Made by a program: the position numbers and the translations under genes
Notes under the pieces: model-generated
Database searches by the model: none
What the model was told of the DNA's origin: nothing
The model's input: only the letters and a program-made list of their open reading frames with translations
NCBI RefSeq assembly: GCF_030684315.1
Contig: NC_081376.1
Span: forward strand, 26,269,018-26,333,017
DNA: 64,000 nucleotides
Direction of reading: 5' to 3'
Origin: Stegostoma tigrinum
Taxonomy: Eukaryota
In this document: positions 1 to 64,000 of the stretch, one piece after another
Numbering within the stretch: the first letter of the stretch is position 1
How the letters are laid out: every line of letters starts with the position of its first letter

Positions 1-125
1 TTTAAAAATGTATCAATTGCAACAAGGGATATGGAAAGGAAGCTGGCAAATGGTGTTGAGGTGGAGGATCAGCCATGATCATATTGAATGGTAGCACATG
101 CCCAAAGGGTCATATAGCCCATTCC
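1..125 (+). mobile_element. CR1-type LINE 3' end fragment
   Basis: gatcagccatgatcatattgaatgg...aaggg 3'UTR motif shared with the other CR1 tails in the window. Confidence 0.6.
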
Positions 126-149
126 GACTTCGAGGTTCAATGGTTGACC

Positions 150-500
150 TAGTGTGAACAGCATTTAAAGAAGGGAGTTCCACATTTCTGTTGCCCTTCA
201 TATGTCGAGTTGTTTTCTGGATTACTCCTGAAAAGTCTGGCTTTAATTTTGAGACCAAAGGCCAACATTTTGCAAACAGCAACAGAAACTTATTCCTACC
301 CACCCGATCTGTTTTCCTCAATATCTTGAAAACTTTGAATAAATCGTCCCTTAACCTTCTAAATTCCTGGGAATTCAACGCTAATTTGTGTATTTTTTTC
401 TTGTAAGTTCCTGGTGTTCAGATAATCTTCTGATAAATCTATACTGTAGTTTCTCGAAAGCAATTCCAGTTTCCAAGAGGTGGAGCTCAGAACAGTGTTC
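150..500 (-). mobile_element. CR1 LINE ORF2 C-terminal fragment (decayed)
   Basis: ORF 79..378(-) EFRRLRDDLFKVFKILRKTDRV matches the CR1 ORF2 C-terminal RRLRGDLIEVFKIL.G.DRV motif. Confidence 0.75.
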
Positions 501-1194
501 CTAAGTTTTCTTTAAGAGAATTCGCTGAAGTGCAGGCTGATAAAATTCAATTTGAAAAATGTAAATGTTAGAAAAAATTGCAAGTGATTAAAAGTATATG
601 AATGTCATCTTTAAATGTAAGTGTTGAGTTGATGCCTGTATAACTTTGCAGATATTAGATAGTACTTAAAGGAGTCTTCAGTGGCAAACGTTAGAAGCCA
701 TTCATCCTTTCCTTGTATTTGAATGTTATCCTCGTGTTAAAATCTGACATTTGGCATTTAGGCATTATAAAGCCATTGTTTCGAATCTAATGGTGTCATT
801 ATGGTTGGTAGTGACATTGTGATTAAATATAGTGTTATTTTGAATCATACCTTCCTGTAGAATTTTGGTCCCAAAGGGAATGTGCTCTGCTTATATTTAA
901 AATAAACTGATGTCAAAATGGAGGAATTGTCTTATTCCAGAAAGTATATAGTTGGATATTTAGCTATTAAAGATATTCCTCCATATTGTCTTGAAATTCT
1001 CCATTTTTTTCTCTCTCTGTTCATGACATTTGAATACTTTCACAAACTTACTTGCTCTTCTCTAGTGGACCAAATGGCATAGAGCTACTGGGTTTGGTGT
1101 TCTGTCCATTCCATTCTTTATTCTTTTAGTTTCTTTTTACTTCTCTTCTCTCTTCCCTCACATTCCTTTCCTATTTTTCTCTTTTATTTTACTT

Positions 1195-1787
1195 AGCTCT
1201 TGTTGAAGAGCTGGGTTGTGCTGACGGTATCGGTGATGGCAAGTAGGCCCATTGCAGACTCATGGTGGTTGGTGAGTGGGCCTGGCACAGACATTTGGCA
1301 GATGGCGTCGGAGTGAGTTTGAGTTCCCAGTGGCTTCTGCATTGGCAAGGCCAATCTGGCGCCGACTCGTGGTTGCTGCAGAGGAGGCAAGCTTGAATTC
1401 CTGGTGATGTCTGTGTCTAGTGCAGATGCTTGGAGGTGGTGGCAGAGGCGAGTTCAGACCAGTGGCATCAGTGGCACCTGCATTGGCAAGGCCCAGTGAG
1501 ACTCATTGTGATGAAGGCATTGGTGGAGGTGAGATAACGCTAAAGAATGGCAGCTTTCTTTCCAGCGCCAGCCTGGCCCCTAGACCCAGGGCCCATGATG
1601 GAGCACTTGACAAGAAGGAGTGTAAAGTTGAACACATTTTCTTTCTTTCTTTATTCTTCTTCCTTTATATTCTATGTATTGGTTTATTTCTCTGTGTTTT
1701 TAGATGGTGCCATAGAGTAGCAACATTATACAATATTTTTCACCATATTTTGCAACAAAATGCACATGACAATAAATGAATCAAATA
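1195..1787 (+). mobile_element. Unclassified retroposon with a Rex1-like 3' tail
   Basis: GC-rich body ending agatggtgcc...ttttcacc...catgacaataaatgaatcaaat; a related tail occurs at 8600-8817. Confidence 0.4.
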
Positions 1788-2064
1788 ATATCAGATAAAG
1801 TTACACAGGAGGCTTTTCTCCTCGAGGCTCCGAGATACGAATGAAAAAGTTTACTTTGAAGCTTCAGTGTAATAATTTAAAAGAAAAACAAACTTCACAG
1901 TCAGGCCAAATGTGAATTATTTTCCCCAGGTTACTAGATCAAAGTTCATGTTCAAGGTTTCGGTTGCATGCTTGTTAAATTCTTACCAGCAATGGATAGT
2001 GTTCTGTGTAATAGTGTTTATCATGTAAGTGTGAAGTAGTAACTTAAATTTCCATTTATCAGTT

Positions 2065-3503
2065 GATGCTCTGGTAGTAATTCTGGAAAAGTTCCAGAGG
2101 ATTGGGAGTTTTACAATGGAGCAGCTTTACTTTAAAAAGGAAGGACACAAAAGGCCGGTAACTATAAACCACTTAATGCAACACATGTTATTGGGACAAT
2201 GTTAGAGTATATTTTGAAGCATGTAGTAGCAGACCATTTAGAAATAAAGAATACGATCAAGAAATATGACTTCACAGAGGGGAATCATGCCTGACAAATT
2301 TACAAGAATTTTTTGACGAGACAGCAAGCAGAATGGATAAAGGGGTAGTTGTGGATGTAATATATTTGGATTTTGGGAAGTTGTTTGATAGAGTATTGCA
2401 TGTTTGACTGTTTAGTAAAATAAGAGCCCATGATATTGGAGGTAGTGTATGAGAATTGAGAAAGGGTTGCCTGACTAATAGAAGTCAGAGTTAGATTAAG
2501 GGGGACATTTATCAGGATGGCAACCTATAACTAGTGGAGTACCATAGACCCTGGGGCCACAATTATTTAGAATATATATTAATGACTTAGATGAGGAAAA
2601 TTAATGTACTGTCAACGAGTTTGCAGATGACACTACATTAAGTGTTAAGGCAAGTGGAATGAATACCAAAGGGTCTGCAGAGGGCCATAGACAAGGTTAA
2701 GCAATTGGGCCAGTACTTAGCAGATGGACAATAATGTGAGGAAAATGTGAGTTATGCATTTTGGCAGGAAGAGTAGATGAGCTGAATATTATCTAAGTGA
2801 AAGGACTGCAGATAGCTATAGCACAGATGAGTTTAGAAGCCCTTGTGTTTGATCATGAGAAGCTAGCATCTAAGTTCAGTAGTCAGGAGGGAAGACAAAT
2901 TGGATGCTGACCTTTGTTTTGATGGGAAAGGAGTATAAAAACAATGAGGGTTTATGAAAACTGTAAAAGGCAGTAGTCCAATCGCAGCTAGAATACTATA
3001 CAGAACTTTGGATGCCTTATCCAAGGAAAAATTCACTGGCATTGGAAGCAGCCCAGAGAAGGTTTACTCGTCTGATCCTGGGTATAGAAGGATAGTTGTA
3101 CGAGCAGAGGGTGAGTAGATTGGGCCTGTGCTCATCAGAATTTAGAAACTTCTTGTAACAAGGGGACTTGACAGGTAAGTATGGAGAGGTGTTTCCACTT
3201 GTGGGAGAGTCAGGGACCAGTGGGCAGAATTTCAGAGTAAGTGGTTCCTCATTTAAAACAGAGATGAGGAGGAATCTGTTTCTTCAGAAGGTGGTGAATC
3301 TGTGGAATTCTTTACCACAGAACATTGTCAATTATTCGTGGCTGAGATAGACAGATTTTTGATCAGTAACAGAATCCAGGGTTGGGGGAAAAGGCAGGAA
3401 AGTGGATTTGAAGATGTTTAGATCAGCTACGATCTCATTGAATGATGGAACAGGTTTGATGGGATGAACGGTTCACTTCTGCTCCTACATCTTATGGTCT
3501 TAT
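2065..3503 (+). mobile_element. CR1 LINE, 5'-truncated (RT domain to 3'UTR), pseudogenised
   Basis: Decayed VPEDW, FKK..GNYKP, YLDF, SGVP and INDLDE..FADDT motifs, then NLWNSLPQ (ORF 3168..3350) and a tail ending cttatggtcttat. Confidence 0.9.
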
Positions 3504-3699
3504 CTTTAAAGTGAGCTTTACAGAAGTCACTGCATGTTGGGAGAAGCAAACCTAGAAGATGGCTGGAAAAAAGTCATGTGAATCCTCAAAATGTCTGCTT
3601 TGGGACTTCTGGAAACCTTTGTTTTAGAAATTATAATCCTACCTAAAAATGCACTTTTTTCCACATTGAGTGGCTGCTTTGTTGAACACCCCTGTTCAG

Positions 3700-4050
3700 T
3701 TTGTATGCCTGACCCTGAGCTACCAGTCACCTCTCCACTTTACACTTGCACTGACCCCTCTTTCCACTGCCTTCTGCAACATTTCAGTGAAGCTCAATGT
3801 AAACTTGAGAAACAGCACCTTATCTTTTGAATCAGCACTTCTGGACACAACACTGAGTACAGCAATTTCGAACATGATCCATGTTACCAATTTTGAAAAC
3901 ATTTTTTGTTATTTATCTCTCCGGTCTTCCACCCAATCAAGAGACTTTCCATTTTGTTCTTTTGTCCATGTTCTCCTTTCCTCAAACTTTTCCCAGTTTT
4001 GATGAAAGGTCATTGGCATGAAACTAGCTGTTTCTCTGTCCATAGATCTG
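3700..4050 (+). mobile_element. Old Penelope-like element 3' fragment
   Basis: EAQCKLEKQHLIF resembles the GIY-YIG C-terminal RRLQEQQLIF seen at 62.2 kb; degenerate hammerhead tgatgaaaggtcattggcatgaaac near 4000. Confidence 0.6.
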
Positions 4051-5682
4051 ATAGAACTATCAATGCTCATGGTATATGAGGGTATCCAATTCAATTCAAA
4101 ACTATACTGTTTGCCATTTTGGAAGGATTTGTGCAAACTACAGATTACTTACATGAGCTGAGCAGCACCATAGAAATTACTGGGATTTCAGTCCAATGTC
4201 CACCTTAAAATTTAGGCTGTCCACTGTATCAATTCAAGTCAGAAATTCAACCATACAGCTTTACTGCCCTTTGACTGGGGAGAGAATCATAGGCATGCAA
4301 TGCATTCATGTGTATTCAGCACATAGACATGCAGCTTCTTTATTAAAAAAATGCTTTTGGAGGATTTATGAGGCTGTGACTTGTTTAAAACATCTTAATG
4401 TAACTTCTCCCAATGTGTGGGTCCAGCTTACAGTTGAGGTCGGCTATAAAATTGATGCTGTGGTGATACCACTGTCCCCAACATGTTCCTACCTGAAGTG
4501 ATCAATGACTAGTCATTTAAGGGCCTCCTCCCACTGGGGGATACTACTTTGGCTTGCTGGTTCTGAGCCAATTAATAGTCCAACGTTCATAAAGTGGCAA
4601 CAAATCTGAACCAGTGATTGAGACGTGACGTTGGTTTTAGCCAAGGGATGGGGTTATTGTTTCACAGAAAATTCTGGCCAACATTTCTGTGCTCTTTTTC
4701 CAGCTAGAGTCAACTTTATAAAATACCTGTGCTTTTACCTCTGTCCTACATCTTATGTGTGACATGTAATGTGTTTGTAGAATCCTTTCACAATTTCAAC
4801 ATTTTCTTGTGTTTCTCTATCTGGAATTGTGCATTACATGTAGGGTAAGTATTAATTCTGCAATTTCATTGTGTATTGTTCAGCACTTCCACAGTCTTTT
4901 GACTCTTTGTTCTTGTTTTGAAGCTCTTGCAAGTTGTGTCAGAATGGTTTAGGCCCTTCGTAACAAACAGATGACTTAGAAGTTACAGAAAATTCTACGT
5001 GTTTTTATTTCAGGTCGTAAATCTGTGCCTTTAAGTCTGCAAATATAATAAAAATGCAGTTCTCAGCAGAATGTGAGAGCTTGGAGGCCCTGAAATATCT
5101 GTCGTTCACTGGACCCAGCACAATTTTTCTGTCAAACTGAGACTAATATCAACAAATCTCCATGTTGTAGACGGTGATGATTTTTAATTGCATCCTTTAA
5201 CTTCACCATAAAATAAAGAAATGATATGGCAATTTTGACTTTGTACATTGCTAACTAAATGCCATGTCATCGTTCTGGGCACTGTTAAATAACTTTGCTT
5301 TGGAGTTTTCAGAATTTACACCACATTTAACATCTTTTAAAAAGTAGATACAGAAAATTCAACAGAGCAGTGCCCATTTTTCAGGTGGGAAGCAACTCTG
5401 AACTTTTCCAAAATGATAGATTCTTTACCAGTGTTTTTTCAAAAGAATTATATGTTATGTACAGGTTGATTGTGAGCTTATCATGCCCAGTTTCTGGTGT
5501 TCTCCCATTCTTAATGACCGAATTGATGAGAATTTGCCTGTAGAGTTCAAGAATGAATAGTAACATGGAAGCAGAGAACAGGAACAGCTACTGCAGAAGC
5601 TCTTAACTTTCTGGATAATTGGAGAATTTCTCTTACATTGCTTCATATATGAGATGCTGTTACATGAATTTTTAAAATTCAT

Positions 5683-6010
5683 TTATGCGATATGGGCATC
5701 ACTTGCTAGCTAGCATTTATTGCCCATCCCTAGTTGCCCTTGAGAAGGTGTTAGTGTGCTATCTTCTTGAACCGTTGCAGCCCACCTGCTGTGGGTTGAC
5801 CCACAATGCCTTTAGGGAAAGAATTCTGGGATTTTGACTCTGCAACATTGAAGGGACAGTGATATATTTCCAAATTAGCATAGTGAGTAGCTAGGAAGAG
5901 AATTTCAAGGTGATGGTGTTTCCCTGCATCTGCTGCCCTTGTACTTGTGGATGGAAATGGCCGTGAGTTTGGAAGGTGCTGTCTGAGGATCTTTAGTGAA
6001 CTCCTGCAGA
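5683..6010 (-). mobile_element. LINE 3' end fragment (CR1/L2-like; same family as 63260-64000)
   Basis: gcatttattgcccatccctagttgcccttgagaagg tail; ORF 5751..6020 SQNSFPKGIVG...GLQRFKKIAH. Confidence 0.7.
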
Positions 6011-7711
6011 GCCAAGTCAACGAGTGATGTGATCTGCTACAGTCACAAATTAAATCTCAAGCCAGTGACCAGACAGTACTACATCTGGTCACCAAGATCA
6101 CAATGGTTCTTAGGCTCTGTTCAGGTCCCAGAATGAAAAGTCAGTGATATCTTCTGGTTCACAGACCACTACTGAGTCAAAGATGGCACTGAGTTTCTCT
6201 ATGTGTGGAGGCAATGCTGCCTCTCGTATACCTAACATTTTCCACACAGGCAATGCTCAGGTCAGTTCTTCTGAGTTAGCAGGTACAAAGCTGTGCAAAA
6301 AAGATTAGATGGGCTGTACAATTAAAGAAATTTTCACCATGGCAGCTGTTGGAGTCTAAATTCAATGTAATTAATCCGAAATACACAATTAGTCTCAATA
6401 ATGGTGACTTTTATAAAAATCTGTTTCACTAATAACTATTCCTTAGGAAAGGAAGTCGATTTAGGGAACCCTCTATGTGCTTGTTTACTGACCCTGGTGC
6501 TTCCTCATTGTCACAACCCGGGAGGTGAAGGTTTACTGAACTTCAGGGAGGACTGGATTGACTAGCTCTGGAGCTTGATGGTTCTTATGTAGATTGTATC
6601 ATAGCACAGCTTGCCACAGAAGGTTGCATGGTACCATTGGTGGATCAGGCAGGAGAATCTACATGCCATTATGGTAAGAAATGATTAGTAGGTGCTTTCC
6701 CCACAGATAGTGACTTAGTACTTCGACAGCGCTGAATGGAAACAATGCTTGATTAATCTATGTCCTGGAAAATCTTTTCAACTCTGACCTCAAAGTGAAG
6801 TGCAAGTGAACAGCTCTTTTGCCTTCCATTGCCAGCTGTTTGAGCAATCAAGGAAAGCTTCATGGTGGACACTGTTCAGGGGGGAACCTGGAGTTTAATG
6901 AAACTGACCACGTGGTCCTTGTGGAAGGAACATTCTCCATCCTCTTAGTAACACTTGGAGACAAGCTGGAGCCAACTCCTCAATGCTTTACTGCAGCACA
7001 AGGTCATTGGCAGCCCATCCAGGTGACCATGTCTTTTTCTGGTGCATTCCCATATCCTGTCATTACATTTGTTAAGAAATTCAGCAGAGAATCCCATCCT
7101 TTGGCAAGCTGACACATTTGGCATTATATGCCCTTTCCTTGCTGTTGTTCACTTGTGCCAGTTGGTTCCACATATGTAGATGATCTCTGTCATGTCTGGC
7201 AAAGAGCTTACACCCTTTCAGCATCTGAAATGGAAGAGGGACCAAGGTTAGTTTGTGGATTGATGAGGGAGAGCAGATGGAGAAGAGTGCATTAACATGC
7301 CTAAGGCTGGTTATAGAGAGGGCTAGTCTCGAAATTATAGAACAGTTACAGAATAAGGGAGGCCATTCAGTACACTGTACCTCTATCAGCTTGTCAAATA
7401 AGGATCAATACCTTGTGTCAATTTCCTACTTGTTGCCCATCCCCTTGCACATTACTTCTATCCAAAAGTTGAGAGAGAAGGTTAAAGATGAAATACTGTT
7501 AAGCTTGATGAAATAAAATTTACAAATGTACTCAAGTATTGCTAGATGTCATGATCTTGAATCTGGACATGCCCGTGGTGATAAGTGCACTCTAGTCAGG
7601 GCTGCCTTTTCCTCCTGTAAACCAATCTGCTGCAAGGAGAATTGGAGCGTGTTATCAAAAGTCTTGGTGTGTATTCAGCAAATGTACGATCATGGTAGAA
7701 GAGCTGATAGA

Positions 7712-7731
7712 GTGTGTGTGTGTGTGTGTGT
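7712..7731. repeat. (GT)n microsatellite
   Basis: Visible directly. Confidence 0.95.
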
Positions 7732-8494
7732 CAGCTGTTATCTGTAAATAAAAGCGGTAATGATGACAGAGGAGAAGATGTTTTTGCGATGTATGGTGCA
7801 GGGATGGTATTCAAGTGAAATAAAGTGGGGGAGGGAACCTGAGAAGGATATCTGAGCAAAAAGTCACCGAGCATTAGCCACACCTTGGCAACTCCAATGA
7901 AGACATTCAACTTTTTGGGAATTCCAGTTGTGTCATGGATACTAAACGCTTATGGACTTCCGAGTTGCTGCCTGGGGAACCTTCAACCCATTGGGAAAAA
8001 GTGATGTCTCGCTGTACTTGTCCATTGCTTACGTTATAATTTCTGAGATTAAATTGAAGAAGCTGTCCTCTCCTCATGCTTGCTGCAGCTACCTGTTATT
8101 GTGTGCACCCTTTGTTCTGCAGCTGAAACACACATTTTTTAAACTTTTTACATCGATACCAGAACAGCACTGGCTGAGTGATTAAAATAATCAGGTAGCA
8201 CAACCTTTGCATGCTGTCTGGGCCTAAATTAACAGTCACGTGCAATTGGGCAAGTCATGCCTACTGAGAACCTGTTTTCAGGCAAGATCCGATTCCTCAA
8301 CTCCTAAACACAGGTACAGACCATAAACTGATCGTTTGAAATCCAAGACACGCAAAGAAAATAAATTGAACTCAGTGACCTTGAATGTGTTCCTCATGGA
8401 GTGTAGATGTTTGTTTCAATTCAAGGGTGGTCACTTTCAGAACAGCTCATGTCTCAGGTGGCCAATAGTTCATTTAAAAGAAATCTTGTATGAC

Positions 8495-8945
8495 TAGACC
8501 AGCATTTATTGCCCATCCTGATTTACCCCTGAACTAATTGGCTTTCTAGGACGAGTCAGAGGGCACAGTCAACCACATTGCTTTAAGCGCAGCAGTTTTA
8601 ATATTAATGACCACCTTATTTCTTTACTTTTCTATTTGTCCTATGAAGGTAATGCTTAGCTTTTTAAAATTTGTTTCTACTCCTACTTCGTACCTCAGTT
8701 TTTTTAACCTAGGTACCTTGGTACCTAAGATGGTGCTTTGTGTGGTGACGTTATATTTTTCACTGTACTCCGGTACTTGAGTAAGCATGATGGTAAAAAA
8801 TTAAATCTAAATCTAAAAGATTTTCATCCTTAAAGGACATTAGTGAAGCTGATGGCTTTTTATGACATTATTCATACTGTTGCCATTAGATGAGTTTTTT
8901 AAATACCAGATTTTTATTGAATTCAATTTTTACTACATGCAGTCC
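8495..8945 (-). mobile_element. tRNA-derived SINE (family of 55449-55803) split by a Rex1-tail-like insertion at ~8600-8817
   Basis: agcatttattgcccatcc...caaccacattgct and aaaggacattagtgaagctgatgg...ttattgaattc flank an insert ending (aaatct)n. Confidence 0.65.
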
Positions 8946-9419
8946 ATTGACTTGATCACAATGTCAGCACTTCCCCAATTCACCGCAGTCTAGTGATTTC
9001 TGAGTGGGAGTGCTGTACAAAATGTTTTTAATCCTTTTTTTAACCAATGTAGAACATTGATTGGCTTTACAATCTCTATACCCTGCAGCTTTTCAACATG
9101 CCCATTCTCAATTGTCCTTGAAAACCTTCGGAGCGATACCTTTATTCTATTAAATGCATTGTTGAAACTCAGGGCAGTGCTGATCGAGTGTTTAGAATGC
9201 CTACCACACTGGCTGCTGTTAACTATCAATCAATAAGTGATCAAAGTGTTTTACTTCTTGAGTTTTCAATTACTGTTGTTTTCTCCCATGTCTGCTACAG
9301 CTTTGTGTCCGACATGATGCAGCAGAACTTAGTGGAAACACAAAGTGAAAATATGATTTATAATGTTGTCTCAACTTTATACAGACAAAATGGTTTGTGT
9401 TTGTAATTGTTGAAATGTA

Positions 9420-9720
9420 TTTGCAGATTAATAGCAGCAGTTTTAAAGTAGCTGAGTTTACAGACCGGGGAGGATGGGAGGCAGGCTAGAAAACCACTGA
9501 CATTGTCTGTCTGGAAGTAACAAAGACATGGATGAGTGCTTCAGTGGCTGATAGTTTGAGGCAGGAGTTTAGGTGGGAGGTGATGGGCATTGACTTTTTT
9601 TGTGATGGAGTGAATATGTTATTAGAAGCTTAATTCTGGTTCAGTGAGGATTCCGAGGTTGCAGTTCGGCACTACTTTCAAAAAAAAAGTAGCTGGAAAG
9701 GAGATTTGAATCATGATGAG
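9420..9720 (-). mobile_element. L2 LINE ORF2 fragment
   Basis: Reverse strand reads EALIHVFVTSR, matching the L2 ETLIHAFVTSRLDY motif. Confidence 0.7.
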
Positions 9721-11256
9721 GGAAGGAAAAATTCTAGTTAGCAGTTGAGACATGAGTATCAGGTTTTTGGCTCCGTGGCAAAGGGAGGCAGCATCTTTTT
9801 GTAGGATGGGCAGGTCTGCAACAGCAGGAGGCCATGGAAAAGAAAAGAAAACAAGGACAAGACCAAACGTCACAGGAGTAGAATTAGGCCATTTGGCCCA
9901 TCGGGTTTGCTCCACCATTTGATGATGGCTCATGTGGTTCTCAATCCCATTTGCCACCTGTGCAAATGTATGCCAAGTGATTTTACAGCATACCTAAAGC
10001 AAATACTGCCTGAAACCAAATTCCGATCCAGGCTGATGACCAGAACAAACTGCTGTAACCAGAGGAGATATTCTGACCCTGCTTTGATGCAAGTTCAGTC
10101 CTTTGCCATCCATTCGCAATCCTATTTCAGCTCTCAACTAATGTCAATCTTAAGCGGTATGAATGCAATTTAAGTTCTCAACAGTGATTAATAGTGAGGA
10201 AGATCTGTTGCCTCGATATGTTGATTAGGCTGCTCCTGGCATTTTTGGAAGCCTTGTCAATGGGCCGACTTGGCTTTGTGCACATTTACATGGAGTGAAT
10301 GAGCTTGGTTAGCCTGATCCAAGAATTTTAATTTTCTCCCAACTGTCTCCTGAATGCTGGGAATGGTGGGAGGAGAGCAGTTAACATTGAGGTTTTAGGT
10401 GTCAGTGACAACAGCAGTGATGTTTTCATTATTTTAAATGAAGTCAGGTCTTAGTTCTGAGACTGTTTTACTTGGAGAAAAATCCTTCATGAATAAGGAA
10501 AACATAAACAATCAAGTAGATTTATTTAACCAAAGATTTGTCATGTATGGTTTCACTTTCTGTAATATACCCTCTGCTGTATGGAAATATTTGAAGATAT
10601 GGGTCAATGCCATTGGACTTCAATGCTTGACAGATGGTCAGATGTTTCTGTCTCTTTCTCTTGAAAGAAACGTTCACCCATTTGTTTCCAGCTCATGGGG
10701 AAACCACAGGATTTTTAAAAATGAGTATCTCTCCCATTGAAGCTTCACAGGAAATGATTTCTACTGAACATATTTATCTGAATATCTTTATCTAGCAAGA
10801 GGGAACAAGATTCTTACATCCTGAGGATTTGCTAAAAGAGAATGTAATCCTCCAAATGGGATTAACTTCTTTTAAAAATGAGTGAAATGCAATCAACAAC
10901 TGAAGCATTAATTTTTAGACATCAATCTCATCCTTGCGCATACTCTGCAGTTCTGTCAGCTGTGACATTGTTTGCACCTTGATCTGAAATGCATGAAGAT
11001 CAACACTTTGGATAATCCAGACTTGCACATTGTAACATGTTCAAGTAACGATCATGCAAGAAGTACATTGGCTCCCTTCTTTTATACCCCTCTCATCCGC
11101 CCGACTTCAATTGTAGCACTTCTTTTGTAGCGCATAGTTGTACATATTAATTAAAAATGTAGATAACTAGATCAAAATGAATGAGAAAATTTCAGGTTTT
11201 CTTGAGTGATGGAAAGTGAAATTTCATTACCTATTAATCCCAAGAGGAGAAAAATA

Positions 11257-11262
11257 AACACA

Positions 11263-11320
<58 letters not shown>
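11257..11320. repeat. (CA)n microsatellite
   Basis: Visible directly; explains the HTHTHT ORF. Confidence 0.98.
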
Positions 11321-11323
<3 letters not shown>

Positions 11324-11595
11324 GAAAGTACTTGGTACAAACAAAAAGAATAAAGGAACAAAAACAAAATTGCTGCAGAGGCTCAGCAGGTCTGGCAGCA
11401 TCTGTGAAGGAAAAAAGCTGATGCTTTAAAGTTCTAGAGATGTTAGATTTTTAACCTGAGATCAAAGTTGTTTAATTAGTGACTGGTATTCTCAGTAATA
11501 ATGGAGTTTGTAGAAATCTGAGAGTTGTTTGTGACGGCTGTGTTCCCCAATTTACTTTTTCACTGAGTGCTGCCTTCTGAGAAGCTAAGAAACAA

Positions 11596-11600
11596 GGGGG

Positions 11601-11631
<31 letters not shown>
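11596..11631. repeat. G-run plus (GA)n microsatellite
   Basis: Visible directly. Confidence 0.9.
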
Positions 11632-11632
<1 letters not shown>

Positions 11633-12919
11633 ACACTTGCCAAAAATTCACTTTTTCTCCTCTCTGCTCAGTCAAACTGCTACTGAATTAGGGTTCATTT
11701 GATATTCCCAAGTCTGGCTTAATTGCATTTCCAAGCTGAACCGCAACAAACAACTGTCCATGTCAAATATGGGCAACATCTCATGTAAGTGTGAATTAAA
11801 ATGAGAGATGTAAATTTATTAGCACTAAGTCAATTAATTGGTTTCAGTATCTGTAGATAAAATAGTAGCTTCAATGCTGATGGTTTTGTTTATTCCACAT
11901 TAATTTCTGGGTTGCCACAATCTATGTTAATGTGTTCACTGCAACTATTTCAGATCCATGGCTGATTGTTGTTTAAGAATCATTTTAGTCCCTGAACAAT
12001 TTATATATTAAGATCACATGATGGAATTTACAATTTGATAGACCACATCATTATTGTAACAAATTTCAAAATTCTTTTGTGATAATTATCACATTACTGT
12101 TGTAAAAATGTTTCTCACCGGATTAGTTGTCTACCCTTAAATCTTGTTCATGGTGGTTTAAAAAGTATTCCCTTTTCAAAGGACAAAATTGTTGAAATGT
12201 GTGATGTACAATACATTATTTTGCTATTTTGGTGCAATTGTGTGTTAATTTATGTTATCCCCAAGATCGAGCCCTTGTGTCAATCTTGGATAATTGAAGA
12301 CCAATTAACAGCAGGAAACATTTAGATTTTGATTTTATACACATGGGGAAACAAAACATAAATTTGCATACATGGTGAAGAAAACTGACCTTCAGTGGTG
12401 AAGCATTTGTGATGTGTGACTGACATGCCTCAAGTGTACAAATATTGCTATGAGAGAGCTGTGAACCCTATGCATTGTGATAACTGCATTTTGGAATACT
12501 GTGAATTTGTTTCAAATATATGTTTATATTTAATTATTTACTACATGTAGTTTTTCTTGTTGAAGCATTTACTAAATCCTACTTCAGTGCTACGTCTCTT
12601 ATTACTGCTTTCTTCAAAAATGCAACATAGTCACCACATAATGTTGCTCATGAAAAATATTTGCCCCAAGCAAAAGACAAAGCAATAATGTTGTGCTAGT
12701 CTCTCATTTATTTCTGTTTTTTAAAAGTTGTAAGTAAGGAGGCTCGATTGGAACATAAACGATGGCATAAACTGATTGGGTCAAATGACCTGTTCTGTCT
12801 GTACCTCTCATGTAGTCCTACTTTTTTTCCCCAACAAAGACACATATATGCTAACTATTTATTGTTGATCGTTTGTGCACATTCTCCTTAGGTGGCTTGT
12901 AAACTAATTTAGGAAGTAA

Positions 12920-13220
12920 AAACTTGCATTTTTGTCACGCCTTTCATGACTTGAGGAAATCTCAGACTGCTTTACTCATGACCTTGGGAGACCCCAACCC
13001 ACTTTGCAATCAATGAATTATTGAGGTGAAGCCAGGACTACTGGGATGATGCCCCTGCTCTTTCTTGACAAAATGCTTTTACGTGGGTGGTCAGAGCCCG
13101 ATTCAATACCCTATCCAGGGGACGGTGCTTCCAATTCTGTCCGAACTATCCTAAAGTGTCAGTTGATATTCTTCAGTCCTCTTCTCCCGGGGCAGAAGAG
13201 CTACTCTCAAAGCTGTAGCT
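12920..13220 (-). mobile_element. DeuSINE-like (SacSINE1/AmnSINE1-type) element, decayed
   Basis: Reverse strand ends gtaaagcag...catgaaaggcgtgacaaaaatgcaagtt, like the DeuSINE tail; internal ccctgctctttctt core. Confidence 0.6.
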
Positions 13221-15014
13221 GATTCACAGTCAGTGTTTAATGATCTGTCTCAATAACAGTGGTCTTCAGAAAGGAAAAGACAAGAAGAGAAGTCAATTGT
13301 GGACTGAAAGCAAGCTCAGGAGTACTGTTGATGTAGCATTCCTGGCTCCATATCAAAGCTGACTTACCTTTTGCTGGCAGCCGCTGTTGAGTTCCCAGGT
13401 CTGAAAGCAAATTTGAAGGAATTTGTTTATATTTGTAAAGGAACTACTATCTGTTTTGTGCTGTCTCCAGGGACTCCTGATAATTTCTGACTTTAGGCTC
13501 ACCTGAAGGATAGATACAAAACGATAAAATTGTTGCTTTTTTCCAACATTTTGTGCAGAAAAAATGTGTGGGAGAGGCTCCAGATTTCTTTTTCCAACTG
13601 GGTTATTTCATCCTGAGGATGCACCCTCCTATCTGTTCAGAAATATTGCTTCTCCGTAGTCATCCTGAACAATTAAGAATAGTCTGTGAAGAATTAGTGA
13701 GTAATTCACAGAGCAAAATAAAACAAGTTCACCAAAATAAAACATCACGTTCTCCTACAATCCTACTTTCATTTTCCCCAGCTTGAAACTGGAGTCAATG
13801 TGCCATGGCTGAAGAAATGATTCCAAAAATTCTTGGACTCTTCAGAATTTGATGCCAAGGTTTTTGTTTTTGAGTCAGGCTAATTCTTGATGTTGTAATC
13901 TCAAATCCTGTCTGATAATGTCCACCCACTCAGTTTTTGTGGTGGAGAAAGGGTAGAATCAGAGACTCTGGCCCCTGAAGCAGATGGATGCAAATTTGGG
14001 TGGGCTAGCAGGCCTACCTCTCCAGACTAGCTGTCAGCCTTATTATTTATGAGATTTTTAGGCACCCTACCTTTTACCATCTAACCATATACCCACCTTC
14101 TTCATCCACTATGGGCAAAACTTATAAACTATGGCGATATTGGAAAATAATTGAGATGCTCATTTAACTGTCATAATGTGCAGGCAATCATTCAAAATCT
14201 CTTCAAGAAATGATATCCTCTAACTGCCCATAGATTTTAAGTAAAGCTCAGAATCGCCTTAACAATTTTATCAGCACCCTTGGCAGAACCAAGTCCATTT
14301 GTGTGGCTAGACTAAAAGCATTATTGTGATTTGAAATTGACCCAAACATTCATAATGGGATTCCATTGCCCAGCTGTGACAACAAACCCTCCGGAGCTGA
14401 GCACGCAAAAATATTTGATGATCATCTGCCCCATTGATTTGAAGTGTCTTACAGACTATTAATCAAAAACAAAATCACAGAGGGAAATTTGAGAGATTAA
14501 AATCTGAACCTAGATACTGTTTAATACATAAGAGCATTTTATCCACCAAATAAAGTAATGTAATACGTTTGAACATTTTCACAATGCTGGCCAATTTAAC
14601 GGTCAGTTTTCTTTTCTAGACCAAGTCCTTCATTAATCATTACTTAAAGACACTAATTTATCAAATGGCATTGCATTATGACATGGAACATCAGCACCCC
14701 TTTAAACTTACCCATCAAAGGATTCCTGACTCTTCTGAGTTGATGTGCATTATATTTCCTCCCAGAATGGTCCTAATGTTGTATAACTAACATGGAGCCT
14801 AAAATTTCCAAACACACACACCCTGGAGTTGACAATGGCAGGATCGTTGAATACAAGCTCACTGCTGACATCTTCATCCCCTGCTCTGAAAAATTCCACA
14901 AACTGGGAATAGGGAGGTGCATTGTGGAATAAGGGTTGGGTTAGGTATATAAAAAGAAACTTCAATGCCAAACTTGACATATCTCCACCCTTTTTTCAGT
15001 GTGTGTTGTTATGT

Positions 15015-15567
15015 TGAGACCAGTATTGCCCCGAGTAGTTTACATTCCTTTATCTAAGGAAAGATGGAATGGTGTTGGAGGCAGTCTGGAAAAAAGGTCC
15101 AGTAGTTGATCTGTCATATGGGATGGATTTTCTTATGAGGAGCAGATGATTAATTGGGCATGTATTCATTAGAGTTTAGAATAATGTCAGGTGTTGTTAT
15201 TGAAACATACATGATTCTAAATGACTTGACAGGGTTGATGGAGAAAGGTTATTGTTTCCTTGTGGGACCATCTAGGGCCAGGGGGTATAATCTCAGAATA
15301 AGCAGTTGACCGTTTAAGTTAAAGATGAGAAGGATTTTTTTCAGTGTAGTGAAGCTGTGGAATTCATTATCAAAGAAATCTATTGTCGCTGGGTCATTAA
15401 TTGTGTTCAAGGTTGAGGCAGAGAGATGTTAATCAGTAAGAAAATCAAGGGGAATGGGGAAAAGGCAGGACAATGGAGTTGAAGATGATCAAATCAGCTT
15501 GATGTCATTGATAGGGAGACTCAATGGGCTGGATGTGCTACTTCTGCTCCTACATCTCTGCTCTTAT
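15015..15567 (+). mobile_element. CR1 LINE 3' fragment
   Basis: Colinear with 2990-3503 (PYLRKD, LWNSL, 3'UTR). Confidence 0.85.
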
Positions 15568-15635
15568 ACAAAGCAGCTCATGCTGATGTGTTTCTGAACT
15601 CATTGCATGTTAAATAACCAAAAATTTGACCTTTA

Positions 15636-16700
15636 GGCCCAGAAATGCTTAAAAGAATGGTACACCGTCACCAATAATGTTTTAACTGTCTGTTAAGTAA
15701 CTGAGCTCACTGTAAATAATAAAAAGGGTAGCAAAGGAAATGTAACGTTGATTAAAAGATGTTCTTGTGGCTGAAATATTAACTGAATATTTTGCAACTG
15801 TCTTCACGAAAGGATAAGATGCAGCCAAAATTACAGTAAAAGAGGTAGTATAGAAATTGAATTGGATAAAAATAGATAATGAGAGGAAAAGATTGAATTG
15901 CCTCTGAAAATAGACACCAGAATTCCAACAGGATTAATTTCCTTCAGATGTTTCTGATGCAGATAGCACAACAATTTTTAACTCTGCCTGCTAATTAAAA
16001 TGATTACAGGCTGCAGGCTTCATGAGTGGCCCAGAATTGTGAGATGCTAGTGTCAATTAATGACAAACCACACTACTTAAAGCTTGTCTACACCTTTTAA
16101 AGGGGAACTGCTTTGTACCTAGAGCTGGTGCTGGAAATACTCGGGAATGGCACAACATGGAGAGAGCAGGCACTCCAAGATTTTCTGATACTACTTTGGA
16201 GGCCTCAAGTGGTACAGAATGGATGGAGACAATATACCCATAAGATGCAAGAGGCTGTCCAGACCATCTATTAGAAGGCAGTGGGATCCAATAACTCCGT
16301 GAGTCAATGCCAGGATAGCGTCCTGTAGGTATTAATGCAGTACTGCAAGAGGTTCGATGACCTTACAAGAGCAGTCAAGGTCAGTGAATGTATGTTTGAA
16401 TACCTGAACTTATGACAAAACTCATCATCCTGAAATGTTTCTCTCTCCAAAGATGCTGCGAGGCATTTCAAATTCTTCCTGTATTCTCTGTTTTTACTTT
16501 TAACATCTGCAATATTTTGCTTCTATGTCACGCACATATCGTTAGGCAAGTACACACTAGTGTCCCCCTAGGGATTGCTATTGGGGTCATTGCTGTTTTC
16601 ACATATATTCAACATGGACTTTGGGTTCGTTACAAACTTCAACTGTGTTGTATCATTCTACAATTCTTAGGGATGGGGGAGTTTTAAATTACCTCCCTCC
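15636..16700 (+). mobile_element. PIF/Harbinger remnant with a Myb/SANT-like exon (16147-16379); internal CR1 fragment at ~15740-15900
   Basis: tta|ggcccagaaat terminus; MAQHGES...PRFSDTTLEA...RRQW...VNAR...CKRFDDLTRAVK across frameshifts, then a gtcagt donor; right boundary approximate. Confidence 0.65.
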
Positions 16701-16949
16701 ATCACTCTCAATGACTCCCATTTCTACAACAGGCAAGAATAAGCGGAGGTTCAACTGAAAAGGGATTGAAAATGAACAGCTAATCTTCTCTCAAACAGTT
16801 CTTTAAATATTTTTAAAAGGTTGCGTGTCTCAAATGCTAATGGGGCTTCTACGCTTTATGGTTGTGGGATGTTTTTGCCAGTACCCAGGAGACATAACAA
16901 CTGAGAGTAGTGGAGATGGACTGGAATCAATAATTAAAAAGCCTTTTTG

Positions 16950-17215
16950 AGCTGTCTATTAGCATCCACCCCTCTCTTATCCAGCTAACTTGCACTCTCT
17001 CCATCATCTAAACACCCTGATCCAACATTCAAAGTACTCCCATGATCCACTAAAAAATTCCACTCTGCTCCAACCAATCCCCACAGCCTGCAGTCTCTTC
17101 AATGTCTTACAGTCTCTTACCTCATTATGCATCTCTTCCTAGCTTGGAATCTCTCCTGAACCAGACTTTCCCTATCATACAAACTCTTCAAATTCCTTCC
17201 AAACAAGCCTAATTG
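16950..17215 (+). mobile_element. L2-like LINE 3' fragment
   Basis: Pyrimidine-rich decayed ORF2 end with a tggaatctctcc (WNSL-like) motif. Confidence 0.4.
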
Positions 17216-18326
17216 CCGAAGTCAGTTCTCAGTCTGGTTGCTGAAGGAAGAGGCGGCGGGGGAGGGGGATACACACAAATGAGAACATGCTGTTAAATTG
17301 AATGAGATATCAGATTACTTTTTTGGGCTTCCTGGCCACTACACCCCACTGCTCCCTGTCTAACTCCTTATCAGTATTGGGGTCCAAGATACAAACAGAA
17401 CAGAAGCAACATGCAGACATAGAGATATACAGTTCTGTTCTCGGCATTGGTTGGGGATGGTTTCTCATTTATAACTGGAAATAAGTGAGATACAAAAACT
17501 GAAAACCATATTCTGAAAAAAGTAGAATTTACAGCTGTTTCACCATTTCAAACTCTTATTAGATTTGTAACCCTATATGAAGTAGACAGAATCATTGTTT
17601 GGAGAGATTATGCACAGAAAAGTGAATAGTTTAACTTGAGTAGCAATTAATGCATTTTATAAATTAGACCATAGAAGAGTTGAAAGGATACTTGGATACA
17701 AAAGTGGCAATTTACTCTTCTGTGCGTGACACGCTGTGAAGAAGCAGTGCAGGAATACTTCAAATCATTTGTGTTCTCATGTATAATATTTAGAATGCGA
17801 CCCAGTGCTGGACAAAATTGCTGTTATTACTTAAATGGATTTTTCTGGTAGAAGTGAGTTCCTCAGCAATATGTTCAAACAGTTTCTTTAATAATACACA
17901 TGGTAGCTATTCTGTAGGTTATGTCACATCTGTGATAAATGTTGCTTTTTTTCCCTTAGTCTGCTAATTTGAGCAAAAAATGTAGTTTAGTTTTGAGCAC
18001 TGCTCATACTGTATGGTTACAGCTACTTTTTTTTGCAAAATAGGACAAATATAGAGGAAAATGTAGCCCATGTGCAAAAATTTAAAGATCAATACCAATT
18101 CTGTTTTATATACATTGATATCTTGCTCTGAGTTGAAGTACATACCTTTGTTTTAAACTGATGTGGGACAGAGTCAGTGATTTTTGACATTTGGTTAAAT
18201 GTGCATGATGTCGGCCAAATGACAACAAGTCTCTCTTGCCAAAAAATGTTACCTGATGATCCAAACCATCTTCAGTTGTTTTAGCTCCTTGGTTATGGGA
18301 AGGTTGGAAATTAACTGAGGCTGAAA

Positions 18327-18665
18327 GTGTGGAAGCAGGACATTCGGCCCTGTGAGTCCATACTGACCCTTCTGAACAGCCCTCTACTCAGACCCACGCC
18401 CTACCCTATCCCTGTTACCCTGCATTTCCTGTGGCTAAACCACCTAGGCTGCACATCCCTGGACGCTATGGGCAACTTAGCATGGCCAATCCACCTAATC
18501 TGCACATTTTTTGACTATGGGAGGAAATGGAAGCGCGCAGAGGAAACCGACACAGATGCAGGGCAAATGTGTAAACTCCACGCAGGCAGCCACCTGAGGG
18601 TGTAATCAAACCTGAGTCCCTGGCACTCTAAGGCAGCAGTGCTAAATACTGAGAGCCACTATGCC
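18327..18665 (-). mobile_element. HE1-type V-SINE (elasmobranch tRNA-derived SINE with a CR1-derived tail)
   Basis: Reverse strand: tRNA-like head, V-domain gtggagtttacacatttgccctgcatctgtgtcggtttcctc...cctcccatagtc, tail gggccgaatgtcctgcttccacac. Confidence 0.85.
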
Positions 18666-19289
18666 TGTCCAGTTCAGGCTGTGAGGAGTTAACAGGCCAG
18701 TGGATCTCTGCACTGGACAAAATTCAGCCCCTATGATTCCCCTGAAAAACACAACCAACTTTAAGAAACTGGGGGTATTTTGAGGGGTGACCACAGGATT
18801 GTTTTTTACAGCAATCATTGCTTAGGCCGCTGTCTGCCTGGTACGAATATGTGGAGGAGCAGAATCATAGCTTCAAGATATCTCCTGCTAAAAGTTGCAT
18901 GAACCGCTAATGGCAGACACTTGCATCCAATACTAAATATTAATAACAAAGTAGAACAACAAAGGTATTGCAGCAAGTAAGTGTGACACCAGAGGAAATG
19001 TGAGTTAATTGCTTGACAAAGAAAGGTTTTAATACTATCTACAACTTTTGATTCAGTTATTTTCCAGAAATTAGGTGGTTTATTTTTGGAGAGAAATCAT
19101 TTATTTATAGATGTCTGTTCTTTTGAGCTAGACATCACTGTCCCTGAATGATCACATTTTTTGATTAAAGCCTAAAGTTGAAGAATGTTCAAAATTGATC
19201 AATTTGACGCAATGGCATTTGAACTGGTACCCAGGAAATATGCCAATAATGTAAGTATGTAGCATTAAGAATCTTTAAATCTTTTCATG

Positions 19290-19625
19290 GAATCATAAAG
19301 ACTGAGTGGGAGGACACTCAGCCTATTAAGCTTGCGCTGGCTCAGTGAAAGATCTTTCCCATTAGGTCCAATTCCCTGCTCTTTCTACACAACTCCGCAA
19401 ATTCTCCAGTTCAAAAATATATCCAATTTCCTGTTGTAAGTTCCACTTTGCTTTAAGCATTCCATTCCAGATCACAATACCCTAATTCTGGTGATTTTAT
19501 CAACTCTCTGACTCTTTTACAATTATCTTAACTGTGATCTCAAGTGACCACCGTTATTCCAATGGAATCAGTTCTTCCTTTACAGGAATTTAAATTGGTC
19601 ATGATTTTGAATACATCAACTAAAA
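19290..19625 (-). mobile_element. Old CR1 3' end fragment
   Basis: Reverse CR1 3'UTR pattern (aatcat...ggaggacactcagccta...cattccagatc). Confidence 0.5.
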
Positions 19626-20517
19626 CCTTGTGTTAAATATCAAGACTGGGTTCTTACTCCTGGGCTGTGAATTTAAGTTGAGACACCTTCCTTGCTATGT
19701 GAACCTGCCTTGGGATAATATTCTCAACAGTTCAGAGCTTTGCTCTGAGTGCGGGGGAAGGGTAGTTGGGTTTCATCCTCCTTCTACCTATGTCCCCTCG
19801 CCCCGTCCCAAAAAAAGAGGTTACAGAATGCCAGATGCAGAGTGAGAGTCGAGCTGAAGGCTGGTTGCAGTGGTCTGTCTCTTCCCAGCTGTAGGAAAAG
19901 AACAAAATATTCCCCAGGTCCTTGCCTACCCCTATCCTTGTGCCTCATCCATGCCAGCTGATGTCTGTCTATCCACTATCCTGGTGTCTCACTCCCTGTA
20001 TCTTCTACTCACCTGTAATAGCCCTTATGCCAGATTAAGGCAACTCATGCCAGTTCATTCCCCTATTCACCATTTTTCCACTCACCAAGTATTTGACATT
20101 GGCAGGTTTCAGAACCCCAATTATTACTAAATAAAGTTCTAAAGTGCCTATCAATAAAAGCACAATTTTAAAGAAGTTCTCCCTTCTGTCACTCCTCCAT
20201 TTTTGGGAGATATTTCAATTGCTGTAATCTATTCTCTATCTCTCAGTTTACAGTATAAAAATGCCTCTCATCCTTCAAGCTAGCTTTTGGTCGCTTTTTC
20301 TAATGTAAATCGCCTTGTTCAGCTTACAATTCCTTTCTATGTTTCTTAATAGTGGCTAAACATATTTCTAAGAGGACAGTATTGAATTTTAAATGCTTGT
20401 TCTCCTTGTAGTTGTTCTCCACGTTGTCACAAAGAACAACTATGATTGTTATAGTTTCCTGAGTTGTGCAACAATTTGAAGTATGTTTTCTTGCTGCTTT
20501 AGGGTGGAATCTGGACC

Positions 20518-21407
20518 AGAACATAAGAACTAGGAGCAGGAGTAGGCCATTCAGCCCTTTGAGCCTTCTCCACCATTCATTAAGATCATGGTTGATCTTT
20601 TCGTGGACTCAGATCCCTTACACATGGTCTCACCGTATCCCTTAATTCCTTTATTGTTCAAAAAAAATCTACCTTAGTTTAAAAAACATTTTCTGAAGTA
20701 GCGTCAACTACTTCACTGGGCAAGGAATTGTATAGATTAACAACTCTCTGGGTGAAGAAGTTCCTTCTCAATTAAATCTGCTCCCTCTAATCTTGAGGCT
20801 ATGGCCTCTTATCCTAGCTTCACCTGCCAGTGGGAACATCCTCTCTACTTCTATCTTATCTATTCCCTTCATAATTTTATATGTGTCTATAAGATCCCCC
20901 CCTCAATCTTCTGAATTCCAATGAATATAATCCCAATCTACTTAGTCTCTCTTTATAAGCCAACCCTCTCAGCTCCAGAATCAACCTAGTGAACCTCCTC
21001 TGCACCCCCTCCAGTGCAAGTACATCCTTCCTCAAGTAAGGAGACCAAAACTGCACACAGTACTCTAGGTGTGGCCTCACCCGCAGCTTGTACAGCTGGA
21101 ACATAACCTCCCTGCTTTTAAACTCAATCCCTTTAGCAATGAAGGACAAAATTACATTTGCCATTCTAATTACTTGTTGTACCTGCAGACCAACCTTCTG
21201 TGATTCCTGCACAAGGACACCCAGGTTCCTCTGCATAGCAGCATGCTGCAACTTTTTACCATTCAAGTAATAATCACTTATACTATTACTCCTACCAAAA
21301 AGTATGATTTCGCATTTATTTATATTGTATTCCATCTGCCAGACCTTTGCCCACTCACTCAATTTATCTATGTTCCTCTGTAAAGTTTCGCAGTCCTCTG
21401 CACACTT
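20518..21407 (-). mobile_element. CR1 LINE 3' portion, relatively young
   Basis: ORF 20877..21362(-) WAKVWQMEYN...RPHLEYCVQFWSPYLRKD...LYSLEFRRLRG; tail ttcttatgttct. Confidence 0.95.
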
Positions 21408-21660
21408 TAAAAGACCGGCATATTGTGCATGAGTGATTATGATTCTGGAACTGTTTCCAAGCGCTGAAAGTTAATGTTTGTGGGACATCTAATTAAGTGA
21501 TTCAATCAATTCTTTATCACTGGATGTGCCAATTTCCACTGATTTGTGGAGATGTATTCTATTGCTTATGTACTAAATAATGGCAGTCTAACACTTAGAT
21601 TTTCAATCTGTGTCATAGATACTAACAATTTGAGAGGTATTGCTCTGCCCCCAATTATTA

Positions 21661-21757
21661 CTGAGGAAGGGTCACTGGACCAAAAACATTAATTCTGTTT
21701 TCTCCTCCACAGATACTACCAGATCTGCTGAGCTTTTCCAGCAACTTTGTTTTTGGT
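21661..21757 (+). mobile_element. Solo Penelope pLTR-type insert (third family) with a degenerate hammerhead and 15-bp TSD
   Basis: ctgaggaagggtcactggacc-aaaaacatt core; cccaattattactga repeated at 21650-21664 and 21758-21772. Confidence 0.75.
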
Positions 21758-22679
21758 CCCAATTATTACTGACTGGCTATGATGCCTTATGCAATCCAAG
21801 AATTGTGATCAATGTCTCCAACTCTTAATTTTCCCTATTCTGTTATATATGGCAGGATTACATGGATGTTATTATTGAATCAAAGAGTGGTTACAGACAG
21901 AGGATACTATTTGGTCCATTGTGTCTGTACTTACTCTCTCCGCAAACAATTTAACTTGTTCCATCATCACTGTGGAGGTGCCATTGATCCACACAAGGCA
22001 CACTCCCACAATACCATCACCACCGAGGCTGACTGCCTAATCATTCCTGCTTTCTCATCTCGGTGAGAAATTGGACTCTCAACCCTTGCCTGCCTTCCTA
22101 AGCTAGCCGCTTTACATCATTAGCAGTGTAATTTTGGGTCAGTTGGCTTGTTATCAAATTGAGTCATCCATTCATGACGTTTTTAAAGAAGGTGGGTGAG
22201 CTGCTGATTTAAGTGGAAATGAAATTATGGAAGCTTAACTTGTTGACATCAGATTCGTGGCATGTAGAGTTAATGCAGGATGACAGTTATCCCAATTTTC
22301 AAACGCAAATTTTTGGCCCTTCAGAGAAGAATTAGCGCCTAACTTGGAAAAAAATCTGAGAAAGACAGAAATTTTAATCTGGGATGGTAAAGAAGATTTT
22401 GCTGGCTAGAAGTGGGTGATTTAGCACAAAGAAAATTTGCAACAATTTCAGGAAATTATCTTTGGACAGTCTTTCAATTGTTCCCAGAATGCCCTATTTC
22501 TCTAAGTATTACAGAGCCTCTTCTGCCCCATGGAATGAAAACAGCACTTTACTCATGACAGTGAGTTATCAGTGTTCCTTCTCTTGTATATTAGACTGTC
22601 AGACTTGCATTGCCACTTGCTGTATTTGTGAATTATAGTCCTTTCACACTTGTGGATGAACATCAGTAACTAATTGTCA

Positions 22680-23860
22680 ACAGATATTCTGTGTGACTGA
22701 AGGACATATCTACCAAACTGGACTTGCAGCAAGCGCTAGGGGAACCAACATGAAGAAAGGAAAACTTATTTGACCGCATCATCATCAATCTGCTTGTCAC
22801 AGAATCATCTGTCTGTGATAGCATTGAAAAGAATCACCACTGCACAGTCCTCATGGAAACCAAGCTCTGCCTTCACACTGAGAGCACTCTCCATCATTTT
22901 GTGTGGCACCACTACACTAAGTGTGTTACATTAAACCTATTGAGCTGCTCAAAACAGGGCATTCAGAAACTACTGTGGGCCATTGGCACTGCCAAATTGA
23001 ATATCTCCATAATCTTTAACCTCTTGGAATGATATAACTCTCATTCTACCATCACCATCAAGACAAATTTCCAAGCTTGGTTCAAAGGGGAATGTAGAAG
23101 AATTTGCCAGGAGAAGCCGGAAGTCTAACTACAGATCTACCTAGTGAAGCTGGAACGTAGGATGATATTGATGACATTTTTGTTGCCTTAGCAGTGATCT
23201 CAACAAATGAAGTCAAAGCTCTGCAGTCATTGTACAATCAGCCTCCATGGTTGTGAACAAGTAACAGGAATAGGAAGCATCATGAGTATGCCCTATCGTT
23301 AAGGATGGTCAAAATCAGTTTGTAAATATAAAAGACAAGGGTGTAAGCTTCACAGATAACACGGTATACAGCTGGATGAACACAGCAGGTCAAGCAGCAC
23401 CAGAAGACCAGGAAAGCTGACGTTTCAGGTCAGGACCCTTCTTCAGAAAATAAGCTTCACAACTATCTGAGGTTATAACTGTCAAGCGAATTTTCTTTTT
23501 TTGACTTTCTGCTGAGGTCCCCACCATCATAAATGCAAGCCTTCATCCAATTTGGTTCACTACACTGAAAGACTTCTCTTCTTTGAGCACAACAAAGGTT
23601 AGCATCCCAGGCGACATTGTTTTTCTATTGTCCTGATTTTCTGTGTTCTTGAGATACACTCCGTTAGCTGACATGGTTTGAGCATAGCTACAGTACTAAC
23701 ATCCAATCAATTTTGTGGTAAATTTCTGTTGTACATCTTACGAAACAGAACAAATCCAAGCTGTACAACGTATTCCCATTAACCTGCTCCCAATCTTCAC
23801 TGAAATAGATGGGAAGAATCTGCTACAGAGTGATCGAATGTAACTTATTCACTGGTTTTC
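22680..23860 (+). mobile_element. CR1/L2-like LINE (end of APE endonuclease to start of RT), decayed, interrupted by a PLE insert
   Basis: LDLQQ..EPT..GK.L.DRIIINLLV.ESSVCDSIEKNHHCTVL resembles the PTRG.NLLDL...SDH endonuclease motif. Confidence 0.7.
23355..23450 (-). mobile_element. Solo Penelope pLTR arm (subfamily B) with hammerhead and 11-bp TSD
   Basis: Reverse strand ctgaagaagggtcctgacctgaaacgtcag; taagcttcaca at 23344-23354 and 23451-23461. Confidence 0.85.
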
Positions 23861-23919
23861 TGCTTCCAATTTTCAATGTTGGTTCAGAGTATTTCAGAGT
23901 CAACTCAGAATAAGAGCAG

Positions 23920-24145
23920 TCCAAAATCGGACTGAGATAAGGAAGAATAAAATTCTCTGCCCAGAAGACTGGGCATTCAATTGTTGAGTGTGTTCATAAC
24001 TGATGCTGACAAATTTCTGCATTTGAAAAACATACAGTGCTATGGGGATAGTGCATTATAAGGATATTGGTGATAATATCATTGAATGGTAGAATGAGCC
24101 CAAAGAGCTGAATGGCCTATTCTGTTCCGATTTCTTATGTTCTGC
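23920..24145 (+). mobile_element. CR1 3' end
   Basis: cattgaatggtagaatgagcccaaagagctgaatggcctattctgttccgatttcttatgttct. Confidence 0.75.
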
Positions 24146-24309
24146 AAGAACAAGTAGGCTCTAGTATTCATTACAATCTTGGTCCAAAGATGGGCACAAT
24201 GCTTGAATTCTGGAGGTGAGGCGAGAATGACAACCCTTGGGATGAAAACAGGGTTTCATCAAGTTTTGCACAAAGGACCCCTGGCAAAATTTGCATGTCT
24301 TTATTCTTT

Positions 24310-24870
24310 CATGGGATGTGTGTATCCCTGGCAATGCCAGCATCTATTATTCATCCCAAAATGTCTTTGAACGAAGTGGTTTGCTGGGTCAGAGGGCAGT
24401 TAAGAACCAGCCGTATTGTTGAGGAGTTAAAATCACAGGTAGACCAGGTAAGAATGACAGATTTCCTTCCCAAAAAGTACATCAGTTAACTATATTGGTT
24501 TTTACGATGACTAAAAAGCATATCAGATTTCTACCATTATCATTCTAGATATTTTATTCATGGAATTTGAATTACACCAGCTGTTATGGTGGGATTTGAA
24601 CTCATGTTTGAGTTTATTTTACTTCATTCGTGAGCTACAGGTGTCACTGGCTAGGTCAGCATTTATTGCCCATCCTTAATTGTTCAGAAGGCAGTGAAGA
24701 GTCAACCACATTGCTGTGGATCTGGAGTCACATGAAGGCTAGACCAAGTAAGGATGGCAGTTTTCCTTCTAAAAGGGCATTAGTGAAGCAGATGGGTTTT
24801 CCTGATAATCGACAATGGATTCATGGTCATTATTAGACCCAGATTCTTTACTGAATTCAAATTCTACCAA
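24310..24870 (-). mobile_element. Two adjacent tRNA-derived SINE copies (24310-24605 and 24625-24870)
   Basis: Both colinear with the SINE at 55449-55803; B-box remnant gggatttgaac near 24591. Confidence 0.8.
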
Positions 24871-25599
24871 TGACCAGCCAGGAAGCGGGGTAGGTGTAGG
24901 CTCAGGTAGACAGGTTTGCTGAGGGCCTGGGGAGATGTGACACTGATGGGGTTCACAGGGGATCTAGATAATTGGGGTCTTACTGACACATAGAGGTGGA
25001 GTCAGGAAGCCAACGGCTGAAGAACATCCTCTGTTGCCTTCCATCAGGCTGGGAATCAAAAGTGGGCTGGGAATCAAAAGTGCACAATGGAAGGGAACTG
25101 GCTGCAACCACAATCAATGGGGACATGTGAGTATCTGGACCTGGCTGTGAGGACTTCAAAGGGAATAAAAGCTATGCATACACCCATGCACTTTTCATAA
25201 CACAGATCCGATGAGTCCCTAATGCCTGCTTTTTCAAGTAAATTAATTCCCCGTATGCTGTACACCTCTCTGCCCCAGACATTACTGACCACCTCATCCT
25301 CATTGGTATTTGTAGACAATTGGCCAAGGAAAGGGTAGGGATGTTTTAGAATGAGGTGAATTGCTGTCAGCAGATCCTGAATATGCCTTATTCTTCTTGT
25401 TTTCAAATGTTACAGCAGGCTCTCAACAGAGACATTGATGCATGATACATCCTGTGTGGACATGATGTTATGCTGGCACAGTTATATTTGGGGTACACAT
25501 ACACTCAATCACACACATGTTGAGTCAGCACAATAAAATTTACATAAATTTGTAAATTCACATACAGTGCCATACAACCTGTAATACCACGGCATTATT

Positions 25600-27495
25600 A
25601 ATAGGTTTTCTTCTTTCTCGTCTCACTACATCTGAGTGTAAATCCTTGTTCCAAAGCTACTGTGGAGGGACCCTGATCAACAGTGAAGCCCTTTGGTCCT
25701 GGAAGCTTATTTCGGGTGGCCCTGGGAGCGTTTGTGTCTGGATGGCTCAGACGTACTGAGGGGTGTCTTGCCAGAGACAAATAGACACTCTTTGGTTTCT
25801 ACTTTCATGAGCTAGGGCAGGCCAAGGTCATAAATGGTGGGCCCAGCCACTTCCTGGAGTGTACTGAAGGGTGACTTCAACGTGACCTGTATGTCTGGTT
25901 CCTTGTCCAGCTGGATACCTGCTAGCACTGCCCTTCGTGTGAGGAAGTGACACTGGGTGTGCACACCAGGCTACCTGTCCTTTTCTGGCTGTGTCCTTGG
26001 TTTTCAGACTAATGGCTAGGGCAATGGAGTGCAGTTGTGTGTGCCTTTCCAACAGAGCCCAAAGGTGCTGTACTTGAGTTTCCATGGCAACATAGGACCA
26101 GTGCACGTCTCGCTGCAGAATTTGGTCACTGAGGATCATTGACCCCATGTCTCTATCGACTCCTCCTGTTTCTCCTTGTGCATGTGGACAGGTTGCCATG
26201 ATCCTTTCCTGCCTAGGGCTGAGCAGGTGCCTGGTCTCTGGCAGTGTTTTGAGTGTCAGCACCCTGCGGTGTTTATTCCTTCGCCAGCTGAGGAGTTGAC
26301 ACAGTGAGGTGCTCACCAGATGGTGCTCATGCACTTTCTAAGCCTAACATTGCCCGTGAGGCGGCTGCATCTAAGCAGGTCAGGGGTGCAGAAGGCAGAT
26401 TTGCCCAATGGTTTCCTTGATCCCAGGGTACTCTCATCTGCAATGGGCAAGAAGGTGGCTTCTGATGGAGCCAGTGGTTTTCTCATGGAGGTGATGGTTT
26501 GAGGGTTAACTGTTAGACAAAACAAAGAGAAGGCATTATGACCCATCATTAGAAGTGGTGTGCAATGGCTGACACTGACAGCAAGGTTAATATGAGAGTT
26601 ACAGTGGAAGAGTGATATTTACTCAATTGGTGGCCGATGGGTGTCTTGGCATCACCACAAAAGAGCTCTTGATCTTCTCCTGTGAGAACCAGGGGCTGAG
26701 CTGTCAACCATCAGGCATCTTTCCTTGCATTAGGGTCCATCTTGCATCATTATGAGCTGTCTTCTCCTCGAAAGAGACAAAGAGAGGAATTGGTTAAGGT
26801 AGAAGTGGTGACACAACCATTAGTGCTGATGCAGGCACAGAGAGGGAGAATAACAATGGGTGAGGGCAGATGTTGTAGAGTAATGAATGTTGGTGGGAGA
26901 TGAGTGCAGTAGCAGAGTTACAGTGAGCTTGAGATGGCAGACAGGAGTATGGTAGTTATCCTTGTGGAGAGAAGATGATCTTTGACTTTCTTAGAGCACT
27001 GCTGACTATTTCCCTGTACCGGTGAATTGACACTGTCAAAGGTGGCCACTTTGGACCAAGTTGGTATGGTCTGGAGGAATGCCCTCTTCTGCTGGCCCTC
27101 CAGGCCCTCCATTCCACCATCCCATCTAGGAGGGCCTGCTGGTCCCTTTCGGAAAATTGTTGCAACAACTTCCCCTTCTCCAACATCTTCTGATGAACTA
27201 ACTATCCATTATCGAGTGGGGCAGCTTCAAAATGCCAATGCTCATCAGGGTGCACAATGCATTTTTACATATCCCATGGAAACCAGAGACGTATTTGGTA
27301 AATGTCTGCTGAGCAGAGTGTTGTTCCAGGAACAATTGGAGGAAGGGGATAGAATTGGAGAGAAATTGCATCAGGATGGATAGATAATTAATGAGGTGCG
27401 ATAAAAAGGTACCGTGTTAAATCTCGCTGAACCTGGCAGCAAGAATCAGTCCAAAAAACCCAAATCACACTTAGCCAAAAAATGTCAGACCATTG
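25600..27495 (-). mobile_element. PIF/Harbinger remnant with a spliced Myb/SANT gene (exon 1 at ~26960-27186)
   Basis: MLEKGKLLQQFSERDQQALLDGMVE...WSKVAT..SVNS...QQCSKKVKDHLLSTR; exon 2 begins EKTAHN; terminal region homologous to 40797-41070 and 53614-54080. Confidence 0.7.
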
Positions 27496-28155
27496 ATTTA
27501 GAATGCCTGCAGGAATCAATCAACATATATAAGTTAGCCATGTTTTATGAAACTGAAGGGAATTAGGTCAAAAGCAGTCTAAACTATTTTCATTATTATC
27601 CCAAAGAGGCAATAAAATGATTCGGCCAAGTCTCCATGTGAAGTATGAAAATAACTTCATGTTCTATTTGGTTTGTCCCATTGTAAGAATCCTCACATGT
27701 TGGAGATGAAACCACATCTGCAATTTTTAAGCCTGACATTATACCTGAGTATACATGGAATGTGCAAACAAGCTGCTGCTTCAAGGATCTCGTTTTGTAC
27801 CAGATCAAATGGAATGACAATTAACAGGCTGAGAAGGCTCTCCCTCTCAAGGAAAAGATAAAAGCTCAGTTTAACAGCTCTGACAAGTAAGAAACGCTGG
27901 TAAATCAGAAACAATGATAACTGCAATATTCATGACTGCTGACGGTCAAAGAAGCAACTAACCAATTATGATCTCAAATTCAAGCTTTTGCCTCAAAAAT
28001 ATCCAACAACCATTTCCAACTCCATCCATTCGAGAAATTTAAGTCCCTTGTATTCAATTCTTTACATTTTACTTGACTTTTTTTCTAGAGTTTCTTCCCT
28101 GTGAACCATAGAATTTTCCATCTTACAATAGAAAACACTCAAAGCTAAGAACTTA

Positions 28156-28590
28156 GGATTAAATTACTGCAGATGCTGAAATCTCTACTGAAAACAAAAA
28201 AAAATGCTAGAAATCTCTCAGCGGTATTAGGAGCTGCTGATGCTTGAGTGTGAGATAACCAGGTGTAGAGCTGGATGAACACAGCAGACCAGGCAGCATC
28301 AGAGGAGCAGGAAAGCTGACGTTTTGGGTCTGGATCCTTCTTCAGAAAGAAGGGCCTTGACATGAAATGTCAGCTTTCCTGCTCCTCTGATGCTGCCTGG
28401 CTTGCTGTTCTCACCAAGCTCTACATCTTGTTATCTTATGCTAGAAATCACAATGGGTCAGGCAACATTTCAAGTCTAGATGACTCTTCATCAGAGCTGT
28501 TGAAGAGTCGCTTGGACTCAATGTTAGCTTGCTGTCTCACCATGCATGCCGCCTGACCTGTGATATCCAGCTTTTTAATTGTTTTCAGTC
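28156..28590. mobile_element. Older palindromic Penelope pLTR insert (family C) hosting a nested insert
   Basis: ctgaaaacaa...ttgttttcag arms, centre gactcttcatcag/ctgttgaagagtc, degenerate TSD aagctaagaactta/aagctacgatctta. Confidence 0.7.
28218..28437. mobile_element. Palindromic Penelope pLTR insert (subfamily B)
   Basis: Inverted arms agataac...gttatct, tail on left arm, TSD atgctagaaatc at 28204-28215 and 28438-28449. Confidence 0.9.
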
Positions 28591-28904
28591 AAGCTACGAT
28601 CTTAAACTTCCTCAGTTTCTCTGCACCAATTTCTAAGTGAACTCTCCGGTTTGGAATTTTCACAAACTACTCTTTTGCCGAGGCAATGAATTCCCCGAAC
28701 TGTTCTGAGATATCCTTTTTATGAGCAAACCTATACTTGCTCTGACCACCACATGTTTTCTGACTGAACTGAATAACTTGTTTCTGACCCCAGTCAGCTC
28801 TCCACAGAACTGTGCTATAAACATCCAGCCCCTGAAATTTTTAAGCTAAAATCAATCGTTACTTATTCCAAATGGAAAACAACCCAATTGGTCCTTTATA
28901 AAAC

Positions 28905-29093
28905 AAGGAACTGCAGATGCCGAAAATCTGGAACGAAAACAGAAATTGCTGGGGGAGCTTGATGGATCTGACAGCATCTGAAAGCAGACTTCATGTTTCT
29001 TGTCTAGTGACCCTTTGTCAGTTCTGATTCCACTTCGTTTCTGCAGATGCTGCCAGATTTGTTAAGTTTCTCCAGCAATTGCTGTTTTATTTC
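28905..29093. mobile_element. Decayed palindromic Penelope pLTR insert
   Basis: aaaacagaaattgctgg...ccagcaattgctgtttt arms with a ctgcagatgc tail on the left. Confidence 0.65.
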
Positions 29094-29659
29094 TCATGGT
29101 CTTGCTGCTTACTGTGGGGTTTAAAACAAGTATAGTATAAACATTTCATTACATTTAACATTTTAGGGGTTTTCCTAAACTCTTGTCTCTAATCATCTCT
29201 GACAAATATTGGATGTAATCAGTGTTCTGGAAGAATTCTCCGACCTGAAAATCCTTCATACAGCACACCTTCCATCACAAGAGCTTTACTGCTGCGCGGC
29301 ATTGCAGCTACTAATAGTGCCTCAGCAGAGAGCTGCCAACACTTGTCTAATGAGGCTGGGTGAATTTGAATCTGTAACTACACTTAAGAGTCAGAAACAG
29401 CACTTGAACATTTGACTCTTGTTTGCTACTTTTGACAGCCCAATTTGGCTTTGAATCAAAACAAATTCACAAAAAGAGTTGATTTCAAACTTGGGACTAT
29501 TCACAGTCATACGACATATGGTGTTAGGTTGTATAAACAGACAGATGAACTCCACTGCTGGATATCCAGAATTTTAGCAACTAGACAGTCCATCCCTCAC
29601 AAAGTTCTGCAGAAATGCCTCTGCAAAGTTACTTAGAAGGCACAAAAGTAGTTTGAGAT

Positions 29660-30440
29660 GACCTGAATTTTCAGCAAGCCTTTGAAGTACTCACAGTAGT
29701 TTACATCACAAGGTAGAATTTTGTGGTATCAGTGAGAATTTGATACACTGCATTAAGAATTGGCTGCTAGCCTGCAGGCTACAAATTGTGGTTAATGGTT
29801 GTGTATCAGGCTGGAAACAGGTTATCAGTGGTGTACTCAAGAGATTGGTAGGACCCTTAATGTTCACTGCTTTTTGTTAATGATCTGGACAGAGTTTGGA
29901 TGTATGATCAGCACATTTGCTGACAGTAAGAAAATTTATTAAGGCTGTAGAGTACCACAATTTTCTCCAAGAAGATCTAGATCTGTTCAGACAATAGCAA
30001 ATGCCACTTTAATGCAGCATGAGGTATGCAGCTGGGGAAATACAGCACCTATTCTTCACATAAAAGGCATAATGCTGGAAATGACTGACAGAGAAAACAA
30101 TCTAGTCCTTTTCCACTGATCATGACCGACGCAGTAAAGCCTCAGTCGAAGCAAACAAGGTGATGGGCCACATTCATAGGTACAAGACCAAAGGATGCTA
30201 TTCTGTCCTCATGCAGGACGATAGTTAGATTGCATCTAAAGTACTGTGCCCACTTTAATTGCTATCACATAATAGACCATATCCTTGAAAAGGATTTGAA
30301 ACAGTGCAACATAAATAATTCCTATCTTGAATAACCTTAGCTTCTCTCAAAGACTTAAAGAGCTGAGTCTACTTACCTTAGAACAGCGCAGGTTTGAAGG
30401 TGATTTGATAGGGGTGCATAAAATAATGAAAGAGCAGAAT
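29660..30440 (+). mobile_element. Old CR1 LINE RT/C-terminal fragment
   Basis: FSKPF, KNWL, VVNG..SGWKQVISGV, NDLD, FAD; ORF 30327 LEQRRFEGDLIGVHKIM. Confidence 0.85.
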
Positions 30441-30974
30441 CACATTCACATTGAACATTCTGCTTGTTATTTGTTCAAAGGATGTGGGTGTCATTGGCTA
30501 GACTATCATTTATTCCCCATCCTAATAACCCTGGAGAGAAGAGCTGGTGAGCTGTCTTCTTGAGCTGCTGCACTCTTTAAGATGCAGATACACTCAGTGC
30601 TGTTTGAAAGGGAGATTTTAGCTTGATTTTCAGTGTGACAGGTTGGAGAGAGTATAGTGGTGCACATTCAAACTGTACAGCAATAAGAATAGAGCAGATG
30701 TTAGGCAATTCTTATTACCTTAGAGTGTTTTGGGCCTTGGGATACATTTCCAGGCAATCCAATTGGGTGTTGACTCTCCACCCAGCTAAGATACATTTTC
30801 AGCAGTGGATTAAGCTGACATCATTTAAAGTACATGATTTGGCCTGGTGGTACTTCATGAAACTGTGCAGCGCTTCGGCTTGTCAGATCGTAGTATCAGT
30901 CCACATGGAACCAGTGACAGAAAAACAGTATCGTCAAAATATGTATATTCTCAGGCATTAGGTAGAAATTTATG

Positions 30975-31240
30975 ATAACAAAGTGTGTAACTGGATGAAC
31001 CCAGCAGGCCAAGCAGCATCTCAGGAGCACAAAGGCTGATGTTTCGAGCCTAGACCCTTCATCAGAGAGCCCTCTAGGTGCTAGGAGGTGCTCTAGGAGG
31101 GTCTAGGCGCTCTCTGATGAAGGGTCTAGGCCTGAAACATCAGCCTTTGTGCTCCTGAGATGCTGCTTGGCCTGCTGTGTTCATCCAGCTCCACACTTTG
31201 TTATCTTGGATTCTCCAGCATCTGCAGTTCCCATTATCAC
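30975..31240. mobile_element. Palindromic Penelope pLTR insert (subfamily A) with two hammerheads and 15-bp TSD
   Basis: Arms 30974-31070 and 31109-31205, 35-nt tail on right, aggtagaaatttatg at 30960-30974 and 31241-31255. Confidence 0.95.
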
Positions 31241-32021
31241 AGGTAGAAATTTATGCTGTCTATGGTGCTGAAGTTATTTTCTAACTATTGTCAGTCAGAA
31301 GACTGGATAGTTATTTCATTGTTAGGAGTATATTACATGTTCTTGCCTTGGCAATAAAGTAACAGAGTCATTGTCACTCCTTTTGTTGTTTTTAAGCAGT
31401 TTTATGTTATCTACTAGGCTGTAATGTTCTCTAAATTGGTTACCCATTTTCTTCGGGAGTGTGTTATACCTAAAGGTCAGCAAGGTTGATAACACTAACG
31501 AGTCAAGGCAACATTCTTTTCAGCTATGATAGTTGGGAAGTTGAATGACTTGCTTTCCCACTGCATTCACCAATGAATATATTCCATTTGTAACTGGGCT
31601 TCTCAAACACCAGTCCTAAAGTATAGCAACAATGTGCTCCAAATCTACTGAAATAGTTGCTTCAATAAATTTTTACAGTTTTGTTTTTGTAAATATTTAT
31701 CAATACCATTTAAGTTAATAAAGACGAGGAAGGAAATTACACCTCATTTTTAGAACTCACGTAGACAAGTGGATTTACATATCTAATAAGATTCTCTTCA
31801 TCATTAGGTTCTTTAATGTGGAAATGGAGCACTCTTCACATTATGCTTACCGACCTCCTTTGCTGTGAGCAATCTGAAAGGAACTGGCACTGGCATTAGC
31901 TGCATCAAGGCAAACCAATGTCAAAGGAAGGTGCTTTAAATGGGTGTACACCCATTTGATTACGAATCTGCTTAGTGCCTGCTTCCAGAGTGGGAAAAAG
32001 AAACCTGTTGTTTATCTTACC

Positions 32022-32224
32022 CAGAAGTCGCATGACACCAGGTTGCTGTCCAATAGGCTTATTTCAAATCACAAGTTTACGTAGTGCTGCTTCATCACTT
32101 GATTATTAAGCACCGATCCAGAAGCTTTAGATTTTCAATAAACCTGTTGGACAACGACCTGGTGTCATGTGACTTCTGACTTAGTCCACCCCAGTCCAAC
32201 GCCACCACCACCACCACCACATCA
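32022..32224. mobile_element. Palindromic insert of a fourth, sequence-unrelated pLTR-like family
   Basis: cagaagtcgcatgacaccagg...cctggtgtcatgtgacttctg arms, remnant cttcatca centre, ~40-nt right-hand tail. Confidence 0.7.
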
Positions 32225-34382
32225 AACCATATACCCAGTATGGTGAATGACATAAGCCTGCACTTGCTTTCAGACTGTCATGTTACTGTGCAAACCATTT
32301 TCCAGGCAGTTAGATTTTGTCCTCTTGCTCTCTGTTAAAATTTACCGTATTAAAATGAGTGTGAAGTGTGTCTGCTGGCTTGATCTGATCTTTGCCCACC
32401 TTTTAACTTTATTTCATGAGGACACGACATGCAAATATATTATATCTAGTGTAGGACACTACACTAGATATAATATATTTGCATGTCGTGTATGTGCATA
32501 GGATTCAATGTATGTCCTAAGTGGCCTAATTTCTAATGTCTTAATTGATAGTTTTGACATTAATTAGTGGCAATTAATTGCTTCTGATAAATGACTGTAT
32601 TGTTTCTTTGACACTCCTACCAAGAAGCTAACCTGTAACACCACATGTTATAACAACCATGCCAACTTCCAGAAGAATTCATCCATATATGAGCAGTAAG
32701 ACATAATAGCCTCCCAGCCAATGTGAAATTAATGTTAATTTTAATGAAATCTCAGCAAGAAGTGATTGTTTTCTAGTGGCTATCGCTTGCAACAGCTTTT
32801 TTGTCCCACTAGAAAAGCTAGTGGGAATGAAAAAGAGGACTTAAATAATCAATTGACGATAGGGAATGACTTTTGGGAAGCTGAGATACTGGGTTGTGAA
32901 TTGTGTTAACAAGTTCTTTCCAGTGCTAAGAAAACTGAATTACAACACTTAAACATTCCACAGTACTTTCCTAGTAAGCTAGTATTAAATTTGAGACTTG
33001 TTCAGTTTTGGGGTTTTCTTTTTAAAAAGCAGCATTTCCAATTAACAGCTCAGATTTCAGGCCAGAAAGTCATTTTCTCAATTAATCATGAGAACACAGT
33101 TGCAGCAAAAAGGATAACAAAAGCAAAATTGGAATGGAAAATAATATCTTTCATTTTTTAAATCTTGCAGTTATTTAGATCAACATAAATATCTTTTTTC
33201 TGAGATTTAGTTGGGGCAGCAATGCTATGGTCCTTTGATTTTCCAAAACTTAGCATTCTTTGTGAGCCTCACACTGAGGCATGACAACAGCAAAACCATA
33301 CTCTGTGACTGATTCAGCACAACTCTCCTTTTAACCTGAACTTTTCTGATATATTTAGTAAGCACTTTGAAGTCTACATTCCAAGTACCACTTTTGGTAA
33401 GGATTGTCACATTCACACTAACTACTGTGTAAAATTTTCATGCAACACTTGAATTGCAACATTTTGATTTTGTTCCACATCCTGATAAAATCTGGTTAAG
33501 AGAAATCAGTTGGAGCTTATGATCAATCATGAGTTGAAAGTGGTTGGGGCTATCTTTGTATTTGGAACGGAATCATTGATCTACTTCCCATTTTTCTGAT
33601 TATGCCTACTTTCATTATTTGACTGTAAGGTCTTTGCTGAAATCAATAAATAGAGAGATACATTGCCTATCTTGGGCTGCATGGGACAAATGGAATTAGA
33701 CAATATGCCAATTGCTACAGTTATTGCGGCATTTATTCTGGGAGAGGACATTTTGAATGACATCAAGGTCTTTCTGCAGATTTGCAGTTTTGTTTTAAGT
33801 AAAGAACGCAAGCTCTTAATTGTGTAACAGTCCCAAGAGGAGTAGTGTTCATTTATTAATTGTAAAGCGTAGGCAGCACACTTCCATGGCACTGTTATAG
33901 CACACAGTCTGAGTGATGAGTCTGTTGACTACATTAATTTGAATGCTTCATTAATGACACCCCCAACATTAAGGCAGGTGAACAGAATGCTTTACAATTA
34001 TCTACAAATCTACCTAATGTAAAAACACACGACAGTTTGCGACCACTTTGCCTGATGTCAAAAATAAAAACAATTACACAGACTTACTCGGGTTATTCCA
34101 TTACCTTGCTTTGGCTTCTAATTTATAACAATGTGATTTATTTTTGGGAAGGAAAATATAATTTCAATTATTCTTGGGAATGGCTAATTAACTAACTGAT
34201 TGGTCAATTCTGCATGTCTGAAGATTCTCTCTCTTAACCTCCATTTCTCACATTCCTCGTCATTTTTTCTCTCTTTAACATTTTCTCACAAGTGCAGTAT
34301 ATTGAGAAAGTGAAACAAACAGCCAGTTTATGTATTTTTATATATTTTATACAATTTTATACAATTTACAGTTGATGCAATT

Positions 34383-34478
34383 TTCTGAAGAAGGGTCCCG
34401 ACCCGAGACGTCAAGTTTTCCTGCTCCTCTCATGCTGCTTGTCCTGCAGCGTTCATCCAGCTTCACACCGTGTTATCT
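34383..34478 (+). mobile_element. Solo Penelope pLTR arm (subfamily B), hammerhead core mutated
   Basis: ctgaagaagggtcccgacccgagacgtc...gtgttatct. Confidence 0.85.
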
Positions 34479-37400
34479 CATAGCCAGTTTTCCCTATATT
34501 TTAGCACCCAAAAAATGGTTACTGTATGCTAATGATACAACAGAATTTTCAAATAATTTAATCACATGTTCTGTGTCAGACTGCTCACAGATGAAGGGCA
34601 TGAGACATATCCAAAATGCTTCTTTTCAGCTCCATGGATAAAGCTGCACCAAATTTCCACTTATGTTCAAACAATAAATTGTTTTGAATGGAATGAGGAA
34701 AAGTAACAATTACATTATTTTATTCTGGTCGACTAGACTAGCATTGAGATGTTTATATTGTGTTTTCAGAAACTTGAACTGTAACATAAGCAGCAAGCTT
34801 TTAAGCACATTTTGTACGCACAATTTCCCAGTTGCACCCAACGGAGAAATTTTACGACCTGAACTATTCAAGATACAGTCAGAATCAACAGAACTTTGTC
34901 TAAAAGTGCACTATAACTCAATGATATTTTCTTAATTTTATTTTTTTCAGTTCCAGGGAACATTGTGGTTTGCCACAATTTTTTAAATCACTAGAATCAT
35001 TCACTGCTATCATTGTCAGTGTCAATTATACAACAGATTTAATTTACATATTTACTGCGATATGGTTTCATTTCTGGAGTAAAATTGGAATGTAACCTAT
35101 TGGCAGTAATGATGTGGTGGGAACTGTCCTCTTAAGGCATGGCTCTGGAATGAAGAGTGTAAATGTTTGCCTGCTGCATGAGGCATGCGGTTGCTGAGCA
35201 ACAAATGCTTTAACAGGACAATGTCACCTCACTGGAGTCCTTGTGGTCTTAAAGTGATACAAACATTACAGCCAATGTTTGTAATCTGAGTTGCGTATTA
35301 ATATTTGGTATATTGTAAGTGTGGCAGAAATAATGTCAGTGGTAATTAGATTCCAATAGAATTACCCTCTTGGGATTCTAAAATAGTCAATTGCACAGTT
35401 TGTAAGAAAATGTTGCCTAAAATGTACCCTGCACGGCACTGCAGTTTTAAGGTTGAATTCTGGAGTCAGAGGCTGCAGAGCTCAGAACAAGTGCCACATT
35501 GGAGCTGTCTTCTACTGGGTCCTTCATCCCAGTATAAAATTGTTTTGGTCACATATTTGTTTAAGTGTGCCAATTATACTTAGCATAACAGCCGTACTTT
35601 GGCAGTGTGTTCATAAATTTTAAAGAAATTAATTGTGCATTTATAACAATTAACAGAGCAATTTATTAGGAAAGCACATGGAAACAAATATACACCTTGT
35701 CTAATTGCACCTGTGGTGGAGAGATTTCATATCTGCCTTTTTGTAGCAGTGTTACACCAACTACACCTGACACCTGCAAATGACTATTTGTGTTTGAATA
35801 AATAAATGTATGCATGGCCATGCAGTGAGAGATATATTAACATTTAAAGATGAGATGGGAAGGTAGATGTCACAACGTGTTATAGCAGCTAATTTTTAAT
35901 GCAGTAAATATTTTGTAATTTCGATGTAAATATCCTGCTAGCATCTACATCTTTTTTGATGTTAGAAAATAAAACTCTTCATTTATCTACTATAATGATC
36001 TTAATGTGATGTATTGCAGAATCTGCAAGCTGTTTTAATGTTTGCAGATGTTATCATGTGGCAGGTTGTGAATTTGTATTTTGAAAAGACCAGACACGTA
36101 CAGAGCTGAATTCAAAATGTGCAAAGTCTTCAGTGAATTAAGCTGAGGGTGATAAAATAGAACTCAACACAATGGCAGTTTAATTTTGTAATGTGAGAAC
36201 ATCAAAATATTGTAGAGTTTATGCTAATTGAAGAATAAGCCAAAGATATCTTCAACGTGGTCCAATAGACTTTTAATTCATGAAAGATGTGTATCTTTTA
36301 ATGGAACATTTCCTATTTTCAATCTGTGTAAATGACTTTATCATCCTGTAGTTAATGAGAATTACTTCCATGCAATCTGCATATTGATACATCTCCACAT
36401 TCTGTACCTCTGTACCCCAGAGTGTTCCACTTGGAAATTTGCATGCTTATTATTCTTTATCAGCGCCAGTCTCAGTTGCATGATGCTGTAGCATTCTAAA
36501 GCAGCAATAGCCATTTGTTGATAAATTGAAACAAGGGGGAGGAAGACAATGAATATACTTTCCTGAATAAATGACGATAAATGCAGGCATGTTTAAAGGT
36601 CTCATATTGCCTTGAATCCTGTATATGTGGCGATAATGGACGCATAAATGTTCAGTCTACCTCAAGGTGAATGCTGTCGATTCACATGCACTGTGATTGC
36701 AGGTTCTTATACTTAAAGCAATAAGAGTTGTTGAGAAGCTAAAATGCTACCCCAGTACTTCGTACTCTCAACTACAGATGCCTTTTAACACCTGGAAAAT
36801 GGTTGATGCTCAATTTCTACTGAGGGGAAATCTTAAATTTCAGCCAATATTCTAAAAGAGAAACCAAACTGGAGAAGACAGATTTATCCTTTTGTTGCTC
36901 AAATGCAGAAGCGAGGAGGTCGATAAAACAGTATAACTCATGGCATCAAAGAAGGTATTTGCAGGTTAGGTCTTTGGCTGATAGCTGAAAGCTCTATCAA
37001 CCTGACCTGCAAATTAATTCTAATAACACTCTGATGACTGGCTCAAAGGAAAAGGAATAGCAGAAAGATGATTTGGATTATCTGATTTCTCACCGCACTC
37101 AGTCTTAATTCCACTGAAGTTCACAGAATGATCATTCTTTTTGAAGACACATTTTCTGGTTTCACTGTTGTGGTTACATGGTTCAAAATTAAAAGTCTTA
37201 ACAATACTTTCCAAGTCAATGGAAAATGCAAACTGGTGCAGGGTGAAATCAGCTTCTGATTCACTTACAACCCATTCTGCAGTGCTGGAAATTGACAAAT
37301 TTTATACCCCAAATCTCCTCATTTGAGTTGTTAGTCAGCAATGCATAAAAAAAGTTTTTTTATGTGCGCCTGAAGCAGAAGATTTTCAAAGAGAATCTGA

Positions 37401-38444
37401 AGCAGAATGTCTACCTCCCACTGAGCAGCTATCTAATCCATACTTATTAGTTTAGCAATCAATGAACCATTAAAGTACTGATATGGAATCACATGATTTT
37501 TAAAAAAGACAGCATGTGAATGATAACTTATTTTAGGGCAAATGGTTATACTTAATCCTTGACCCAGTACTTATGATGGTGACTTTGTACGTGGTTAAAT
37601 GTAAGTTTTAAGTCAGTTTCTGCTGGATATTTCACATATTTTGGCAATCAAAATCAGGAAATAATTAGGATTATTTACAACATCCACATCACATCATATC
37701 TCTAAAACGATAGTCATTTGGATCAATTCTGCAAGGCAGTGTGCATTTTATGGTAATATTTATTTTTCCAATCAGTGACACAGAATTTTGCATTGAAAAT
37801 CTTTTGACTGTTTTTATTAGATTGTTTTAATTTAGAAAATAGTGGGCATTTTAGGCAACCAACAGTAACGCAGGGCTGAGCAATGCATTATATATGTTGT
37901 ATTGTCTACTTAATTATTCACAAAATATTTGCAAGACAAAATAGACATTAAAAAGCAAACCTGTCTGTCACAGAAATAGAGCTGAAAAATTCTGAGGTGA
38001 AAGAATTTGAGATTGTTTTGGGCTTCATATTTTAAAAAAATGACAAATAATCTGCTAATATATGTTGGCAAGCATGAGTATGAAGAAATATAAAATGAAA
38101 CAGGAATGCTGGTGCCTTGATAAGTACTTGTACGTAGATTTGTGTTCCAATAATAGGCATCAGTTGGACTGTTGCACACTTAGCCATTGCTGAAGTATTC
38201 CATCATAGATCACAGTAATCCTCCATTGTAACACCAGGGACTGAATTTCCCCCTTTCAATGGAAGTGTGTTTGAGTGAGATTCATGGCGCTCAGTCAGAG
38301 TGCCTATTCTCATATAACGTTTGCCCCTTCACCTCACTAAGTATGCATCTGTGCTCCAGACCCTTCTTGTGTAGCAGGAAAGGCAGAAGAGCTGGGCACT
38401 GCCAGGCTGTAACATTCACATTGCTGGCACCATATTTAAAGGCC

Positions 38445-38540
38445 ACACCATGAGGAGCTGGAGGAGCACAACAGGTCAAGCAGCATCAGAGGAACGGGAA
38501 TGTTGACGTTTCGGATTGAGACCCTTCTTCATTTTCTGAA
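38445..38540 (-). mobile_element. Solo Penelope pLTR arm (subfamily B)
   Basis: gagctggaggagcacaacaggtcaagcagcatcagagg...gacgtttcgg...cccttcttca. Confidence 0.8.
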
Positions 38541-40796
38541 ATCTATGAACTCTGGTTGGATTAACATCTGACTGACACTGGCTAACCCCCAGAATGTAAT
38601 CAGACAAGCTCCTTGACTTGTCTGTGATGGTACCTCTGACTCACTGTCAGGGAATTGGAAATATTTTTCTCAACACTCAGATTCTGAGTGGTTTCATTAT
38701 TTCCACAACTTCGCAACTTTCTTGCCATTGCTCACTTTACTCCAGAGACGGCAAGACTCTGCCCCAAGTTTCTGTGTAGACATCTTCCTAATGGTACTCA
38801 GCTAAATGACTCCTTTAATCTTGTTATCTTTTTGTGTAAATATTATCAGAATTTTTTTAAAACTCTGAATTGTGGAGTAAGGCTAATCATGAGCCTCTTA
38901 TATTGTTGCCTGATCATGCTGCAAAATTGTTAATATATGAATTACTGCAATCAGTCCAAGAGTTTGAATCAATCGTTTCCTAAAAAGATGTGAGGATTTT
39001 CTGCTGTACACAAAGAATGAGCAACTTCTGAAAGAGGTTCCTGAGCAAGAATAAAGGCAAGAAACACGTAATAATGCTTCCTTTTTTTTAAAAACAATCT
39101 AGATACGGTAATGAGGTGATGTTTCCACCCCTCTGAAATGCTTTAATCAGCCTCCCTTATTGCTATTCCCTTACTACATTCAGACTAGTTCCATACTAAG
39201 TCTCAAACATGAAATACCATGTTAACCCCACAGCAACTCTCTTTTTGCTTGCATTTTAAATAAAAATTACTTGATATGGAGAAGTGATTAATTTATATTG
39301 TGCCAATTTATTAAATAAAAACTAACTTTGACATTCAGTTCTTTTGAATTATACATGTACATTGGGAAAGGACGCTCGCTTTTTTTCCAGGTAAAGTGTT
39401 TATTACCCACATCATTAAACATTTGATAATAAAAGTTTAGCTGAAATATGGTTATAATTATAGTTCTGTCGATGAGCAGGCTGAGATCCTGTTGTATTTT
39501 GAGTGCGCCTTGTGAAGCAAAATGGAAAATTTGAGTACTTGCATGTGCAATAGGAACCTTTTATATTTTATTGTCATTCATATGACCAAAGAGCTTCTGA
39601 TGTATGTGGCATTATGAATGGGTCAGTTCACTATGCAAAAACATATTGATAATGGGTCCTATCTGGTTCTATTAATATTAAAAATCTGAACACCTGGTAA
39701 TCAATTCACAGAACTACGCCTCAGATTTCACGTCTTTAAATGAAAACAAACGTCAACGCTTTCTTAAATTCTTACGTGAGATCACTTTTGACTTGACATT
39801 ACAGTATCTAAATACTTACACTGTTTATGGGCTCCATTAGGGCTCTATTCTATTTTGTAGTTCCCCACTCACACCAAACATCTGCACCTTCCCAACCCTC
39901 TCAAGTATTCCCTTGTATGTTATGACAATCTTGAAGATTCTCCTCTTCTTAACAATCAATCCACAAACCCTCAGTGACACTTCAAAATTCTGTAATTTTA
40001 TTCACTGTTCTGCTATTCTTTGAGGGTTTAGTTTTTGGGGATCTGGTGATTCACTTCTGAGCCAAATGATCTTTCCAATGTTTATTTTATACCTCATGAC
40101 AGTGAATTCCTCAGATCTTTGTTCTAGTTCCTGACAGAGACCTAACTGCCTTCTCACAGCTTCCAAGCTTATTCTGCTAAAGCCTTTCTGCTCCAAGACT
40201 CAGTGAGGACCATTGTGGACTTCTTCCACTAGTTGCAAGGAAGCTCCTAGTTCCAGCTGGTTAGCTTGTTTTTTCCTCATAAAATCCAAACTGAGATTGC
40301 ATCCTACTTGCATTCCATAGTGAGGTGTGGTAGCGAATGCTGGAAATTGTGTGTTCTCAACTTCAAATCCAGATCCAACTGTCAATTTTCTGTGCGGTCT
40401 TTCAATCCAGTGAGATAAAGTCATATACCACAGTGATGTGTTACTTGCTTCTGACAATTGGCAGCTACCTTGCCTTTCAACAGTCATAGCCAGGAGAAAG
40501 GTTTTGTAATGCAGTGGCAGTGTCCCTATCTCTGGGCTAGAAAGTTTAGCTTCAAGTTGTGCTTCAGAATGTGATGGGCATGAATGATTGTCATGACATT
40601 TCCAACACCAAATAAATTAAATCTTCCATCCCCACAACCCAACTCAGAGGCATTGTGGCATGCTTTGGGATATCTCAAATTATTTTACTTGTGTGCTACT
40701 CTTTGATTTTGCAATGAACGTGAATAATGTATATTGTTTTTATGTAGTTTTTACAACCCTTTCTCCAGAATGGCAGGATCAACCAAGACATGACAT

Positions 40797-43050
40797 GTGC
40801 TGAACACCACAATTTTTTTGGTTAAGTCTACCGTTTCTAAAGGGATTTCAGCTATATCAGACTATTTGTTGGTGTATCTTACCAAACTCACCTAATTAGC
40901 AATCCTGAACTTATTGACACATTCAATTCCGGCCCCATCTTAGCATATTCCATTCCCAGAACATTTCGCCACTCGGTGAATATCCACTGAAAGAGCAGTA
41001 TCCGTGGTACTTGTGCTATTTGAAATAAGCCATTATCCAGCCAAACAAACACTGGCATTTGAAGCTGCCCTTATCAGCCACAGACAGAATCTGAATATGT
41101 CAAGGAAGGAGTAGATGGCGCAATGATTCTCCAGTAGGGACCTGCAGACCCTATTGTGTAGAATGTTACAGAAGATAGGCATCCATTTCTCAGAGGACCA
41201 GCAGTGGAGGCCACAACACCAGGTCCTAGCTGCTTGTTTGAAGGTTGCCACTTGGGTCAGTGCCAGAATTAGATTGATGATCTTCGCTGCTCCACCAGGG
41301 TAAGTGTTGGCACGTTTCTCTCTGCTACCACTCCATTCCTGCTACTGCACGTATCTCCCACCAAACCTCATGCTCTTACCACTCTCAATATTGCCTTCAA
41401 CAGCTTCTCTCATTCTTTCTCCTGCCCAACGTTCCACATCAACTCAACCTTTTCCCTTTGTGCTGCCCTCTCACTACTTCAGACTACTTCAACATCGTTC
41501 CCCCTCCTGAATCAACAGTAATATCTCTGCCATCCTCTCACTCAATCCCTCCCTTGTTGCATTTCAGTGGAAGACAGGCATAAGAAGGCAGAACTGGATA
41601 GAGGGTTGTCCAGCATTTAGCTGCTCACCCCTTTCTCGGCCTTGCAGGAGAAAACCAGGACTGCTCCTGTGGGGATGTCAAAACGTCCATGTTCCAAAAA
41701 ACCAGTAATCACCAATCTTCATTCTCTCTCATGAACCCAGCTATCAGCCTCTTCCATTGCACACCACTTCTAACAACTAGCTATGATGCCTTTTCTCTGT
41801 TGTCTTGTGGGTACAACCAGCATGTCTAACATCTCCTTGGTGAAATGCATGGCTTCCCCAGAGGCCACGCCCTTGACTTCTGAGGATAATAGTAACTTGG
41901 CTTCGGAGAGAGAGTTAGCAAGGCTGTCTCCTGAAGTCCTCACCAAGTCAGATACTGACACCTCAGATGGGAATGTTAACGATAGTACGCTTGAGAGCAC
42001 AATCCATTGAGCACCTCACCGTGACAACTCTGCAGTGGAAGAAAGCCTCAGGCCAGTGATACTCGGATGGCTGAGGGCACCTCACATGTGCTCCACCTCA
42101 ATAAGAAAAGGACCTTGTGGTGTCGATAGTTAGGGATGTTGTCCACATGCACAAGGAGGAAGAGGAACAACAGACAGCCAAGTAGGGCAATAGACAATAG
42201 AGAATAGGTGTAGGAGTAGGCCATTCGGCCCTTCGAGCCAGCACCACCATTCGTTATGATCATGGCTGATCATCCACCATCAGGATCCTGTTCCTGCCTT
42301 ATCCCCATCACTCTTGATTCCGCTATCTTTAAGAGCTCTAGCCATCTCTTTCTTGAAAGTATCCAGAGAGTTGGCCTCCACTGCCTTCTGGGGCAGAGCA
42401 TTCCATATATAGGGCATAATGGCCCTTTATTGCCCAGCAGCTGCCCATTGCAATGTATATGTTTCATAGAACCAACTGTCTGCACTCATGGATAGGTTGC
42501 TAGTTGCTATGGCAAACCCAGTACTGCACCCTCAAGGTATGCTGGAGAGAGACACACACGCACACACTTCAGCAATGGCTTCCAGCAGCCCAGCCTTTTG
42601 GGCGTCAGGACCTCAGGCATGGCAACACGGGTGGAGGCAGGGAGCCAGGTGCTCACATTCCTCACATGGAGAAAAGGTAGAACCAGGATGCACCCAGTTC
42701 AAGGAAGAACCTTGCACAGCCCCCTCAGATGTCTCCACTCAACACCCAAAGGGACTGGGTCCTCCAGTTCCATCCTGCCTGCCCCTGTCCAACCTTTGGA
42801 GATGACAGTCGAGGAGGATCTGGGATGAAGACCTTCTGCATGTTTGCCCTATCTGGACACAATCACTCTTTTGGAGTGGCTGACCAAATCCCTAGGGCCA
42901 GAGGTCTCCATTACTGAGCAGGGTCCTGTAGAACCAAGGTTTCACTAATGCATAGTGGGAGAGAAAGAAAGAAGGAGACTTACTGAAGGCACTTCAGTGA
43001 CATCAGTAGCAATGGACTATTTGTTACTTTGTACTTGTTAATAAATGAGC
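40797..43050 (+). mobile_element. PIF/Harbinger remnant with a spliced Myb/SANT pseudogene
   Basis: Exon 1 41097-41299 MSRKE*MAQ*FSSRDLQTLL...KVATWVSA...DDLRCSTR|gtaagt; acceptor ttgcag|gagaaaacc near 41647; aataaa near 43040; homologous to 25600-27495. Confidence 0.7.
42190..42409 (-). mobile_element. Young 5'-truncated CR1 3' end inserted in the Harbinger remnant
   Basis: Near-identical to 49986-50205; tagggca duplicated at 42183-42189 and 42410-42416. Confidence 0.9.
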
Positions 43051-43079
43051 CTCGGACAATACTTTGTGGAATTTCTGTA

Positions 43080-43500
43080 CAGCTGTCCTCGAGCTGAGAT
43101 GAGTGCCCTCCAACTACCACAACCATCTTCCTTCGTGCCACGTCTGACTCCAATCAGTGGTAGATTTCCTGTGATCCTCATCTGACTTCAGTTTTTCACA
43201 GGCACTTGATGTCACATTTGGTTTAATGCTGCCTTGATGTCAAGGGCAGTTGATTTAATTTCATCTCTTTGATTCAACCTTTTTATCCCATATCAGGAAT
43301 GAGGATATAATGAGGAGTCAAGTTGACACTGGTGTTGTCTTCCTTTATAATGATGTTTGAGAGTAGACTCATGGGGCTGGGTTGGATTTGACCTGGTGTT
43401 TATGGACAGGGCATACCAGAGCAAATTTCACTTCACATCATCCGGAATTAGTGGTTGGACTGGAACAGGGTGGCTATGGACATGGTTAGTTCAGTAACTA
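43080..43500 (-). mobile_element. CR1/L2-like LINE RT fragment
   Basis: Reverse strand TALDIKAA (RT motif LDIKAAFD). Confidence 0.7.
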
Positions 43501-45599
43501 AGACTACTAAGAGGCCTATTGGTATCATTAAGCCATCATAAAATATCCTCTATTGTTTATTATTTACAATTCTATCTTATAATGTCAGTGTAGGTTACCT
43601 TCTTAGCAGTAACTAACCACGGTATTGCTTGAATTGCATTTACATCAGAATTACTTCCAGTTTCTCAAGCAGATGTCCACTTATGCTGCATTTAATATTT
43701 TAACCTCCAGCCAAAAAATTACATTCCTGAAACTAAAAGGTAGGTTCAAAAACAGAGGAATTCTGAACAAGATATTTACAACAATAACAGTGATGTTCAT
43801 TTGTAATATCGATGAAGTTTTCAGTGGCAATTAAACTCCTTTAAGCCTATTGTAACAAAAAAGGTGAAGCAATTTGCATCTGTTGCCTAGGAACAAGCTT
43901 TGCATGCTTAATGGCAGTTCAATCTTTGAACACACTAATTATACTTTTCTCCCCCTCTCTGAACGAATAGAGTCTGAGTTATGTAACAGCAGTAAAATGA
44001 AAATTTGGTAACATGCAGAATCGGAATCCAAGTTAGTAAGTGAAATGTATGGTGTAAACCCAAATATTTTCTTAACTTCTTCCCTTTAAGTTAATGATTT
44101 ATTTAAAAATGCTTCTAAATGTCGCCACCAACTGTTATTTTAACAGTCTTTTGTTTAGTTGATGGTATTAAATTTTCTAAAGAATGAATTAGTCCTTGAA
44201 TTGATGTTATTTTGAAATAATGTTCCACTTAACAAGGTGGTTGTAATTCATTTCATCAACATTAAAGCATATTTGGTACTAAAATTTCAAAGACCAAGAT
44301 CTGAAGTTTAATTCATAACGACCTACGCATTGAGAGACAGTTTTGGTTGCCAGGTTTCCAATGCCATGTCTTTCCATAAGATTACCACAAACCCTGCTTT
44401 GTACCCTTCCAATTTGCACACGCCCATCAGACATTTAAGAGTATACCTACGCAAACACTACGTCTCAAAATAACACAACGAACACCAACCCAGAATAAGA
44501 AATGCAAAGCTAGTGATCTCATACATGGGACAAAGCCACTCAAGAAAATGAAGACCAATATTTCTTAAGCTGCAAATTTTGCTCATCAGTCAAGTAATTA
44601 CTGACAATCAGGAACAATTCAGATAACCGTAACAAATCCAAATAATCTCATATTTGTCTTTTCTGATTCTCTATGCACTTTTGGTGAATTCAATTAGTTC
44701 CATTTTTACTTAATTTAATGAGCTATACTGGTTTCCACATAGCCAAAATAAAATTTTCCTAAAATATACAAGAATCAATAGGTCCTACAGAGTTTATCTG
44801 TTGATGTTAAAAATCAGACACAAACCATATTTATGGAGGATAGGAAATAATTAAAAATGAAGACTATCTAAACGCCTTGAGATGTTTGCCTCAAAACAAA
44901 TTAAACACACGTGAAAAACATTCTTAGTTTAAAGGAATGTGCTTACTTGAAAAATATTTCTCTGTTAAATAAGTTCAAATTTTGCAATCTTGTACAGTAC
45001 AGAGTTTAATAACCAACATGTCCAGGACAAGACAAAAGTAAGCAGTTAATCTCTTCCTTATCTGTTATGATTATAACATTGATTCTATTAAAGTGTTGTC
45101 CACCACAGTATAAAAGAAGTTTGCAGAGATAAGATATGAGCCAGTTTCCTCATTGTAGAGAATGGAGATATGAAAGAAAAATGCCTTGTCACCCTTGTAA
45201 ACAGACAAATCAGAACTGTTGATATAAAGCTATGCAAAGAATCAGCAAAGATGCCTTTATAAGACTACAAAATTCAGCTGTATATCTCTGCAGACACCAG
45301 AAAAGCAAAAAACATCAAAAATATCAGGGTGTCTGCTTCTGTTGCATCCTGTGTGGTACACAATGCTCAGAAGAATACTGGACCAGCCGTGGCACTAATG
45401 TGCTGGACACGTGAATAATGGGCAGATAGTGACATGATTCAGTGTCCAACACTGGTTTGTGTATGACTTGGCAGGCCCTGTATAAACATTCCTGCTTGAA
45501 ATGCATTCAGCTGTTTAAAAAAAAAACCACTGCGCCACTGACACAAGTTAAAGGTGGCAAGATGGGATTTGAGGGTGAGACACTTATGATTAGTTTTTG

Positions 45600-47282
45600 C
45601 TGATGCAGTTACGAGGAATTCTGCAAGCTGTGCCATTGTTGAAACTCTCGCACATTATCGATGTCAAAAGGAAATGGTGCATAAATTTTGCAACGAGTTG
45701 AGTTTATTTTGATGCCTTCTGAGAGGAGAGTTTGATCTGATTTTTGGGGCCTCTAATCACAATCCTTCTTAGACTGCAGTAGAGAAGAGAAGAGGCAAAG
45801 AGAGGCTGTAAGCAGAGGAAGGAGGAGAATGAGGATGATGAGCAAGAAGGGATTACATTTCTTCAAATGGGCTGCTGATAAGTAACATGTTAGACTCCCA
45901 CTCCTTTAAAACCATCCCAGCATCAACACTGCTCCTTTCTCCCCACCAATTCTAAACTATAGACACTGTCCATCATAATAGAGTGTTTACCAAAAATTAA
46001 ATAAAAAATGCTGTAAGAAAGGAAGAAAAACAACTTAAGCAAACTATACTTTCAATAATACATGAAAATCTCAACTATTCACTTTTATGCATTCTTCTGC
46101 TGTCTGTCAAACAAGTGCCGTTACCCTGTTCTCCCTGTGCAGTGCCTCCTCAGTGTATTCAGCATGGCTGATCAAATGATACTCATTTCACTGGGACAAA
46201 GTGTAGATGGCCTGAACAGCATAACTTTAAGTAACTCTGTGGCCTTGGGACCTCACCTTAGACTGCAATATCTCAGCATGGGCATCAAAACTCTTGGTCT
46301 AATGGCTGAGAGGCAAAATTGAGAGCATAACAAGAATGGTGGTCATGGGAGTATGAATGTTGACATCCTGAGAGAGAATGATAGATTTGTTCTCCATGAT
46401 GTTATGACTGTTCAGTGACCCTTACAATGTGTTGGATGACACGTTGCTGTGACAGCCTGCATGCCCTTGGAGGATTGGCATCTGCAGCCATGGTGGCATT
46501 GTTGGAACCTGCATGGAACTCAGGACTGCAGTTTGAGCTTCTGCCACAACACTGAAGCATTGAATGATTTGTGACTGTGCTGTAACAAAGACTGGGCGAA
46601 TGGCCACCGCAAGTATTGTCATGGCATCGAGCCTCATTTCTACACTGGAAAGAATGAGTTCCAAGCTCTGCAGAAATTCCTGTGTCGGGTTGGAGCCAAC
46701 TCTTTCACGCTCCTTGATTGTGGCAAAATGTCGTATGGCAGGCCTGGCAATGTTTCAAGCATCTTCCTGTCCATGCCCATCCATGTTTTTTTGTATATTA
46801 CCTTATTGTAGCCCACATTAGAATTTGCAGCAGAGCCTGTATGCTATGTCACTCTTTTGTCTGGCTGCAGCTGATTCATGCCTGGGGCCTCACAATGTAA
46901 TACTGGCCCTTAATCCTTTCTACTCTCTGCAAGTATCAAGCCCGGCCACTGCAAATGTCAGGTCCAATGACTTCGCTTCTTCATTCGACAGCTGCTATTC
47001 ATCTCACTCTTGCAGGTGAGGCTGCAATGGCTGGTCAGGCAGAGGAATCTTGGGTTTCTGAAAGCAGGAATGCAGAAAGGGAGGAATGGGATCAGGGATG
47101 GGAGTGTTAAGTTATCATACAAAGATAAATGATAACACACTCTTCGATGTTTTCTGGAGATGGAATTCAATGCATTGCACCATATCCTCAGAGCTGGACT
47201 CCCAGGAATCGACCTTGTTGGCTGTTCCTTTTGGAAGATGTTTCTTCAGGATATCCTGCAGAGCCATTATGTCTCTCATACT
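45600..47282. mobile_element. Probable Harbinger remnant (acidic transposase C-terminus on +, convergent Myb-gene 3' exons on -)
   Basis: EEGGE*G**ARR-type acidic/purine-rich patch at 45780-45860; ELILSSVEMRLDAMTILAVAI coiled-coil-like ORF on minus; weak. Confidence 0.4.
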
Positions 47283-48320
47283 AGATAATAAAATGTGTGG
47301 CTGGATGAGCACAGCAGGCCAAGCAGCATCTCAGGAGCACAAAAGCTGACGTTTCGGGCCTAGACCCTTCATCAGAGAAGGGGATGGGGTGAGGGTTCTG
47401 GAATAAATAGGGAGAGAGGGGGAGGCGGACCGAAGATGGAGAGAAAAGAAGATAGGTGGAGAGAGTATAGGTGGGGAGGTAGGGAGGGGATAGGTGAGTC
47501 CAGGGAAGACGGACAGGTCAAGGAGGTGGGATGAGGTTAGTAGGTAGATTGGGGTGCGGCTTGGGGTGGGGGGAAGGGATGGGTGAGAGGAAGAACAGGT
47601 TAGGGAGGCAGAGACAGGTTGGACTGGTTTTGGGATGCAGTGGGTGGAGGGGAAGAGCTGGGCTGGTTGTGTGGTGCAGTGGGGGGAGGGGACGAACCGG
47701 GCTGGTTTAGGGATGCAGTTGGGGAAGGGGAGATTTTGAAACTGGTGAAGTCCACATTGATACCATTAGGCTGCAGGGTTCCCAGGAGGAATATGAGTTG
47801 CTGTTCCTGCAACCTTCGGGTAAAAATCTCCCCTTCCCCAACTGCATCCCTAAACCAGCCCAGTTCGTCCCCTCCCCCCACTGCACCACACAACCAGCCC
47901 AGCTCTTCCCCTCCACCCACTGCATCCCAAAACCAGTCCAACCTGTCTCTGCCTCCCTAACCTGTTCTTCCTCTCACCCATCCCTTCTCCCCACCCCAAG
48001 CCGCACCCCCATCTACCTACTAACCTCATCCCACCTCCAACCCCACCAATCCCGTCTTCCCTGGACTGACCTATCCCCTCCCTACCTCCCCACCTATACT
48101 CTCCTCTCCACCTATCTTCTTTTCTCTCCATCTTCGGTCCGCCTCTCCCACTCTGCCTATTTATTCCAGAACCCTCACCCCATCCCCCTCTCTGATGAAG
48201 GGTCTAGGCCCGAAATGTCAGCTTTTGTGCTCCTGAGATGCTGCTTGGCCTGCTGTGCTCATCCAGCCTCACATTTTATTATCTTGGATTCTCCAGCATC
48301 TGCAGTTCCTATTATCTCTG
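47283..48320. mobile_element. 1.04-kb palindromic Penelope-like insert (subfamily A)
   Basis: Arms 47283-47737 and 47823-48284, 36-nt tail on right, TSD atgtctctcatact at 47269-47282 and 48321-48334; encodes the GIY-YIG C-terminus RRLQEQQLIFLLGTLQPNGIN. Confidence 0.95.
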
Positions 48321-48380
48321 ATGTCTCTCATACTGCAGGTTTATATCAGTAAGACACCTAACAGCCAATCTGAGGATAAC

Positions 48381-49782
48381 AGATAACAAGGTGTAGAGTT
48401 GGATGAACACAGCAGGCCAAGCAGCATCTTTGGAGCTGATGTTTCGGGTCTAGACCCTTCATCAGAAATGGGGGAGGGGGAGAGGGTTCTGAAATAAATC
48501 GGGAGAGTGGGGGATGCGGATTGAAGACCGATAGAGGAGAAGATAGGTGGAGAGGAGACAGACAAGTTAAAGAGGCGGGGAAGGAGCCAGTAAAGGTGAG
48601 TGTAGGTGGGGAGGTAGGGAGGAGATGGGTCAGTTTGGGGAGGACGGACAGGTCAAGGGAGTGGGATGAGGTTAGTAGGTAGGAAATGGGGTGGGGCTTG
48701 ACATGGGAGGAGAGGATAGGTGAGAAGAAGAACAGGTTAGGGAGGTGGGGACGAGCTGGGCTGGTTTTGGGGCGCGGTTGGGGAAGGGGTGATTTTTTGA
48801 AGCTTGTGAAATCCAAATTGATACCATTCGGCTGCAGGGTTCCCAAGCGGAATATGAGTTGCAGGTCCTGCAACCTTCGGGTGGCATCATTTTGTGGCAC
48901 TGCAGGAGGCCAGGATGGACATGTTGTCTGAGGAATGGGAGGGGGAGTTGAAATGGTTCGTGACTGGGAGGTGCAGTTGTTTGTTGCAAACCGAGCGTAG
49001 GTGTTCTGCAAAGCAGTCCCCAAGCCTCCCCTTGGTTTCCCCGATGTAGAGGAGGCCACAACAGGTCCAGCGGATGTAGTACACCACATTGCCCGATGTG
49101 CAGGTCAACATCTGCTTGATGTGGAAAGTCTTCTTGGGGCCTGGGATGGGGTTGAGGGGGGAGGTGTGGGGGCAGGTGTAGACTTCCTTGCAGGGAAGAG
49201 TGCTGGGTGTGGTGGGGTTGGAGGCGAGTGTGGAGCGGACAAGGGAGTCACAGAGAGAGTGGTCCCTCCAGAAAGCAGACAAGGGTGGGGAGGGAAAACT
49301 GTCTTAGGTGGTAGGGTCGGATTGCGGATGGAGTAAGTGCTGGAGGATGATGCGTTGGATCCGGAGGTTGGAGGGGTGGTACGTGATGACGAGAGGGATT
49401 CTCTTATGGTTGATATTGCGGGGACGTGGTGTGAGGGATGAGGTGCGGGAAATGCGGGAGACACGGCCGAAGGCGTTCTCAGCCACTGTGGGGGGATGTT
49501 GCAGTCCTTGAAAAAGGAGGACATCTGAGATGTGCGGGAGTGGAATGCCTCATCCTGGGAGCAGATGCGCTGGAGGCGAAGGAATTGGGAATGGAGGTGG
49601 CATTTTTGCAGGAAGGTGGGTGGGAGGAGGTCTATTCTAGGTAGCTGTGGGAGTTGGTGGGCTTGAAATTGATATTGGTTTCTAGCTGGTTGCTGGAGAC
49701 GGAGACAGAGAGATCCAGGAAGGTGAGGGAGGTGTTAGAGAGGGCCCAGGTGAACTTGAGGTTGGGGTGGAAGGTGTTGTTT
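48381..49782 (-). mobile_element. 5'-truncated Penelope-like retroelement (RT C-terminus, Cys-containing linker, GIY-YIG endonuclease, hammerhead pLTR); probably Neptune-type; frameshifted
   Basis: NTFHPNLKFTW, RIPLVITYHP, PCKEVYTC, NVVYYIRWTCCGLLYIGETKGRL...EH...NHF, LGTLQPNGIN. Confidence 0.92.
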
Positions 49783-49865
49783 AAGTCCTGTAGACTTGTT
49801 TTAATTGTATGAAATGACAGAAGTTGGAAAAAATTAAATCTACGTTGTAAATGAAAAAAGTAATC

Positions 49866-49944
49866 CGTAGTTGGCAGGATTTGAACCTGCGTCGGAGACT
49901 CTGAGGATTTGCTTTCCTCCTTACTCTCTGGCTTGTTGCCCTAC
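49866..49944 (-). pseudogene. Decayed tRNA-Ser gene
   Basis: Reverse strand gtag...aaatcc...gtctccgacgcaggttcaaatcctgccaactacg matches the vertebrate tRNA-Ser 3' half; T6 run ~7 nt downstream; A-box and anticodon arm degraded. Confidence 0.7.
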
Positions 49945-49985
49945 TTGCAGTGTCTTTCCTTCAATACAAAAGCTTTGTGACAAGT

Positions 49986-50718
49986 TAGACAATAGATAAT
50001 AGGTGCTGGAGTAGGCCATTCGGCCCTTCGAGCCAGCACCACCATTCAGTATGATCATGGCTGATCATCCACAATCAGTATCCTGTTCCTGCCTTATCCC
50101 CATAACCCTTGATTCCACTATGTGTAAGAGCTCTATCCATCTCTTTCTTGAAAGTATCCAGAGAGTTGGCCTCCACTGCCTTCTGGGGCAGAGCATTCCA
50201 TATATCCACCACTCTCTGGGTGAAGAAGTTTTTTCTCAACTCTGTTCCAAATGGCCTACCTTATTTTTAAACTGTGTCCTCTGGTTCTGGACTCGCCCAT
50301 CAGCGGAAACATGCTTCCTGCCTCCAGAGTGTCCAAACCCTTAATAATCTTCTCCGTCTCAATCAGATCCCTTCTCATCCTTCTAAACTCAAGTGTTTCC
50401 AAGCCCAGTCGCTCCAATCTTCCACAAATGATAGTCCCGCCTTTCCGGGAATTGATCTCGCGAACCTACACTGCACTCCCTCAATAGCAAGAATGTCCTT
50501 CCTCAAATTCGGAGACCAAAACTGCACATTTGCACCAGGGGCCTGTACAGCTGCAGAAGGGCCTCTTTGCTCCTATACTCAATTCCTCTTGTTATGAAGG
50601 CCAGCATGCCATTAGCTTTCTTCACTGCCTGCTATACCTGCATGCTTGCTTTCATTGACTGATGTACAAGAACACCGAGATCTCGTTGTACTTCCCCTTT
50701 ATCTAACTTGACTCCATT
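49986..50718 (-). mobile_element. Young CR1 LINE 3' portion
   Basis: Reverse strand VQFWSPNLRKDILAIEGVQ; tail tattatctattgtcta. Confidence 0.92.
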
Positions 50719-50979
50719 GTTCCAGCAGTTATAGCATTTTTGCACATCCCCAAAGAGGCAGGTTGCCTATGCAGCTAGCTTATATCATGTTAGCCGCACA
50801 TATCTCTGGACCTGCCGCTGAGCATTATGCTAGTCAATAGTATATTATATGCTGTAAATATGTTGATGAGTGGCATAAGAAATTTGCACGCTGTCTGTCT
50901 CAACTTGACCAAGTGTGGAGTAATTGTACATCATGATCTATGCACAAAAAGGCTGAATCATATCTTTAGCCCACAGAAC

Positions 50980-51310
50980 CTTGACATTCATAATACATGC
51001 CAAGGCATTTTGCAGTGAACTATTTTTGATGCGTTACCAATGTTATTATCTCACTAAATATTTTGCACACAAGTTCCCACAAATAACAAATTCACAATTA
51101 ACCTGTTTTGGTGAAGTGTTACAGGATGTTCCAAGAACTCCCTTCTTTTTATCAAATGATGTCATCAGATCTTTTACCTCGACATGAACAGTCAGATGGG
51201 TCACCTCAGGCAATGCAACACCTTAGCCCTCGTGTAGAATCCAGGGGTCTTGGGCCACAGTGCCTCTGGACCAGGAATTCAAACCCCACCTGCTTCAGAC
51301 GTGTGGAATA
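50980..51310 (-). mobile_element. DeuSINE-like element, decayed
   Basis: ccaaggcattttgcag...cacaagttcccacaaa...aactcccttcttttt...gatcttttac. Confidence 0.55.
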
Positions 51311-51693
51311 ACATCTTTGAGGAAGATTAACAGGTGGAACTAGGAATTGAGTTGAAAATTGGGATGTTGTTTGATCAGTTGTCCCACTTTGATGTCACTG
51401 CTGGGATCTTTCAGATGCTTCCAGCTCCTGGACTCAGACAGGTATCTGCACACCACCTCACAGTGATGTGCCAAAAGGCCATCTATGTTACCTCTTGATT
51501 ACACAACAATATTGACTCACTGTGATGTGATGGCCTTGAACAGCTGAGTTCACCAGACATCTTGTCGCAGCCCACCAACACCCCCAACCCCACGCTACTT
51601 TGGTGTCCGATCAGCTGTAACTACAATAATAATATTTTTAAATTTATTGAGTGATGTCTCCATTTTGATGTGTGCAGCTCACATTCTCCTACG

Positions 51694-51824
51694 ATAGTAA
51701 AATGTGAGGCTGGATGAACACAGCAGGCCAAGCAGCTCCTGAGATGCTGCTTGGCCTGCTGTGTTCATCCAGCCTCACATTTTATTATCTTGGAATTCTC
51801 CAGCATCTGCAGTTCCCATTATCT
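51694..51824. mobile_element. Minimal 131-bp Penelope-derived hairpin insert (no hammerhead) with 16-bp TSD
   Basis: ~43-bp arms, 9-nt loop tcctgagat, right tail; ctcacattctcctacg at 51678-51693 and 51825-51840. Confidence 0.95.
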
Positions 51825-52314
51825 CTCACATTCTCCTACGTTGTGTTGGCAATGCCAACATTTGCTGGTGTGACTCCTAGCCAGACATTGCTATGGGCCC
51901 TCACACTGGTGCCCCTGTTCCATTTGGGCATCATCATTAATTTGACCCTTGTGGAAAAAATTAAAATTGATGGCCCACAACCCCAATCTGGGATCCAGAA
52001 TTTTGGCCAATATCAGGACGATGAGCCATCCTTGACATCTCAGGCCAATGGCAATAAGATATAGATGTATCACTGATATAGCGTACATTGGAACCTGTTA
52101 ATGAAACTACCCAGTGTCCATTTCTGTATGAAACAATGAATTTGAGAATAAGATGGCTTTGATAAAGGTTGGCTAATCGATGATATTTTTGCAATAAGAA
52201 GGAAACTGAAATTCTAACCCATTGTATAACATTGAGCCAGCAAATTCAAAGCACCATTGTTTTAAATGTCAAACGTTATTTTAAATTCGAAACATTTGGA
52301 ACACAGCAGAAGCT

Positions 52315-52440
52315 TCTAAAGAAGGGTCCTGAACAGAAACTTCTGCTTTCCTGCTCCTCTGATTCTGCCTGGCCTGCTGTGTTCCTCCAGTTCTGCACTC
52401 TGTTATCTCTGATTCCAGCATCAGCAGTCCTTACTATCTC
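52315..52440 (+). mobile_element. Solo Penelope pLTR arm with tail (subfamily B, decayed)
   Basis: ctaaagaagggtcctgaacagaaac...tgttatctctgattccagcatcagcagtccttactatctc. Confidence 0.8.
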
Positions 52441-52768
52441 ACTTTGTGTGGAACGCTTGTGCACTGTGTTGCACAAAGTGATATGTTTAGTGGTTTTTGT
52501 AATGTTAGTCAACATTACATGTACTTGAGAGTCCAATTATTGTTGAACCAGATGTCTTGAAATTTATTAGCAACACTATTAACATGACAAAATTCATTCA
52601 GACTTGCATACACAGTCTGGGTTTGACATATACTGATATTGCTGTACATGATATACACATAGCTAACGAACTGAAGGCATCGTACTGACCTCAGGTACAG
52701 ACTGATTGAAAGTTTAGTGGGTACCTTTGTAATGAGACCTCGCATCTCATGGAACTGACTTCAAGGTA

Positions 52769-53066
52769 CAGGCCTATTGAATCTGGGATTTATGCTGTAA
52801 TACACCACAAAGAACAAAGAATGAATCTCCAGGGAGTATAGTGTTGCAAAAATTTTGAAGGATGTCAAGGAGCAACATGATGTTGTGATAGTGGTATAGG
52901 TTCACCCTCGGAAAATAAGTCAAATAAATAACCTTCCTCATCTCCATGTCACTTTTGGTATTGAAAGTGTTTAAAAATCAGCGACTATTGTCATAATTTT
53001 GTGGGAGACATTCATCTTTATTTACAATCACTTATTTGATAACAGTCATTACAGTCAAAGTGCTTC
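52769..53066 (+). repeat. Copy 1 of a ~290-bp local direct duplication
   Basis: Aligns with 54088-54375 (caggcct.ttga.tctgggatttatgctgtaa ... caaagt.ct.ca), with many substitutions. Confidence 0.95.
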
Positions 53067-53730
53067 ATTATATCTGAAGTGGAGATGCTCTGAGAGATGT
53101 GAAAATGTTCTATAAACTCAAGCCTTTTATATTTATAGTCAATAGTTGAAACGTGATATACACGGTGTTAAAGAGTCTAACACTGCTGCTGATGCAGACT
53201 TGCGAAATAATGACCTTTTGCCCTTCAATAACTGATGCACTGTATCCTGGGAATTATAGCATTAATACAGTGATATTGCCTCTGTTAGATGGAAAAGCAA
53301 ATTAAGCGGATGGTTATGTAATTGAATGTTGTCACTAGCAGGCAAGAGCAGGTCCTGTATTCACAAACCTAACTACATGGTTCATTAAATAAATGAACTA
53401 TATAAAACATTGTTCAAGATTGCATCCTTGTAAAATAACCTCTGTTTTCTCCGGCGCTTCGTTGAAGAACAGCTGCCAGTGTAAGATATCATGAAATGTA
53501 CTGAAGTTTTATTGTTTCTCTTTTTCAATGACCTGTGTATGTTGCTGTGATTTTTTTTCAGTTATGATAGAAAATCCTTTTGGCATAATCCTACACTACT
53601 GAAAGAAAACTAAGGGCTGAATCTTATGTTTTTTTGGCTGAGTTTAAGTTCTGTTGAGTTTGGAGTGTTATTTCCTTGAGGTCTAGAGAGTTCTCAATTT
53701 GCCTGACCAAACTTGCCTCATTAATTGCCT

Positions 53731-53903
53731 CAGAGATAATGGGAACTGCAGATGCTGGAGAATTCCGAGCTCTGATGAAGGGTCTAGGCCCGAAATGTCA
53801 GCTTTTGTGCTCCTGAGATGCTGCTTGGCCTGCTGTGTTCATCCAGCCTCACATTTTAGAACAGTACAGCACAGAACATGCCCTTCAGCCCACAATTTTA
53901 TTA
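53731..53903. mobile_element. Penelope insert: inverted tail joined to one hammerhead arm, 13-bp TSD, containing a 36-bp CR1 tail stub
   Basis: tcattaattgcct at 53718-53730 and 53904-53916; tail 53731-53766 reversed; arm from ~53769. Confidence 0.92.
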
Positions 53904-54087
53904 TCATTAATTGCCTACTCTGTCCCTATGATTTCTCTGTTGTCTGATTTCTGCTGCATTTTATCGCATACTCTTTGCAATGAAACTCACCACTCAGCAG
54001 ATATATGTCCAATACCAACATCCCTTGTACCCGTGCCAAATTTGAAAGGCCACTGTGTATCCAGGTTAAGTGTTGGCAATCTGGTGT

Positions 54088-54375
54088 CAGGCCTGTTGAG
54101 TCTGGGATTTATGCTGTAACACAACGAAGAACAAAGAATGAACCTCCAGGAAGTGTAGTTTTGCAAAAGTTCTGAAGGATGTCGAGGAGCAACATGATGT
54201 TGTGATAGAGTTGTAGGTTCACTCTGGGAAAATCAGTCAAGTAAATAGCCTTCCTCATCTCTATGTAACTTTTGGTATTGAAAGTGTTTAAAAATCAGTT
54301 ACTATTTTCAGGCAGACGTTCGTCTTTGTTTATAATCGCTTATTTGATAACAGTTATTACAGGCAAAGTACTCCA
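54088..54375 (+). repeat. Copy 2 of the ~290-bp duplication, inside the Harbinger element
   Basis: Aligns with 52769-53066. Confidence 0.95.
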
Positions 54376-54899
54376 CTGGCCATGTCATGGACTTGCAGCC
54401 ACGAAGCTATGACTGCCATGGCACATACTCACATGTGCAACCTCATTCACTCACTCTAGCCACTATTTAGCCACTGTGCCACACACTTTACCTCTCCCTC
54501 ACTACCTTCTGTCCAAACTGTCTAAACACCCTCCAAGTCAGTGCTCTCCTGTAGACCGAATCTTATCATTGATCAGTATGGGAATATCACATACAGGCAA
54601 GCAAATATGCACACAAACACAAATGAAATTTTATTTTCAGAATGCAAAAGGGAACAGAAACAAAGCTAAACATTTCCCTTACAGCTCCATCGAGCTTTAG
54701 GAAACATGACCAAAAACATGGGTCAAGGGTTGCCTTCTGGACCCCGGTCGATTCTACTTAAAGCAGCTCTCAATCTGTCTGGTTTGTGGTGACATCATAT
54801 AGGAACTCTGTCATGGACAGCTTTGGCTTTGTTCACCCCAGTGTCTTTATCATCCTCCATGGAAAACTGGCCCTGTTCTCTCAGTTTCTCAGCACATTG

Positions 54900-55227
54900 C
54901 CTTATTTCCTGCTCCATTTGTACAGGGCACAGCATATCAGAATGATGTAGCAGACGCTGTCTAGTCTATACTGGAGGGACCCCTTCAGACCAGTCCAAGC
55001 AGTGGAACTGCAAATTTAGGAGCCCGATTGCGTGCTGTCCTGGCACTGGTTGGAGTGTGGGCAGGATTATATCTATGTTCTGCATCAGTCAGTGGGTCGT
55101 GCAATGGTGTCATGACCCAAGGTCACAGTAGATAGCCCTTGTCCCATAGTAACTAGAAAGGTACCCGGATCCTCATAATACAGATCACCAGAACATTTGA
55201 GCAATTGAAACTCCTTCTTGTTGGAAA
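54900..55227 (-). pseudogene. HARBI1-like (PIF/Harbinger DDE) transposase remnant
   Basis: Reverse strand FPTRRSFNCSNVLVIC ... LLWDKGYLL*PWVMTPLHDPLTDAEHRYNPAH ... AIGLLNLQFHCLDWSEGSLQY...IILICCALY; compare LLGDKGYPL..WLMTP and FRCLDRSGGALQY. Confidence 0.88.
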
Positions 55228-55448
55228 TTTTGCAGAAACGCCTCATCTGAAGGAACCATCAGCTGTGGCTCCCACATGTGGAGGCTGTTCAGCAGCTGCT
55301 AGAGGTTGCTGCTGGTCCTGGGCTTGCTGGGGTATTTATTCTTCTTCAGTTTCTCTGTGCTGTGGCGACAGAGAATCCAATGGATATGATTGCAGTGGAA
55401 GGGTCTCCACGCAATATTAGACTAAATAGATCTTAGTTTTTTCTTCCT

Positions 55449-55803
55449 TATTCATTTATGAGATGAGGGTGTCGTTGACCAGGCAGCATTTAATGCCCAT
55501 CCCTAATTGCCCAGAGGGCAGTTCATAGTCAAACATATTGTTGTGGGTCTGGAGCCACATGTAGGTCAGACCAGGTAAGGATGGCAGATTTCCTTCCTCA
55601 AAGGACATTAGTGAACCAGATGCGTTTTTCCTGACAATCGACAATGGGTTCATGGTCATCAGTAGATTCTTAATTCCAGATATTTTTTATTGAATTCCAA
55701 TTCCACCAACTGCCATGGCAGGATTTGAACCCGTGTGCCCAGAACTTTATCTTGGTCTCTGGATTAACAGTCCAGGAATAATTCCACTCGGCCACTGCTT
55801 CCC
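55449..55803 (-). mobile_element. Full-length tRNA-derived SINE with a LINE-shared tail
   Basis: A box tggccgagtgg (55784-55794) and B box ggttcaaatcc (55721-55731) on minus; tail shared with the LINE ends at 5683 and 63260. Confidence 0.9.
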
Positions 55804-57137
55804 CTGAGGAGTCAAAGTTACTTTGAGTTAATGTACTGCAGAATCTTAATTTTCTTCAGGCTTAAAGGTTTGTTTGTGTGTTTATGTGTGTTATTTTCAA
55901 AAAGGTTAATTAAGCATATTGCATGTTTTAAATCATTTGTTTATAATTTGTGCATCTTTGTTTAACTCTTTTTTCCCAATAATCCATCATTTGCTTACTG
56001 CAGGAACCAGGCTGACTTGTTTCGAAAAATGTGATCTATAGACTAATACAGTTGGCAATATCAACTCCCATTAAAATTTAAATTTGATTGTGGCCAGTGG
56101 CAAGAGGGATGAAGGAAATAAATCAGTTCACTCACACTAACTTGGTTGTAAAAAGCGCCAGTCCTTAAACTGGAGTCCGTGTGTATGAAATTAAGTCACT
56201 GTATCTTATCATCTGCTCTGCATTTGCTTTCATCCTCGAGGACAAACAGTTCTTCGGTGCCTGAAATTAAAAGATGAGGGCTGGTCTAATGAGGAGAGGG
56301 AAGAATGGAAGAAGGGCATTGTTACAATGTATGCAATTTATGAAGCAGAGGGGATGAGACATAAGTGAGAAGTGATATGAGAAAAGGAGGATTAACTATA
56401 CAGAGAGCTTTTGTCCTTCTAGTCTCATCAATGACCATGCGTTCAGTTATTCCTTTCCCAAGATGGTTAGCAATATCTGTTCAACGGGGGTTGCACAATG
56501 CAAGTGGACTTGTTCTCCTTCAGTTCTTTCTTGTTACTTGCTGTCATGCATCACCTTCTGCAAAAGAGGGGGAGCTTCATCAGTAAATGTCGTAAATTAT
56601 GTTTGGATGACGGTTGAACAGTTGTTAGGAAGTGTGAACATGTGTAATGTTTGTAACAATGTTAAGAGGGAGAGGATGAGGTAAAGCAGGAAAGTTAAGT
56701 ATTGAATGATTATTGTTGGTAGACAGTTACTGGAGGTCAGAGGGTTCTACAGCGTAGACAAAGGCCCTTCAGCCCATTGAAAGATGTTAAGGATTGAATG
56801 GTGTATGAGGCTGTTGGTAGAATATGGTGCTTCAAGATGATCTCAGTTACTTGAACAATTTGTGTCAGATCATTAAGCGCCTGTCTGCATTGCATCCATG
56901 TTGTTGGAGGACCATTCTTATTATTGATCTCTACTGTTGGTAGGCTTTCCTTTGGAAATTGAACATGACAGGGAGGATGAAGAGAGGCCGCTCCCATGAA
57001 GTATGTTATCAGAAAGTTCACCCATTTCATTTTTTTTTTGCACAATCTGAGTAAACCTGTGAGGCAACAGTCAATATATTTGCCTGAAATTATCATGCAG
57101 GAAGCTATTCCATTTAAACTACACATTAGAGTTCCTA

Positions 57138-57349
57138 GAGATAGTGGGAACTGCCGATGCTGCAGAATCTGAGGTAACAGGGTGTGAAGCTGGATGAAGA
57201 CAGCAGGCCAAACAGCATCAGAGGAGCAGAAAAGTTTGACGTTTCGGGTTGAGATTCTTCTTCAGAAAATCTGAAGAAGAGCCTTGACCCGAAACGTCAA
57301 ATTTTTCTGCCCCTCTGATGTTGCTTGGCCTGCTGTGCTCATCCAGATT
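57138..57349. mobile_element. Palindromic Penelope pLTR insert (subfamily B)
   Basis: Centre cttcttcaga-aaa-tctgaagaag, tail on left, TSD cacattagagttccta / cacattcgagttccta at 57122-57137 and 57350-57365. Confidence 0.92.
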
Positions 57350-58582
57350 CACATTCGAGTTCCTATTTTACTTTCTTGAGTCTTAGGGTTCTGGAGCAGT
57401 CCTAATTGCCTTTGAGAAGGTGGTGATAAGCTACATTCTTGAACAACTTTTGTTGTGTGGAGTAGATATTATCCACAGTGCCATGTAGAGAGACAGGGTG
57501 CGCACGTGTGCACTTGTGATCATGTTTCTCTAAAGTGGGTGAAATGGATAACACAGCCCTTTGTAAAATACCTGTTTATTTGGTTAAGAATACAATTATA
57601 GGAATTCCTCTTATATTTTCTTATACCAGTCCTGAAGTTACTCTCCTGAAGCCATCGACCACGCTATCTGATTGCACTGTTCCGGACAATGAGAAATATC
57701 TTGTTGTGGAATATGTTATTTAGTCCCCTTACAATCCTAAAAGTAGTGATAATATCAATGTCCAATTTTCTCCCTTCCAGTGTGAACGCCCCCGGACTAA
57801 TGATGCAGCCAAACTGGAACCCAAGAAAGTTTTTTATCTAATGTGGCAGGTTAAAGCAGGTCTGGGAACAAGTAGACAATTAGACAGACAGACAAAAGCT
57901 TAATGCTTATAACTGATGAGGTTTATTCACCCAAAGCTGTTAGGTGCAATGATGAACAAGGCTTTAACAGGAATTATCTTCCAGCGTACATCTCCTAAAT
58001 CTCAACTCCTTCATGTCCTCAAACTGAACTATTCCACTCCTTATCTGTCCAGTGTTAAATTTTGGGTGTTTGTGACCACGGTTATCTAACTATAGACAGT
58101 TAAACATTTGTAAAGAATTTTCAGATAGCTTATTAAGAAGCAGCAATGTAAATGTGATAAATTAGTTAATTAGACAAAAATGATATGAAAGTTGGAAGAA
58201 TTGAGAATGGTTCCCTAATATCAGAGGACAAACAGGCAGTTGGATCATTTAAATTGTGGCATCCTGCTGTCCAGCTAAATAAGAAATTCCTCTCTGATTC
58301 TTCCTTCAATCTTTTAACGTCCACGTTCTACATGAAGAAGGCAGCTTCCTGATGAGGGCTATCCTCTGACACTGAGCACTTGTTAATGTACTCAATTTCT
58401 AGGGGCTGGTAGTTTATGCCATGTCAATCGCCCATTTGGATTCTTTCCAGTCAATGGCCATGAGATAACTTCTCATGATATCAAGATAAACATTCCCTGT
58501 TTATCCAACTTCATCTGAAGGTTAGTTTTCATTCTTTTTGCAACGGAACCTTTTACTTCCCTGAATAGTGCATTACTTACAG

Positions 58583-58760
58583 GAGGCACATAGTACGCAG
58601 TTGGCTGGATGAATGCTTCGAAATGTGGCATGATGTCAACAGCGTGGGTTCACTTTCCTCACCCTAAACTTCCTTACCATGAAGCACTGTCCTTTTCAAC
58701 TTTTCCCCTTGCCTGAGGAGTGGCCATGCTCAGAATAAGCCACCTCCAGTCAGCTCCTCT
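58583..58760 (+). mobile_element. Decayed tRNA-derived SINE
   Basis: ggcacatagtacgcagttgg...gtgggttca head followed by a ccccttgcctgagg core. Confidence 0.45.
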
Positions 58761-58859
58761 GCAACTGTGTTTACTTTGCTGTTCCTGCAGTTGAACATTT
58801 TGTGATTCATCGATGAGAACTCCTATTCGCTTAACCTAGCTATATTGGTCTGCATACTC

Positions 58860-59735
58860 GCCTATCTATCATTGCGTCTAGTGTAAATTGAATATATATG
58901 CCTTCACTCCTCTAATCAAAATCATTGAGGTAAATTATAAAAGTGTTGTGGCCCCAGCACAGACCTGTGCTGGACACTGCTCATCACACCTCGCCAACCA
59001 GGACAAGTCCTATTTTTGAAAACAGTTTTCTACCAGCCAGCTAATTGTCTTGCCATGGTCTATACCATTACACAATGAGCTCCTACTTTGTTCAATGTCC
59101 TTTTTAAGTGACATCTTGTCAAATGCATTTTGCAAATCCGAATGCAGTGCAGTACATTTACAGATGTCCCTGCATGTTATGCCTTATGAGAGTTCCAGTG
59201 CATTGCTTAAATATGATTCCCCTTCCACAAAATTGTATTGATTCTTCCTGATTATCTTGCGATTTTCCAAGTGTGCAGCTATAACCTTCTGTATGCTCCT
59301 TAATGATTAATTCTAATAGCTTCCTGACGACAGATGTCAAGCTAAGTAGGCTAGAATTTCCTAATTTCAGCTGCCCTCTTTTTGAAAGAACGGGTTACAT
59401 TTGCAACTGAGCTGTTTGATGCAACCTTCCCAGAATCTAGCAAATTTTGGAAAGTTAACGTCAAAGTAGCTACTAAGATAACACAGTGTGGAGCTGGAGG
59501 AATACAGTAGGCCAGGCAACATCAGAGGAGCAAGAAAGCTGATGTTTCGGGTTGGGACCCAAATTTTCTGAAGGGTCCCAACCTGAAATGTCAACTTTCC
59601 TGCTCCTCTGATGCTGCCTGGCCTGCTGTGTTCCTCCAGCTCCACACTGTGTTCTTTCTGACTCCAGCATTAACAGTTCTTACTATCTTTGAGTGAGTCA
59701 TACCAAAGTATCTACTATCTCTTTTGCCATCACTT
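58860..59735 (-). mobile_element. Old CR1 RT fragment interrupted by a PLE palindrome
   Basis: Reverse strand NPFFQKEG, LTSVVRKLLELIIK, DLQNAFDK, PAQVCAG. Confidence 0.8.
59476..59703. mobile_element. Palindromic Penelope pLTR insert (subfamily B)
   Basis: Arms meet at gggaccc-aaattttctgaa-gggtccc, tail on right, TSD caaagtagctacta / caaagtatctacta at 59462-59475 and 59704-59717. Confidence 0.9.
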
Positions 59736-61280
59736 TGAAGACTCTCTTCAGACTCTTAAGTGCTTCAGAACAACTTAATTTGGTGGCCACTCCCAGAAGA
59801 GGCAATGCAGACTCCTGGTTGCTATCTAGATGGCAGCTAACATACCCATCACCACTATTGAATCCAGTCCATGATTTAATTTTTTAAAATCCTCACAGAA
59901 CTTCCAAAGTACATTGAACTTTGGTATCAAAACTATAGTTTGAGCATTCATTGAGAGACTGTTATTGCCCTATCAAAAGCATCCCTACTTCCTTTGCCTA
60001 ATTTTTTGTATTTTAGTTGCTCCACTGTTTTTAGTTCTTTGTTCAGGTGAACTTCCCCATTTTTTCAGACCTAACGTAAGTTATGACTGGAAAACGCCCT
60101 TACCGATTAATTGGCACTATTTTTGAATAGCTTCTGACTGCCTAGACACTCAATCTACAATAAGTTGAGTACCTCAGTGTCTCTTGGTGGCCTTCCCAAA
60201 GGCTGCACGAGATCTATAGCAATTCTTTCAAAGGCTACCTCAGTTATGGGAGGAGAGATTAATGGATCATTCAGTACTATTTGTCAGTCTGGACAGAAAT
60301 TACAATACACTTGCATTTTGTTGTAAATTTCTAGTAGAAAGGATTATGATTTTCTCCTTTTTTTGTACATTTGTGTGCTGCCTCACAATTGTCTATACAA
60401 CAGATGTAACATTAGCTGTTGAAAGGGTTTTACAACTAAGTGATTTCATCTCCAATCTCTTTCCATGGTGACTGGTCTTCCTACATAATTCATTCTCAAC
60501 CGACCCTCTTCAATTTACCTTTTGTTAGCTGAACATGATGCAATTTGCCATTTTATTGAGTGTTCCGCCCTAAGGAAGATCTGATCCACAACTTCCAAAA
60601 GGTTAGGCCAAGGAGAAAGGACCTGAATCCACAAGAGCTAGAAATTCTTTGCACTTGGCTCCAATCTGATATACATCAACCATCCAGCCAACTAAGTTAA
60701 CTAGTTGCCCCATGGAGTCCATGTTGCTGTGGCAACATGCACTTTTACATTTTATTGTATCCTGGACCTACAGGTAGTAATGGTAGATTATGTACACCGC
60801 CTCAAAGTATTATCCTATTGAGGGCTCTCAAAAACCTATGGCTGACATATTGTCATTCTCTCATTGTTACAGTTTTTCACATACATCATGTGGCACAATG
60901 TGATCATTTTAATAAACTTGCACCAAATCTCTAATGTTCATGACCTGTTTGAGGTTAAAACAAGCAAAGCATGATTCAGTGTAGTTAATTTATACTTTTT
61001 TTGTTGCCCAGAAAATTAATTGTAATTGAGTGATGATCTGTTTGAAGTAGGATGGATTGGAAAGGTGAGCAAACCAGTGTATACAGATAACTTTGTATTG
61101 AGTTAAATCCTTGAAGGGAATTAACGTGCTTTCAGGCTTAATATTGCTGTTGCCTTGAAAATAGGTAATTACTAAGTGTATCAGAGATAATGGGGACTGC
61201 AGATGCTGGAGATTCCAAGATAATAAAATGTGAGGCTGGATGAACACAGCAGGCCAAGCAGCATCTCAGGAGCACAAAAG

Positions 61281-61312
61281 CTGACGTTTCGGGCCTAGAC
61301 CCTTCATCAGAG
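61281..61312 (-). ncRNA. Minimal type I hammerhead ribozyme motif (intact core)
   Basis: CU-CUGAUGA-A-GGGU(CUAG)GCCC-GAAAC-GUC-AG; same motif at 47346-47377(-); variants at 48192(+), 53772(+), 62622(+), 31114(+), 57271(+). Confidence 0.8.
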
Positions 61313-61986
61313 AGGGGGATGGGGGGAGGGAACTGGAATAAATAGGGAGAGAGGGGGAGGCGGACCGAAGATGGAGAGTAAAGAAGATAGGTGGAGAGAG
61401 TGTAGGTGGGGAGGTAGGGAGGGGATAGGTCAGTCCAGGGAAGACGGACAGGTCAAGGAGGTGGGATGAGGTTAGTAGGTAGCGGGGGGTGCGGCTTGGG
61501 GTGGGAGGAAGGGATGGGTGAGAGGAAGAACCGGTTAGGGAGGCAGAGACCGGTTGGACTGGTTTTGGGATGCAGTGGGTGGGGGGGAAGAGCTGGGCTG
61601 GTTGTGTGGTGCAGTGGGGGGAGGGGACGAACTGGGCTGGTTGAGGGATGCAGTAGGGGAAGGGGAGATTTTGAAACTGGTGAAGTCCACATTGATACCA
61701 TATGGCTGCAGGGTTCCCAGGCGGAATATGAGTTGCTGTTCCTGCAACCTTCGGGTGGCATCATTGTGGCAGTGCAGGAGGCCCATGATGGACATGTCAT
61801 CAAGAGAATGGGAGGGGGAGTGGAAATGGTTTGCGACTGGGAGGTGCAGTTGTTTTTTGCGAACTGAGCGGAGGTGTTCTGCAAAGCGGTCCCCAAGCCT
61901 CCGCTTGGTTTCCCCAATGTAGAGGAAGCCGCACCGGGTACAGTGGATGCAGTATACCACATTGTATACACAGTATACACATATTC

Positions 61987-62397
61987 CACTGTATCCGGTG
62001 CGGCTTCCTCTACATTGGGGAAACCAAGCGGAGGCTTGGGGACCGCTTTGCAGAACACCTCCGCTCAGTTCGCAAAAAACAACTGCACCTCCCAGTCGCA
62101 AACCATTTCCACTCCCCCTCCCATTCTCTTGATGACATGTCCATCATGGGCCTCCTGCACTGCCACAATGATGCCACCCGAAGGTTGCAGGAACAGCAAC
62201 TCATATTCCGCCTGGGAACCCTGCAGCCATATGGTATCAATGTGGACTTCACCAGTTTCAAAATCTCCCCTTCCCCTACTGCATCCCTCAACCAGCCCAG
62301 TTCGTCCCCTCCCCCCACTGCACCACACAACCAGCCCAGCTCTTCCCCCCCACCCACTGCATCCCAAAACCAGTCCAACCGGTCTCTGCCTCCCTAA
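61987..62397 (+). pseudogene. 5'-truncated PLE GIY-YIG endonuclease reading frame (mirror copy 61535-61964 on minus)
   Basis: (NVVYCI)HCTRCGFLYIGETKRRLGDRFAEH...VANHF...RRLQEQQLIFRLGTLQPYGIN, uninterrupted, followed by a Pro/Ser repeat; no start context or RT. Confidence 0.9.
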
Positions 62398-62619
62398 CCG
62401 GTTCTTCCTCTCACCCATCCCTTCCTCCCACCCCAAGCCGCACCCCCCGCTACCTACTAACCTCATCCCACCTCCTTGACCTGTCCGTCTTCCCTGGACT
62501 GACCTATCCCCTCCCTACCTCCCCACCTACACTCTCTCCACCTATCTTCTTTACTCTCCATCTTCGGTCCGCCTCCCCCTCTCTCCCTATTTATTCCAGT
62601 TCCCTCCCCCCATCCCCCT

Positions 62620-62651
62620 CTCTGATGAAGGGTCTAGGCCCGAAATGTCAG
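62620..62651 (+). ncRNA. Minimal hammerhead ribozyme motif (GAAAU variant)
   Basis: ctctgatgaagggtctaggcccgaaatgtcag. Confidence 0.75.
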
Positions 62652-63259
62652 CTTTTGTGCTCCTGAGATGCTGCTTGGCCTGCTGTGTTCATCCAGCCTC
62701 ACATTTTATTATCTTAATTACTAAGTGTGTTTTGTTTTATTCCAGAAGTGAGTGGTTACGTTTAACTAGGCCATAAAAGGACCACACAAATTAATCACTA
62801 CATATAGCTAGCAGTTATACGTTCTACCTTTACTGTGTTCCTTCATCAATTCATTGTTCTCTCTACCACTACTACTGTCGTAAGAAGGCTGTCTTTTGTA
62901 GGACTTGGGTGATAATTAGACTGCACTACAAATTTGAAAAATATTGAGTATAATTAATTGAAGAAAATTGCACATAGGGGAAAAGTCCTTATCATCTATC
63001 ACTCTTATGCTCACTCGTTAACATTGGCTTTTTATTATTCATTTGTGAGATGTGAGCAAGAACTATCACAGTTAAAGTGCTGTTGGTTTACCACAGTGCT
63101 GTTACGAATGTGGCCTCAGGATTTCCACCCAACTGTGAAAGAACAGCAGTGTAGTTCCAAACCAGGAGGGTGTATAACTTGATAAGGGGGTTTGTGAGTG
63201 GTGTGTCAGTGTTTGCTTTCAGAAAGTAAAACTTGTGGTTGGGGAAAGTGCTTTATTTT

Positions 63260-64000
63260 CACTTTATTCGTGGGTTGTGGATATTACTGGCTCAGCTGGC
63301 ATTTATTGCCCATTGCTAACTGCTCCTGAGGAGGCTCTGAGAAGATACTTGTCTGAGCCGCTGTGGTACATGTGAAGTAGATACTTCTGTTGTGTTATTA
63401 TGAAGGAAGTTCGGCACTTTGACCCAGCTGCAGTGATGGAGTTCCAAGATAAGATGATGAGTAGCATAGAAGAGAACATGCAAGTGATGGTATTTCCATG
63501 TAACTGTTGCTCATAACCTTCCTGGTGGGCAATGATTGCAGGTTTGGACAGTGTTATCAAAGGAGCCTCGGGAAATTACTACACTGCATTTAGTGGATGG
63601 GACACAGTGTTATTACTGTGTGTTGGTGAAGAAGGGGGAGTGTACTGAAGGTGATCAATAGCGTGCTGTGCAGGTGGTTACTTTGCCCTGGATGGTGTTC
63701 AGCTTCTTGTATATTGTTCATGCTGTACTCATCGAGGCAAGTGGAAAGCATCCCATAACATTCCCAGCTTGTGCCCTGTAGATGGTGGACAGGGTTTGGG
63801 ATTCAGGAATTGAGTGTGTACTCTCCAGTGTCAAAATCTGTTACATGCTTTTGTAGCATAGTCTATATTTACTGAACCAGCTCAGTTTCAGGTCACTGGT
63901 GATTTGGATAATAGATTGAGTGAAGATTTAATGATCATTGTTGAAAGACAAGGAGAAGATGTATAGATTCTCTGTAATTGGAGAAGGTCATTGCCTGTCA
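63260..64000 (-). mobile_element. CR1/L2-like LINE 3' portion, decayed
   Basis: Tail ggcatttattgcccattgctaactg; reverse strand TIYRAQAGNVMGCFPLASMSTA...KLNTIQGKV. Confidence 0.8.

What the first reader, a model, noticed from the sequence alone, without database searches (positions are those of the whole stretch)
47269..48334. Each arm has sequence the other lacks: evidence for two independent priming events rather than snap-back copying
Seen: the right arm alone carries the 36-nt tail (48285-48320), while the left, tailless arm alone extends ~85 nt further into the endonuclease ORF (47738-47822). Neither arm can be a simple fold-back copy of the other. At 61.2-62.7 kb it is the tailed arm that reaches further. 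Inference: both 3'-OH ends of a ~14-nt staggered cut prime reverse transcription, one at the RNA end and one ~36 nt internal, and the two cDNAs are joined at their truncated ends. PLE RTs lack RNase H (established), so the same RNA could be copied twice.
Basis: inference. Interest (0 to 1): 0.75.

Follow-up and report, generated by a model that had tools for sequence, protein, structure and literature searches.

The report
Penelope palindromes from twin reverse transcription
This is a mirror-image insertion of a common Penelope-like jumping gene in which each half carries sequence the other lacks, and the same pattern across many copies in this genome suggests the element likely copies one RNA twice, once from each end of the chromosome cut, and then likely has the two copies joined in the middle.

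Summary
Observation confirmed. 47283-48320 is a head-to-head palindrome of a Penelope-like element (PLE) 3' end inside a 14-nt TSD. The right arm alone has the 36-38-nt tail; the left arm alone has 84 more nt of endonuclease ORF.

161 of 169 head-to-head pairs are tailed/tailless. The tailless arm is longer in 81 and the tailed arm in 69, regardless of age. The two arms share sub-lineage SNPs (3 of 260 discordant, against 28% between loci). A 13-18-nt TSD is kept in 83 of 88 young palindromes but only 17 of 70 single-arm copies. The target profile has two-fold symmetry. 727 perfect palindromes are centred on the predicted hammerhead cut site, against 24 and about 53 at control 4-mers.

Simple tail-primed snap-back fails, as do two-RNA models. 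Best reading: twin priming on one RNA from two start sites, then microhomology joining (0.62). Fast central deletion after snap-back is not excluded, and this one older locus proves nothing alone. The tailed end is an internal start site, not the RNA end. The parts are published; I found no paper joining them.

The parts
47269..47282 (+). left target-site duplication, 14 nt
47283..47821 (-). tailless arm: PLE 3' end from d=39 to d=577 (endonuclease C-terminus, 3' UTR, hammerhead-like core)
   Evidence: 96% identical to the 61-kb copy
47738..47821 (-). 84 nt present only in the tailless arm; codes for the endonuclease C-terminal part
47822..47822 (.). one base at the centre junction that matches neither arm
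47823..48284 (+). tailed arm, part shared with the left arm (d=493 to d=39); carries a short altered patch and a 3-nt insert
48285..48320 (+). 36-38-nt tail, right arm only
48321..48334 (+). right target-site duplication, 14 nt
47348..47375 (-). minimal-hammerhead-like core (CTGATGA...GAAACGTC), left arm; predicted cut at d=103
   Evidence: sequence, position; core numbering recalled, short palindromic helix III as in PMC4209133 passages; no Rfam hammerhead hit
48192..48219 (+). same hammerhead-like core, right arm, with one C>T change
48278..48284 (+). first ATTATCT heptamer, ending at d=39 (tailless start cluster)
48311..48317 (+). second ATTATCT heptamer, ending at d=6 (tailed start cluster)
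61166..62728 (.). young comparison palindrome with TSDs: tailed arm 61180-61964, 20-nt insert, tailless arm 61985-62715; arms differ at 2 of 724
53718..53916 (.). copy whose tailed arm is only the tail and does not overlap the tailless arm (d=133 inward); 13-nt TSD read by eye; about 42 nt of other sequence near its right end

Best explanation
This locus is a head-to-head insertion of a Penelope-like retrotransposon with one tailed and one tailless arm inside a 14-nt duplication, likely made when a predicted protein dimer cut the chromosome with a 14-nt stagger and likely primed reverse transcription from both cut ends on one RNA, at two start sites about 35 nt apart, after which host end-joining likely fused the two cDNA ends. 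Shown by sequence: the structure, the tailed/tailless pairing, the balanced asymmetry, the same template lineage in both arms, intact TSDs, the dyad target, and microhomology or locally copied inserts at centres. Shown elsewhere in vitro, in another PLE clade: both strands are cut and extended from two start sites that flank the tail. Inferred: the dimer, one RT at each site on the same RNA, the second RT displacing the first cDNA because there is no RNase H, and polymerase-theta-like joining. Unequal arm lengths would come from RT drop-off and trimming at joining; some may be later central deletion.
For: Pairing: 161 of 169 pairs are tailed/tailless; none of the 8 tail/tail or tailless/tailless pairs had a TSD of 8 nt or more. 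Asymmetry: tailless longer in 81, tailed in 69, equal 11; in long young copies 17:15:1; in long copies with no arm mismatch 7:3, up to 1,939 nt longer (L192); asymmetry unrelated to arm divergence (rho -0.006, n=59). Only 24 of 54 young insert-free junctions fit a tail-primed snap-back, and near-symmetric copies show no bias (7:6:1 long, 31:33:10 all). Same template: 3 of 260 diagnostic comparisons discordant within loci against 2,478 of 8,746 between loci; arms end within 20 nt of each other in 14 of 70 long copies against 1.8% on permutation. Both cut ends protected: TSD of 13 nt or more in 83 of 88 young palindromes against 17 of 70 single-arm copies, p=7e-21. Single-arm copies start at either site: 57 tailed, 32 tailless. 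Target profile is a dyad, r=0.80 against its reverse complement, column-shuffle maximum 0.61, n=106. Centres: mean microhomology 1.80 nt against 0.60 in the null; 727 zero-spacer palindromes centred on the predicted ribozyme cut against 24 and about 53 at two control 4-mers. Tail-only arms exist: window 53.7 kb, and L102 at 48 against 1,246. In vitro data: PMC11167929.
Against: Long palindromic arms (median about 690-720 nt among those over 200 nt) are shorter than single-arm copies (1,350 tailed, 894 tailless), as central loss would give; KS p=0.08 and 0.71. Mouse palindromes break symmetry within a generation (review PMC8701086), so age-independence does not exclude very early deletion. Microhomology and locally copied inserts (L064, L122) are expected from repair of a later centre break as well. 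L197 and L198 share one centre under different TSDs, so centres can change after insertion. Single-arm copies with damaged TSDs could be deleted palindromes. Arm identity and strict tailed/tailless pairing are also predicted by snap-back. In vitro the start site did not differ between strands, so coordination is not shown biochemically. All fetched loci come from one contig and were picked by exact motifs, which favours young copies. No second allele of the 47-kb locus was found.
Confidence: 0.62

Rival explanations
1. One priming event at the tail, snap-back of the cDNA to give a near-perfect palindrome, a fixed stop or endonuclease trim at d about 39, then rapid asymmetric deletion of the centre that randomises which arm is longer.
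For: It is the published reading of the inverted junction (self-priming, PMC3846280 Discussion) and of the tail (endonuclease resolution, PMC8557442 passage). It predicts identical arms and tailed/tailless pairs. Central deletion is fast in mice. Palindromic arms are shorter than single-arm copies.
Against: It needs deletion in 30 of 54 young insert-free copies, and even near-symmetric and short copies show no tailed bias. It does not explain why the end-joined tailless side keeps a full TSD in 83 of 88 while ordinary 5' junctions do not. The 727 zero-spacer centres at the predicted RNA 5' end would need a 1-bp stem with a 2-nt loop, or specific untemplated bases. The tail ends are RT start sites in vitro.
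Confidence: 0.19
2. Hybrid: both cut ends prime, but only one cDNA is long. It snaps back and copies itself, and the copy anneals to a short cDNA primed at the other site.
For: Explains either arm being longer, intact TSDs, identical arms and microhomology.
Against: 11 of 49 near-symmetric copies have a central spacer of 0-2 nt. Non-overlapping tail-only arms need no snap-back. Loops would have to reach 1-3 kb (L192, L178).
Confidence: 0.13
3. Two different RNAs (dual priming), or two separate insertions at one site.
For: One young copy (L209) has arms differing at two sub-lineage sites inside a cluster of five differences. Nested tail/tail and tailless/tailless neighbours exist.
Against: 3 of 260 discordant against 28% between loci; no tail/tail or tailless/tailless pair with a TSD of 8 nt or more; arm lengths are correlated. 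Gene conversion between arms could hide discordance.
Confidence: 0.04
4. Palindromes spread as whole units from read-through transcripts of older palindromes.
For: L197 and L198 share a centre and two arm-specific variants.
Against: Only 1 such pair among 70 long palindromes, and those two differ in both arms at two outer sites, which fits ectopic conversion better.
Confidence: 0.02

Closest known systems
EN+ Penelope-like elements, Neptune/Nematis type (PMC8557442, passages; PMC3846280, passages and Discussion)
   Same: RT plus C-terminal GIY-YIG, partial tandems, an inverted 5'-truncated copy, a 30-40-nt tail at one end, TSD, hammerhead-like motif
   Different: Those papers ascribe the inversion to self-priming on an antisense template and the tail to endonuclease resolution. 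Here the evidence favours two primed cDNAs.
PAc, Poseidon element of Anolis (Frangieh 2024, PMC11167929; main text parts 1-2 of 4 read, supplements searched by term)
   Same: Both target strands are cut and extended; two internal RT start sites flank the tail; a dimer is predicted
   Different: Different clade. The parts read do not link this to inverted insertions. It saw no start-site difference between strands and no reads ending at the ribozyme cut. Here the pairing is strictly one site per arm, and 727 centres sit at the predicted cut.
LINE-1 twin priming and the proposed dual priming (PMC2837659, passages)
   Same: Both nicked strands prime, two cDNAs are joined at an internal junction, and TSDs flank inverted fragments
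   Different: In L1 it is a variant route with a variable internal second start, non-overlapping fragments and an internal deletion. Here the second start is fixed about 35 nt from the first, the cDNAs overlap almost fully to give palindromes, and it accounts for about half of young copies (88 palindromes, 70 single-arm copies).
Centre-break palindrome revision in mammals (review PMC8701086, passages)
   Same: Asymmetric centres produced by small deletions
   Different: It acts after formation and does not explain the fixed outer ends, the TSDs or the centres at the ribozyme site.

Membership tests
EN+ Penelope-like element | Single ORF with RT and C-terminal GIY-YIG endonuclease | tested here: met
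   763-aa frame in family copy L106: RVT_1 E=3.4e-5 at 236-389 and GIY-YIG E=0.0026 at 623-662, both under Pfam's cut-offs. Motifs DKG and YIDD are in the translation. The window copy holds only the 3' end.
EN+ Penelope-like element | CCHH motif with two cysteines inside GIY-YIG | tested here: met
   VVYCIHCTRCGFLYIG followed by histidines; definition from PMC8557442
EN+ Penelope-like element | Partial tandem (pseudo-LTR), inverted truncated copy, 30-40-nt tail at one end | tested here: met
   L042 has 182 nt of 3' end directly before a 3,528-nt monomer; 161 tailed/tailless palindromes
EN+ Penelope-like element | Minimal hammerhead in the pseudo-LTR | tested here: inconclusive
   Core letters and a short palindromic helix III are present; no Rfam hammerhead hit; the region folds no better than shuffles; cleavage untested, though centres pile up at the predicted cut
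Neptune/Nematis clade | CX2-5CxxC motif in the RT-EN linker | tested here: met
   CNRTKCYTC in L106; definition
Neptune/Nematis clade | RT phylogenetic placement | not tested
   No tree was built and no reference PLE proteins were fetched
Twin priming (L1-type mechanism) | [quoted passage not shown] | tested here: met
   TSD of 12 nt or more in 138 of 161; same sub-lineage in both arms
Twin priming (L1-type mechanism) | Microhomology at the internal junction | tested here: met
   Mean 1.80 nt against 0.60 in the null, null maximum 1.09 in 2,000 draws, 54 junctions; not specific to twin priming
Twin priming (L1-type mechanism) | Non-overlapping fragments with an internal deletion | tested here: not met
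   Arms overlap in nearly all copies; window 53.7 kb is the exception
Twin priming (L1-type mechanism) | Second arm made by RT from the second nick on the same RNA molecule | not testable with these tools
   Needs biochemistry or de novo insertions

The most novel reading that the evidence does not exclude
Twin priming is the normal integration route of this PLE, not an accident: a two-fold symmetric RT-endonuclease dimer holds one RNA at two repeated ATTATCT sites, makes a 14-nt staggered cut, copies the RNA from both ends and leaves joining to the host, so no second-strand synthesis step is needed. Ribozyme-cut RNA is a real template in vivo. This would explain the tail, the inverted pseudo-LTRs and the TSD of PLEs in one scheme.
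Probability: 0.5. Interest if true: 0.8.

Novelty: new variant of a known kind. Interest (0 to 1): 0.62.

Why it matters
How PLEs make their tandem and inverted insertions is named as an open question (PMC8557442), and the only in vitro study leaves the steps after initiation unvalidated (PMC11167929). This genome holds at least 33,018 exact tail junctions. Its insertion statistics favour a specific, testable scheme over the published self-priming reading, and give indirect in vivo evidence that hammerhead-cut RNA is copied. If right, tens of thousands of palindromes in this genome were born as such, with consequences for genome stability, dsRNA production and repeat annotation.

Tried and rejected
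A DNA-similarity search of the own genome returned nothing because common words are skipped; patterns were used instead. Rfam gave only hairpin-shaped miRNA matches under their gathering scores, rejected as artefacts of the palindrome. Folding the start-site region showed no stable structure (z=0.10), so the stem-loop reported for the anole element was not confirmed here. L042 first looked tailless-longer and was corrected to tailed-longer once its tandem was seen. Arms from different RNAs were looked for and not found, apart from one local patch in L209. Age-dependence of asymmetry: none. A second copy or empty allele of the 47-kb site in the assembly: none. Reads from other individuals were not obtained, so the allele test stays open. 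Three look-ups of earlier scan findings were empty. No complex prediction was run. Pairs with other element fragments between the arms, a gap over 160 nt, or an end within 60 nt of a locus edge were left out of the 169 and were not counted.

Full report
Observation. The window holds a head-to-head repeat at 47283-48322. On a natural long copy used as ruler (d = distance from the tail end), the left arm covers d=39-577 and the right arm d=493-1. So the left arm alone has 84 nt of endonuclease coding sequence (47738-47821), base 47822 matches neither arm, and the right arm alone has the tail 48285-48320. A 14-nt TSD flanks both. At 61180-62715 the tailed arm is 17 nt longer, with a 20-nt insert at the centre. 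The 47-kb copy is not young: its arms differ at 15 of 449 positions, though they share eight older sub-lineage alleles and two private ones.

Identity. The family has 33,018 exact tail-junction matches and 76,633 matches to the core just inside the tail. A fetched copy encodes 763 aa with weak RVT_1 and GIY-YIG hits and no RNase H hit, plus DKG, CX4CxxC and CCHH-type motifs. By the definitions in PMC8557442 (passages) this is an EN+ Penelope-like element of Neptune/Nematis type; no tree was built. In L042 a 182-nt 3' piece runs directly into a 3,528-nt monomer, and some tailed junctions run 1-9 nt into the monomer start. The tailed end is therefore an internal RNA position. Tailless ends cluster at d=36-42 and tailed ends at d=1-7, each beside an ATTATCT heptamer ending at d=39 and d=6.

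Sample. I fetched 180 stretches of 10 kb, all from contig C1: 80 of 91 regions chosen by the tail pattern, 40 of 55 chosen by the core pattern (15 dropped as redundant), and 60 of 81 chosen by an RT-region pattern. With the window this gave 169 distinct head-to-head pairs. Pairs with other fragments between the arms, gaps over 160 nt or ends near a locus edge were not counted.

Which arm is longer. 161 of 169 pairs are tailed/tailless. The 4 tail/tail and 4 tailless/tailless pairs lack a TSD (one has 7 nt) and look nested. The two sets not selected for a tail give 36 of 38 and 40 of 41 tailed/tailless. The tailless arm is longer in 81, the tailed arm in 69, equal in 11; among the 138 with a TSD of 12 nt or more, 69:59:10. 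Long copies whose arms differ by 0.5% or less give 17:15:1, and long copies with no mismatch give 7:3, including 2,899 against 960 (L192). Asymmetry does not grow with arm divergence (rho -0.006, n=59). A tail-primed snap-back needs the tailed arm longer by at least the microhomology plus 3 nt; 24 of 54 young insert-free junctions meet this. Near-symmetric copies show no bias. In the window at 53.7 kb the tailed arm is just the tail and does not overlap the other arm.

One template. In 36 young palindromes, 10 diagnostic sites are discordant between arms in 3 of 260 comparisons, against 2,478 of 8,746 between loci. Arms end within 20 nt of each other in 14 of 70 long copies, against 1.8% on permutation (maximum 10%). 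This rules against two RNAs as the rule, but fits snap-back as well as twin copying, and conversion between arms could add to it.

Both cut ends look like primers. 83 of 88 young palindromes keep a TSD of 13 nt or more, against 17 of 70 single-arm copies; mismatched flanks gave none of 10 nt or more in 147 trials. Single-arm copies begin at either site, 57 tailed and 32 tailless. The empty-site profile of 106 palindromes is a dyad, with A-rich positions at -16 to -14 and -10 mirrored by T at +14 to +16 and +10 (r=0.80, shuffle maximum 0.61), as a symmetric dimer cut would give. In vitro, the anole PLE protein cuts and extends both strands, starts at two internal sites that bound the tail, and is predicted to be a dimer (PMC11167929, parts 1-2 of 4 read; term search of its three supplements empty; its supplementary figures could not be seen).

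The centre. Of 83 young junctions, 54 have no insert and show a mean microhomology of 1.80 nt against 0.60 in the null. 29 have inserts; 13 of the 16 listed inserts of 7 nt or more contain a 7-nt or longer copy of nearby sequence (no null computed). Two spacers of 126-150 nt are copies of host DNA 0.5-1.8 kb away. This resembles polymerase-theta-type joining (recalled). A hammerhead-like core predicts a cut at d=103, before the self-complementary AGCT (motif type as in PMC4209133 passages; no Rfam hit). Genome-wide, 727 zero-spacer palindromes are centred there, against 24 at GGCC, d=76, and about 53 at ACGT, d=108, allowing for CpG decay; two other 4-mers were not tested. Of 15 such loci, 13 are tailed/tailless, one is tail/tail without a TSD and one is unclear. 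Two cDNAs that both ran off a ribozyme-cut end could pair through 4 bp, whereas a snap-back would have a 1-bp stem. A second stop cluster at d=131-137 holds 22 tailed and 26 tailless arms among 67 short copies, 12 with both.

What speaks against. Perfect long palindromes lose symmetry in about 35% of mouse offspring (review PMC8701086, passages), so deletion straight after insertion would be invisible to an age test. Palindromic arms over 200 nt are shorter than single-arm copies (medians about 700 against 1,350 and 894). L197 and L198 share a centre under different TSDs, most simply by ectopic conversion. Microhomology does not tell the models apart. The 47-kb site is single in the assembly and no reads from other individuals were obtained. 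For this locus alone the question stays open; the case rests on the family.

Comparison. Inverted copies and the one-sided tail are long described, with self-priming on an antisense template proposed for the inversion (PMC3846280, passages and Discussion) and endonuclease resolution for the tail (PMC8557442). Twin priming is known for L1, where it gives non-overlapping fragments (PMC2837659, passages; bioRxiv 10.1101/2024.12.14.628481, passages). Six searches listed no paper applying it to PLE palindromes, judged from listings and the papers opened. A 2026 retrozyme preprint had no relevant passage. Older subscription papers were not read.

Verdict. The feature is real and the element is of a known family. 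The mechanism is likely a fixed-site, overlapping form of twin priming on one RNA (0.62). At least two priming events in some form is about 0.8. Snap-back with early deletion is about 0.2. New variant of a known kind; interest 0.62.

Noticed in passing
L197:4544-9023 and L198:4547-9029 (about 350 kb apart on C1): Two palindromes with different TSDs share the same centre and two arm-specific variants but differ in both arms at two outer sites; likely ectopic gene conversion of a centre.
   Followed up: partly
L064:8222-8349 and L122:2599-2750: Centre spacers of 126 and 150 nt are 99-100% copies of host DNA 0.5-1.8 kb away.
   Followed up: partly
L031:7796-8525, L078:5681-6109, also L056, L073, L075, L088: Internally deleted short monomers (monomer start joined to the last 158-274 nt) also form palindromes; likely non-autonomous derivatives.
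   Followed up: partly
window 30974-31238, 51693-51826, 57137-57355, 28253-28436, 59480-59653: Further short palindromes of this family and older relatives; the 31-kb one has a 40-nt centre made of repeated short pieces.
   Followed up: partly
window 48381-49786: An older related PLE arm (about 84% identical) starts 46 nt after the right TSD of the finding.
   Followed up: no
L118:2819-2837: The centre insert of one palindrome is about three telomere-like CCCTAA units.
   Followed up: no
L151, L155, L160, L168, L203, L207: Long copies with several small rearranged element fragments at the centre, some from beyond both arm ends.
   Followed up: no
family-wide, d=131-137: Strong 5'-truncation cluster just upstream of the hammerhead-like core in both arms and in single-arm copies; possibly a transcription start or an RT stop.
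   Followed up: partly
window 32022-32178 and 32422-32491: Two short self-complementary stretches with no match to this family.
   Followed up: no
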